In this document: positions 1-64,000 of the stretch, piece by piece
Layout of the letters: each line of letters starts with the position of its first letter
Position numbering within the stretch: the first letter of the stretch is position 1
Assembly: GCA_026025075.1 (NCBI GenBank)
Contig: JAPEUI010000003.1
Location: forward strand, 1-64,000
Origin: Vezdaea acicularis
Lineage: Eukaryota
Direction of reading: 5' to 3'
DNA: 64,000 nucleotides
The notes under the pieces: generated by a model
Told to the model about the DNA's origin: nothing
Databases searched by the model: none
The model's input: the letters and a program-made list of their open reading frames with translations, nothing else
Translations under genes and position numbers: made by a program

Positions 1-534
1 CGGGCGCAGAGGCGGCCTCCAGAGCGGTGGAGGGGAGGGCCCCGGACAGGCTAAGCTTTTGGTCAGCGAGAATATGTGGCCTTCCATTGGCCGAGCCGGG
101 TCGCAGTGCGCCTGGGGGGATGCCGGTCGCCTATCAGCTTCGTGTCGGCATCTTGCTGCCCGAGAGGCCGAAGGAAAGGGGGGGGCAAGCATGGACAAGA
201 GTTCTTTTCTGGTCCCTTTGTCTCCATATATCTCCACCATAGCCCATTGTCCAGTCAAGTGGGATTCCAGTGAGGTGGTAGCTGTTCTGCAAGGCCGTCC
301 AACGGCGATGGCTTACCAAAGACATCGGAACTGGCAATTCGATTATCCGAGGCGGCCTTATCCCCGCGGTTGCTTCCGAGTCCCGCCCCGATTATTTGAT
401 CTCTATAAAACCTCAGAGATGCGCCGAGCAGGGGAGGGAAGGCTATGCTTAGGCTTGCATCGAGGTGTACGAGACGTATAATCCCGCTTCGCATTCGAAA
501 TCATATCTTACAGCGTTATTCGATTACATTTACG

Positions 535-1153
535 ATGTCAGAGCCAGTTCAGGGTGTGGGGCCGAACGGTCGAGGTCCTAATCCGGAGGAGAAGCTTCCG
601 CCGCTCTCAGCGATGGAGTTCTCGGAGTACAACCGGATGGCCGATCACATGAACATGTTTGTAAGTATTCTGGGAGGTCTAGTCTGGAGATACAGGAGGA
701 GGCTTCTAACGCTGTCCTTACTAGCACAACTCCTTCCGCAGGACTTGGACAGAGCTATACTCTTGTGCCGAGTCGGGCACACGGCCCAAACGGACAACTC
801 TGCGCCAATTTTTATCAACGGGGCTCCAGTTCTGCCACCACCTGACCATGCATCATACTATCGAAGAGGTTCACGTCTTCCCCCTGCTAGCAACCAAGAT
901 GCCGGCCTTCAAGAAGGAATTGGAGCTTTTAACGCAACATAAGCAGATCCATGAAGGGCTAGACAAGTTTGAGGAGTATCTGAAAGACTGCAGGGACGGT
1001 GAGAAGGATTTTGAGAATCGGGAGATGAAGAGGTTGATGGATACGTTTGGAGATGTGCTCTGGACCCATCTGGATGATGAGGTCAGGCAGCTAGGGGCAG
1101 AGAACATGAGGAAATACTGGACATTGGCAGAGCTGAGGGAGATGCCTTTCTAA
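535..1153 (+). CDS. Hemerythrin/HHE cation-binding domain protein (184 aa)
   Basis: join(535..660,725..1153). Intron GTAAGT..CTAAC..TAG. Motifs MNMFHNSFR, HLTMHHTIEE, HKQIH and LWTHLDDE are the hemerythrin-type His/Glu metal ligands. Confidence 0.88.
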
Positions 1154-1649
1154 AAGTGTATTCTTGCTCGTAAAGGGGGTTTTGTCGTGGGAAGTCGTTT
1201 GGATAGCCAGGATACCCTTTTCGTCTAAGCTTCAAGCAAGCTTGCAAGTAGATTTTTTATAGTATATATCTTCATCTATGTTTTGAACTTTTGCTACAGT
1301 CCTGTAATACACTGTGAACACCGATTGCTAGGTCCTGAAGTCCAGAGTTCTATCATTCCCGAATAGAATACCCATCGAATGCGTACGCATGTATACGGGT
1401 CGTCAGGTTTTACATTTCCCTTTCTGATTTAACGAGAGACCTCCCGTTCCTTGAGCCTCTTCTAATGGCGACGCAAAAACCACCAAATCACATAACAATC
1501 ACCTGACATGTGAAATCTTGCACCTGAGATTCGATCTTGAACGCCCTTTCAGGAGAGAGGCAGGTAGTGCTCGGGACTTCCTCTTTCTCCTCAAGTGCCG
1601 AGGCATGATTCAGGCTAGCTGCTGCTAAAAGCTCAAGGCTTGCTCAACA

Positions 1650-2703
1650 TCAATACCAGATCTTTATCAGCTCTTCACTGACAGCGCTTGGTGTCAAGAC
1701 ACCATTCTCTGTGATGAGCGCCGAGATGAGCTCCGGCGGCGTAAAATCCACTGCAGCTTCAACTTTTTCAAGCTCCTTCTTTCCTTCCGTACCTGCAGTC
1801 TTGAAGTCGATGACCTTTTGTTCAATCGGCAAGTCAAACTGACCGAGCGGAAATAACCTCACGAACTTATGGCTTTCTGCTACAACAAAGAACGGCTTTC
1901 TGGGCTTGACCGCCTTGGCTAGCATGGCCATTTGGTAAGTTCCAAGTCTTGAAATGATCCCGCCGTTTTCGACTACGCCTTCGGCACCGACTATGACCAT
2001 CGTGACCTTCCTGAGGCTGTATGCAACTGCAGATTCTGAGATCACCGCGACTGGGACCCCCTTTTCTCGTAGTAATGAGACGATAGCATCTCCTTCCGTC
2101 GCCGCTGTTGTTGTTGATGGAAGGACGTAGATGACCTTGAACCGTACGGAGCCAGCCGATGCTTCAGCAGCTCTCATGAGCAGCGCACCCACAACCCTTG
2201 AGCCCCCATTCGTGAGGATCGTCTCCTCGTCCCTAACGAAGAGCTTCCCTACCTCCGCAATCTTCTCCCTGCTGGCCTTCGCGCGTGAGACGAAAACCTT
2301 CCCATTGCTTAGCAGGTGCGCCTTGATATTGCGGAAGTCTCCGCCAGGGTCCGAGGAGCCCGGTCGTTGGAGTGTAGATATGAGGTAGCGTTGAAAGAGA
2401 TCGGTGCCAGCGGAAAGAGATATTGGATTCGGTATCGAGGCCTTGAGGTGCTCGGTTGATTCATTAAGAAGAGTGAGCGTCTCGGCGACCGTTGAGGCTT
2501 GAGATTGGGCGAGGAGTTCGACAAGTGCTTCAATTGCAGCGACAGGCATCGTTATGTCGGCATCTTCCTGCAGGAGACGGTTGTAGGTCCCTACAATGCT
2601 GTGTGAGTCAGCCATATTCTTATTTGAAGAAAATAATCTTAGGGGAGGCAGCTCACTCGAAATGTGGAACCGCGTCTCCCCTGGTAGACTCTGTTTGAGT
2701 CAT
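1650..2703 (-). CDS. GCN3: Translation initiation factor eIF2B alpha subunit (331 aa)
   Basis: complement(join(1650..2598,2657..2703)). Motifs TMPVAAIEAL, SLSAGTDLF, VGAEGVVENGG, AESHKFVRLFPL, VDFTPP, LTPSAVSEELIK. Confidence 0.95.
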
Positions 2704-3070
2704 GGCTGATTGAAAATCTGTGTATGATCTGGGGCCGGTATTTTTGGGATCTGAATCGCTGCTTGGAGCTCCTGATGACTTTAACTTAGGTATTTGTTCA
2801 GGAGATCGAACCAGTGTGCGGCTGATAGATACTCGTGGGTCAGATTAATCTAGCCACCATTGTTGATCACAGACGAGATTATTAATTCATGGATCATATA
2901 TGTGAATGGTTGTTGTGATTTAGAGGCATAATCAACAGTGTTTAAAGTTCCCCAGCAGCTCTGGAATGAGAAAAGCCTTTCGCCAGATATATGCAGCGGG
3001 ACCTGAATACAATATCACTGAGAATTCCGAGGAAAACTTTCATCCGTATGAGAGAGTGCTTTCAGTATTC

Positions 3071-3403
3071 GACTGTAGTTCCACCCTGCATCTGGACATC
3101 AGAGCTTAGGGAAAATGAGCACAAGCTTTCCCCCTTGACGTCCCACCCCACCTGGTCAGGTGACTGTTCATTGTCCCAACTGTAAGGAAACCTTAAAACA
3201 GGGATGTTCTCCTTGGGCTGTCATCCCTGATAGTGGCCGTTCTCTGTGCATGAGTATGGCACAAATGGGTGCACTCGTGCATGGTCGGTCATTCGTGGTG
3301 GGGGAGATGAAAGTGCAGACGGTCCGTTGATGCGCTGGCAGTCTCTCAACCTCCAGCGTGCTCTCCAACCATAGTTGCCCAAACTCGGGGATCACACACA
3401 ATG
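3071..3403 (+). ncRNA. Candidate structured non-coding RNA (possibly H/ACA-type); unconfirmed
   Basis: At least 7 nested or adjacent helices, several with G-U pairs that favour the + strand. AGATGA (ANANNA) at 3305-3310 follows a closing helix, and ACA triplets lie at 3394-3400. No convincing ORF. Confidence 0.35.
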
Positions 3404-3712
3404 TCTCAGCCTCCTTCCAGCCGTCTTATGTCCCCAATAGCAACGCTCAATCTCCTATTCACAGGAATTGGGGCCTTTCTATCTGCCGCGACGTTTCAGA
3501 GTCTGAATTTGAGCTTTTGGCTGATTCTAGGCTAGTATCCGCGTGAAAGCTATGCTTTGACCTCTCCAATAGGGCGCGAACCTCACCGCCCAGATCCATT
3601 CACATCCTGAAGCTCTCATAACCCCCTAGGAGCTTTGTTGAATGAACACAAGTCCTACTTGAGCACTCCCATCCTCCTTAAAGGATACTGCTTGCAATTG
3701 ACGATCCTCACC

Positions 3713-4483
3713 ATGGCTAATGTTGACCCCCTCACCAACCAGCCCTATCCGGCCGACGCTATTCAGAGAGTTCTATTTGTAGCAGCGAAAGTTCATGTCT
3801 ATCAGATTCCTCCCATGACATCTAGCAAAGGTCACACTGCTGCGCTCTGGACTACAAACAATGCCGAGCCCCAGTTCACTGTACGGTTAAGGGTTCTCGA
3901 GACGGCAATACCTACAGCGAACGGCAAAGAGAACATCAAGACCGACATTCTCCTGGAGGACATAGCTACGGGCGAACTCTTTGCCGCTGTGCCTTATACC
4001 ACTCCATCTGCCGTCGAAGCGGCCATTGACAGCTCAAGGTTCTTTGCCGTACTAGCTCGAGGGGCAGGTGGAGTGAAAGCCTTACTAGGAGTTGGGTTCG
4101 AGGAGCGAAGTGATGCGATGGACTTCTCGATCAGTCTGCAGGAAGCACGGAAGGTTCAAGGATTAGAGGGTACGAATGGTTCGGGACGGAAAAGCTCAAG
4201 CAAAAGCAAAGAACAGATTGAGAAGAAAGACTTCAGTCTCAAGGAAGGAGAGACTATTACGGTCAACATTGGAGGACGGGGCCGAAGAGACAAAAAGTCG
4301 AGTTTATCGAAGTCGCCGCAGCCAGAGTCGACAGGTAGCGGATCGATACCCCTCCTTCCGCCCCCACCTAGCGCGCAGGATGTAAAGGCACAGAGAAGGT
4401 TGAGCAGGCAGAACATATCTCCCGAGCCAGCTTCAGCGGCTGATCTAGGGTTTGACGACGGAGAATTTGGAGAGTTCCAGTAG
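3713..4483 (+). CDS. Adaptin ear-binding coat-associated protein (NECAP, PHear domain)
   Basis: Motifs VHVYQIPP, GELFAAVPY, VEAAIDSSRFFA, LGVGFEERSDAMDF, DFSLKEGETITVNI, and C-terminal DDGEFGEFQ. First ATG is 3713 (the track starts at a TTG). Confidence 0.92.
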   Translation: MANVDPLTNQPYPADAIQRVLFVAAKVHVYQIPPMTSSKGHTAALWTTNNAEPQFTVRLRVLETAIPTANGKENIKTDILLEDIATGELFAAVPYTTPSAVEAAIDSSRFFAVLARGAGGVKALLGVGFEERSDAMDFSISLQEARKVQGLEGTNGSGRKSSSKSKEQIEKKDFSLKEGETITVNIGGRGRRDKKSSLSKSPQPESTGSGSIPLLPPPPSAQDVKAQRRLSRQNISPEPASAADLGFDDGEFGEFQ

Positions 4484-5170
4484 CACGCTAGCAAGCCGAA
4501 AGCTACTGTAGGTGTCACTCGAATCTCTAAATGCTGATATTGTTGGTCTGGTCTCGTAAACACGAACCCCCGGATTCTACATAGACATATCTAGCAGGGC
4601 TACGAGCCCTATGAGAGAACCCTCACCACATGAACTTTACCCTGTGTGCGGCTCGTGTATCCAATCAAACTGCTGCTTATATGAAGAGGAGCTGTAGCCT
4701 GTAATCGACTCAAATGTTTAATACTTAATCAATTAGATAATTCATGAACCTCCCACGTCCCCATTGGGCGATTGCGGTTAGCGAGGTTGGTGGCGATCTT
4801 GTGTGACGTCCGCCCCGCAGTGAAATCCGCCACAAGATTTGTTGACCTGTAGTAGGAGTTGTTGGATGAAAAGATTTCTCTACTTAATGTGTCGTTATCT
4901 TTGTGTCTGTCCAGTCACTCGATTATCATCTCCTAGCCCATTATCAGTCCATTGTCTCTTGACCGTAGGGAGGCACACATCTTACGCCACATCTCTAATT
5001 CAAGAGTCTGTCTTTATAAAGCACATGTAGAGGATCTGTGATCTTGAATATAGCTTCGCCAATGCTCTAGGTAATCTATAGAGACATCGAAGATTGCACT
5101 TTGTTTCCGCTATCTCGTATTCTTGCTTCTAATGGTGTAAATACTACAATCATATACAGCATCGATCAAG

Positions 5171-6772
5171 ATGCGGTTTTCTCTGAACCTATTTCGTCTC
5201 TTGCTTTCAAGTTCTCTTTCGCTCATAATCCTCACTATTTCTCTCCTACCTGCCTTCATCGTCGGTGAGAGTTTCGAAAACTGGCTCTCAGCCCAAGAAT
5301 CCAGCGCCCTCACCAAAATCTTCAACAACATCGCCCCTTACGGCCCCAACCTCCAAGACGCCCTTCCCGGCGTCTCAGTCGCGAGCCCCTCTCGCGTCCA
5401 CCCAGACTACTACTATCAATGGACGCGCGACTCCGCTATCACGGCCCTAGCACTTGTCCACACGTACGCCTCGTCCCCCAACAGTACCCAAGGCTTTCAC
5501 CTCGTCGAGATTCTGGATGCCTACAGCGACCTGCAGGCACACCTCCAGCAGGTCACCAACCCCTCCGGCTCCTTCTCCGGCCTACAAGGTCTCGCCGAGC
5601 CAAAGTTCCACGTCAACGGTACGGCGTTTACAGGGCCGTGGGGCCGACCCCAGCGTGATGGACCTGCCCTCCGCGCCTTAGCACTGATCGAATATATACG
5701 CGTCTATAACGCTACCCACCCAGCCTTATGGACATCCACTGACCCGCCCGGAAGAACGGCATGGTACCGCCATTTCTACGAAGCCACCATGCCGGCCGTG
5801 AGTGTCATCAAAGCAGACCTAGAACACATCTCCAAGTACTGGAACCTGGGCGATGGCTTTGATCTCTGGGAGGAGAAGCAGGGGATGCATCTCTTCACGC
5901 TAATGGTGCAATCGAAGGCTCTGCGCGAGGGCGCGGACCTCGCGCTGCGCTTTGGAGATGGGGGCGCGAGTGAATGGTACGCGGCGCAATATCAGAGCAT
6001 TCAGGAGGCGTTGCCACGATTTTACGACCGGCGAGCTGAAACACTCACATCCTGGACCGGAGAGGGTCTCGACGTAGGCGGTCTCGACTGCGGAAACCTT
6101 CTCGGCGCGCTGCATGGGCACGCGCCCCCTTCTATCCCCGAGACGGGCGTCCAGACTTCACAAGATCTCTACCCACCCTGGACTTCCGAAATCCTGAATC
6201 ACCTCCTCGCCTTCGTGCAGAACCAGCGCGATACCTATCCCATCAACGCCGACCGTCCAGGCATAAATAGTACCGCATGCTTGCTCTCTCCTGTCGCCAT
6301 CGGCCGCTACCCAGGCGACATCTACGATGGAGACGGCTTCAGCGGCGGGAACCCATGGTTTCTATGCACAGCCTCGGCAGCAGAAGTGCTCTACCGCACC
6401 GCAACACACTTCGCGCCACGCTCAGGCCTACCGCTCGATCAGCCATTCTGGCAGGAACTCCTGCGCTGCGCTGGCGGCTTAGAGGCGATTGATAGGGAGG
6501 AAGGGTTGTGGAAGGCGCTGCTGGAGGAGGTAATTAGGCGGGCGGACGGGTTTTTGGCGGTGATGAAGAGGTATCAGGGGCCTGAGGGGGAGATGAGCGA
6601 GCAGATCAATGGGACGAGTGGTGAGCAGATCGGGGCGAGGGATTTGACGTGGAGTTATGGGAGTTTGGTCGAGGCGCTTAGGTGGAGGGGAAGGGCGGTA
6701 GAGGCTGTGAAGAGGATTGGAGAGGGGTTTGAGGGAGAAGAGGGAGAAGGCTGGAACAAGGAGGAATTGTGA
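5171..6772 (+). CDS. Glucoamylase (GH15), intronless, no starch-binding domain, C-terminal KEEL
   Basis: Hydrophobic N-terminus; motifs PDYYYQWTRDSA, GLAEPKF, WGRPQRDGPALRA, DLWEE (acid), GGNPWFL, MSEQ (base), ARDLTWSY. Confidence 0.93.
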   Translation: MRFSLNLFRLLLSSSLSLIILTISLLPAFIVGESFENWLSAQESSALTKIFNNIAPYGPNLQDALPGVSVASPSRVHPDYYYQWTRDSAITALALVHTYASSPNSTQGFHLVEILDAYSDLQAHLQQVTNPSGSFSGLQGLAEPKFHVNGTAFTGPWGRPQRDGPALRALALIEYIRVYNATHPALWTSTDPPGRTAWYRHFYEATMPAVSVIKADLEHISKYWNLGDGFDLWEEKQGMHLFTLMVQSKALREGADLALRFGDGGASEWYAAQYQSIQEALPRFYDRRAETLTSWTGEGLDVGGLDCGNLLGALHGHAPPSIPETGVQTSQDLYPPWTSEILNHLLAFVQNQRDTYPINADRPGINSTACLLSPVAIGRYPGDIYDGDGFSGGNPWFLCTASAAEVLYRTATHFAPRSGLPLDQPFWQELLRCAGGLEAIDREEGLWKALLEEVIRRADGFLAVMKRYQGPEGEMSEQINGTSGEQIGARDLTWSYGSLVEALRWRGRAVEAVKRIGEGFEGEEGEGWNKEEL

Positions 6773-7348
6773 GTTGTGGAAAGTGTTACAATGCTGTTAA
6801 TGCACGATGATGCTTTGACTCATAAGCTTCCCGCTGCATGGATTTTATTCTTATATTTAGCCTTCAAGCGATGTCAAAGAAGCGCTACTAAATATGCCAT
6901 CGAGTAAGAAACCGAATGTCCATTTGAAAGCCCTTAAGGAGCCATACTCAAGGCCGCTGCTCAGCACTTGACACAGCGGCTTCTCAGATGTTCCGGAAAG
7001 TGCTCCCTACCGGAAGCCGCGTCAAACCCAATGCAAACCAAAAAAAACCAAAAAGCAAACTCCTCACGCAGATATAGATGCAGAGCAAACCAAATGCAGC
7101 CATCTAGTGCAGATGCTCTGAAAGCAAATAACCCAGATGCCAAAAAACCCCATTTGAACTCCGAAATTCCACTCTCAGGGGTATATAGCGCTATGCCCTT
7201 GCCCCAGCCCGATACTGCGCCATGCATGCAAACTCTGAAATCCCTCCTCTGTCTCAAATCTAATCTCATTCAATCCTTTCTCCTTCCTTTTAATAGCAGC
7301 CTGGGCCTTCAGAAGAAGTTCTTCCGACTGGACAAATAATAGCTGACT

Positions 7349-9515
7349 TTAGGCCAGGAGAGCGTCCTCCCCGAAGCTTGGACGAGGCAGCTCCGTTAGC
7401 TGTGCCATCTGCAACCAGGAGAGAGTGCCGATGTCGAACTCGTCCCCATTCTCACGAGTATCTTTGCATCGTGGGTGGGAGGGGTTTGGTGCCAGCTCCG
7501 TAGCGTCAAAAAGGTCAGGGAAAGTCTCTAGTTCCTCGTCCTGCCGAAAGACCTTATCTTCATCTAGTCCCAGAGCCATTTCCAAATCCTCATATTCTTC
7601 TATCAAGCGGATTACCCACTCATCGTAATCTGACCTGGCATCATAGGTGCTCGATTTTGTAGAAATGATGCAGTCGGAGGGTTGCTCATCCACGAAGAAC
7701 GGTGCTAGACCGAAGGCTTCATCTTCTAGGGATGTCAACGAACTAAGACTGGAGTTCGTGGCTGGGCTTGAGCAACCACTATGTTTCGTTGGCGTATCAT
7801 GGCCATTTGTCGAAGACCCCTCCGAATCATCTGCATCTGAGTGAGGCTGGTTAGCGCCCAGACCCTTCGGCTTGCATTCGAGAGAATCTGGGTTCGCAAA
7901 TAGACTATATCCAGCGGAGATTGCTTCCACTAGATCTCGGTCCGAAATCGCCAATTCATCCTCAACAGTCGAGTCAGAGGTACACCTGCTCTTTAGCATG
8001 TCGCGTCGCATACCCTCAGAGCCTGCCATGAAGATTTCGACCCAAATGTTATGGGGCGCTTCAAAGTCCACGAGAGTATCCAGGATCGGCTCGGGGACTA
8101 CTTCCACACATGGAGCTATTAGACCGGAACCAATGGCAATCAACTCAATCTTTTGCCGGTCTGAATGCAATATTGCCTCCCGTATTGACCTAGAGGCGCC
8201 AAGGCGGTCCAAGATGTAGCGCCTCTCGTACGCGGTGTCTGCGTCCAAGAGGGTTTCCAGCCAGATATGAGACTGCGGCTGGGTATTTGGTGAGGTATCA
8301 AGAGACGGTAGTCTTCGTGATATACACGTCTCTTCTGTGAGGTCCAAGGCCTCTTGGGCCAGGTCCACCAGATCGTGTGCCGGATTCTCTCCTCCCAATT
8401 TGGTTAGACCACTGAGGGTCAAGATCGCGATAATCCACCGAGCGTCGACAGTATCGAGGACTGCATCATATATTTCGGCAGGTGCGCCTCGCTCATCCAG
8501 TAATTGTCTTCGCCTTTCCGACGTTCCCGCCCTGACCAGTTCCCCGATCCAGTATTCATCCTCACGTCGAATGAATATTTGCGAATCATCAATCATATCT
8601 CTGATATCTTCAAGATCGGAACTAGCGAGGAGCGCCTCGCGCATCCCTTCGGGGGCTTCGAGAAGTTCCAATAGCTCCTGTCGTTGGATATCGTTCGAGT
8701 AGTGGATTGCAAACGACCATATGCTTGCCTGAGGAGGAGAAAGGCGCTGAGTGCTCCTGATAGGTACTGGAATTGGCTCTGGCCACATGCTTGTGGCAGA
8801 AGAGGAAGGGCGTCGAGCGCTCCTGACAGGTATTGGCATTGGCTCTAGCTGAAGATATTCCAACATATCTGCCGCAGAAGGAACTATATTTTCCGCGATA
8901 AGGATTCTTGCCATGTGCCCAACGCTTTGAGCACCAACGATCTTTTCGTATTGCCTTCTGTCGGCCCCTATGGAGTGCAATATCGTATCAAACCCGTCGT
9001 GATCTTGAAGGATAGCTCGGACGATTACATGGCTTCTTTCCCAAAGTCGCTTCTCTTCGTCGTTCTCTTCGTTGTTGTTTTCTTCAACAATTGCACTTTT
9101 TTCGATGCTGTTTGCTTCCATAGTAGCACCAAGCCCGAAGTCCTGTTCATTCTCACCAGCTTTGATATTATCTTCAGCTTCAGCCTTTTTGGCTGCTTTC
9201 TTTCTTAGGTTCTCTTGAAACCTTCGGGCCGCCTTCTCTTGTCGCTTCGCCTTGTCTGGTCGTTTGCGACATGATACTGGCTCATGTCCGATCTCCGCCT
9301 TTGGTGTGAGATTATAAGTCAGCGTTGGACGCAGAGAAGATCAATGATCCACTAACCTCATTTACTTCCTCGGCTGGCATTGATCTCATCTCCATGCCGT
9401 TGTCGAACTTGACCTAATAATTGTTAGCGTAGAGGAGAGGTCGAAGGGGGGTACCATTAAGGCTTACTTCAGGATGCGGCATCGTCTGTGTAAGGTATCT
9501 GTTGATAGTAGACAT
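7349..9515 (-). CDS. Hypothetical protein with ~50-aa helical repeats (~681 aa)
   Basis: complement(join(7349..9298,9366..9413,9468..9515)). The 590-aa ORF extends upstream without stops to an acceptor at 9299. Two phase-0 introns (GTAAGC..GCTAAC..TAG; GTAAAT..GCTGAC..AAG). Confidence 0.75.
8715..8848 (-). repeat. Degenerate 66-bp (22-aa) coding tandem duplication
   Basis: LEPMPIPVRSARRPSSSATSMW versus PEPIPVPIRSTQRLSPPQASIW. The ggctct anchors at 8841 and 8775 are 66 bp apart. Confidence 0.8.
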
Positions 9516-10693
9516 TGTAGGTTGATAGACAGAAACTGTAATGTCTTAAGGATAATAGTAAGGATCAGTGCTCTAGCAAGGTTGGTATGGTGTATAGAGG
9601 TGTCCTGTTGGTAAAGGTGGATAGAAAGAGAGAGTACTTTGAAAATCTTATAAGCACTTTCATAACACCAACACAAGACACATAGTGAGTGTTCTATCCA
9701 GTTAGTGTTCGTGGTTATGCACAACACAATCTTAGCCATAACACGTAATGGATTGCAATGGGGGGGGTTATCCCCGAAACACAATGGAACACTCGTGTTC
9801 TGTTATATTCCGAGAACACAAGACCATTACCGCCGTAACTAGACCAAGATTTGCACAAACAGGGAAGCTCAAATATTTCGAGAGCTTTAGGATTAGGAGA
9901 ACGTGTGCACTCAATGTCCCTAGCCCGTCCATACACCTCCACAAAGAGGTAGGTATGTATGAACCATGGAGGACCATTGGTTCCGGTCCTTGACAGTGCT
10001 GAAATTCACTATGGACATATTTAGTAACATAGGGCAATCGCGGCAAAAGAGAAGTGGTGCTTTTCTTTTGTAATATGGGGAGGAGGTTAAGCGTGAAACT
10101 GCTCCAGAACGAGATTATAAAAAGCCCAGCACCTAAAACAGATCAACGCATCAAGAAACTTTTGAGGGCGTTTCTCAGCTTTCAAAAATTGTGCGGAAAA
10201 ACACTCATTCTGAAGTCTACGAAGTTGGACCTGCAAGATAATCGTTTCAAAGCTGCGACAGCCCCTGCCGCTCTGGATAACTTTCAAGAAAAGCCCAAAG
10301 GCGATCCTTTGTTGAGCAGGAAAAAAATGACATGATACAACTAGTTTATGACTAGTGTGAGAGTGCTGGCTTGATAATCAAGCTTATGTTCTTAATAAGT
10401 TTGATGTAACTATACAAGACTCTTCAATAAATGGGACCGTATATCAGCCCCACAATAAATGAGTATAATAGACTAGTCATTACAAGAGCTGAGAGATCGC
10501 CTTTTGCTGTCATTTCTTCTTGAATGCCTTGTTATTGACTTCCAGATAGAATCACTGGGCAGCTAAGAATGTTAGCAAGAACGTTGAACTTCGCATCGTA
10601 AAGACACCTCACAAGCTAACTTTTAAGAAGTTCTCTGGTCGTACCCAGTCTCTTGCACAGGCTCCTTTGCACCCTTAAATTTCATACGTATCA

Positions 10694-12421
10694 TTAGCCT
10701 TCGCCACCATTTCGATTTTGACCCTGACTTCCTTGAGGTTGCACCCTCTGTGTTCCTAAAAAAGGCGTAGCGTCTTCAGCCCCTGAATTGCTCCGCAACA
10801 GGCCCGTGACCCCATTTCTCGCGCTAGAAACTATTGAAGGTTTCCTTTCTCGGCGTCCAGGACCGCCCGACACCGTTCCGCTTCGTCCACTTTTGGATTT
10901 CCTTGCTGTTATACACTCCCTCAGCTCGCGATCTGCTTCGAGGACTGTTTTTTGATCGTGCCATAAGACGGATCCGGGATATATTCCACGATTTTCCTCG
11001 GGGATGAAGATGGCTGGGAAGAGATTCAGCATTTCGAATTCGTGTATTAATACTTGTACATTTGTCTCAGCAACTGCGCCGCCAAAATCTTGTAAGTGCT
11101 CCCAAGTCCAATTAGGATACTGTTGCAACGTAAACACCTCAACCATTTTTCTGCTACGCTGCGCCAGCTTCCATACATCAGCGGCTTCTTGAAAAAGCTT
11201 CTCAACCTCCAAACGGAAAGTTTGGTCACCACCAATAGGGCTGAGAAGCTGAAAGGTGTCCTCAGAAGCAGTGAATACAGCCTCTTTGGTTGCTGCGTCC
11301 ACATCTTCCGAGTCGTAGGTAGATAGCAGAAGTGCGCGTGTAAGGAGCTCCATTTTTGAGTCTTCTGAGAACTGCCGGCTCAGAATTTCTTTTACAGCCT
11401 CGCTAGCAACAATAGATTCAGGGATATAGCATGGCCTAAAGATATTAGTAGATAGATGGCTGGCAATAGTGTGTAAACATGTTGCCATGCGAACAAGTTT
11501 CGCTGGCGGTGAGTTGGATGGAGGGAAGCTAAGAGGAACTTTAAGGAGGCGGGTCTGAGTATCCCATCGAACTTCATCCTATAAATGAGCGGCATAAGCA
11601 TCTTTGTGTACATTGAGAAGATGGTGAACGCATAGATAGAACATTCATACCGCAAAAGCATTTGCCGGAAGATCACGGAAGAAATGAGTATGAGCGATCT
11701 TACGGCAGCGATCGAAAATTTTTCTGATCCTGCTCTCGCTGTGCATAGGACGTAAGCAACTTCTGAATCTTAGAGAACGTTTCCGGACCAAGCTCACTTA
11801 CAATGAATTGAAGTCTACATCACTCATCGCAGAAAGGTAACCATCCCATCCTTTCAGGCGATTGACGCAACCATTGAGCTTTGAATCCAGATCTCGCGTC
11901 TTTGCAGTCTCCTTCTCTAACTGCCCCTTCAGCGTGGCTACGCTCTTCTTCTCTTTGGCCAGCTCCTTATTCAAATTTTCCTTGCTCTGTATATGCTTTG
12001 CATGTTGCCTTTCTGCAACGCTTTCAGCCTTTGTCTTCCAAGCTGCCTTCTCATCTGCTAACTTCTTCTCGAGTTGACTTTTTTCCTGATTCCACTTGAT
12101 GACCTGCTGACTGAATTTCTCAATTTCAACTTCATACGCTGATTCCAGATCAGCGATGCGTTTGTCTTTTTTCTGGATATCCAGCTCCATGGTCCCAAGC
12201 CTTTCTACGGCCTTTTCAACATCGGAGAATACTTGCGAGTGTTTAGCCATATTCTTCAGACTATCCTCAAAACTATGCAAAGTACTAAAAGCTTGCCTCG
12301 CTCTAGACAGCAAAGAGTCTTCGGGTAGGATTGAATTTCTATTTGCGGAAGCAGTGTCGCCCGCGGCTCTAGCGCTATTGACGGTGGAACTGCCGCCCAG
12401 GATGCGTTGGTTAGACGACAT
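10694..12421 (-). CDS. Hypothetical coiled-coil protein (530 aa; resembles the fungal family often labelled MEI5-like)
   Basis: complement(join(10694..11578,11651..11738,11802..12421)), phases consistent. Long heptad-rich N-terminus followed by FPPSNSPPAKLVRMA..IFRPCY. Confidence 0.72.
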
Positions 12422-13860
12422 TTCAGCGAAAATTGACGATCAAGCCTCCTTGAGAATGCCAGACGGATTAACGAAGAGAAGGTGGAATTGATCAGTCAAA
12501 GTATGTCCTCTTGCTGCTCAATCTTATAATGCAATTCAAAATCGCGTATAAACTCCAGGGTTCTTGACGCAGCACCATTCAACTGAGGGAAAGGCGCCAG
12601 AAACTGAGCAGCCAGACAGAAATGTTTTGTCCGTAGTGAGATCCTAGCAATTATCTCTATGAAATCTTTTCTTCCAGTTCTATATTCGAGTACTTTTACA
12701 GACCATGAGACGCTATGTGCTGATCTTTCGAACAGCGGTACTATAGCAAACGGCATCTTCGTGGGGATGAGCTGGTTTAATAAACGAATTCTCCTTCAAT
12801 TAGTGGACCAATACCGGGAAGAGCACTGCTTTAAATGTAGCCTTGTGTAACCAACCTACACACAATTGCTGCCAATGATTGGGCATTGTGTGGAGATTTC
12901 GATATTGTGGCTGCATGTACATATTGTTGCCTATAGATAATAGCAAGGCTGAGGAATGGTATTGGTGAGGACGCTGCCACGAGTCAAGAGCGGGGAAAGC
13001 ATTGCGCATTTTGAGACGAGATGTCATGCCTTTAGAGCAGTATCTCCGAAGACAGCAACACCTGTATTTAAGATCTTAATTTGTTGAGGAAAAGATGAGG
13101 GACTGCTCTTTAAATCAGGGATCGTTTTAAAGGGGTGGAACCAGATGAGCTAGAGAAAGCAAGGTAAAGTTCCACTACTGTTGTGCAGAAAAGATTAAGT
13201 TAACCAAACCGCGCTACCGTAGCTCGGATCGCGATTTTAAGTTCCACGAGGGCGCACAGAGGATAAATGCGCAGCTACTAGAGGTTGCGAGCACTTGTAC
13301 CGTCAGAACGTGTTAACATATAGTTGCTTTATAGTCGACGAGTGGTAGTATCATGAAAGTACCAGCCTTATCCCCACTTCCAAGACTAAGACGTAAAGTA
13401 TTGATTGCTCAAGAATTAAGCGAAGTATCTTGGGCAGGAATTAGCTTCTGGCGGCTAGAGGCTTTCTAATGGGTCGGTTACCAAAAAGTCTATCAGCTCT
13501 CATCGAACGTTTGTCAACCGACTTACAAAGACTGGGACGACCAACTGGACTTCAGAGAGAGATTGCCTCTGCTTCATGAGACATCCTCACTGACTGTATG
13601 CCTCATGTCCTAGAAAGAGAGTGGGACAATTCTCTTATGTGATCATGGAATTCAGAATAGCGATGTCCGTTGTCACGTTCTCCGGATATATCACATCGAG
13701 TCACAAAAAAGTCGGCATATTAGTCCAATTCCTGCAGAAGAGGTCAAGAACATATGCAAAAGCTAAATTATTCTTCAAAGATCGTTAAGATTTCCTAATT
13801 CAAAACTGTGTCAAAAGCCTGTGCATTACAGAACAACCAAAGATGCTAAGATAAAACCCG

Positions 13861-15197
13861 TTATTTCTTTACCCCTTTTCCTTCCGCTAGCTTCGCCGGC
13901 GGCAAGCCTCGGGCTGTGCACATGAAGTGTGCCAACACCTCAGCGCAATTAAGCTCCCCGTATACCTTAGGATCAACAAGGTGCGCCTCTTTATCTGGAC
14001 TGACGTTGTATTTGAAAACTTGGAAACAACGCTTACAACGCTTCCGTTTATTCACACTAGGCAAGTAAAATGACAATCCAGGTTCATATGGATGAGGGCA
14101 TGTCTTCTCCATTGGCCAGGTCACCTATATCACAAATAAACATCTGCATCATGACTTGGGGTGGTAATACTTACAATATTTGACTGCCCATTAATCTGAT
14201 GATACCATTTAGTGATACTATCCTTGTCGGGATTCCACATTCGGGCTCGGCGAGCAAGTCCCGCCCAATTATCGAGCTGAGGAAAGCCAATCCACCCGCA
14301 ATCGCTAGTAGTGATAATCCAGCCCGGATTCTGGCCGGCGGGCATATCAAGATGGCCGGCACATACAAAAATGCTTTTTGGCATTCCAGCATTATCCCAA
14401 GCTTCTTCGTCAGGCTTCTCCCCATCCAAGACCATTTTTATTGCCTCTTCCATTGTATCTTTAATTGATTAGCATCCGTTGTAAAGCTCATGAGGACACA
14501 ACTTACCCCAATTCTTACTTCCCTTTTTCCGCTTGAAGACCTTCCCCACTATGGTCATGAGGAGCAGCTCAAAAGGCGACTCGGCAGGGACAAGTATGTC
14601 TGGTAGCGCGGCTCTCCATGATGTAGGGGTAAACAGTATGCCGTTTCCTTGTGGAGCGAAGGCCAGTAATCCTGCTTGGAGCACTTTGAGACTCTCGAGA
14701 AGCTTTTTGCGACAGGGTTCCCACGTGCGCTTGTCGACTTCAGCATAGCCCAGTCGATCTGAGCAGTTGTTGCGCTTTTGGCCCAGATATTTGTACTTTC
14801 TCATCTGCTCTTGTGTGCGCATTTTGAGGTTGCTGAGTGGGACGTATTCTTTATCGATCGCGATGATCTCAGCTTTAGTTTGACTAATACGAGTATTTGC
14901 GTTGATGACCCATGACTCTATGGCGTCGTATACTTGCGTGAAAGGGATCGCTAGGAAGAACGACAAGACATCAAGTAGTTTCGCAGAGGAAGGCTCGAAT
15001 TTAGGATCATCCCTTAGTCTGCCGGGTTCTAGTTTGCCGAGCTTTCTAAGTATGATCGGTGATATGTCTAGGAACCTCATAACGACTCCATATGCTTCGG
15101 GTGGAATAGGTTGGTTGTCCGGATTGAACAGGTTGGCATTGTAGTAAGTGTTGGCTGGATCCAAACCCTGTGGAGGTCCGGCCAAGGAAGCTTCCAT
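13861..15197 (-). CDS. Hypothetical protein (412 aa) with C-terminal CxxC...NCAE motifs
   Basis: complement(join(13861..14124,14175..14458,14507..15197)). Two GTAAGT introns (48 and 50 nt) join three track ORFs in frame. Confidence 0.78.
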
Positions 15198-15350
15198 GAT
15201 CAATGGAAAATTGCGAAGTCAGTAGAGCGGGAGTGTGAAGATGATGGGATAATTTGCAAATCTGCCTCCCTGGCGGGAGTAAGGCTTATGTAGAGCTTGC
15301 GATCCCCGTACGTGACCATCATTTCCCTTGAACTTTGTGAGCTTGAAGTT

Positions 15351-15558
15351 GACAGCGATGCCATCGGTCAAACCAGCAGACCGACAGTCGACGTTACATT
15401 GCAGATGAGTTCAGCTCGATCTCTAGCCTGCGATCTCCACAAAAGACCAATATTTCCCTAGTAATTTGCAGGTCTGAGATGGACAGCTATTGACTCGGTC
15501 AGATCAGCAGACCGCCAGCCGATGTTACATCGTAGATGAACTCAGCTCGATCTTCAGC
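15351..15558. repeat. Degenerate direct repeat, two ~77-bp copies 131 bp apart
   Basis: Copies at 15351-15427 and 15482-15558 share GACAGC..TCGGTCA..CAGCAGACCG..GTTACAT..AGATGA..TCAGCTCGATCT. Confidence 0.85.
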
Positions 15559-16375
15559 TTCGCTTTTTGTTCCTGCTTGTTACAGAGGAGGCGGGGAGAT
15601 ATCAAGCAACCTCGCGATTGCAAGGTTACATTCTCTTGCTTGAGTGCATAGCCAAGATGTAGCGTGGATTACTCTGCGTGGAGAAGGTTGATAGCCTAAC
15701 ATGACGGCGATGCACGAGTTCCTCGTAGCCGTGACCATTATGGTGTAGTGATGAATGCTTTAGTTGATGATACGTCTCCGAATGTCTCTAAAAAACAATT
15801 AATATCGGCTGATTGGCCAAAAAACGCTTGGCTCCGAAACCTTGACAGAAGCCCGGCCCCACAACGGGAGCTTAAGCGCACACCGACCTCTCATCATAGC
15901 TCGTCTACGTCGTGCCTGTATTTTGGACGGTGAGGATATATGAAGCTGCCACCACCCCGCTTTCGTCAATCAGACATATCAACGCTAAAAGCACCACGAT
16001 GTAACACTGTGTGATCACTCTAAATGATCCTCACATGGAACCAAGTTTTGAGGTCACACTGCAGCTTGGACGGCATGTAACCTCACTAGTTTCCACCGCC
16101 TTGGCATATATGATCAAAGCCACAAGATGGAGCTGAACTTACGGAACATGCATTCACCGTAGCATTTACACCGCTGCACACGGTGGATTACAGATTGAGC
16201 ATACCTCCCGAGTCTTTCTGAGCGCGTGTTTACATGAATTTGTTATGTGTGACGCAGCCCGCACTGTCGTGATTGTTTCCTACAACATATAGCCCACATC
16301 CTTCTCGCACATTGACATAGTCTCGACGCATCATCTTCTCAGCAATTTGAACATCTCTCATAACTTGAAATCACA

Positions 16376-17286
16376 ATGGCAGAAACAGAAATCAACCTCG
16401 AACCCCTTGGCACGCTGCCTACCATTGACCCAACCAAGAACACTTTGTTTGAAAATACATACAAATCCATTGCCTCTGCTGTTCCTCAAAACATTGATGC
16501 AGATTCCAGTATCTAAACCTTCCCCTTTCTAGACTCTCTTTATACTAAAGAACATATCCAGCGTCCGCATACCAAAAGGCTTTGGCCGCCTCCCTCACCT
16601 CAAACGCCGACAAAGATCTCTATGGCAGCTGGCTCCTCTCCCATGAGGCTGCCCCGATCGTTGCCTCGCTCTCTGCAGGGCCCACCAAAGCATCCGTCCT
16701 CATCGATCAGATCAAGAGCACAAGCTTCTTAAGCACCGGGTCTGCAGTGAGCTTGTATGACGCCATCTACAACCTTGCTGGGACCGAAGCGCTGCCTCTA
16801 GGGGGCGGGCCAGGCTATAAGTACACGCTTGAGCTGGCGTCTGGCATTCTCCCGATTAAGAGCGGATATGCGAAGGGAAGTGCGAAGACGCTTCTAACGC
16901 AGATCACTGCGCCAGAACCACGCGTGCCAAAACTCGTCTTTGAGCTTGGTCGCATCGTAGCGACCCCTACGTCTGGAACTGCGACAGCACAGGCCACGGG
17001 ATTTTTACTTATCGTCAATGCGCTCGATAGAGCTGCATGGGGCGTGTTCAATGCTGCTGTGGAAGCAGGAGCACCGGTGCAGACCGCTGGGTCATTGCCA
17101 GGTTACAGTACGAAGGGTGACTTTATTGATTTTGGATTGAGTGTTGACGATTTGTTGAAAGCGGGGACGGCGAAGATTGATGAGAAGAGTTTTCTGCTTG
17201 TAGGGAGAGAAAAGGTAGAGTTTAAGACAATTAGCCAGGCAGCGCTTGAAGAGTTCATTGTAGGCCTCGTACCGAAGGAGGAGTAA
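16376..17286 (+). CDS. Hypothetical protein (285 aa)
   Basis: join(16376..16508,16562..17286). 53-nt intron GTATCT..ACTAA..CAG, phase consistent. No recognised domain. Confidence 0.75.
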
Positions 17287-18107
17287 GAGGCAGGTGGAGG
17301 ATGGAGAGGGCATGATAAGGTCATTTGAGCTTGAGAGATATTTTGGATGAGTAGCGATGTAGATGAGTTTGATAAATCATCTATCCACAGATATGCCGAA
17401 GTCCAAGGTACCGCTTCAAGCGCTATAGTTGCAAGGTTCCGCACCAAGTGAAAAGCAAACCATATGATAACGTGGCAGAAGAAGGCAACAAATCCTATGT
17501 AGCTGTACACAGATAGGGTCACGCAGAATACAACGTCTTCTCCCAGACCGAGGACATACCCTGCGCACGCTATGACAGATTTGATATCATATGAGCTAGT
17601 ATAAAATTTGACTCATACACAACGACCTCGAGACCAACTATTTGTATAGGCATGAACTAGAGCCAGCTCTTAAGTCCCGGAAAGGCAAGCTTCTTCATCA
17701 GACACTTCGCGTTCTTCCTATTTTGTTAAAAGGCTGGCTTCTTCAATTGCGTTAAAGTGTCCGGGGTGACTTGTTGCAAACTTACAAGGCTTTAGTGACT
17801 GATTGATGCCACGGCCAAATTTTGATATTCAAGTCGTTGCGAGAGTCTAAAAGACTCTGAAATCTATAGCTTCGATCCTTGGGAAAGTTCAAAGTCTTCA
17901 GATACCTCGCCAATAATAGAGCATGTCCTACCGAACTGTGGTAAATCCTAGGTTCGTTCTGCTTGCAGTATTTACTGTCGTGATGGTTTGGGCGCCCGCC
18001 CATAAGTTCACATGGTGTTGAAGAGAGAGGGCGCTAACTTAGTTTAGCGGCATAGCGCTAAACCCAAAGAGGCGGAGAGCAGCATGTGTTTTATGAAACA
18101 GAAATTA

Positions 18108-18150
18108 ACGTGGTTGACAAGCGAGTGGGTCAGACATGCGAGTGGGCCAC
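18108..18150 (+). repeat. Left terminal inverted repeat
   Basis: Reverse complement of 19915-19957 (38/43 identical); contains the internal direct repeat GCGAGTGGG twice. Confidence 0.93.
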
Positions 18151-18220
18151 TAGGTCAATCATCATGGCGCGTTTGTCCAGATATCTCCATCACTCAATGT
18201 CTATTCAGTTCATACATAAT

Positions 18221-19876
18221 CTAAGCTATTGTCTGATTGTCTGGACACCTACGTGCATTATGGTCAAGTGAAAAGCACATACTGCACCTGGGTGGGGTGC
18301 GTTGACGCTCCTGTCCGGACACTTCAATATTTGTCCGGACAGTCTGATTCTCCTCAATTGAGATTAATTGTTGAGCTCTAGCTCCAGTCAGGACACCGCC
18401 TCTAGCTAGATATGATCGTCTTTGTGACCGTTTGCGTTTTTGGCGTTTGTTTTCCGCTTCAAGCCTTTCATTTTGACCGGCCAACAGGACAGCGTTATGC
18501 ATAGCTATTTGGCATCCCTTGACCAACTGTCCAAACGCTTGTTTTGTTGGAGACAACAGGTCATCTGTATGACGTTGCATATATTGTTCAATTAATTCTG
18601 TCTGATTCTGCAACTCTATGATGTTATGGGGCGTCTCGGCAGTCCATGTTAATGGGACGCTTGGACGGAGTTGAGGTGATGGAGTGTGATATTGAATATG
18701 CAATAGTGAAAGAACACGATCAGGATTATAAGGGACAAGTCCGGTTGCGGCAAATCCGCTTCGAATGTTATTTTCGTGCAACGCTTCCTTACGAGCCTGT
18801 TGATAAAGGCGTAAAAATTCCTGTTTATCAATATGATTGACTCCGGTGCTCATTAAAGACTCAACAAGACGTCCATACGCTTGTTTTAGGACAGCAAAAC
18901 AACCCACATCAAGAGGTTGAAGGATGTGAGAGGAATGCGGAGGCATACAAAGGACAATTATTGATTTGTCCAGACAATATTGATCAAACTCAGGCGTAAC
19001 ATGACTCCCATGTCCATCCAGAATAAGCAGTCTATAGCGACCAATAGTGCGACGCTCTGTATAGGCGTTAAACACTGTCCTTAACCAGGTCATACATATA
19101 TCGTTATTTGTCCATCCATTTTCACTGACCCCAATTGTCCAGTCGTCTGGACAGAGTTGTTGTGCGTACCAGGACGTTTGGTGCATTACAGCTTCAAAGA
19201 TAATAAACGGTGGAATAGAGACGCCCCGGGCAGAAACAGTCTCAATTACAGTGACCCATTCACGGTTTCCAGGTTGTATTGTTTTGAGACGTCCTGCTCT
19301 ATCAGATCCGGTCACTACTTTTGCGGTTGATATGACGCCCATCTAGAAACCTGTCTCGTCAAAATTATATATATCTTCTTCTTGTATGCCATGCTCATCA
19401 ATTGCGCTCCATACCCGTTCAAACCATGCTTTGATAAGCTTTGAATCTTCGCATTTTGCACGTTGGTAGTCGTATTTACGATTATATTTTGATTGTATCT
19501 GGTCATGTCTGTTGATGAAATTGTTGACTCAATGTTGTCCTATCACAGTTGGGCTGTCTGACTGAGATCGTTGTCTAAGCAATAGGTGTGCCATCTCCCG
19601 TACAGTTGCTACACGAGGGAGCATCCCGCGTCTGTCCATGGACAGAATCCAATCTAAAAGACTTTGCTCTTCAGTAGGTGTAAGGAAACGATTATGTGGG
19701 ATACAATTGCGTCTGGACAGTTGTCCCTGGATGCGTCGCTGTAAGGTTGTCCTAGGGATATCAAATGCTTTGGCAGCAGCCCGACAACTTCTGAAATGAC
19801 CCTGTCCATACGCCTGGACAGCTAGATCAAGCCTGCCCTCTTGATGGACAGGATTGTGTTGTTGTGGTGTCGCCAT
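18221..19876 (-). pseudogene. Pogo/Fot1 transposase with two in-frame nonsense codons
   Basis: One frame: psq-type HTH (AAAKAFDIPRTTL), CENP-B-type HTH, YNFDETGF*MG, LLILDGHGSH, HILQPLDVGCF, C-terminal CxxC-x4-H-x4-C. Stops are TGA at 19529-19531 (expected Trp) and TAG at 19343-19345 (expected Gln). Confidence 0.92.
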
Positions 19877-19914
19877 TGAGGATACAGCTGATGGATCTTG
19901 ACGTGTCATCCTTT

Positions 19915-19957
19915 ATGACCCACTCGCATGTCTGGCCCACTCGCTAGTCAATCACGT
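19915..19957 (-). repeat. Right terminal inverted repeat
   Basis: ATGACCCACTCGCATGTCTGGCCCACTCGCTAGTCAATCACGT followed by TA. Confidence 0.93.
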
Positions 19958-20172
19958 TATACAAGCTCGCGTACGTCACAACTTGTTCCGCAAAGCACCA
20001 TATTTACCCATTGCCTCTACAAGATCACCTAAACTACCCTTAACACCGCATGACTGCTTATAGAGGCTCCAATCGACTACTCAGGACCTGCCTTCAGCTC
20101 CCTCGAGGCCATCTCACCCCTTTCCGCTCACCCCCCACACTCCACCCCCCAATTCCCCACTTCTCCCGCAAA

Positions 20173-21136
20173 ATGTCCAGCTCGGCCATGTCCGCCCGCC
20201 TGGCCGGGAAGACCATCCTCATCACGGGCGCCTCGTCCGGCATTGGACGAGCCACGGCCCTTGAGTTTGCGCGCACCTTGCCAAAAGACCTAAAGCTCAT
20301 TGTCACCGCGCGGAGAATAAAGGCCTTGACGGATCTAGCAGGCCAAATCAAACAGGAGTTTGGCGGGGGCGTGGGCGTATGCCCGGTACAATTGGACGTC
20401 AGTGACCCCGAGGATGTAGCGCGGTTTGTGAAGAATCTGCCAGAGGGGTACAGGGAGGTAGATGTGCTGGTGAACAATGCGTGCGTATCTACAGAATATA
20501 CCATGTGCCGAGCTTAAAGAGACAAGGCGGACTAACACATCAGGGGTCGCAGGGGGCTCGTAAAGGGAGTCGACAAGGCACCGCACATCAAAGCCGACGA
20601 CATCAAAGTGATGATAGACACGAATGTCACCGGTCTGATCAACATGACCCAAGCCATCCTCCCCATCTTCCAGGCCCGCCCCGACGGCGGCCACGGCGAC
20701 ATCATCAACGTCGGGTCAATATCTGGGCGGGAAGCCTATCCAGGCGGGAGTATCTACTGTGCTACGAAAGCGGCCGTGCGGGCCTTCACAGACTCTCTCC
20801 GCAAGGAAACGATAGACAGCAGGATCCGCGTGATGGAGATTGATCCGGGGCAGGTGGAGACGGAGTTTAGCGTGGTGCGGTTTGGCGGGGATAAAGAGAA
20901 AGCCGATGCGGTGTATAAGGGATGTGAACCGCTTACGCCCGAGGATATAGCGGAGGTGGTGGTGTTTGCGGCTGGGAGAAGGGAGAATGTAGTTTTGGCT
21001 GACACGCTGATCTTTCCAAGTCATCAGGTGGGTGTCCCCCTTGAAAGATTCTGGACGATACATGGTGATTCAGGAGTTCCGGAGTGCTAACTCTTATCCC
21101 CAGGCTGGCGCGACTACGATGCATAAGAAGTCATGA
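20173..21136 (+). CDS. NADP-dependent short-chain dehydrogenase (YMR226C/YdfG-like 3-hydroxyacid/serine dehydrogenase, 271 aa)
   Basis: join(20173..20480,20553..21027,21104..21136). Motifs TGASSGIG, NNAG, YCATK, DPGQVETEFSVVRF, PLTPEDIAE. An in-frame upstream ATG exists at 20050. Confidence 0.92.
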
Positions 21137-22352
21137 AGCATGCATCGAGAGACACCGCATAGACGTCATATAAGGACGAATCATCGCCGTGCCATTCCGA
21201 GTCCGAGCCCAAGTCCAAGTTCAAGTTCAAGTCCGAACAGGCGCATTGCCTCCAACCTACGCCCCAAGCCGGCCTCTTGGACGCGGGTCCACAAGCCAAA
21301 TCTGACCGCAAACCAAACATACTCAAGTCCACCTAAGCCCGCGACAGTAACATCCCAAGACCCAACGAATGTCGTGTTCGTCCACATCTTCACCATCCAG
21401 TACATCCCCGCAAGACCGCAGACTCCAAACACCCAAGCTCTCACAACCCAGCACTCTCCAACACCAAGGAGCCCCGCGCCTAACTTCCTTCGAAACCCAC
21501 ACACCTCCACGATCTTCCTCCTGCCCTACAGACCTCCAATTCTGGATCGCAGGTTCTCTCTCTCTCCCCCTCCCTCCAGCGACGAGGAGGAGTATCACCG
21601 GACAAGCGCCCCATGAGCATCCAGGAACGAGTTAAGTAGAACCCATCCTCTTCACATAAACAAAGCATAGAGTTCCACGGTTTCAAAAAAAAACATCATC
21701 AGGGGAAAACTCCATGAATTCGGAAAAGAACCTGGCTACCTGTGATGACTCGCGCGCGCAAGATACACAAAGAGAATACGCAAAGAAAAATAAGAGGAAA
21801 TGTAGGGCTTGAGCTCCTTCATATACAGGTATCCCATTCATTCTCTCCACTCCCTTCCAGTTCTCTCCAGTTCTCTCCCATCAAATACTTATCCATCCAC
21901 CCATCCATCCACCACTCTCCTTTATCAGAGCTACTGGAAGTGGAGGCAAGTTGATTAGTAGACAGGCCAGTCCAGCACTCCTCAGCCAGCCCAGCTAGTG
22001 GACGAACGCTGGCAAAGGAATAAAAGAAAGGAGGAGATATCCACCACAGCAGTATGTTGGAGGGATGATGGCGGAGATGATGCGATGGTATTGCGAGAAG
22101 AGCGATGAACAGATTCCGCGCCTAGCAGCAAGGCGGCAGCAGCAAGCCAGCTGCATCCGTCCGTCAAAAATCGGGGCGATTTGCTGAGAGAAAAAACAAA
22201 GCCCAGCCGGTTTGCTTGAACAACTCCCCCTCCCCCCTTCCCACCGGTTCCGCCAGAGCCCCTCCCCGCTCCCTCCTTTTCCCAGCACCATCCACACCTC
22301 CCCTCTCAATTCCAACAACCCCTTCCCACTCCCCCCATCATCTCTGCTCCCC

Positions 22353-23412
22353 TCACATAACAACGCACTTCCCCCCACAACAATCCCTATGGGGCTTCTC
22401 ATCACTCATTCCCATCTCTCCACCATTCCTGGGGCCGTTGCTGAGACCGCCGGGCTGGCCGCCGCCGGATGTATACGACGACATCTCGCGGTTGTAGTGG
22501 CGGATCTCGCGGACGATGTCGTAGAAGGCGTCGTCGACTTTGATGCGCGATTTGGCGGATGTTTCGATGAATTTGCAGCCGAAGGAGCGGGCGAGCGATT
22601 CGCCCTCTAGGGGGGGTGTTAGTTTGGTTCGGGGAGGGTGGGTTGTTCCGGGGGCGGGTTTGGTAGGAGAAGGGGGATGAGAATTGGGATGGGAATGAGG
22701 CTCGGAAGGAGAGAATGAACAGTAATGAGTTGAACTAGCTTGAACCAGAGTTGAACGGATGAGGGGGAAGGAGGGGATTGGTGCTATCGTTCCTGTAACG
22801 ACTATAAGTACTTACCAGCTTTTGACACCTCTCGCTCATTCTCCAAATCGCATTTATTGCCCACCACGATGATGGGGAAATAATCTTTGTCCTTTACTCG
22901 CAGAATTTGTTGCTGGAACACCATGATTTCCTCGAAGCTTTGCCTCGAGGTGATGGAGTATACTAGCAGGAACCCTTCACCCGTGCGCATATATTGTTCC
23001 CTCATGGCCGAGTACTCCTCTTGGCCAGCCGTATCGAGCACGTCAAGCAGTGCGACCTCATCATCGATCATACATTGCTTGCGGTACGAATCTATCTCGC
23101 CACAACAATAGTCGCTCAGCAAGTGATTCAACGGGAAAGCTTCCAGCGCGCTGCTGCTACTACTGCATCCGGGAAGACAAGAAGGTGATCAGGATGGGGG
23201 GTTGCTTACCTTCTATTGTGGGATCATACTCATCCACGAAGTGGCTCTGGATGAGTTGTATTGTCAGGCATGACTTGCCCACACCACCGCCACCAACCAC
23301 GACCAATTTGTATTCTCGAAGGAACTATTGAGAACGATCTCGTCAGTAACGTTCGGTAAGTTCATCGGACGCTGCCAAGAATGGCGCGATGGCTGTTTAC
23401 CTTCGAGGCCAT
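22353..23412 (-). CDS. ras1: Ras GTPase (RasA/Ras1, 218 aa)
   Basis: complement(join(22353..22606,22816..23091,23210..23324,23401..23412)). Motifs [35 protein letters not shown]-terminal CCGGKCVVM (palmitoylation cysteines plus CaaX). Confidence 0.97.
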
Positions 23413-24053
23413 TCTGTGCAGACGGGTTTTTTATTGCGTGGGAAAAAAGGGAACTTGGCCGGCGTCTCCTGTGATCAAAGTGAACCCGAAAGTCTGGAGC
23501 AGGCCGTCGCTAGTCTCGCACCGGGCTTGCTGGTCTGCTAGAGGTGCGTGTCGAAGCGAGAGCGGGCAAGGGAAGCAAAAGCAGCAGCTGCAGCAGCAAG
23601 AAAAAATTTATTTCGCCGGGTACGTGTCGGTCGGTCGGCCGGTTGGAAAGAATCGATTGTTGCACACAGTAACGAGTGAAGAGGACGCGAATATTTCGAA
23701 AGGACGGGAGCGTGCTGTCGACGCTGCTGAAGGCTGTTTGAGCAGAAAGAAGGGTGATGCAATGAGGTCCCAGCGCTTCTGCCGGTAAAAAAGAGTCGTT
23801 GGATTGGGGAAAAGGCTTGCTGAAGATCTCAAAGGAAGGGAGCTACGGCCGGGCTAAGCTATGCAGGGCGTACGAGGGGTCGAGAGGAGAGCGAGTGCAA
23901 GCCGATGGATTGGCGGTTGGGATGAAATGCGGGTGCGAGCTGCAGCGTGAAAACAGGTTGGAGGTTGTCGAAGATTGAACGTTGATGGCCGAGCGAGAGT
24001 GAAAGAAGTCTTGGTGGTGTTGAAGGGTTCAGGTGCAGCTGCAGATGAAGAAG

Positions 24054-24073
24054 GAGAGAGAGAGAGGGAGAGA
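24054..24073. repeat. Imperfect (GA)n microsatellite upstream of ras1
   Basis: gagagagagagagggagaga. Confidence 0.7.
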
Positions 24074-25447
24074 TGTGAACACAATTGGAGCTTGTGTGTT
24101 TCTGGACGTGATAGGAGATTTTTCCGATGGTTCGACAGTAGTGGGGATGATCGAGCCCAATAATGGCTGGGGGTGGGCAGGACGTGAAGGCACACTCTCT
24201 CGTCTCTGCACGAGCTTAAGGTGACAGGCAGACCGACAGCTCCCCTCCACGCCTTCGATGCTCGCGAACACAACCCAATTGGAGTCGAGATGGGAAGACA
24301 GTAGGGCGTCGTGGGCGCGTAGCTTGGGGACCTTCGATAAGACGACCGCCAGCCAGTCACGAATTGCGGTTGAGAGGAATCGTCTTTTTTTTTTGTTTTC
24401 TTTTATTTTCTTGGCCTCGCGGGATTAGGGCTTCAGGAGGAAGGGCTCCTCTCGCACTTTAGCCTCTTCCGGGGCGAGCTGCGGCAGCGGAATGGCTTCG
24501 ACGAGGCTACAAAGGCACCGGCACTCATCAGCAGAGGGGGGATCTCGACGTCCTGGTCGCGGGCAGAAAAGATGCAGGCAAGAGCTTTACGTGCAGTAAG
24601 GGCGAGATGGGCAAATATCTACTGTCGGGATTTCTGTCCTTTGTATCACCGCGCCGGAATCCGAACACGGGTTCACTGCCAGGCCACGACTACCTACATC
24701 ATGCCCGTCCTCACCTGCCTTGTCCATTCAAATCGCTGACAGGCAACTCCAGTATCTCCAAAAGCGAGAACTGCCCGCGATGAGGAGGGGCCCATGTGTG
24801 AAGGTTTGATGGACGCGCATCACTGGACGTGCGTCACAAAGTTAGGCTTGCGACGGCGTTTTCCCTTAGGCAAAAGCAACAGCAAAAGCAATAGCGTTCG
24901 TGAACTGTAGTTCAACCTTGGTTCGACCCTGTCTCAGATCCGTCTATCCACTCGAACTGCCTCTTTGCGCTATTGTCTTCACCTCTGTATCGATTTTCTT
25001 GCTGTTTCAAGACAAGCACGAATGGGATCTTCGTAATAGCCGGCTACTCCCGGTCTAGCCGTCGATCAAAGCCAATGCCTCGGTCCATTCCCCGTCTTAA
25101 GTGGTGGCCGGCAGCGAGTCATCCAGAGACAATTGTCATCAGCATCAAACTGACGTGCACCCTGCGCGACTCCAAAACGGTCTGACCGGAGGTCGCAATA
25201 TGGCTCCAGACTGCACTAGAGTTTGGGATTCTGCTGAGTGAAGAGCCACTCGATCCATAGTTGGCGGTCCTCGTGTACCGAGGCTGAGAAGTCCGTCATT
25301 CATTTCATAATCTGTGTGACGATATTGGCGGTGTTATTTACAGCCAAGCGGCAGTCTCAGTCTGAGATTTTGCACACTCTGTACCGTAAAGGTTTGACCT
25401 TTTATCCTATGTACACGTACAATACAGTACAGCCCTGTCAAAGCGGC

Positions 25448-26478
25448 TTACTCCTTTTGCGCACCTTCCTCGTTGTCGACCTCGTCCTCTGCGTTGACCC
25501 TCCTACCTTGGATCGCCGTCTCAACCTCCTTCACCAGAGACTCCATGGCTTCCGTGTCCCGGCCCACCAGCGTGACTGTATTGAAATCTTTCTGCCACCG
25601 TGGATAGCTCCCCACCTTGATACCCTTTGGCTCCACCTTTGCCGCAAGCTCTGACAGATAGGGAGCAACCTCGCTCTCCGGCATTGGTGTCGCAAACAAT
25701 ATTCTATGTAGCCCTTTACCCTCTGGGTCTGTCAGCCGCGGTAGCAACAACGGCTTCATACCATCTATCAAGGCTGTGAAAAGTCGTGGAACACCGGGCA
25801 GGATGTGCACATTCCCGTTGACGACCGAAATCGGGACCCAGAGCTTCTCATCCACGAAAAGAACCTGCTCTTCCTCATCCCTCGTCTCGTCGATAGGAAG
25901 CTCCACCATTCTCAGCTTCGCCGTTAGTTGCGGGCTTGGCTCGTCCCATGAGAATCCCGCTTGTGGCTTCGACAGCTTTTTCATTCTTTCAAGAGTGGGC
26001 TCGTGAAGCTTCAGTTTCAGCCCAAACGCTTTTGCAATGCTAGAATATGTGATATCGTCATGCGTAGGGCCTATGCCTCCGCTGGTAACCACAAAGTCAT
26101 AGTTCGCGCTCATACGCCGGGTTGCCTCGATGATCTCGCTCTCATCGTCTGCAATCACCTCAATTCGCTTCAAGTTCATGCCAAGGGAGAAGCAGAACTT
26201 TGCAAAGAACGTAGAATTGGTATCGGCAGTCTAATGTAGCAGAGATATCAGTGAGATCAATCTACTGGAGGATGTATCAAACGCACCTTGCCGCCCAAAA
26301 CCTCGTCCCCAATTATTATACATCCTGCCGTATGTATTGTACGCTTCGCTCGCTCGCTCGCAGATGATGATGTCATACTGCTCGCAAGGCCTGCTCGTGT
26401 GGCAGTAGCGGATGTGTGGGCGTAGTTGGGGAGAGGACGAGACAGATGTCGTGTAATCTGTGAAAGGCGGGAAAACAT
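25448..26478 (-). CDS. Molybdopterin-binding/CinA-like domain protein (FPY1/YMR178W-like FAD diphosphatase, 324 aa)
   Basis: complement(join(25448..26230,26287..26478)). Motifs IIIGDEVLGGKTADTNS, TSGGIGPTHDDIT, ILPGVPRLF, KVGSYP. Arg/Ser-rich N-terminal extension. Confidence 0.9.
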
Positions 26479-26658
26479 GGGTGGAGCTATGTAGCTGTAG
26501 GTTACCTAGTCAGATGGGGGGGGGGCTCAAAGTTTCCAAAGGGCGCGAGGGAAATTTCCCGGTTCCTGAACCCATAATTTTCGGACCCCGCCAATGCCCC
26601 GCGCTCAGCTTGATAGATATCTTTATAGCAACCTTACCGCTTGCGCATATTCACCACA

Positions 26659-27208
26659 ATGTCTTCTGAAGCGCGTCTCTATTCATTTTCGCCAGAGACC
26701 AAAGAGGCGCTTCGAAAATTCCGACTTGGGACGTCACGCGCCAAGGAGCTCCAAGCTGTCATCTGTAAGATGCACTCTCCAGCCCGCACGAAGAGGCGCA
26801 ACTGCTGACACCGCACCTTCCACAGACCAAATCGACAAATCTACGCAAGAGATCCAGAAGACGGGGGAGGACGTGTACACCAGCCTCGACGAGATAGCTG
26901 AAGACCTTCCAGACCACTCCCCGCGCTTCGTGTTACTCTCCTATCCCCTCACCCTCGTACGTGCACAGGCACTCAACGGGCCTGTACCATACTGACTACT
27001 CATGTGTGCCGTGTAGTCTTCAGGCCGGCCTTCCGTCCCGTACATCCTCTTGTACTACCTTCCCCAGACCTGCGCGGCTGAGAGCCGCATGCTTTACGCG
27101 GGGGCGAAGGAGTTGATGCGGAACACGGCGGAGGTGGGAAAGGTGCTGGAGATTGAGAGCCCGGAGGATCTGGAGGAGATAGAAGAGAAGCTGGTGGGTG
27201 ATGTATAA
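26659..27208 (+). CDS. Glia maturation factor (ADF-H family, Aim7-like, 142 aa)
   Basis: join(26659..26764,26826..26956,27017..27208). Motifs LRKFRLGTSRA, LPDHSPRFVLLSYPL, SGRPSVPY, RMLYAGAKELM. Confidence 0.93.
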
Positions 27209-28277
27209 GATAGACTACTTGATATCTGTTATAGATCTAATAAGACCTATCGTGTTGTTTTAAGGCCGGAGCTCGCTGTTCTGCAAACAATATGAGTATC
27301 AGGAGCGGCACGCCCAATAAGGTTAATACGTGAGGATTTTGATTCATCCGAATAATAAGAGTATTAACGCGCCTTCCGTCTACTATCGGTTGCGTAGTGT
27401 AGCGGTTATCACTCCGGATTTTGATTACGAAATCCATATGTTCCGGCAACCTGAGTTCGAATCTCGGCGCGACCTTGACTTTTTGGATCATCCTTTTTGT
27501 CTCCTTCTCTTGTTTCTCAATGCACTTAGGAAGTCCAGAGCATATTACAAGCCTTGGACGTCAGGAAATAGTCAATTTGTCCTGTTACTCCTTCACAAGC
27601 AGCATCAGCCCATGTAACGCTAAAAGCTAAACGACGTCCAGCGAGCGTGCTACCGCCTGCCTAGCGCTTCAGAAGAAAAGCTTACCCTCCACCGCCAAGC
27701 ATACGCGGGGAGTGGACGTCGCTCCCCGCATCACCGCCGTGCAAACATCAACAAGAGAATTGCGGTATTGGATCGCGGCACGGGCACATGTTTGAAACAG
27801 CCTCTATTAATATCTCGACTCCGACATGCATAATAAGAAGGCCGGTGGTTAGTCTCTTACACAGAAGCCTTTCCTATCACCGCCCATGCAATCGCTCGAT
27901 CGGGGGGCTTTTTCGTTTCCGCTTGGCGCGACCACATGCCTCTCCACCGTTGGCCGCCCACAGCCCTACTCCCATTCAGGCCTTGTCCGGTGCTTATGCC
28001 TGCGGTTGGCTAGGCATCTAACCAATCGCTCCGTCGAGATGACCGTCTCATGCCTGGATATCAGCTCAACGGCAGCCACTGAGGGGTAGCTTCAGCCCAC
28101 GCGTGGGACTTACCGGGATGCGGCCAATCAGCCCAGCAAGAGCCCCGAACTTGACCGCCGAGCTCCTCTTACTACAAATACAGGTTCTCCCCGACCGAAC
28201 CCTCGGCGCTGCAAAGCTCAATCCTCCCACGTTGATAGCACACTGATACGCCCGCAACGATCCGTGGGACGCACGAC

Positions 28278-29260
28278 ATGAATCCTCAACGAGGTCGAGG
28301 AGCCCCTCGTGGCCGAGGCGTGCCCATGCGCGGAGCACCAGTAAGAGGCAGAGGCGTGCCTACAAGGGGCCGTCCGCCTGGTCGGGCGATGAGAGCTCGT
28401 GGGCGAGGTGTCCCAATGCGGGGAGGTCCTCCCCCGCGTGGAAGAGGCCCACTGCGTGGACATCCCCCCTCGAGAGGATCTGCACCGCATCTCGCTGCTG
28501 GACGTCCAGCCCCTCAACATGCCGCAAGCCATCCAGGAACTCACGCGCCAGCAGCCCATCCAGGAGCAGCCCGCCCAGGGGCAACCCACGCCGCGACGAC
28601 TGCGGCAGGCGCTCACAAAGCCCCCGCGCACGCCGCTCCAGCCAAAAAGTAGGGAGATATAGATTCCAAAGTGCTATATCATAACTAACCACCTACCAAC
28701 CTGTCAGACCAGGCCACAAACTAGCCACGGGCGCGGCGGTGGGAGCCGCCGGCGCCGGCGCCGCCTACTTGTACCACGAGTACAGCGAGCACAATGAGCA
28801 CAGCACCGAGACGGAGAACAGCGAGAACTACGAAGGCCACGAAAGCTACGAGGGCTATTATCAAGGCGAAGACGGCGAGTGGTACGAGGACCCGGACTAC
28901 GAGGGCGGCTATGAGGGCGGCTACGAGGGCGAGGACGGACAGTGGTACGAGTATCCCCCTGAAGACGAGCATGGTGGGGATCAAGCCCAGATCATGTCTG
29001 CGGGGGACGATCCGTTTCCGGCGAGCGAGGCGCCCAAGATGGAGGCGGAGAAGCCTGGGTTGGGGGGTAGTGCGGGAGATGCGACGGCGGCCGGAGGAGG
29101 AGCGGATGATGGCTGTTGTGGCGGTTGCTGCGATTGTGGGAGTTGTTGTGGTGGTGGTGGTGATGGCGGGGGATGCGGTGGTTGTGGAGGCTGTGGCTGT
29201 TGCGGAGATTCGAACGATCCGCAGAACAATAATGATAGCGGATGTTGCGTCATTATGTAG
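28278..29260 (+). CDS. Low-complexity protein (307 aa): RG-rich N-terminus, acidic YEG repeats, Cys/Gly-rich tail, CaaX box
   Basis: join(28278..28648,28708..29260). 59-nt intron GTAGGG..ACTAAC..CAG joins the 124-aa and 173-aa ORFs in frame. Ends GCCVIM. Confidence 0.8.
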
Positions 29261-31354
29261 GACCCAGTGGGGCTCAGGACGAATGTACTGGAATCCCGTA
29301 CGTGGAACGCCTTGCGCATGGCTCCGGATGAGTTAAGTTGGAAGCGTCAAGTATAAGCATGCATCGAATTGAATATTCACAACTGAACCTCCTTTTCCCA
29401 GGAGACAGCTTTCGGCTGTGAAGCTTGGTGAGCATGTATACGTAGACTTCCCAATACTAACTATACGTAGCGATCCAAGCATGGCTCTACGGCCGCGCTC
29501 TGGTCATAGCACTAGTCCCCGTCCGTGAACTCATAGTGGTGTCCATCGTTCAGACCGGTTCAGATCGTGCGACCCCTTCTGGTCTCTGTCGCACGTGAGG
29601 CCATCTGGATTCCCCTAGAGCACCGCATCGCCCATATACGTTCATAAGCAATCATCAAAGCAGCGTATGGATTCTGCTTCAAGCAATTGTTAGAGTAAAA
29701 GCGCCCCAGCTCTCCATATCCGTGGTCGAGATTGTTCCAGTGGTTACACTTTTGATTCTGATAGACACTGGGACGGAAAACAACGCATGGGGGTCTAAAT
29801 CTTGAATTGATACAGGAACGTGTTATTGACGCTGGGTTCGCTTCATTTGGCCTGGTGTTCGTGCTTGATTTTTCCACTCTCCATTCTGGGTGGCTTGCGC
29901 GATTTGAGTGATCTACGTAACCCCCACAGTCTGTGTGGCCCGTGTAGTCTGAAGTCTAGGCAGGGTCTGTGGATATTTTAAAGATATTTTAGCACGCGGG
30001 GCGATGTGCGAGGTGTGGAAAGACTCGACAAGTTAGGGGATTGAAGGAGGAAAGGGCACCACAAGGCCTAAATCTTGTGGCGAGCGTGGGGGCGTGCTAT
30101 ATGAAAGACACATGGAAGTGCGTGTGCTACTTCCGTTGAAAGGCCCAAAGTATGTGAGCGACGTAGCTCAGCGCTCTAGCTCAGCGATCCGCAGTTTGCA
30201 CCCAAGCGCATTAAGGCCTAACAAGAATCGATAGCGGAAGCATCTCATCTAGGAGAAGATAGCACGCCCGCGTTCGGAAACGTGGTCCATCTTGTCAGTG
30301 CCATGGCATGTCTTGAGCGAAATATCTTGAGACGAGACGGTAACAATTGGTTGCAATTTCACAATTCCGGGTTCGTGATAATCAGAGACTCTCCAAGATG
30401 TTTCCTACGATAGGCCGAGTCTTTCTCCCGATCTCTAGGAAAGATATGTGGCACTCTGGGCTTTTGGGAGGCCTTGAAGCCGAGAAGCTCCCTTCGGTGT
30501 TTTTTGCGTTCACGGAGTTTGCTCCGAGGCGGAAGATATCCTTGAAATGGAACGGCACCTCTTCCAATTGAGGTTCAATATATTTGCGGCGTCTTTCCAA
30601 TGCCTCCAGCCGTTTAAAAGCCTTCACAGACGGGTATGAACCGGCTAGAAAGTGATACTCAAGAAGGCTTGATGCGAGCTTCGTCGAAACCTGATCGATT
30701 AAATCGGCGACGTCGCCTGTCGGTTTTCGTCGCATAATTTGTGGCCGACACGACATAACCAACCGCGTGCAACCGCATAGGGCTTTAATCGCGTTATTTC
30801 TTCGCCCTTGATCTGCAAGATATCAAAGGTCTTGTTATCTACCGTGTCTCCAGATGAGACTTCGGCTATAACGCCGCCTGCTGCCTCGAGCTTTAGAACC
30901 GTTTCGTGGTAGCGATGCCGCCCGGTTGAAGGTTTCAACTACTGTCTCTGGTGGAATCCTTCCGCCGTTGCCATGTGCTCGACACCAATGCTTCCGGTTC
31001 ACGTATACAAACCGTTGCGTAAGCTTCTTATCCGCTAAGGGAAACGCCAGCGCCCTGTAGCAACTTAGCTGCTTCATAGGCTCGTGCTGATGGTTTCGAA
31101 CTGTCGTTCAAGATGCAGCCTGATATCTCCTTGCCCTCATATCAAACCTCTGACGATAGCCATGGGTTTGGAAGACATATCAAGCTTCCAGCTCTGCTGT
31201 CTGTAGGGTTTGGTAACTTCTCTACTTTCCTTTCTATTAATTCCCCTTGATGTTATCCAACATCCACATCCACATTCCTTTTCAAAACCAAGTTTCTAAA
31301 CCTCACAGCACTGCCCAATATTGCTCCTATCACAATTTCCAAGCCAATATCTCT

Positions 31355-32365
31355 ATGGAATCTTCCACATTATTCCGCTTTTGCGCAATATTCTTATATG
31401 CTTTCATTCGATGCTCGAGATCCAACCCTCTTCCTGCCCCAGGGGGCATCGTGCTAACCACCTCTCAGAGGAATATCAGCACAATCCCATCTAGTACTCC
31501 ATCGTCAGTATCTCCAGCTCCGACACCTTCCTCCACTACGCTCGGCACGGACTCCTACAACGAATTGGGTGGCCTGCAAGCAGATTTCTCTTGTTTGGGT
31601 CACGGGGCTAGCGCAAACCGCGCAATAGAGGACGCCCTTAACCTCGCCTCCTCAGGCATTGCAGCGGCTGAGTTCAATTACCAGAATTCTCTTTATGTTG
31701 TAGGCATTAAGACAATAGGTACGCTTTGGTTCCTTACCATCCCATGGGAATCCTCTGACATTAGTACAGGCTCAGTAATGGTGAACCAATCTGCCGCATC
31801 CAACACTCAAAGCCTATCTTATCCTCTAGATTATTTCTTCACCGCGGCCGATGGCGCCGTTGTCGCAAGTAATTTTCAAAGCGCGGTCAATGCTATAGTG
31901 GCCGGTGGAGGGCAAAGCATCTACCTAAGCTGCGGAGATGACGATACATGCACTTCAAGAAATCTTCTAGCTTACTTCCGGCCAGCGACTACGGCATACC
32001 CCCAAAGCGGGATCAAGCTCTGCAATGCTGCACTTGCTCTCCCTTCGCTCAACACGCCATGTACGAAGCAGCCAGATGCCACAATCAGCATTGGGCACGT
32101 AGTTTTACATGAGCTACTAAGAATGCAGAACGCATCGGTTCAAGATACAGCGACAGGACTTTCTGCCGCAGTCAATCTAAGTCTCGATGGTAACGGAATG
32201 GTCGAGAACGCGGATAATTACGCCTATTTTGCCGATTGGGCATATGAGCTTGGTTTCAAGCAGGACTCGCAAGGCTGTCTAGCTACTACAACTCACACCC
32301 AGTTCGTCGACCCAATACCTCGTGGGGACAATACAGGTGGGAAGGGATATGGACAACAGCCTTAG
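31355..32365 (+). CDS. Secreted deuterolysin (M35)-like protein with degenerate zinc site
   Basis: Signal-peptide-like start, S/T/P linker, GIKLC, VVLHELLR, VQDTATG, ENADNYAYFA. Probable in-frame 51-nt intron at 31719..31769 (GTACGC..CTGAC..CAG). Confidence 0.75.
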   Translation: MESSTLFRFCAIFLYAFIRCSRSNPLPAPGGIVLTTSQRNISTIPSSTPSSVSPAPTPSSTTLGTDSYNELGGLQADFSCLGHGASANRAIEDALNLASSGIAAAEFNYQNSLYVVGIKTIGTLWFLTIPWESSDISTGSVMVNQSAASNTQSLSYPLDYFFTAADGAVVASNFQSAVNAIVAGGGQSIYLSCGDDDTCTSRNLLAYFRPATTAYPQSGIKLCNAALALPSLNTPCTKQPDATISIGHVVLHELLRMQNASVQDTATGLSAAVNLSLDGNGMVENADNYAYFADWAYELGFKQDSQGCLATTTHTQFVDPIPRGDNTGGKGYGQQP

Positions 32366-32729
32366 TAAAGTCGCCGTATTGTGGAGATGGGCTAAGAATG
32401 CAGATTTGGTTATGGTCATGGTCTATGCCGAGCTTCATTTTCAGAAACTGTGAGTGTAGCAAGCTATAAGACGGAGACGCACTCCATCATGACCCGCTGC
32501 AGGAGTTTCCGAATATAGCATGGATAACGCGGGAGAGAGACGCGATGATTGGACATTGCCATCATTAACCGCCCATTCCTGAAACGAGGGGCACCGCCTC
32601 TCAAATCCGCCTTGCTGACTAAGTTTTTCTCCCGGCAACAGCGCATCGAGCGCACCCAAACTCACGTACAGATACATTTTCCCGTGCGTGAAGTACTAGG
32701 ACTTCCGGCGATCCTTTAGTATCGTCACG

Positions 32730-35479
32730 ATGCCTGCTAGAAAGCTTAGACATCAGAAGCTTCGGGAGCTTTTAGACAGATACAGAATCCATTTTCGGGG
32801 ACCCGTGTCCTCGGGTATATATCCACCAGATCATACCAATGTATTCGCAGACATTGATTCCCTTACGAAGAAGACCTTTGCTAGATATGGCATGCCCGGC
32901 GATGTTCAATCGTCTCAAGGTGAGCAAGAGTGGAAAGAGCGAACAAGGCGCCATGCCGGAAAGATCGCGGAGAAAACAGCCAGGCTTTATAATGAGAGTC
33001 GAAATGAATATGGGTGGCGGGTAGTATTGGAGGAGAGGATATTCGCCCGGTTAACGACAGAAGTCGCATGGTATTTCCTACATATGAAATGACTTCAAGC
33101 CTTGTTATCGCTAAGTATCATAGCCCAATCTGTCGTGGGAGATTTTGGAGGTCGGAAATCGAAGCCTCAAGTGGCGAGACAACAGCATCGTTAGAAAACC
33201 GTCGGAAAAGCCGTAAACCTTGCGACTGTGCAGGTGCTAGCCGGCCTCGAGATCCGTCAGTGTTCGTTCGTCAAAGCCATCTTTGAGTTTGAACTAATAT
33301 CGTACTCTAGTCTAGATTTTGGAGACAACCCTCTGTTTTCTGATAGGGCAGACACTATCATCCTCCATGACTCTAACCTCCAGGCCGAACTAAAGAAGAA
33401 AGAACGCCCAGATCGTGTTTTCGGCTTGCAAGAAACGCGAAACTTTGCAAATGCGCTGAATTCAGGATTTAGAGGCGCTCACTTAAGTGTCCAGGCAGAC
33501 AACCGTGTCCGTGACGCCATCAGATGTACGCCATTTGCTCAAGATGGAAATCCACTTTTGTTCCCTTTCCTCATTATTGAGGCCAAGCCCGAGGAAAGTG
33601 GAGATGGATTCAGAAGTATCGAACTGCAGACTTCTTTATCTATTTACACTCTTCTACGAATCCAGCAAGGACTGCAGAATGAAAACGGCGAGGACTCAAA
33701 ATGGTCCGATGGCCCAATGGTTTGGTTTTTCGCGAACAAGGGCCAAAACTGGCAGGTGTGGTTGTGCTATAGTAAGACTGTTGAAGGTATCCTCAGAAAC
33801 TTTGAAAATCAGAGCAAAGAATATGTACGCATTCACATTTGTTCAAACCTGAGCTCTCTGCTCCGCTAAAGCGCCAAAGCACTTCTGACGGTCTTCAGGA
33901 ATTTGTTCCAGTGTGGGAAGGGGACATCAGGTCACACGACAAGGCGCTTCAGTTACTTTTAATTGTTGACTACGTCTTTGACTGGGCGCGTGACATATAT
34001 CGGCCTGCTGTTCTTTGCGACCTCAACCTTCTTTCCCACAGGGTGGGTAAAAAAGACACAGCTAGTACCGCAACTGATAGCGATATAATATCCATGAGAG
34101 CATCGCTTCCGAGGTGGAGCACTCAGCCACTCCCGTGTCAGGATCTCGTGGCTCCAGAAGCGTTCGCTTTAGACTCTCCCAACGGCGTGGTTCGTGACGC
34201 CTCTTTGATAATGACTAGACTTTCTGGGCTTTATATTACTCGAGACAACATCGCAATTATACTGGGCCTACTGCCAGGCGTGGGCCAGGCGCAGACATTC
34301 GTCAATTCAATGATAGAAGCACTTTCGCAGGATTCATTACTGTTAACCAGGGAAACTCTGAACGCTCTCGAGCATAAATGGACTGGAAAGACAACATACA
34401 ATAGAAGCCACCACGAATTGGATCGCGAATATATTGTACAGATAAACATCACTACCTACTTGGACACATGGTGGAGGCAAGTTAGGGAGCTTTCGTTCCT
34501 CGCAGTTTCGGAGGATGCGATTAATGTCCTAACGGAAAACCCGGAGTCTCTACCCACATTAGCTCAGGCTCGGGAGAACGCACATCCCATGAGCCAAGAG
34601 ACCCTTGAGAAAGTCTCGGATAAACTTCAAAATCTTTCAATCGAAGAAGGTCTCCTTGAGGCAATGAACATGTCTTCATCCTCCATTAGTCCTCGGTTGC
34701 CGAAAAGCCCTTCGGCGCATAAGCGGGACTACGAGATCTTTGAGGTAGATGATCCGTTTGCTCACAAAGCGTTCTACTCCATTTCTAGTCTAGATAAGCT
34801 TGCAGGCCAGCAACTCTCCGAGCTCTCGATTCGTAGGTCTGATCGTATTGACAAGCAATCTTTCCATCGAGGTAATCTATTCAAGGATTCACGCCCCTTG
34901 GTTTCTAGGAACGGCTTTCTCTTGGTAAAGGGGGCTTGCACATTTTCGGAACATGTTTGCTGGGCGCCAACACCGGAGATATGTCTCTTCAGTCTCCGGG
35001 AGCTATTGGAATACCCAAGCAAAGAGTTGCTGGCAGGAATCATACAGGATGAAATCAGACACGGGCAGAGCTATCACACAAAGCGCTTGAGCAGCCCTCA
35101 CATTGGATGGCACTCAACGGAATGGAATAAAAAAAATGGTGGATATTCCGTCTGCGGTGACTGGTGTCAGGAGAGAATGTCGAGATGGGCCTCCGAATTA
35201 CCACCTCTAACCCCTCGGAATACACCTCCACCGACGTTGATCAAGAAAAGCTCGTCGCCTGATGTTGACCTTAACATGGAGACTCCTAAAGCTCCATCAA
35301 GGTTCTTCAAGCCAAGCAGTCCGCTGGACTTCAAATCCTCACAAAGCGCCGATGCTATGGATGTGGATGATCGCGATGAATACAGTACCAGCGTCCCTGG
35401 AACTTCTTATGGAGCATTCCTCGAACATGCCAGGAATTACAGCCCTGGAGGGAAACGTTCTCCGATACTCATAGAATAG
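32730..35479 (+). CDS. Hypothetical protein (855 aa) with PD-(D/E)XK nuclease-like core
   Basis: join(32730..33070,33124..33255,33311..33824,33899..35479), phases consistent. Motifs RPDRVFGLQET, LLFPFLIIEAK, ELQT, KALQLLLIVDYVFDWARDIYR. Confidence 0.75.
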
Positions 35480-36744
35480 AGACCCCGGGCAGCCCAGCGA
35501 ACTCTAATGCCGTTACGTATGACTGATGTTGGTGGCTTCGTAACATTACTGTTGCTACGATCTACTGACGTTTTCTCAATTCACAAAGGATAACAAACAT
35601 CTGAGGGCAAATACCCCCGAACTCTTTTTCCAGGATCTATTTGGATTATGAAGAAACGTCCCCGCTTATTTTCAGCACATCTCGTTACGGCCTCTCGAGC
35701 ATAGATCTTCTGATCATGTTAACGGCAAGTTCAGTTTGATTGTCCGTGAAAAGGTAGCTTCTAGGCTTTGAAGAGCATTCTAAAGCCCGAAAAAGAGTGC
35801 GATTGATGGCATAATATCTTGCCACGGATCGTGGTATGAGAGCTACTTGTTTGAGGGAAAAGGCATCCTCAAATTGGCATACTAGAATTCTCATAGCTAC
35901 CATCAAATACTCTACGGCGTTTTGGGGTTGTGCCAGTCAACGACACCATTGGAATCGTGCCATCTTTGGAAATCAAAAGGCGGGGAATATACCAACTGCA
36001 GAAGTGCTGGCTTGCTAATCTCCGTACCTGTCAATTTCCAATAGGCGTCATGGACTGTTCAGGGGAGAACGAAGCGACGGGACAGTACGTAGAGAACGAA
36101 GCCAGATTTTCATAGTTTCAGACTTTCAACATAAATACAACACAAGTACCCTCGCCTTCTCTCCTATTTTCTAGCTGTAGATATATTGAGAATTCATATT
36201 TGCACTGAAGTGATGACGCGGCTTAATCCTACAGCGAAGAGACTTTGCTTTAAGAGGTCTAGCTGTCAGGCTTCAACCTTAGTTACCGAGGACTCGACTC
36301 GTGGTGGCTACGTACCCGCGCTCAAAACTCTCGAGCAAAACTTTTGCCTAGCGCATGTACCATCAGCAAGAGCACAGTGGACAGATCTCCTTCCAGACGG
36401 CCTCATTTCACACAATTGAAAGCGAATCCGATGATAGACACTATGTCGTCTTCATTTCGCTCGGGGTTTTCTCCTGCGTCCTGCTGTAGGTACAAGCGTA
36501 CTCATAAGCGGCAGAAAAATGAGGCGGTGTCAGTCATATCTACTCAGTCCGAGATGGTTGGTTGACAAGGTTGATTCTTGGGACAAGGCTGCCTAGAACG
36601 AGATTTCTAGAGAAGCCTTTCCTAGCTTCAAGAGACGAATCTCACACGTATGGACATGACTTCAAAATACAGTCTAGGCAGCAGTCCAAAATCTTAACTT
36701 TAAGAGCTGCGCATTTGTCTTGCGGTGGGGGCTGCAAGCAAGCG

Positions 36745-39333
36745 ATGCACCAACGTGGGGCCACTGAAGACCACGAGCCAATTCCGTTCGAGAAGACATT
36801 TTGGCGCTCACAGAGCTTACGAAAGAGGGTCTTGGGACGGAGGATACTGAGGCTACGGAATTCCTCGCATGAGACGATGACGGACTTGGACTCCATCGAC
36901 TTTCTACATTCGCCATATCCCACATCCCCACTACATCTACTTCCGGAGGGCTCAAACTCCCCGCCATGCCCCGATTCAGATCCATTATGGCGGTTCCCTT
37001 CCGAGGTGTTCGAGAAAATCATGTCATTTTGTTCTTTTGTAACTCTTGACTCAGCTCGATATGTCAGCCGGGACTGGTATCGGCGGATTATGGGGGACCC
37101 CTGGATACTCAAGTCAGCACTATCTCCATTTAGTGATCCCATATGGATTGCTTACATTTCCCACTGCAATGAGTTGTCGGAAGCAGAAAAGGCCAAGACT
37201 TTGCGCCAATTGGCCATCATGTTCGATACTGCCTCCCATCCCGTTCGGACCAATCAAAGTGATGAGAAGTGGAGGATCAGATACAGGTTAAGCAGGCTTG
37301 AGTTCAATATCAACAAGAGCAAAATATCTGAGGGCCTCAATCGAGCTATCACTTTCGTTACAGTCTCTGGGTCAGGAGGTCTTGTAGCCTTCATCGTTCG
37401 CCACGATTCATGTATCCGCGACGGAGCGGTAGAGGTAGAAGGGGCAACCCCGCAATACACAGTTCTGGTCTACCACCTCAGGCCAGGTAATACTCCTGGG
37501 ATTGTGGCGTCTCTCCGCTGCCCTACCGAGTACGGCAGGCCTACGCACGTTCAGATCATTGAAGGCCACTACAGAGTATATTGGGTTGCCAAGATCACCT
37601 TTGCAGACCTCAGGGAGATACGTATGCATCCGCCTCCATCAGAGCAACACCCTGTCCCCAAACTCGCTGTCGAAGATGTATATCCGACCTTAGACACCGA
37701 AGCTGTGGGAAGCGATGGGCAACCACGGTTTACATTTCCCGGCTACCGCAAAGGCGGATGGCACAACTTCGAGACGCCTAGCTATACAGAGACTCACTGG
37801 TCTGATACCATCACCCCGTCAAAACTGAGCGGAAACACTCCGGAAAACCTCGGCCACATGGCCTTGAAGAGTTTACAAGAGCGCCACGCCATTGACAATT
37901 ACCCTGTACCCAAGAACAACAATTGGCGACTACTCGAGAACCTACATGTAGATGCCTACGACAAAGTCGCTTGGCGCTCCAGATGCCCTAAACCCGTCAA
38001 ACACTACACAGTAGCCGAATTACACAATTTTGGCCTCCCAGATTTATTCATCGGATGGTACTGGGTAGCACGATGGGAACCCACCGGTGCTCTGTTCATT
38101 GTTTGTCTCGAAAATGGTAAAAACCCACTCATATCCCTCAAGCGCGGCGAAGCCGTTTCGGTGCGTAGGATTGCCCTCCTCACACCTCCGTACGATGGCT
38201 ACATGTATAAGAACATCGTCGCGGCACCGGAAGTCCTCATCGGCCGATCGCGTACTCTTCGCATTGGCGTCATCTGGCAGCACCCAGGCTCAGGCCAGGC
38301 GCCCGTCACTAGCAATGTCCTCTTCCTCTACGACTTCAAGATGCTGTACCTGGGTCCCGACAACCGGCAATTTGACAAACAGCAGATCATTCCGTCGCCG
38401 GGCCTGCGCCAGTCCCCGAGGAGCCGCGGCTTCCCCATTGAGTGGGAGGTCGACCTTGACGGGCGCTATTGCGGGCCCACAGATATGGCGAGCCTCGAAA
38501 TTCCATATCCCTTGAACGACCATAATGTCAAGCTCACTTCGCATGGTCAAAATATCGAGTTTCTCACCAAACTCGCAAAAAAGGGCCCCCTAACGCCGAT
38601 GCGCGTGTGCACGCTCGGTCCGAAGCAGGGGGGACTGCACTGGTCGTCGCCCCTCCTGACCGAAGGCGACGAAGGCCTCGACTGGACCTTAAAGGAGGTC
38701 GCACTAGGCGGCATGCGCTTCCAGGGCGACGGGCAGAGCGAGATGCGCGTCTGGGGACCCTCGTCCACATCCCCTGGCGTCGATACAGGTGCTATCGACG
38801 TCGACATATTCGAGCTCGGAGTCGGCCGGATGGGCACGAGATGCTACGACCGCATCGTAGGGCCACGAGACCAGCTGTGGGCGCGTTTTGGCTTCTACGA
38901 CAAGGCCTGCATGTGCATCCTACACGACAGCGGGTACCGCATCACGCTACCAGACGTCGCGGACGTGGAACGCGCGAACCGCAATGCGGCTGCGCGCCGG
39001 AAGAAACCAAAGTCTTTTGTCCTCCTGTCCATCGGAAAGAGCGATGGTTCCCCCTTTTCGCCAAAGCCGCCCAAGGACGAGGTCAAGAGCTGGGATAGTG
39101 CCCCGAGGAGGGAGGCTCTCCGCCTGATGGTGGAGAGGAGGGAGGAGTATCGGCTTCGGCTTGCGAGGGAGGAGGTCGAGCGGAAGGAGCGGATCTTGGA
39201 TAGGGTGCGTACGGGGCGCTTGGCTAGTGGGGACGCGGACGGGGCGTGGGAGGGGCAGGAGGGTATGGAACATGTGATGGCGGCGAATGGGTGGGAGAGG
39301 TGGCGGAGGAAGTTAGTTAGTTGGAGGGGATGA
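36745..39333 (+). CDS. F-box protein with long uncharacterised C-terminal region
   Basis: Single uninterrupted ORF. F-box DPLWRFPSEVFEKIMSFCSFVTLDSARYVSRDWYRRI. First ATG is 36745; 36877 is an alternative start. Confidence 0.8.
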   Translation: MHQRGATEDHEPIPFEKTFWRSQSLRKRVLGRRILRLRNSSHETMTDLDSIDFLHSPYPTSPLHLLPEGSNSPPCPDSDPLWRFPSEVFEKIMSFCSFVTLDSARYVSRDWYRRIMGDPWILKSALSPFSDPIWIAYISHCNELSEAEKAKTLRQLAIMFDTASHPVRTNQSDEKWRIRYRLSRLEFNINKSKISEGLNRAITFVTVSGSGGLVAFIVRHDSCIRDGAVEVEGATPQYTVLVYHLRPGNTPGIVASLRCPTEYGRPTHVQIIEGHYRVYWVAKITFADLREIRMHPPPSEQHPVPKLAVEDVYPTLDTEAVGSDGQPRFTFPGYRKGGWHNFETPSYTETHWSDTITPSKLSGNTPENLGHMALKSLQERHAIDNYPVPKNNNWRLLENLHVDAYDKVAWRSRCPKPVKHYTVAELHNFGLPDLFIGWYWVARWEPTGALFIVCLENGKNPLISLKRGEAVSVRRIALLTPPYDGYMYKNIVAAPEVLIGRSRTLRIGVIWQHPGSGQAPVTSNVLFLYDFKMLYLGPDNRQFDKQQIIPSPGLRQSPRSRGFPIEWEVDLDGRYCGPTDMASLEIPYPLNDHNVKLTSHGQNIEFLTKLAKKGPLTPMRVCTLGPKQGGLHWSSPLLTEGDEGLDWTLKEVALGGMRFQGDGQSEMRVWGPSSTSPGVDTGAIDVDIFELGVGRMGTRCYDRIVGPRDQLWARFGFYDKACMCILHDSGYRITLPDVADVERANRNAAARRKKPKSFVLLSIGKSDGSPFSPKPPKDEVKSWDSAPRREALRLMVERREEYRLRLAREEVERKERILDRVRTGRLASGDADGAWEGQEGMEHVMAANGWERWRRKLVSWRG

Positions 39334-39879
39334 GCTTAGGACTTCCGTGATCGGATGCGTCGTGGCTTGGGCTTGGCTTGTGATTGTATACCCCCCATTG
39401 CTTGCATCAGATAGGGGCACTCTCAATGGATCCAGTTGTCATGAGTTCAGACACGATACTGGGTATCCTTTCTCTCTCTCTCATCATAGATCAGGTATCT
39501 CATTACTCCTCTCCTGGCGCAATAGCGCTTCTTCTCAACTCTCCCCTCCCCCCTTAGACAGCTCCCCGCCAATCTATCGTGCCAATCTCCCAGCTCATGA
39601 ATCGGGAAGCCGGGAATCACATCATCACGCCAACGCGCCGAAGCATAAGAAAACGCCACGCTCTGAAAAGCACTCCTTGCTCCCAGCTAGCATATCGTCA
39701 TCAACCATTCCATAACGCTCTGCTTCCTTCCCTTCCGTCTCTGTCTGCGCTGAATTAAGCCATGGTATCTCGACCGGGCAGTCCGTAGTAAATTAAGTTA
39801 TTCATGGCCGTTGAAAGAAGAAAGAAGACCGTGATAAGAATCGTGGTAAGGAGGCATGAAAGAATCGCAAGGGAGGTGG

Positions 39880-41227
39880 CTAGGAGGGCGGTTTCTCCTT
39901 CGCCAGGGAGAGCTTCTCTAGTTTCTCCTGTACGCTCCTCACGATCTCCGGATCGAGGTCTGGCTTCTCTTTCGGTTTCTTCTTCGGCCTGTCACTCTAT
40001 CGTTAGCGAAAAAGCTCGATGACTGAAGACTCCTAGGGAGGGGAAGGGCTGGTCGAGGCTGGACTTACGGATATCGTTTACAGTCCCCACACCGGCCATG
40101 GCCACAGGCGCCACACGTCTTCTCGCCGTCGACGAAATACTTCTCGCACGCATGACAGACCCACTTGACCCTCCTGACAGGCTTGCGCAGCACCCGCTCC
40201 TGCAGCTGGCGGGGCGGTGCGGGCTCCACCACGGCGGGAACGTCCCCGGAGTAGCCATTTGGGTATTTCTTCTTGTGTGCGGGATCGCGCGGACAGTCGG
40301 AGCAGCGGACGTGGGTGCAGTTTGGACAGACCTTCTCGCGGCCAAACTCGGTCTGGCATCGATGGCAGGTGCGGTGGACGCGCTGGCGGGCGGGCTTGTA
40401 GACCAGGTCCTGGGCGCCCGTCCGCGAGGGGATGCGCAATTGGCCTTTCAGCTGCCGCGTCCGGCTGTCCTCGCCGTACCTGATGCCTGTTGCGGGCGTG
40501 CGCAGAGGCAGGCCTGGTGCGGCGGCGCCCGTGGATCTGCTCTTCCCTGGCCCACCGTCACCGGCGCCGCTGCTCTTCGACTTCTTGGCGGGGTATCGCG
40601 GACACGCCTGGCATCTCGTATGGCCGCATTGCGGGTTCGGGCAGACTTTGCTGCGGGCGAAGGCCGTCGCGCACTGGTGGCAGTGGCGGTGGACGCGCAT
40701 CCGGATGGGCTTCTCGACGCGCTCAACGGGCTCGCGGGTGGGGAAGCTCCATTCGTGAGGTTCCAACGTGAGACCGTATTTGGCGAAGAGGGCGCGGGCT
40801 TTTTCTTGCTGGATAGCGGAGCGTTGCTCGGCACTTATGAGGGTGGTTTGTTGGCGGGCGCGGATGTTTGAGGACGTGCCTTTGGAGGCGGGATTTGTGG
40901 AGGAGTTCGTAGGGAGACTCGTTGGAGGGATTGCGGGAGTTGCGGAGGGATTTGCGGGAGGATTTGGAGGCGCAGAGGTCGTGATTGCTGTGGTGTGAGT
41001 GGGAGTGGTGGTAGAGGGTCTGGGAGAGAGGGTTAGCATCATTGTCAAAAAAAGATCAAATGGACATCTGAGACATACGCGCTCGGAGTTGCAAGAGCAG
41101 AGGTTCCAGAGATCGACTGTCTCTTGCTTTTGTCCCTCGACAGCACTGTCTTCGCTCTACTGAGGAGTTTCGTGAGGCTCTGACGCCTACCCGCTGTGGG
41201 GTCGGAGTCTTCTAGTGGTGCACTCAT
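39880..41227 (-). CDS. Fungal protein with three Cys/His zinc-binding repeats (402 aa)
   Basis: complement(join(39880..39988,40069..41019,41079..41227)). Three copies of CHxC-x8-CxxC-x-H-x-RCxxC-x-R (the first has a slightly longer spacer). Confidence 0.85.
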
Positions 41228-43190
41228 TTCGAGTTGATTATCGACACATGTAGCTGGTTATATCGGCGACACAAGATACGTCCAAGCTCTAAAAAGCGCG
41301 TATCGTGTCGTATATACGTATCGGGACAGCCTCTTGTCGAGTCCCAGGTGGATAGAAACGGCGGATAAGATCCAACTCTAACACCGGCTCTCACAGCTTT
41401 TCCGATCACGAAATCGCAATGCTGAAGTCTAATCTACCCCACACGAGCCTCTCCGATCCCTCGAATTCTTCAGGAAGCCGTTGAGAATGTTTCGTCGTGC
41501 CGGGTCGATCTTGTCCAACATGGAATATTGGGGCGACCCAGCTTTATGGTTAGTGGTTGAACAGCAGTTGCCCAGCAGTTGCGAGGCGAGCCGACCGTGC
41601 TCCTCTTGGTACGGGTTCGGGACCGCTGCCCCAAGCGAAAGATCACTGGGAGGACGGAGAACCCAGCACCAGCTCGACGGGTCGATTGTATAGACGAGAA
41701 CTGCGTTGGTGACGCTGACGATGTGGAGACGTTCGGTGGGTGTTGATGGAGAGGGAAGAAAGGGTCGGGAGGTTGAGGACGCTGAGCGGCGGCGATGTGT
41801 CGAGGCCTCGCATTCGACCTAAACTGGCCCAGTCAAAGGAGCGGGCGTTTGGGTCTCGAGTGGCTCAAGTGGTAGCTCGGGATCTTGAGCGTTTCGGCGA
41901 CGCTAAAACATCGGGAGGAGAGGAAGAGGCCGCAATGTTCGGTGGATGCGAAGATGCAGCGGAGGGACGGGCCATCATCCCACGAAGCCAACCACGGCGC
42001 GATACGACAACAAGGGCGTCGCTTAGGCCACCGACGGATGGAGAAGGGCGCAAACCCAGCAGAGACGGTGGATTGATCGTGGCTTTTGGTCAACGCGCTG
42101 GTCGAGTGCTCTGTGAAGGCGGCAGAGCGGCAACGGCTACACCTGCTGCGTGCGATACGCAAGGTAAGTATGCTGGTGACTGTGAATTCGACTACGGAAG
42201 GAAATAAGGGTAAACTTGTCCAATGCCCTCCTCTCCTGGCATTGTGGACGAGCAATTGGTTGCAGCTGTCCCCGATCTGCCTTTCGCATAAACGGGCCCC
42301 CCCCTGCGCTATGGTCAGCTAACTGTTCAAGCCATGCGGGACGAACTCAAACGAGATAAGAAGAGGCAAAGGAAGAGAGAAGAAACGCTTTGGTCCGCGT
42401 CTTCCCAGACGCCGACGGATCAACCCACACATGAGGCGGAATGTCAATACGACTTAGCCCGTACCCGTACCGTCAAGGTGTGTCAAGAGGAAGTAGACAT
42501 TGGTAGCGAATGCAACAAGGACGGAACGAAGGACTTCATTCGCAGGAGCAATTCCCGCGGTAGTGGCTGCTGGACCGTAGGGCAAAGGGCAAAGGGTCAC
42601 CGCCTTCGAGCGAACGTTGATAGGACGCCACAGCAATACCCACATATCGCTTTTCAATTCACCCGTCTGTGCACACTTAGCCTAGTCATGTCGACGCGGG
42701 GAATTTTCCAAGACACTGGATCAAGACGGGGAACGGTCGATTGCACACATGAACGAGAAACAACGTGCTGGAAAAGTCTCCGTGAGACAGCAGCCGCTGT
42801 GTGATTGATCGACCTGCACATGTACGTCGTGGCACTGTGGGGCGGCCCCATTGGACGCATGCGGCGCTACACAATTCGATGCGTCTGAATGCGTCTTAAT
42901 GCGTCTATTGGATTTGCCAGCGTCTATCCTGCTGGTGGTGCTCATACTAGATGCTTGTGGCGGACATGTGAGACCCCCCTCTCCCTACCTATGCCCAACG
43001 GGCGCGGCGTGTAATATCCACGTCCTCCACCCTGTTCACCGAGATCGTGCCATACTCAGAGAGCCAGACCAGGCAAGGACCTCTAGTCCATAGAGCCAAC
43101 AGTCGGGCAGGCTGCATAAGTCGTTGAAAAAGAAAAAGCTAGATCGCAGCATCCGATCAAATTCCTCGTGTCATGTGAGAACCATGGCGG

Positions 43191-46100
43191 CTAACGCCCT
43201 TGCGACAGCGAAGATGAAGTCTTGCGCTTCGAAACCCTCTCGTTGTGGGAGTGAGAATCGTCGGCGAGATCGTTCATAGACTTGCGCTTGCGCCCGGTCG
43301 TGGGAACCTCCGTAACCTCAAGTGTTGGAGTCGATACGCCCGATGTCTCAATAGTGGTGTCGTCAGTGAGACTCACAGCCTCAGATGCCTGTCCCTCACC
43401 CGCGAGCCTCAATTCCTCCCCTTTCATATCGAACCAAGCCTCCATCTCTGTCTCTATGTAGTACTTCCAGCCAGGGTCCTCCTTGAGATATTCCTTGCAG
43501 TCTGGACAGCAAATGAAGGTTGCCTGGTCCACCGCACCGAAATCTAGCATCTCAAACTCCCTCAGAGTGTCACCAAGCAGATCGGTGTTATCGAAATCGA
43601 GACAGTCCTCACAGTACGCACGAGGACACCACCGACAGCGATAGAGCATTCCCCCGGCGTCGGAGTTCTTCTGTTCGCAGTCATAGCATTGGTGCTGATC
43701 ACAGAAAAACTGTCCCATGCCGGACTTTGCTCGGGCCCTGGTCTCTTTAGGTAGACATTGCAGATGATAAGACCGAGGGCAGCCGGTGCAAAGTGTGATG
43801 GTGCCTCCATCCTTGCAGATATGGCAGTACTATCGCGAGGGTCAGCGTTATCACACAAGCAATGAGGTTGGCATCTTACCTCTTCATTATTCACCTTTCG
43901 CTTCTTGCGTTTTGGTGGTGGAGGTCCCAGCGAGGATGTCATCGTCGGGACTGCCTCCCAGTCCTTACATCGCATACTCTCCTTGTTAATGGCGTATCCA
44001 TCGACCATGACAGTCGTATTCTTTCCAACTCGCCTGTCTGCTCTCTCCCAATCGAGACGTATATCAGCATTTGAGTCTCTACCTTTCTCTTTGGCGTATT
44101 TCTTGCCATCAAAGACACGGCACTCAACCCGCTCCATTTGAGAGAGCCACTTTGCTTCCTCATTTTCGTCAAGTTCATCCTTGGTCACCTCGGGCTTGAC
44201 TGACAAGTCGGCGGGCTTATCACGGCATTTTTCGAGTATAGTGTCCCAGTCCCAAGAGATCATTTCATCAACATTGGCCTCTGGGTGAACCAAAGTCTGG
44301 GCGCCTCGACGCACCAACGCCATGAGTTGACCGGCATTCATTTGAGGCATGTCATCGGTATTGCTAGCACTATGGCGAGTTTTACTTTTCCTCTGCTTTG
44401 ACTCTGGGCCATGGATGTCTCGCATACTTTCCATGACCTTAGCGGAAAGGTACAATTTCTTCTGGATTCGGCCCATCATTTGCTCCTCAACTGTTCCTTG
44501 AGAGCATAATTTGTAGACGGTCACCGGGTTCTTCTGTCCGATTCGATGGGCACGAGCCTCTGCTTGAAGCGTGATTTGTGGGTTCCAGTCGTGATCAAAC
44601 ATGACAACATCTGAAGCCGTGGCCAGGTTGATCCCGAGACCACCAGCTCTAGTTGAGATGAGCATGACCTTGCAACTAGAGTCGTGCTTGTTAAACTGAC
44701 GAATACCGAGATTCCTCCTGGCTCGACAAGTCCCGCCATCTAGACGACAGTAGTCGAACTTGCTTCCATCCTCACTTTTCATGATCATCAGGTCCTCAAT
44801 GAGATTGAGTGTCATTGAGAAGCCAGAAAAAATCAAGATCTTCTTTCCCTGTTTGAGGACGAGCTCGTCCACCAATTTGTTGAGAACAACAAATTTTCCC
44901 GAAGCCTGGATGAGATGATCGCCGAGGTAGAAAGGATCAGGTTGAGCGCCCGGCAGAGTATATGGATGGTTGCAGCACTTGGAGACGTCAGCAAAGGAAT
45001 GGAACTATCAAACGAATTGGCAAACCTTTCTGAGTTGCATCAGCAAATTCATAAGCTTCTGGTAGTCAGACTTGTTGTTCGTCTTTTCCTCCCCCGTCTC
45101 TAAAGCCTTTCGCAAAATCTCTTTCGACTCCTGCCATTTGTCATTGATGGCCTCGTTGTTGAGCTCTTGCTCTGCCACGTCCTCAACATTAGGGATCTCA
45201 AAAAGCTTGAGCTTTCTATCTTCCTCGGCATCTTTCAAACGAGCACTTTCCTCCTTACCCTTTGCGTCTTTGAAGAGCTGCTCTAGTATACCTTTATCCA
45301 TCCGAGAGAGAAGTCTCTCGTACCAGAAGCGTTGCATTGGAGTGAGTGGCACGAAGAGCAGTATATCCGTCTTTGGCGGAAGGTTCAAGTTCACGCCAGG
45401 GCTGTTTTTCATCCTCCGAAGCATGACAAGCTCAAGCAACCTTCGCGCGTCATCAAGGACGGACGTTCTAACTTGGCCCATCGTGAGGTTGAATGATGCG
45501 CTGAAGAGGTCCTGTGTGACAGTAGTGAAGACCTCAGGATATAGCCAGTGCAGCAGAGCCCACAGTTCAGTCATGTCGTTCTGGAGAGGGGTCCCGGTAA
45601 GAATGAGTCGCATTTCGGCTTGCAGGCCTTGCAGGGAGCGAGAGACCGCTGTGAGTTCATTCTTGATTTTGTGGCCCTCATCAAGCACAACATACTTCCA
45701 TACAAAAGCACGCTTGAACCACGCATTCTCCGCCTGATAAGTCTCGTAAGTGGTGACAATCAGGTCAATATTACGTTTGTCTAGCTCAAGCTCTTCTTCA
45801 TTTTCACTGTCAAGCGAAATGATCGGTACACCTGTCGAAGTCTTATCATCAGACTTTCTTGCCTTCTGTGGCTTGTGGCGGAGTTGACGTCCTTGTAAGT
45901 CTATCTTGCCTTCGGCTACTTCTTTCAATCGACTTCTCTCGTGAGTTGGACCGTGGAATCGAAGCACTTTCAGTCCTGGTGTCCATCTGGACGCTTCGGC
46001 CATCCAAGAACTGAGTACACTGAGAGGGCAAACTACCAAACAGGGTCTGATCAAGTCATCCGAGGTTGTAGGTTCATTCTCTTTCAACCATTGGAAGAGG

Positions 46101-47043
46101 GACAGGGTTTGTAGCGTCTTCCCAAGACCCATCTCATCGCCGAGAATGCCTGAAAGGCCGTTTCTATGCAGATAGACAAGGAATGAAAGGCCAGAGAGCT
46201 GATACTCCTTCATAGTAGCTTTGATTCTGTAGAGAAATATGTGCTTAGTGATTGTTATACATGAATCGTTGAACGAGGAGCTCACCCTTTAGGCTGTTCA
46301 ATTGGCTCATAATCATGAATTGTGATCTCAGCTAAACGGGCTCTTCGAGACTCTGCGTCTACTTCCTCCGCTTCATCCATCTCCATTGTCTTATCTGATA
46401 CATGGGGTTTCTTGTCTTCGACCGCGGCAGCTTTACCATCAAGGGCCATCGTATCTTCCTCCACCTTATTATCTGGAATCTCCAGCTCTCCATTCTCGGC
46501 TTTCTTAACAAGTCTCTGGATGAAGTTGCTTTCTGGCAAAAGAGGCAGGAAAAGATCTTTCTTCGAGACGAAGAAGCGATGTCTTTTGTTTGCCGTTTTG
46601 GTCGCAATTTGATGTCGAAGAGCGACTCTAGCGCTCTGAGCTACTTGTATTGAGTTGGCATTATTTCCACGCCGTCGCTTTACTGGCGACTCCAAGTCTT
46701 GGGAAAACGGATCGTCAACGTCGTGCCCGTACGGGGATCCTCCGTCTGAAGAGCCAGATTCCTCGTAGACTACATTGGATGCCTTCCGACGCAGATTTCG
46801 AGGTGTCGAATGTGGTTTTGGTCTGGGAGACGGGCGACTCTGTGTGACCTTACGAGTCTTTTGACGCTCATTATTGATCGCTTTCTCCGACAGCGCAGTC
46901 GCTCTGGACGATCTTCGGACGGCCATTGACCTGGACCTGGAGGAGGTATTGGGCGGAAGTTCATTCATGTCTGGAGTGACTCGAGCGGAAGACATTGCTG
47001 AACCCCAGTCTTCAGCGAACGGGTCTTCAACTGAGTTTGTCAT
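43191..47043 (-). CDS. SNF2-family chromatin-remodelling ATPase (ISWI/CHD-like) with C-terminal PHD and second Cys/His finger (1231 aa)
   Basis: complement(join(43191..43829,43880..44977,45026..46226,46286..47043)). Motifs GDEMGLGKT, DEGH, LTGTPLQN, LRKCCNHPY, STRAGGLGINL, QAEARAHRIGQ. PHD CHICKDGG..CTGCPRSYHLQC, then CDQHQCYDC..CRWCPRAYCEDC..CPDC. Confidence 0.93.
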
Positions 47044-47540
47044 TGCAAAAGATGTTTGCTCAGGTGTATTGCGCCGACTGTGAATGAATTTCGCGAAACG
47101 ACATGGCCGAACGCGTCAGATTTTGGAAGACGCGACGGAAAGTTGACCGGAATGGGCTAAATGGGTGCAAGGGTGCCCTACCGATTGGGTGAAGCGGACA
47201 CTTTACAGGGACATGTCTGCTCTGATTCGCCATTCATCTCGGGATTCTTACCATCGTCATTTCAACACTGAACGAGATTCACTCATGGATCCACTACTAT
47301 ATCGCGCTATCACATTGAGAGAACTGCCCAAATGTCGTACAATGTGCCCCGGTATACCTTTGGCCCTTTGAGTGTAAGGCTTATGGATTTCCATACCAGG
47401 GCCGTGAATTACCACCTTATCCAATGGTTGTGCTCCGATTTCTTTAACGAAATCGATCTGTCACGTGATTTGCTTGCCAAAATGTAGTGCCACTACCTCT
47501 GATCCAAGCCATGCTCTGCCATATATAGAAAGGTGCAACG
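47044..47540. promoter_or_regulatory. Shared divergent intergenic region (497 bp) between the SNF2-PHD and Clr2-N genes
   Basis: Head-to-head ATGs at 47043 (-) and 47541 (+). TATATA at 47522 sits just before the + gene. Confidence 0.6.
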
Positions 47541-48483
47541 ATGGCGCCATTCCAGAAGCTTAACGTGTTAGCCTCCGACGGAGTCGCAGAGTATAAAGAC
47601 AAAAAGACTGGGAAGATGATCCCCAATGCTCCAGAGGCCAAGATGCTTGACTCGACACCTACAGCAGCTAACGGCGTTGATTATTACAAGCCTTTGGACG
47701 AGATGAACGAGAAGGCGATTGATTGGAAACGTAAACTGGCTTACTTGCTTGCGATTCAAGCCGGAAGGTCGGAAGAAGAAGGTATAAACTGCGTAGTTGT
47801 GCCATTGTTATTGCAGGTCCATTGCATATCTACTGCGTCGTAGAGGCTGTTTATTTCCTTGTGTCTTCCTCAACCAGCACTTTGCTAACACATGCCTATG
47901 TCGTTAGCTAAGAAGTTTATCCTCGATCGCTTTCCTGAGAACTATCGGCTGTATGAGCACAACCGATATGTCATTGGCGTGAAGGGCCACAACGACCGCC
48001 ACGATGCCTATCTTTACGGCCACCCGAAGGGTGTAAAGAAGCGCTTTCGAAGCCCAGCAGATTTTGCGAATCACCTTGTGTGGTTAGCCATGGATCAAGA
48101 GCAAGATAGCGATAATTGTACTTGCCTCTGCTGTCAACCCGCGAAAGAGCCGTCCGAGAAGAAAGGGAAGAAGGCGGAGAAGAAGACGGAGAAGAAGGCT
48201 GCCAATGCTCCTGCTCCTGCTACTACTCCTGTCCTACCGCGAAGAGAAGATAGCGTTGATAAGGTCATGGTTGATGCTGGTGCGGGCGCGGGGAAGCTCG
48301 AGGGTGTTGCGGAGGAAGAACCTTACTGGCCACAGAACACAACCCATTTCAGCGACCCAACGAGACCAGGACAGCGAGGTAAACGAATCACCTCAACAAT
48401 AATATAACCGAATGCTTATAAACTCTACAGTACAAGCCCAGAACCCTGGTGATTTCGAGAAATTTATGGACCTCACTGACTAA
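47541..48483 (+). CDS. Protein with cryptic loci regulator 2 N-terminal (Clr2_transil-like) domain (254 aa)
   Basis: join(47541..47781,47908..48378,48431..48483). Motifs ASDG, WKRKL, FPENYRLYEH, HDAYLYGHPKG, RFRSPADFANHLVWL, CTCLCC. Confidence 0.82.
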
Positions 48484-48612
48484 GCTCTACCTACTCTGTA
48501 GATATTTTCTGTTTCCGATGGTTGCATAGCGAGGATCTGCATTTTTAAGAGGTGTTTGTCTCATTAATGAATGTATGTTTCGGAACCGCATCTCGTTTCA
48601 TTGTACTACCTA

Positions 48613-49840
48613 TCAGAACTCTATGTTCACTTTTGTGCCGCCCTCTTCGCCTTCCTCGCCTTCCACAGGCGGCAGACTCCACTCCTTAATGGCGAACCTC
48701 CTCCTACTAACCGTGAATGCCCAGTCTCCGCTCTCAGCGCCTCCCACCCCACTCCGCTCGCTCACGACCGGTATCTTGTGCACCCGCACAAGCCCTTGCG
48801 GATGCTCTTCCGCCGCTTTACTTCCCGGTGTACTCGGCGGAGCCGAGATCCCGATATCGTGAGCAAAGGGGGTGAGCTCGAGAACTCCGTCACTAACGAT
48901 CTCCGCCCAGCGAACAAGACCTGAGCTGCGTGGGTGGAGGGTAAGCGGTAAGGATAGCATTGCTGTAAGGACTTGATGATGTTGGCGAAGGAGAGATCGC
49001 AGCGAGTGGAGGAAGGGGAGCAAGTGGTGTGGTTGAGCGGACGATGCGGGATATATGGCCGGAGACAGTAGGGCAGGGATAGCTATTCGCACTGATGTTG
49101 GAGAGTCCGGTTTAAGGCGCCTCCTGAGGTCACTTATAATGCTTTCGAATGGGTCTATGCCCTTGGTAGAAACAGGTATATAAGTAATATTCGAAGGAGA
49201 AGGGCTGGTCAGTCGTGTTGTCAAGTCGAAGGTGTGAGTGTAAGGTCGTATGGGAAATGGCGTCTGAGGTGAGTTTTTGGACACGTTGCGCGGCGTCCTT
49301 GACGGTAAAGGTGCTGTGCAAGGAGAAAATTCAACAGATGGCCTGGCATTGATAGACATACGCACCTCTACTCGCGAGCGCGCTTCCCTGAAATTCTCCA
49401 AGACCTTCGTATCTCCATGCAATCTTCATCTTCTCCTTCTCTTCTTCGTGGCTCTCCTTAACCCCCTCTTGGACCTTAGCCAGCCCCGGCAATTCTCTTC
49501 CCCAGGCTTCATTCATACCAACCACGATAACGTCATGTCCTTGCATAACGCCTTCCGCGGCGTAGTACCGTAACAGTAGGCCTGTGTAGTCTGTCGTTCC
49601 GGTCTCTTCTAGAAGAATTGAGTTTCCGAGCGCGATACCTCCATGACCGCCGAGAAGACTGTCAAGGGATGCTGCGCCAGTGGAGGTCACCGGACGGCCA
49701 TCGATTGTGGAAGGCCGAATAGAGGGGTCCGGTGGAGACCTTGTTGGAGTTAGACTCGTAGTAGAGGAAGGTGATGATCCGGCGGGTGTTGCGCTAGGTA
49801 CAGCAGAGCTTACTGGGGTGTTACGCTTTCTAAATGACAT
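48613..49840 (-). CDS. ELP4: Elongator complex subunit 4 (PAXNEB, 391 aa)
   Basis: complement(join(48613..49313,49366..49840)). Motifs MSFRKRN, TSTGAASLDSLLGGHGG, EETGTTDY, LLRYYAAEG, MKIAWRY, HTFDLT, AFTVSRRRFAIKEWSLPP. Confidence 0.93.
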
Positions 49841-50143
49841 TATAGGTGCCTCGATGCTTCCTGAAAAAGGAGTCGAGATCATAAGTAGGTGGGGGGATGT
49901 TCGTGTTGCCGCTTAGAGATTCCCCACTAAAGTCCCTTCTTTCAGGGGCATCGTTTTACAGCGGCGCTGGATGTTGAAATTCTTTGGCGCGTCGCGACGC
50001 TTCCGCATCTGTAATTCACAAAGCCAGTCCAAAAACTCACGCCTACACCCACGCTCAAACCCAAAGGCATAGAAGCACGTCCTCGTATCTCGGACTTTCC
50101 GGCAGAAACATAAAGCTTTGGCTACCAAAGATCTTGCAGCGCT

Positions 50144-50700
50144 ATGGCCACTACTACGGCTACTACAGGCTCAGACACCCTTCTCTACTCCGAACGATTC
50201 GTCGTCCAAGATATCAACTTCAACAAAAATGCTAAGCCGGAAGAAGATCCCAATCCTAAGAAATACGACCGCGTCTCGCGTCTCAGTCTCATATCTACTG
50301 AAGCTGACCAGGCAATGACCGTGACACTCGATGTCAATACCGAATTATACCCAGTCACTCGTGGACAGAACCTTGTTCTTGCGTTGGCCTCGACGCTGAA
50401 CTTGGATGGAGAAAAGGAAGATGATAGCAGAGGATGGAGAGACGTGGGCGACGGTAATGGAAGTATAGCAGATGACTATGACTATGTCTGTCATGGGAAG
50501 GTGTATAGGTTTGAAGATAGTGAAGCGGAAACTATGTGAGTCCGACCTCAGGCTTTTTTGACCATACGTCTCGGACTCCGATACTAATAGTGCATAGAAA
50601 GGTATATATCTCGTTTGGAGGACTACTGTTATACATGGAGGGCCCCTACAGGAGGCTCACCCCGCTACGTATCGACTACGTCTACCTGTTAATAAAATGA
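50144..50700 (+). CDS. RPB8: RNA polymerases I/II/III subunit RPABC3 (164 aa)
   Basis: join(50144..50535,50598..50700). Motifs KYDRVSRL, LDVNTELYP, ADDYDYVCHGKVYRF, YISFGGLLL. Confidence 0.96.
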
Positions 50701-51035
50701 GAGGGGCGTCATCATCCCTGCTACAAAATGCATTTCAAGCCAGCATATGCCCGGAGTAATTTTGGAAAGGGTTTACGAAAACATCACAATCTGATACCGT
50801 GGTCCAGCATTTGGCGGTGATGTTGCAGATTCTACACTTTCCGCACTATTGTTACACCGTTCGGGGGACATGTTTTTGCTAGCTTGGTGACGACTATTAT
50901 ACGTATTTGTCGCTGCTTTGCAAAATGAGCCTCTCCCCGGAACTTGGTATGCCCACCCTCGCCGCAGTCGCATGTTGACAGTTGGTCCTGTCTATTTTAA
51001 AGCAGCAAGAGAAAAAGAGGTTCGTAGCGCTGAAG

Positions 51036-52208
51036 CTACCAAAAACATTCTCCCCGATTGGTGTAAGTCGGCAGTACAGGGAAATCTAGCGACTCCTGAA
51101 GGTCTCTGTGAAGCCGCCATTTCACATTCATAAGATCTGTCTCCGTGAGAGGGATCGAAGCTGGTAGCAGCTTGTGTCGAAGCAAGAAATCCAGCATGAC
51201 CAAAGCACAGTTCGGCTTCCATTCCTCGTTCGCGATGCTTTCCAGGACTTCGTATACAGTCCTCAAGGAGAAGCTTTCTACCTCCTTGTCTTCTGGTTTT
51301 GGCGTTTCGTCTGATTTGAGTTCCAGGTCAAAGACAAATTGCTCTTCCGGTTGAAAGAGATAGGTCTCACCTCCAGCAGAAGGGCCGCGGACTGTAAAGT
51401 ATGATACGCTTCCACATGGTACAGCCCTTTTCATGACCTCTTCGGATAAATTAGCTTCCTCCTTTGCCTCACGGACCATGCATTCACTTATATCCTCATT
51501 GGCCTGCAGCCCGCCTGCAACAGTATTGTCGAGAAGGCCTGGATAGGTTTGCTTTGTAGGTGATCGTCTCGCCACCCATATGCGGTCGATTGCACCGCTG
51601 CTATCACTTGTATAGGCCGTCATATGAGCGCCGTAAGTGATGACGCCAAATAGCGGGCTTGCAGATCTCTCAACCGACCAAAGCAAGTCTCCCTTCATAT
51701 ATTCTCCTCCCGCGTAGACACCATAGAGCTCGTTCCTCCATCCTTTAAGAACCTCGAATCTTCTCTCATCACGCCATTCCTCTACTGTAGTCTTAACGCG
51801 TAAGCTACGAGTAGGTTCATCCTCACCTTCAAGCTGGACCCAAATGTATTTCTGATCGGTCCAAGCGATGCTAGTATATTCTCGAGCATCGAGTGCTTCT
51901 TCGTCGTCTGACATCCGCATTGTCCACCAATGTCTGTACTTTGATTCCCCTAGCCGCAATATGACTTCTGGCTTCAGCAACCCCAAGACTATGCTTCCGT
52001 GGTGCAGAATACATATTGGCCGTGACCCGAAATGGGTTTTATCTCTCCATGTGCGTGGAACAATGCCATTATGGTATGGCATGCTATATCAGACGTGAGC
52101 TTCCGAGTATACACGCACTGTAACTAGATGAAGCAAGATTGGTAGCTTGTAAGGTAGCGGATGCTCTTACTTATCACATCTGTCTAGAATCTTCTTAATG
52201 AAGTCCAT
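51036..52208 (-). CDS. Nudix hydrolase, YJR142W/Tnr3-N-like (361 aa)
   Basis: complement(join(51036..52083,52171..52208)). Motifs GWRNELY, ERSASPLFG, WVARRSPTKQTYPGLLDNTVAGG, Nudix box REAKEEA, KPNCALVMLDFLLRH. Confidence 0.9.
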
Positions 52209-52554
52209 CTCGTCAAACCCCCGTATTCAAAAAGGATCATGCTCCGGACGGTTGCGGCCTGATCCGAGAGATATTGCTAGTGGAGTCTCGACTTCGCAAA
52301 TGCAGCAACAACAGAACGAATCATCTGAAGTCTGTCTTGGGATTCAGAAGGTGCCCGTGTCTATGTACCGCGCATGATCAAAGATACAATGCCATGCACA
52401 ATTGCGTCATGAGGCTCTCTAGCGTTTGTTGCTCGTTGTTTGATGATGCCTGAAGTAGGCGAAAGCAGAACTTCATAGATGATCGAACGTTACTGAAGGT
52501 CCTGAGCATGGTGGACAATCTTTCTCATGTAACATCACAGCAGCTGCGCTCAGC

Positions 52555-53271
52555 ATGTCATGCCCAATAGCAGTTCTATTGCCTTCTCGCCCATTACATA
52601 TCACGCCAACAACACAAACGCCTACAGCTCTAACCTTCACCATCCCCACCTTGCCGCCCTTCTCGCATATCTGCGTCTTCCTCCTTCCTGCAACTACTCT
52701 TCCCCCCGGTGCGCTCGCCGGGATATACCTGCAGCTCCCTGAATCGCCGAACTTCAAATTCCTCGGAGCAATCGGCAATGAGAAGGAAAGCGCCATCTTC
52801 AAAGTTGGGCGAGGCGGCGACAACGGACTACGGAATGATGGAGGTGGAGGAGATGACTTGATGGTCGATGAGATAGCGCCGGCAACCTCCCAAGTCTCGA
52901 TAGGTGGAGAGGTAGGAAATACAAGCGGGGTCCCTGAGATGATAATTGGGATACAGATAGAGCCTGCGGAAGCTATCGCAGTACAAATGGAAGCTTTGAA
53001 GCAAGAACGAGGCGCTGCCACCTCGTCCTCTGGGAATTCGTCACAGATAGCGCTTCGGCGGGGTGCATTTGCGTCACCTAATCAACCAAGTACGAAAGTT
53101 CTGGCACAGCGCATCATCGAGAACGCTTTCAATTTCCTGGCGAGCTTTGCAACGCAAGGTGGGACCGGGGAAGAGATGGTTCCGCTCAAGGCCTTTAGGG
53201 ACTGGTGGACTAAGTTCGAAAAGAAGATAGAAATAGATCCGGCGTTTCTAGAAAAGGCAGAAGGGGCTTAG
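52555..53271 (+). CDS. Hikeshi/OPI10-like protein (DUF775)
   Basis: Motifs HICVFLLP, FKFLGAIGNEKESAIFK, LAQRIIENAFNFLASF, VPLKAFRDWWTKFEKKIEIDPAFL. Confidence 0.92.
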   Translation: MSCPIAVLLPSRPLHITPTTQTPTALTFTIPTLPPFSHICVFLLPATTLPPGALAGIYLQLPESPNFKFLGAIGNEKESAIFKVGRGGDNGLRNDGGGGDDLMVDEIAPATSQVSIGGEVGNTSGVPEMIIGIQIEPAEAIAVQMEALKQERGAATSSSGNSSQIALRRGAFASPNQPSTKVLAQRIIENAFNFLASFATQGGTGEEMVPLKAFRDWWTKFEKKIEIDPAFLEKAEGA

Positions 53272-53526
53272 GTATTTGGAAAATGGCGTACATAAAGGGA
53301 CAAGCAGGGTACAATCTTTCGAACTCAGTATCGAATTCAGTGTCGCAGACGGCATAGTTCTGGTTTGTACTTTCTTGTATAAGAGAGCCTCAGGATACCA
53401 TTGAGAATACATCTGTATGTAACGCTCTGTAAGTGCGCCGTAAAATCCAAATCTTGCTTCTTCACGCCCTATATCAAAAAATGCCGTGATCAATTAAATA
53501 AGCTCGAAAAAATGGCTCCATATTTT

Positions 53527-54569
53527 TCACCTCTCGTTCACCAACAAAAATGTCGCCTCATCCTCCTCGCCTTCAGCCTCATTATCAACAATACTAATAG
53601 GCCCTTCTCTATCCGTAGTCGCCTCCATCTTATGCTGTTCCCGCATTTGAAATATAACGGCCATGGTAAGCAATATACCCTGCAATGCTCCTGTGATAGC
53701 GTATACGCCCCAGGTGCTCCATCCATCGGCCCCCAGCCTTGCTACCAGACTACCAGCAAAGACGAATGATCCTGGCGCTTGAATACACATCATCGGTATG
53801 CTGAGGCTGCCCACGCGCTTCAGCTTAAATGTGGTATACAGCTGGGGAAGGTACTGGATGATAGAGAGCACCGCGGAGGAAATGCCGAACACATTTGCTA
53901 AGCTCTGGATCGAGTGAGGGAGGAGGAAAATGAATATGAGAGAGAGTATGAGGCAAAGTATCATATGTGCGACGCTGAGAGCGACTACCATAATGCATAC
54001 AGAATATGGCGGATGTGTCGACGAGAGGGCCGTGATAGGGTCCTCAACCGGGCCAGTTCGTGGAAAGTAGAGCAGGAACAATATAAGTCTACCACCATGT
54101 TAGGCCAAGTGCGAAAGTGGCATGTAGTGGAGGTACATACATGAAAGCGAAGCATGCCCATTGAACGCTTATCTGTACAACGCCCAGCACGCCCGCGAAA
54201 CACTCAAACTCAGAGATATCTCCAGAGTTACAGCAGTCAAAGGTTGTGAGTGTTGCCCGGACTAAGAATATGTTGGCAAAGGCGCTAGTCCCACTTGTCG
54301 TACCCAAGAGTACGAAGTAAGGTGATATGCCTTCGGAGGAGCGGCGGGAGATGATGCGGTGATGTTGGGGAAGGTAAGATAAAAGGATGCCAAGAACTAT
54401 AAGACTGTAGAAGGAAGTCAGGAGGAGTGCTTTGTACAGAGTGGAGTCATTACATGGAAAACCCAAGTTGTACAACGTTTGGGTTCCAATAGGGACTGCA
54501 TGCGTTGCAGTTTGGATCCCCAGGGCTGTTACAGGTCGTGTCATCTTTGAGGGTCATTGATGAAGTCAT
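53527..54569 (-). CDS. PQ-loop repeat membrane protein (313 aa)
   Basis: complement(join(53527..54088,54141..54404,54454..54569)). Two PQ motifs (SYLPQH..SSEGISP; QYLPQL..VGSLSIPMM) and about 7 hydrophobic segments. Confidence 0.9.
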
Positions 54570-55506
54570 CGTAGAGATTTTCGGAATGGTGGAGATTGAA
54601 GGATATTTTGCTTAGCCCAGAGTATTGAGAGACATGATTGATATGAGCATTGTAGGGTCTTGATAGTGAGCGCCTCTTTTAAATGGTCAACAGGCAGCCG
54701 AGCGCATTGTTACTCAACAACTCGTGGCACGGCACGGATTGAAAGATCGCGTCCCAGACATCGCCAAGGCCAGCCTCCGGCGAATTAAAGAGGCCAGGAA
54801 CTAATCTCACATCGAGGAAATATCAATCATAAGTTGTTTTGTCTTATTTTCCTAAGTTTCTTCTGTTAAAATCCAATCTTCGCCCATTGCCTGGGTCTAA
54901 ATTATCAACTTTTAATTGAAAGCCAATGCCCAAGTTGTACTCGCGATTGCAAATCCTTTCTAAAGAAAACATCTGCGCGAAGATTCCTGGCACAGAGGCC
55001 TCATAAAATAATGAAAGTCATGAAGGCCTAGTATAAAATCAAGCTAACTCGAGGATTGATGATCCTCTAGGAGTTGACGAGATGGCCACCCATTATCGGG
55101 TTGAATGAAGGCATTGGAGTTGATCTAGCAAGTTGGGAGACATACGAGAAGATCTTCAGCAACGTACCAATGATCTCTCAAGACCGCTGATAGGAGATTA
55201 GCTCTGTCACAAAGTGTACCGATCATAGCACTCCGCCACTCTGATTGCGCTGTCTTGCTCTAGTTCTGTGACATACTCGAGACATTGAGTCTCGAAAAAG
55301 GACCGAGTGCCCCTGGAACAACGCTAAGTCACTGCCATGCGTCTTTTCTTGTTGCTACCATGTGAACCCTAGAATGATAGGACCAGCTTCTATTTGGCTC
55401 CTGGGTCCTCGAATTGCTAAATATATGGCAGCTCTTATCTCCCGGAGCAATCGTGGTTCGATTCTGCGTTGATTTCTATCAGAGAGCTTGTGACTACTCA
55501 CCCCTA

Positions 55507-56142
55507 ATGCTCGGTGTCACACGACATTCCTATGGCTCAACCTTATTGCTCCTCCTCTCAGAATTTCTCTGGGCCAGTACCGCAATGACCTCTGAGGACT
55601 CAACATCCTCCACGGACCGAGAATTCTCCGATGGAAATTCAATCAGGGGCTCTCAGCATGCAGAACGCAGAAACTACATCACTTGCCACGGTCTGATACC
55701 ACCCGATATACCCCAAGCTTTCTGGCCTCCTTTGTGGCAACCAGAACATTTTGCCGATATCCAAGATCTTTGTGAATGGGTCCCGTACACCAGCGAAACA
55801 CTTGGATGTTATTGCTGGGAGCCTCGCGGGCACATCAATTGCGGATTGGGAATAGAGCCCGATGATACTACTATTTTCGAGAGCTCTAATATGTTGGAGC
55901 ATATTTGTTTTCAGTATTGTCGCTGCGCAAATGAGGATCCGGAACGGTCTGCTGAAAAGGGAAAAGTCGGTGGCAAGCGACTGGGGGACATATTCAGAGA
56001 GTGGGGCAAGGGCCGAAAGTTCAATGGTTTACCAGATTCACGTCTTCCACCCAAAAAAAGGCGTCAACCAGATGGAAAGTATTGTGGTCGCACTTGTCAA
56101 TTGGACATGTTTGAGAGAGGCACGCTATTGTACGGTCATTAG
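55507..56142 (+). CDS. Small secreted cysteine-rich protein (211 aa), unknown function
   Basis: ATG at 55507, hydrophobic core STLLLLLSEFLWASTA, 10 Cys including C-x-C and C-x3-C-x-C. Confidence 0.6.
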   Translation: MLGVTRHSYGSTLLLLLSEFLWASTAMTSEDSTSSTDREFSDGNSIRGSQHAERRNYITCHGLIPPDIPQAFWPPLWQPEHFADIQDLCEWVPYTSETLGCYCWEPRGHINCGLGIEPDDTTIFESSNMLEHICFQYCRCANEDPERSAEKGKVGGKRLGDIFREWGKGRKFNGLPDSRLPPKKRRQPDGKYCGRTCQLDMFERGTLLYGH

Positions 56143-56498
56143 TGGTTGGCATTGGAAGAGTAAATTTAACACCGGATCCACCCATAGATGGTGAAAGTTC
56201 GTTAGATGTAGACTATATGGTAGGCTTGACAAAGGTCTTATGCCTCCTCCCCATTTCCAACTACGCTATGAGCAATTTTGTTGGAACACCAAAAAATGAA
56301 CACACTGCCATTAGCTCTTGAACCTTATGGAATTGAATGCAAAACTCGCACTGTGCTCAATGATTTTCGCAAGGATCCAGCTTAACTTTGATATAAAAAT
56401 CCCTAAGCGAGTGTGTGGCTCTTGCACGACCGCATTTTGAGTTCTTGTCTGTCTATGCCCTAGGCAGTTCCCTTGCCATAGGACCTTCTTGTCCTGTG

Positions 56499-59006
56499 AT
56501 GTCCGAGTCAAATCACATGTTCTGGGCAAGTGAGTATAACGGAGAGCGCTCTCCCGGGTTGGCCCTGGCTAATGCCAGCATTTAGAGTCCTTGGCATTAT
56601 GGCATACATTCCGGCTACCTATCCTCTTCGGCGCCGTCGTGTTGGTAGTATTCATACGAGCCAGTCTTGGAAAACGGGCAAGGCGAAATAAGTTGCCAGG
56701 ATCTCCAGACACGGCATCTGCCGTTGTCCAGCTGTCGGATCCAAAAGCCCTAGAGGAGAAACAATTTGGGCTCTTAAATGATAGTGAAGCTCTTAGATCA
56801 TTCTCTCTTCAGGATGGCAAGCGGATCTTACCAAGAAGGATAGTGGGGTCGGTCACTCCGAGAAAACTTCGGGGTACTGACGAGAAGGCGGTGGCCGAGA
56901 GTGCAACAATTATAAACAAAATAAAGGCTTTAATTTTCTTCTCTTCAATCACTGGAAGCACGCAGAAGACCGCCGAGGACTTCATATTGGAACTTGGTAC
57001 ATCCTTGAGTAAAATCGAGAATGGAACAACGGTGCACCTAGTCCCTGAATTACACGACTTGTCATATATTGATTATGACGACTTCTTCATTAGTCCTCCT
57101 AGGGATGATGCTGGTACCGGCACACGGAACTTTTACCTCTTCTTGATTCCTACTTACAACATTGATACTATCATGAACAATTTCCTTGTTCATCTCCAAG
57201 AGACACATCACGATTTCAGGATCAACACTGCTCCTCTTTCTTCCATTGCTGGGTACTCTGTGTTTGGTTTTGGCGACCGAGAAGGATGGCCGACAGAGGA
57301 AGTAGGGTTCTGCTCTCAAGCGAAAGAGGTTGATAGGTGGATGGCAAAGCTGACAGGTCGGAAGAGGGCTTTTCCTCTTGGCATGGGAGACGTTAAGTCT
57401 GACGCGTCTAGGAGGCTCGAGGAATGGCGGATAGGACTTGTTGATATCTTGAAGGATATCTCGAGTAAAGGAGGCCTTGGAGAAGGTGTCACTGGGAGTG
57501 GCGATCCTGTCGAGAGTGAAGAAGAGGATTCTGATGACGAAGCCCTATCTGATGATACCGCACGAACTACGCCTCGGAGGAAACAGGCACGTAAAGGCGA
57601 TGCTCAGAAGGTCGATGACCTGGAGGACCTGGGAAGACAAGTTGCTGCCTCGGCGAAGGCGTTAACGAAGAAAAGTACCACCGGCAGCTCTGGTCCTTCG
57701 CCTCTGCCTGTTGATTTTACGATATATGGTAAGAGCCCATCTGGATCATCGGGACCCTCAGCTCTGGAAATGGTACCGAAGGAATCACCTACTTACGCAG
57801 CACTCACAAAACAGGGCTATACTATTGTTGGCTCACATAGTGGAGTTAAGATTTGTCGGTGGACTAAGTCGGCACTGCGTGGCCGAGGATCCTGCTATAA
57901 GTATTCCTTCTATGGCATTAAATCACATCAGTGTATGGAGACCACCCCATCGCTGTCATGTAGTAACAAGTGTGTCTTTTGCTGGCGGCACGGAACAAAC
58001 CCTGTTGGAACAACCTGGCGGTGGAAGGTGGATCCGCCAGGATTAATTTTCGCAGGCGTCAAGGAGGGTCACTATAAGAAAATAAAGATGTTGAAAGGTG
58101 TACCAGGGGTCCGCGCAGAACGGTTCCAAGAAGCCATGCATATAAGGCACTGTGCACTCAGTCTGGTTGGAGAACCCATATTTTACCCACATATCAACGA
58201 ATTCACCTCCATGCTCCACAAAGAGCACATCTCCAGTTTCTTGGTCTGTAACGCACAACATCCCGCACAGTTACGAGCATTAAACCATGTGACGCAACTC
58301 TACGTCTCCATCGACGCCTCAAACCGCGACTCTCTACGCAAGATCGACAGACCGCTCCACCGTGATTTCTGGGAGCGCTTCCAGGAGTGTCTCGACATCA
58401 TACGGGAGAACCAATTTCGGCAACGCACCGTCTTTCGATTGACCCTGGTCAAAGGCTTCAACATCGAGGACGAGGTTGAGGGGTATGCGACGCTTGTAGA
58501 GCGCGGATTGCCTTGCTTTGTCGAGATCAAAGGCGTGACGTTCTGTGGAACAAGCACGAGTAAAGGCGTGGGTCTCAATATGGGGAATGTGCCGTTCTAC
58601 GATGAAGTTGTGGCGTTCGTGGTGGCGTTGAACGAGGCGTTGGCGAAACGAGGGCTCAGTTACGGTATTGCGGCTGAGCACGCTCATAGGTATGTAAACA
58701 CGAACTGGGGGCTATTACTCATGCATCCGCTGACACTCTCCGGACAGTTGCTGTGTCTTGATTGCGTCGAAGAGATTCTTTATCAACGAGAAATGGCACA
58801 CCATCATCGATTACGACCGCTTCTTCGAGCTCCTCGAGTCCGGAAACGAGTTTTCTCCCGAGGATTACGTCGGCCCGCCAACCCCTGAATGGGCTACCTG
58901 GGGTCATGGCGGGTTTGATCCAAGGGATACGAGGGTGTGGAGGAAAGGGCGCAATAAGGTACCGCTTCCTGATGATGAGCAGGTGGAGAGTGGTGGCTGC
59001 GGTTGA
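56499..59006 (+). CDS. TYW1: tRNA 4-demethylwyosine synthase (flavodoxin plus radical SAM, 797 aa)
   Basis: join(56499..56529,56586..58689,58748..59006). N-terminal TM segment, flavodoxin SITGSTQK, GSHSGVKICRWTK, CYK, CSNKCVFCWRH, LSLVGEP. Confidence 0.96.
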
Positions 59007-59455
59007 TTTCTTGAGCTCTGGGGCGGCCTGTCTGTGTTCCACTCGCCTTTCTGCGAAGATGTGGTAGGCGCATCCGGTGTTGTTGACTGTAGCGGCTACA
59101 ATAGAGTAAAGCTACTGTGGCATTTTACTATTACTAGCCCTTAGAATCCCCTCTGCATCTTTACTGGGCAAATGATGTACTGGGGACTTCGCCAGGAGGA
59201 CGGGGGTGACCGAGGAGATGCGGGATGGGCTTTGCGTGTAGGTAGTACAGTGAACTGAGCATGGAGCTAAATCACAACGTCCGAGTTGTACCTAAGCAGT
59301 CGCCAGGCCTTTTGTGGAATCAACATGACACCAGGCTCATATGCACTGAGACTCCGTCATAATCATTACCCATTATATTAAGATATGTGCCACACTCACA
59401 ACGTACACACGAACGCCAGCACCCACGCCTCAATCCGTAAAGACTAGGCCAGGAA

Positions 59456-60781
59456 CTATGCCTCGCTAATGAACGTCGCCTCATAGAACAGCGTGCCCTT
59501 CTCCTCGACCTCTTCTCCCCCTATCTTCAGCTTCAAATGAAGATCCCTGGGCGCCGACTGATATATATAGGGACGGGTTCCGACCAGATTCCCGGCGATA
59601 GCCTTCAAGAAGGTCGGCACCTCGGCCATCACATCCACCCTGTCCAAGCGCTCGCCGAGCGGTCCTTCCACGACAGCGTTCACCTCCTGTCCGTCCTTCG
59701 TCTTGCCGCCCCAGGCGAACTTGATGGCGGTGGGCGCCGGCCAGTCGGTCTCGAGGTCGCCGAGGGTTGTCACGTGTGTGCAGGCGTTCGAGGAGCCAGC
59801 TGCGATAATTGTACCGTCTTTGGCGATGCCGCCGACGTTCACGACCGTGGAGCCGTAGGAGGGCGGGGTTTTGTATTGCATCATTACTGCGGAGTAGGTG
59901 GGTGTCTGGAAGTTGATAAAATCCCATGAGGCGGCTGGTGCAGGTGTTAGAAGTTGTGAGGAGAGGTCTTAGGGAAGGAGGGAATGGGTTAGCAGGGTCC
60001 CTACCGGCGTGGTGTGGCTTCATGCCCTGTAAGGCGTGGGAGAGGAAACCCCTGCCTTTCATGTTGACCTCGCCCTCCTGCGTGAGAATCACGCCCTCGA
60101 CTTGGCACCGCGGCCAGAACGCATGGCGCATTGTGCCCCAAGGGCTCTTTGGGTCCGTGCCGTAGAGCGTCTTACCGTCCTTGCCTACTTGAAAGCCCGG
60201 GGACGTCCGCTCGACCGAGAGGTTGACGATACTTTGGGGATTGACCATGGATTTGATGGTGTATTTGGTACCGTCTTCGGAGAGGGTGACGGCGACGTCG
60301 TCGGCAAAGAAAGACGTCATTTCGTCCGCAAAGCCGGTGTTCTTGAGGTCGTTGGTCGACCATAGATGTGGCTTTTTGGTGGAGGCGGGGTAGAAGATTT
60401 TGGTGTTGAATTGGCAGACGGTTTTCACGCCGCTGGATAGTGTGAGCTATTGGCCCCTTTGAATGGCTTGGGCGAAAGAGAAGGAGGCTTACTTGATTAC
60501 GCTGTATATAACCTGCACTAGCCCGATGTGTCCGCCATCCGCCATCAGATAGAACGTCTGTGTCTCGACACACGACGAAGTCATGGCGAGCCATTTTAAA
60601 TCATCCTTTGTCAGCTCGGTATAGGGGACTTCGGCGGTTTGCTTTTCAACCGAATGGATTGCTTCAGGTCCATGTATAGGCTCTGGAAGGCCCACCGTGT
60701 TGGCGAGCCTGCGTTTCCATTAGATGGGAGCAGTTCGAATGAAGATTAATATACTGACGCTCCTTGGGCCCATTTGAGCAT
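59456..60781 (-). CDS. SVF1: Survival factor 1 (381 aa)
   Basis: complement(join(59456..59934,60005..60432,60493..60708,60759..60781)). Motifs VETQTFY, MRHAFWPR, HALQGMKPHHAAASWDF, RVDVMAEVP, EATFIS. Confidence 0.93.
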
Positions 60782-61175
60782 CTTAAAATTTTGTGTTGGG
60801 AGCTGATGTTTCGAGGCGGCGGATTTGCGTATGATATCGCGGGGTCTGGTCAATTATAGTGTCAATTGAATTTTTGAGGTTTTGAGTACCTTCCGGCTGA
60901 GGGTCCGGCACAATCCTAGTATATATGACGTACCTTCGAACATGCGTATTCCCAAAGTTGTATTGATTATACACAAATACACGGAAAGACGGGAAACGAG
61001 TCCTTATAGATTATGCTAATTTGTTCTTCTGCCAATGCGTGTTGGGGGCGTTTCCCGTGCTCCGCTCGATCCGCAACGCCAAGCCTGGGAGCGGAGCGGA
61101 AAGATCTTCACGATTCTGCGCAAGACTCACGGTTATCCAAGTACCTCACGCGGCTTTGTCGCTACAGCAGCGACA

Positions 61176-61756
61176 ATGGCGGCGAAAGCGATTCCAAGAG
61201 ATCAGATCGTCAAGCTGATAGTCGGCGCAGGGCAGGCCAGCCCGAGTCCGCCTGTCGGTCCAGCACTGGGAAGTAAAGGAGTGAAGAGTATGGACTTCTG
61301 TAAGGTGAGCTACTTCGATTCGGGCGCAACGCCGAGACCGCCCTGATAATTTCCAACGTTCTCATCTTGCATCGTTGTATCTGTATAGCATGAGACTTAA
61401 CAGCTGACTCGTGGGCCTTTTAGGAATTCAATGCCCGAACAGCACATTTCACACCGGGTGTCCCTATACCCGCCCGAGTAACGGTCCGACCAGATCGAAG
61501 CTTTCATTTCGAGCTCCGAACCCCGACGGCTTCATATCTCCTCCTCAAGGCGTCACAAGTACCGCAGGTGAAAGGCAGGCTCAGGGGCGGGGGGCTGGCG
61601 GGAAGGGAGAGCATTGGAGAAGTATCATTGAAGCACATCTACGAAATCGCGAAGATCAAACAGTCAGAGACACGCCTGTCAGGTCTCTCGTTATCGGGAC
61701 TGTGCAAATCCGTCATATCGTCGGCGAAATCGATGGGGCTCGACGTCGTCCCGTAG
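61176..61756 (+). CDS. MRPL19: Mitochondrial large ribosomal subunit protein uL11m (153 aa)
   Basis: join(61176..61304,61424..61756). Motifs [56 protein letters not shown]. Confidence 0.95.
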
Positions 61757-63005
61757 GGTTGAGAGGCATTGGATGGGTGGAGATGGGCATTGCGCGGACC
61801 TTTCTGCCTGTTCAGGCGTGCATTTGATAGGAGTCGGCTATATCTACAAAGCATCTGGGTGGTCTCTACACTGTAACACCATGCGCCTCCTGAGCACAAG
61901 ATGTCTCCATCGAGACTAACGTCCAGCAGTGTAATCTTCAGAATGCAAGCACGTGTCGTTCCAAGATGCGAAGACGTGTGCGTAAGGGCATGCCAAGCCC
62001 AAATATACGACTTCGTCGCGTCACGGAAGGAATTCGTTCGCTTCCGCCATCCAACTTATGCCGAGCCGGGGGCGAGGTGCCGGACCATCCGAAGGAAGAG
62101 AAAACCAGCGCCGTGCGCAATGTACAACGCGCAATGACTCAGTCCATCTGTTGAGTGAACGTCACGTCCTCTGCGACATCAATTGTGGGTCTCGGCATTC
62201 GACGGACATGCGCAGAGATTTGCGGATGCGGATCTGATAGGGCAATATACACGTGCCGAAGAGCGGCGAGTCGGCGGAACTTTCTCTAGCTCAAATCCCG
62301 ACTCGAGCGGCATTGCGCACCCCACCTCGGTCGAATCTGGATAGTGGGGAGGGCCGGAGCTTTTTCCCAAGCAAACTCTCTCGTCCGGGCCACGCTCTTC
62401 CATCCTTCCTTCGTCCAAACCTATCACTATCGTGTCATAGAGGTCAGTCACCGGCCTATGCGTCTTGCATATCCCGACTGCTGTGAGGGGCGCCAGACTT
62501 GCGCATTGTCTTGAGGAAACGACCCTCTCCATTCTTCGCCATCCGTCGTCCCAGCTACCAATCTCCCTTCGTCGGCTATAAGCAGTCCCAAAAACCGCGG
62601 ACAGGGTAAGCACCAGTGGTGAACGCCAAGTCCAGTCTGCCCTCCCTCCCAGGCGTGTTACTGGTCTTGGAGACTCTTCTTCCCGGAACGCGCGTTGGGG
62701 TCCATCTGCTTCCACGGGCACGTTGCCGGATTTCGCTGAAACTACCCGTGGTTTTCACCTTCTGGGTACAGGGAACTTACTGGCACCACCACGACGCCCT
62801 CTGAGGTCGGGAAACAGCAGCATCTTATCATTTTTTTTTATACCGCTCGCTTACAGGAAGGGCGTACAAACACCAAATACCGCTGCACGTACGGCTTGTT
62901 GCATTTGTAATAGGACGCGACTGGCCCAGGCCTTTGACGCGAGCTTCTTAAATTGCATCATCGACAATCCTGCCGACCAATACTTTTTTAGAATCCTCGG
63001 CCACT

Positions 63006-64000
63006 ATGGAGTCTTCAGCAGAAGACTTCCTACCCCTCGAAAAAGAGAACAAGCATGGGGAAGGTTAGTCTTCTTGTCTCTCCTACCCTCACGTAAGAGC
63101 TTGGCTCGTCTGACTTTGCCTGACTTTGCCGTGTCATAGGTTACACTGAAGATACCGCGGAGAGCTCCAATGCCGACTCGGGAAAGCCGCCGACTGCGGC
63201 ACAACCTCAAGCCGTCCGGTTCAGTTCTTCTAATCAGGAAATTGAACCTTCAGAACCCTCTGAGTCTCTGAGAACTACCACTACTGACATTAATCACCCA
63301 ACGACGAACTCCGGGCTGTCAGAGGACGCACAGCAACAACTCAAAAGTCTGTCGCTCTCGTTGCAGAAGTCTCGAATGCATAACTTTGCTTTCGAACCTG
63401 TCTCATTGCCAGTGTCAAGGGTATGTTATTCATTTTGTTTACTGTACGATGTCCACGTTCTAGAGGCTCTCTTCGCGAACCTGTACATGCTTTGGGTCAC
63501 AAGTACCAGCGCAGCATTTCACTCCCAGCATCAAGATTTAAATACTCCCTAGAGCTATAGGTACTAACCTGTGCCACAAAGGTTCCATCGAACGAGTCCT
63601 CGTCGCACCCAGCTTCCCGCGAAGCTACCGATTCGCGCGCACTATCTCCTCTTGACAGTCCGTCACAATTACCGATGCATTCTCCTCCCATTACGCCCGC
63701 TACCACACGCTCTCAAGAAGCAAAGCCAGAATATGGTGAGATGAGTGTAGAGGCGTTCAGGGAAAAGAATGATCCCTCAAGCACTGCATCGTCGCTCCCT
63801 TCCTCGGATCAAATGTCTACCCGACCGACGTCAGTATCCGGAGACTCTGTGATGATGCCACCTCCACCTCAGCCCCGACATGTCCCAAAGTTCTCTATTG
63901 GACCAACTGGCGACTCTCTTCCAGCGTCGAGAGACCCAAGCCCAGACGGCAGATCGAGTTCTGGGACCACCACGCCATCCACTCGCCCATTCGCACCTGC
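63006..64000 (+). CDS. 5' part of a probable HAL4/SAT4-family Ser/Thr kinase (runs off the window)
   Basis: join(63006..63063,63140..63420,63582..>64000), phases consistent. N-terminal motifs AVRFSS..QEIEP, NFAFEPVSLPVSRVPS, MHSPPITP resemble this family from recall. The kinase domain itself is not in the window. Confidence 0.55.

What the first reader, a model, noticed from the sequence alone, without database searches (positions are those of the whole stretch)
43191..48483. Head-to-head SNF2-PHD remodeller and Clr2-N gene: candidate SHREC-like silencing module
Seen: a SNF2 ATPase with a C-terminal PHD and second Cys/His finger (no HAND-SANT-SLIDE or chromodomains visible) shares a 497-bp divergent spacer with a Clr2-N-domain gene. 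Established: S. pombe SHREC combines Clr1, Clr2, the HDAC Clr3 and the PHD-containing SNF2 ATPase Mit1 for heterochromatic silencing; S. pombe Mit1 has its PHD N-terminal to the ATPase, unlike this protein. Inference: a co-regulated, non-canonical remodeller/Clr2 pair forming an undescribed silencing or genome-defence complex. Adjacency alone could be chance.
Basis: partly seen in the sequence, partly recalled or inferred. Interest (0 to 1): 0.72.

Follow-up and report, generated by a model that had tools for sequence, protein, structure and literature searches.

The report
Conserved fungal remodeller–Clr2 gene pair
Across the filamentous sac fungi, an unstudied chromatin-remodelling motor gene keeps sitting beside a gene for the silencing factor Clr2 while its other neighbours change, which hints at an undescribed partnership; this genome carries a cut-down version of the pair.

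Summary
An intact 1231-aa SNF2 ATPase with a C-terminal NSD-type PHD–C5HCH module faces a Clr2 gene across 497 bp.

The linkage is conserved. Clr2 is adjacent in 23 of 29 informative metagenome locus clusters (17 head-to-head, 6 tandem). Among 30 long loci Clr2 occurs in 21; the next commonest neighbour occurs in 5. The two genes are consecutive in all 6 named species where both were retrieved.

It is not SHREC. The ATPase belongs to a separate ISWI-like clade; grouping it with Mit1 is rejected (p-AU 9e-5), and true Mit1 lies elsewhere in the genome.

Relatives carry full-length Clr2. Here only the conserved N-terminal domain remains, and the ATPase lacks an N-terminal LLAxF motif found in most linked relatives.

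Best reading (0.45, inferred): Clr2 is a dedicated targeting partner of this remodeller. Linkage without shared function remains plausible (0.3). Ten literature searches found no description of the pair.

The parts
43191..47043 (-). SNF2-family ATPase gene, 4 exons, 1231 aa; ISWI-like motor of a separate clade, with no HAND-SANT-SLIDE or chromodomain
   Evidence: keeps 196 of 198 family-invariant residues
43497..43829 (-). C-terminal PHD + C5HCH-type zinc-finger tandem (residues 1020-1130)
   Evidence: Pfam PHDvar_NSD E 6e-10; model from relatives, pLDDT about 90 in this part, matches NSD3/NSD1/NSD2 PHD5-C5HCH, best E 8e-6
47044..47540 (.). 497-bp divergent spacer with MCB/SCB-like words near the ATPase start (TTTCGCGAAA 47089-47098, ACGCGT 47111-47116, ACGCGA 47130-47135)
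   Evidence: sequence; counts against shuffles and controls; the names MCB/SCB are recalled
47541..48483 (+). Truncated Clr2 gene: N-terminal domain only (silencing motifs C2SM1 and C2SM2, Cys cluster) plus a low-complexity tail; lacks the PWWP-like/BAH half and C2SM3
   Evidence: keeps 22 of 22 invariant versus 7 of 31 variable positions; motif definitions from PMC3903592 passages
48613..49912 (-). ELP4 (PAXNEB) gene, ending 130 bp after the Clr2 stop, where relatives have the rest of Clr2; not part of the conserved pair
   Evidence: not among the shared neighbour families listed; junction bridged by contigs in runs X1, X2 and X5

Best explanation
This is a conserved two-gene unit of Pezizomycotina: an uncharacterised ISWI-like nucleosome remodeller plus one of two Clr2 paralogues that serves as its dedicated chromatin-targeting partner, separate from Mit1-based SHREC. 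Shown: domain content, intact catalytic motifs, specific linkage, a separate Mit1, and the truncation here. Inferred: the motor slides or spaces nucleosomes. Its PHD-C5HCH reads the H3 tail, probably unmethylated K4 as in NSD3/CHD4-type fingers (family knowledge). Clr2 supplies nucleic-acid binding through its MBD-like N-domain and histone or partner binding through its PWWP-like and BAH domains. A short LLAxF helix in the remodeller's disordered N-tail is the candidate docking site on the Clr2 C-terminal half. MCB-like promoter words suggest action in S phase or repair, for example restoring repressed chromatin. In this lineage the unit survives in reduced form: the Clr2 C-half and the LLAxF motif are both gone and the Clr2 N-domain is kept.
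For: (1) Clr2 is adjacent in 23 of 41 locus clusters, or 23 of 29 with enough flank. Among 30 loci of 8 kb or more it occurs in 21, against 5 for the next commonest neighbour family. (2) The genes are consecutive in 6 of 6 named species with both retrieved: Lepidopterella, Amylocarpus, Chaenotheca and Trematosphaeria by accession, Thelocarpon and Cirrosporium by locus tag. (3) Adjacency survives the switch to tandem order in three separate places on the tree, so a shared promoter alone does not explain it. (4) Both genes are chromatin factors: the linked Clr2 model matches 5IKJ at Z 21.2 over 359 residues (rmsd 22, domains shifted), with PWWP and DNMT1 matches. (5) The LLAxF motif scores 5 or more in 21 of 23 linked against 4 of 11 unlinked clusters, and is absent in the window. 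(6) Three non-fungal or unnamed family members carry N-terminal Agenet, HMG or H1 domains, an analogy for a reader supplied in trans. (7) ACGCGT occurs in 10 of 18 spacers against 6% of 52 control upstream regions.
Against: Six of 29 informative clusters are unlinked, in several separate branches. The ATPase family also occurs in basidiomycetes, chytrids, Aspergillus and Volvox, where linkage was not tested. No fusion was found: 0 of 297 remodeller-search proteins hit the Clr2 profile. The motif correlation is imperfect. It is present in 4 (5 counting a cluster seen) of 11 unlinked clusters, scores of 5-11 overlap the null (maximum 14.7), and it is missing from the annotated Thelocarpon and Cirrosporium proteins. 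Clusters are phylogenetically related, not independent. MCB-like words follow the ATPase promoter and are mostly absent upstream of tandem Clr2 copies. In S. pombe Clr2 reaches Mit1 only through Clr1 (PMC6499331). I had no genome-wide baseline for how often head-to-head pairs persist across these classes.
Confidence: 0.45

Rival explanations
1. Positional inertia: an ancient head-to-head arrangement persists because a short shared promoter resists breakage and fungal rearrangements are mostly local. The two proteins work separately, Clr2 with Mit1/Clr3 and the ATPase as a stand-alone S-phase or repair remodeller.
For: 17 of 23 linked clusters are head-to-head, mostly 0.3-1.2 kb apart. Linkage was lost repeatedly. 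The ATPase family predates the linkage. The linked Clr2 type scores higher against S. pombe Clr2 than the unlinked copy does (28.0 versus 14.5 bits on the shared stretch), so it may simply be the ordinary SHREC subunit.
Against: Six clusters keep Clr2 adjacent in tandem order, and other neighbours turn over almost completely. Both genes are chromatin regulators. The Clr2 C-half and the ATPase N-motif are lost together here.
Confidence: 0.3
2. Alternative SHREC: the PHD ATPase replaces Mit1 in a second Clr2- and HDAC-containing complex that silences heterochromatin or transposons.
For: The linked Clr2 keeps the S. pombe fold and silencing motifs. The genome has two Clr2 paralogues, two candidate remodellers and an Arb2-domain gene.
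Against: The ATPase is not of the Mit1/CHD lineage. No HDAC-like or Clr1-like neighbour appeared among the shared families. The PWWP-like/BAH half, recalled as the Clr1-binding part, is missing here.
Confidence: 0.15
3. For this genome only, and compatible with the others: the partnership has lapsed, and the two genes are drifting remnants of the ancestral pair.
For: The Clr2 C-half is not found anywhere in the assembly. The ATPase has a longer branch than its neighbours (0.52 against 0.15-0.35), misses 21 of 366 highly conserved positions (member median 6, maximum 32) and has lost the GKDPRL stretch.
Against: The Clr2 N-domain keeps 22 of 22 invariant residues and the ATPase 196 of 198. A relative about 6-8% divergent (run X5) shows the same layout, with listed indels only outside the coding exons.
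Confidence: 0.3

Closest known systems
S. pombe SHREC (Mit1-Clr1-Clr2-Clr3, with Chp2)
   Same: A Clr2-fold protein (5IKJ) associated with a PHD-bearing SNF2 remodeller.
   Different: The ATPase is not Mit1; its PHD module is C-terminal and NSD-type, with no chromodomain. The evidence is gene linkage, not a purified complex. No Clr1 or HDAC link was seen. A real Mit1 coexists in the genome.
ISWI remodellers (SNF2h, Isw1)
   Same: Closest motor among solved structures: 467 bits against 369 for CHD4 and 361 for ALC1. Databases label relatives ISW2 or Snf2h.
   Different: No HAND-SANT-SLIDE; a separate clade (100/100) from the genome's own ISWI. The automatic label is misleading.
NuRD (CHD3/4 with MBD2/3 and HDAC1/2)
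   Same: A PHD remodeller with an MBD-like targeting subunit (PMC8667873 passages).
   Different: Different motor lineage; no HDAC shown; gene clustering is not a known NuRD feature (recalled).
HELLS/DDM1 with CDCA7
   Same: A remodeller with a dedicated, co-evolving DNA-reading partner (PMC10538959 passages).
   Different: The genome's LSH-like gene is separate (label recalled); the partner here is Clr2, not a zf-4CXXC protein.

Membership tests
Mit1 / Mi-2 remodeller | ATPase groups with Mit1/CHD | tested here: not met
   Family clade 100/100; CHD1+MIT1 100/97; forcing a clade with MIT1 rejected, p-AU 9e-5 (21 rows, outgroups from this genome only)
Mit1 / Mi-2 remodeller | PHD and chromodomain N-terminal to the ATPase | tested here: not met
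   No Pfam family in exon 1, PHD only C-terminal; the C45 gene has zf-PHD-like and Chromo_MIT1
ISWI | HAND-SANT-SLIDE C-terminus | tested here: not met
   Not found by Pfam; no profile match to the genome's ISWI in this region
ALC1/CHD1L | ATPase groups with ALC1; macro domain | tested here: inconclusive
   No macro domain in Pfam scans and ALC1 scores below ISWI, but no ALC1 sequence was available for the trees
SNF2 ATPase | Intact Walker A, DEGH and motif VI | tested here: met
Clr2 | N-terminal domain with C2SM1 and C2SM2 | tested here: met
   PF16761 at 83 bits; 5IKJ E 2.6e-9; 22 of 22 invariant residues
Clr2 | C-terminal PF10383 region with C2SM3 | tested here: not met
   Absent from the window gene and not found for this paralogue in the assembly; present in linked relatives
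SHREC | Physical complex with the Clr1 scaffold and the Clr3 HDAC | not testable with these tools
   An Arb2-domain gene exists on another contig; Clr1 was not searched for
SHREC | Required for heterochromatic silencing | not testable with these tools
   No functional data

The most novel reading that the evidence does not exclude
Filamentous ascomycetes have a second, genetically clustered NuRD-like machine. An ancient, unclassified SNF2 subfamily (PHD-C5HCH instead of HAND-SANT-SLIDE) docks through an N-terminal LLAxF helix directly onto Clr2, bypassing Clr1 and Mit1, to reposition nucleosomes on repressed chromatin during replication. This genome shows both halves of that interface lost together.
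Probability: 0.25. Interest if true: 0.8.

Novelty: new variant of a known kind. Interest (0 to 1): 0.62.

Why it matters
How Clr2 is recruited is described as enigmatic even in S. pombe (PMC8667873), and the make-up of the Clr3/HdaA complex in Aspergillus was reported as unresolved (PMC8535771). The linkage names a candidate partner for Clr2, and the first candidate partner for a widespread SNF2 clade that databases mislabel as ISW2. It also points to a specific short motif to mutate. The question becomes directly testable with two adjacent deletions and a pull-down.

Tried and rejected
- Complex prediction of Amylocarpus Clr2 (1-592) with the ATPase N-tail (1-65): no verdict. Score 0.00, alignments not used, controls not folded.
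- Expression: no RNA holder listed.
- Assembly artefact as the cause of the truncation: rejected, because the Clr2-ELP4 junction is bridged in runs X1, X2 (one study, possibly the source) and X5 (another study).
- Gene fission: no C-half found by PF10383 or by two full-length orthologues; the assembly may be incomplete.
- Fusion: none among 297 remodeller-search proteins and 125 Clr2-search proteins.
- Short Clr2 relatives: only 4 hits of 94-301 aa. One is labelled partial and one lies on a 910-bp contig; none was shown to be a complete N-only gene.
- Calling the C105 copy the 'canonical' Clr2: not supported; orthology is unresolved.
- The post-ATPase linker modelled poorly (pLDDT 35-63) and did not align to ISWI. 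Atlas hits were generic.
- Fisher tests are not used: the motif table was mis-tallied and the clusters are not independent.
- The first tree was a quick search that dropped 6 rows; one search replaces it.
- Literature searches gave no paper on this pair or ATPase family. The library lacks most subscription papers. Job 2016, Flaus 2006 and Marcet-Houben and Gabaldon 2019 were not held, and the supplements of the last could list this pair.
- Earlier scan notes: nothing by sequence, place or the first word set.
Full report
Observation. The minus-strand gene splices into a 1231-aa frame with intact Walker A, DEGH and motif VI. Pfam finds the SNF2 lobes and a C-terminal NSD-type PHD, and no HAND, SLIDE or chromodomain. 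A model of the C-terminal region, built from 24 relatives, matches NSD PHD5-C5HCH tandems best. The plus-strand gene starts 497 bp away and encodes 254 aa with PF16761 only.

What the ATPase is. It is not Mit1. The genome has its own Mit1 (zf-PHD-like plus Chromo_MIT1, contig C45), ISWI, CHD1, SNF2, INO80 and SWR1. In a 21-row tree the family is a clade at 100/100, and joining it with MIT1 is rejected at p-AU 9e-5. Among solved structures ISWI scores best: 467 bits, against 369 for CHD4 and 361 for ALC1. The family is widespread: 468 hits, and 145 representatives at E up to 1e-30. Twenty distant representatives were looked up; they include basidiomycetes, chytrids, an orbiliomycete, Aspergillus and Volvox. 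No named Sordariomycete appeared among the rows I saw, but I saw only 120 of the 468 hits. ALC1 could not be put in the tree, so that relationship stays open.

What the Clr2 gene is. There are two Clr2 paralogues. The copy on C105 is full-length and sits by a cytochrome b5 reductase-like gene and ADA3. The window's copy belongs to a type that is typically 550-790 aa in other fungi. A model of that type matches S. pombe Clr2 (5IKJ; Z 21.2, 359 residues, rmsd 22), with PWWP and DNMT1 matches in the C-half. Here only the part matching residues 1-170 survives. The rest was not found in the assembly. The junction to ELP4 is bridged in independent contigs, including a relative about 6-8% divergent. 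The surviving domain keeps 22 of 22 invariant and 7 of 31 variable positions, which indicates selection. It includes two of the three motifs needed for silencing in S. pombe (PMC3903592, passages).

Linkage. One metagenome scan gave 80 loci, the best 80 of 121, which collapse to 41 clusters at 85% identity. Clr2 is adjacent in 23 clusters: 17 head-to-head and 6 tandem downstream. Six clusters with at least 5 kb on both sides lack it, 3 have only one long flank and 9 are too short. Among the 30 representatives of 8 kb or more, Clr2 occurs in 21 and the next commonest neighbour family in 5. All 6 named species with both proteins retrieved have consecutive genes. On the tree, linked loci fall with Dothideomycetes, Leotiomycetes, Lecanoromycetes, Chaenotheca, Thelocarpon and a more basal branch; the class placement of metagenome loci is inferred from the tree. 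Tandem order appears in three places on the tree and loss of linkage in several. The clusters share ancestry, so these are not independent trials, and I have no genome-wide baseline for divergent pairs.

Mechanistic clues. (a) A short LLAxF motif in the ATPase's disordered N-tail scores 5 or more in 21 of 23 linked and 4 of 11 unlinked clusters. It is absent from the window protein and from the Aspergillus, basidiomycete, chytrid and algal proteins scanned; the null maximum was 14.7, so low scores are borderline. Its loss here parallels the loss of the Clr2 C-half, so it is a candidate docking site (inference). (b) Three non-fungal or unnamed members carry N-terminal Agenet, HMG or linker-histone domains. 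(c) ACGCGT occurs in 10 of 18 spacers, against 2.3 expected from shuffles and 6% of 52 crude control regions. It tracks the ATPase promoter, also in unlinked loci. Reading it as an MBF/G1-S element is recalled knowledge.

How it most likely works. The motor repositions nucleosomes and its PHD-C5HCH reads the H3 tail. The linked Clr2 steers it to DNA or chromatin, probably to re-establish repressed chromatin in S phase or after damage (0.45; every functional step is inferred). The rivals are linkage without shared function (0.3) and an HDAC-containing alternative SHREC (0.15). Independently of these, the partnership may have lapsed in this lineage (0.3).

Literature. I read passages only of PMC8667873, PMC10538959, PMC6499331, PMC3903592, PMC8535771 and PMC10589754; none of the passages describes this pair or clade. 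Other papers were seen only as search listings. Job 2016, Flaus 2006 and Marcet-Houben and Gabaldon 2019 were not held and are recalled. Ten searches found no description, within a library that lacks most subscription papers.

Verdict. A real, specifically conserved and apparently undescribed remodeller-Clr2 gene pair; not SHREC by membership, possibly NuRD-like in logic; seen here in a reduced form. Interest 0.62.

Noticed in passing
window 40065-41156 (-): Cys-rich ORF with three repeated CxxC units and no Pfam hit; a relative lies near the ATPase in 2 of 30 loci (L041, L055).
   Followed up: partly
window 18221-19342 (-): DDE_1 transposase-like open frame of 373 aa.
   Followed up: no
window 36523-39333 (+): 936-aa ORF with no Pfam hit; an F-box-like stretch near residue 155 is my reading by eye.
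   Followed up: no
window 48613-53271: Compact housekeeping block: ELP4 head-to-head with RPB8, and a NUDIX/DUF4743 gene head-to-head with a Hikeshi-like gene.
   Followed up: no
window 28685-29260 (-): Small Tyr/Gly-rich then Cys/Gly-rich frame ending in CCVIM, a CaaX-like end.
   Followed up: no
G000 C259, C287, C275 (L117-L120): Three C5 DNA methyltransferase genes; the C275 one shares a 2099-aa frame with a SNF2 match. The labels DIM-2, RID and DNMT5 are recalled.
   Followed up: no
L037, L054, L056 and annotated Lecanoromycete proteins: Many annotated proteins seem to start at a downstream Met and so omit the N-terminal LLAxF motif that is in frame upstream in related DNA; probably an annotation error.
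   Followed up: partly
run X5, at window 48582-48588: A relative has 683 extra bases between the short Clr2 gene and ELP4; their content was not shown and could hold a remnant of the lost half.
   Followed up: no
P0372, P0387, P0393: Algal and unnamed members of the ATPase family carry Agenet, HMG-box or linker-histone domains at the N-terminus.
   Followed up: partly
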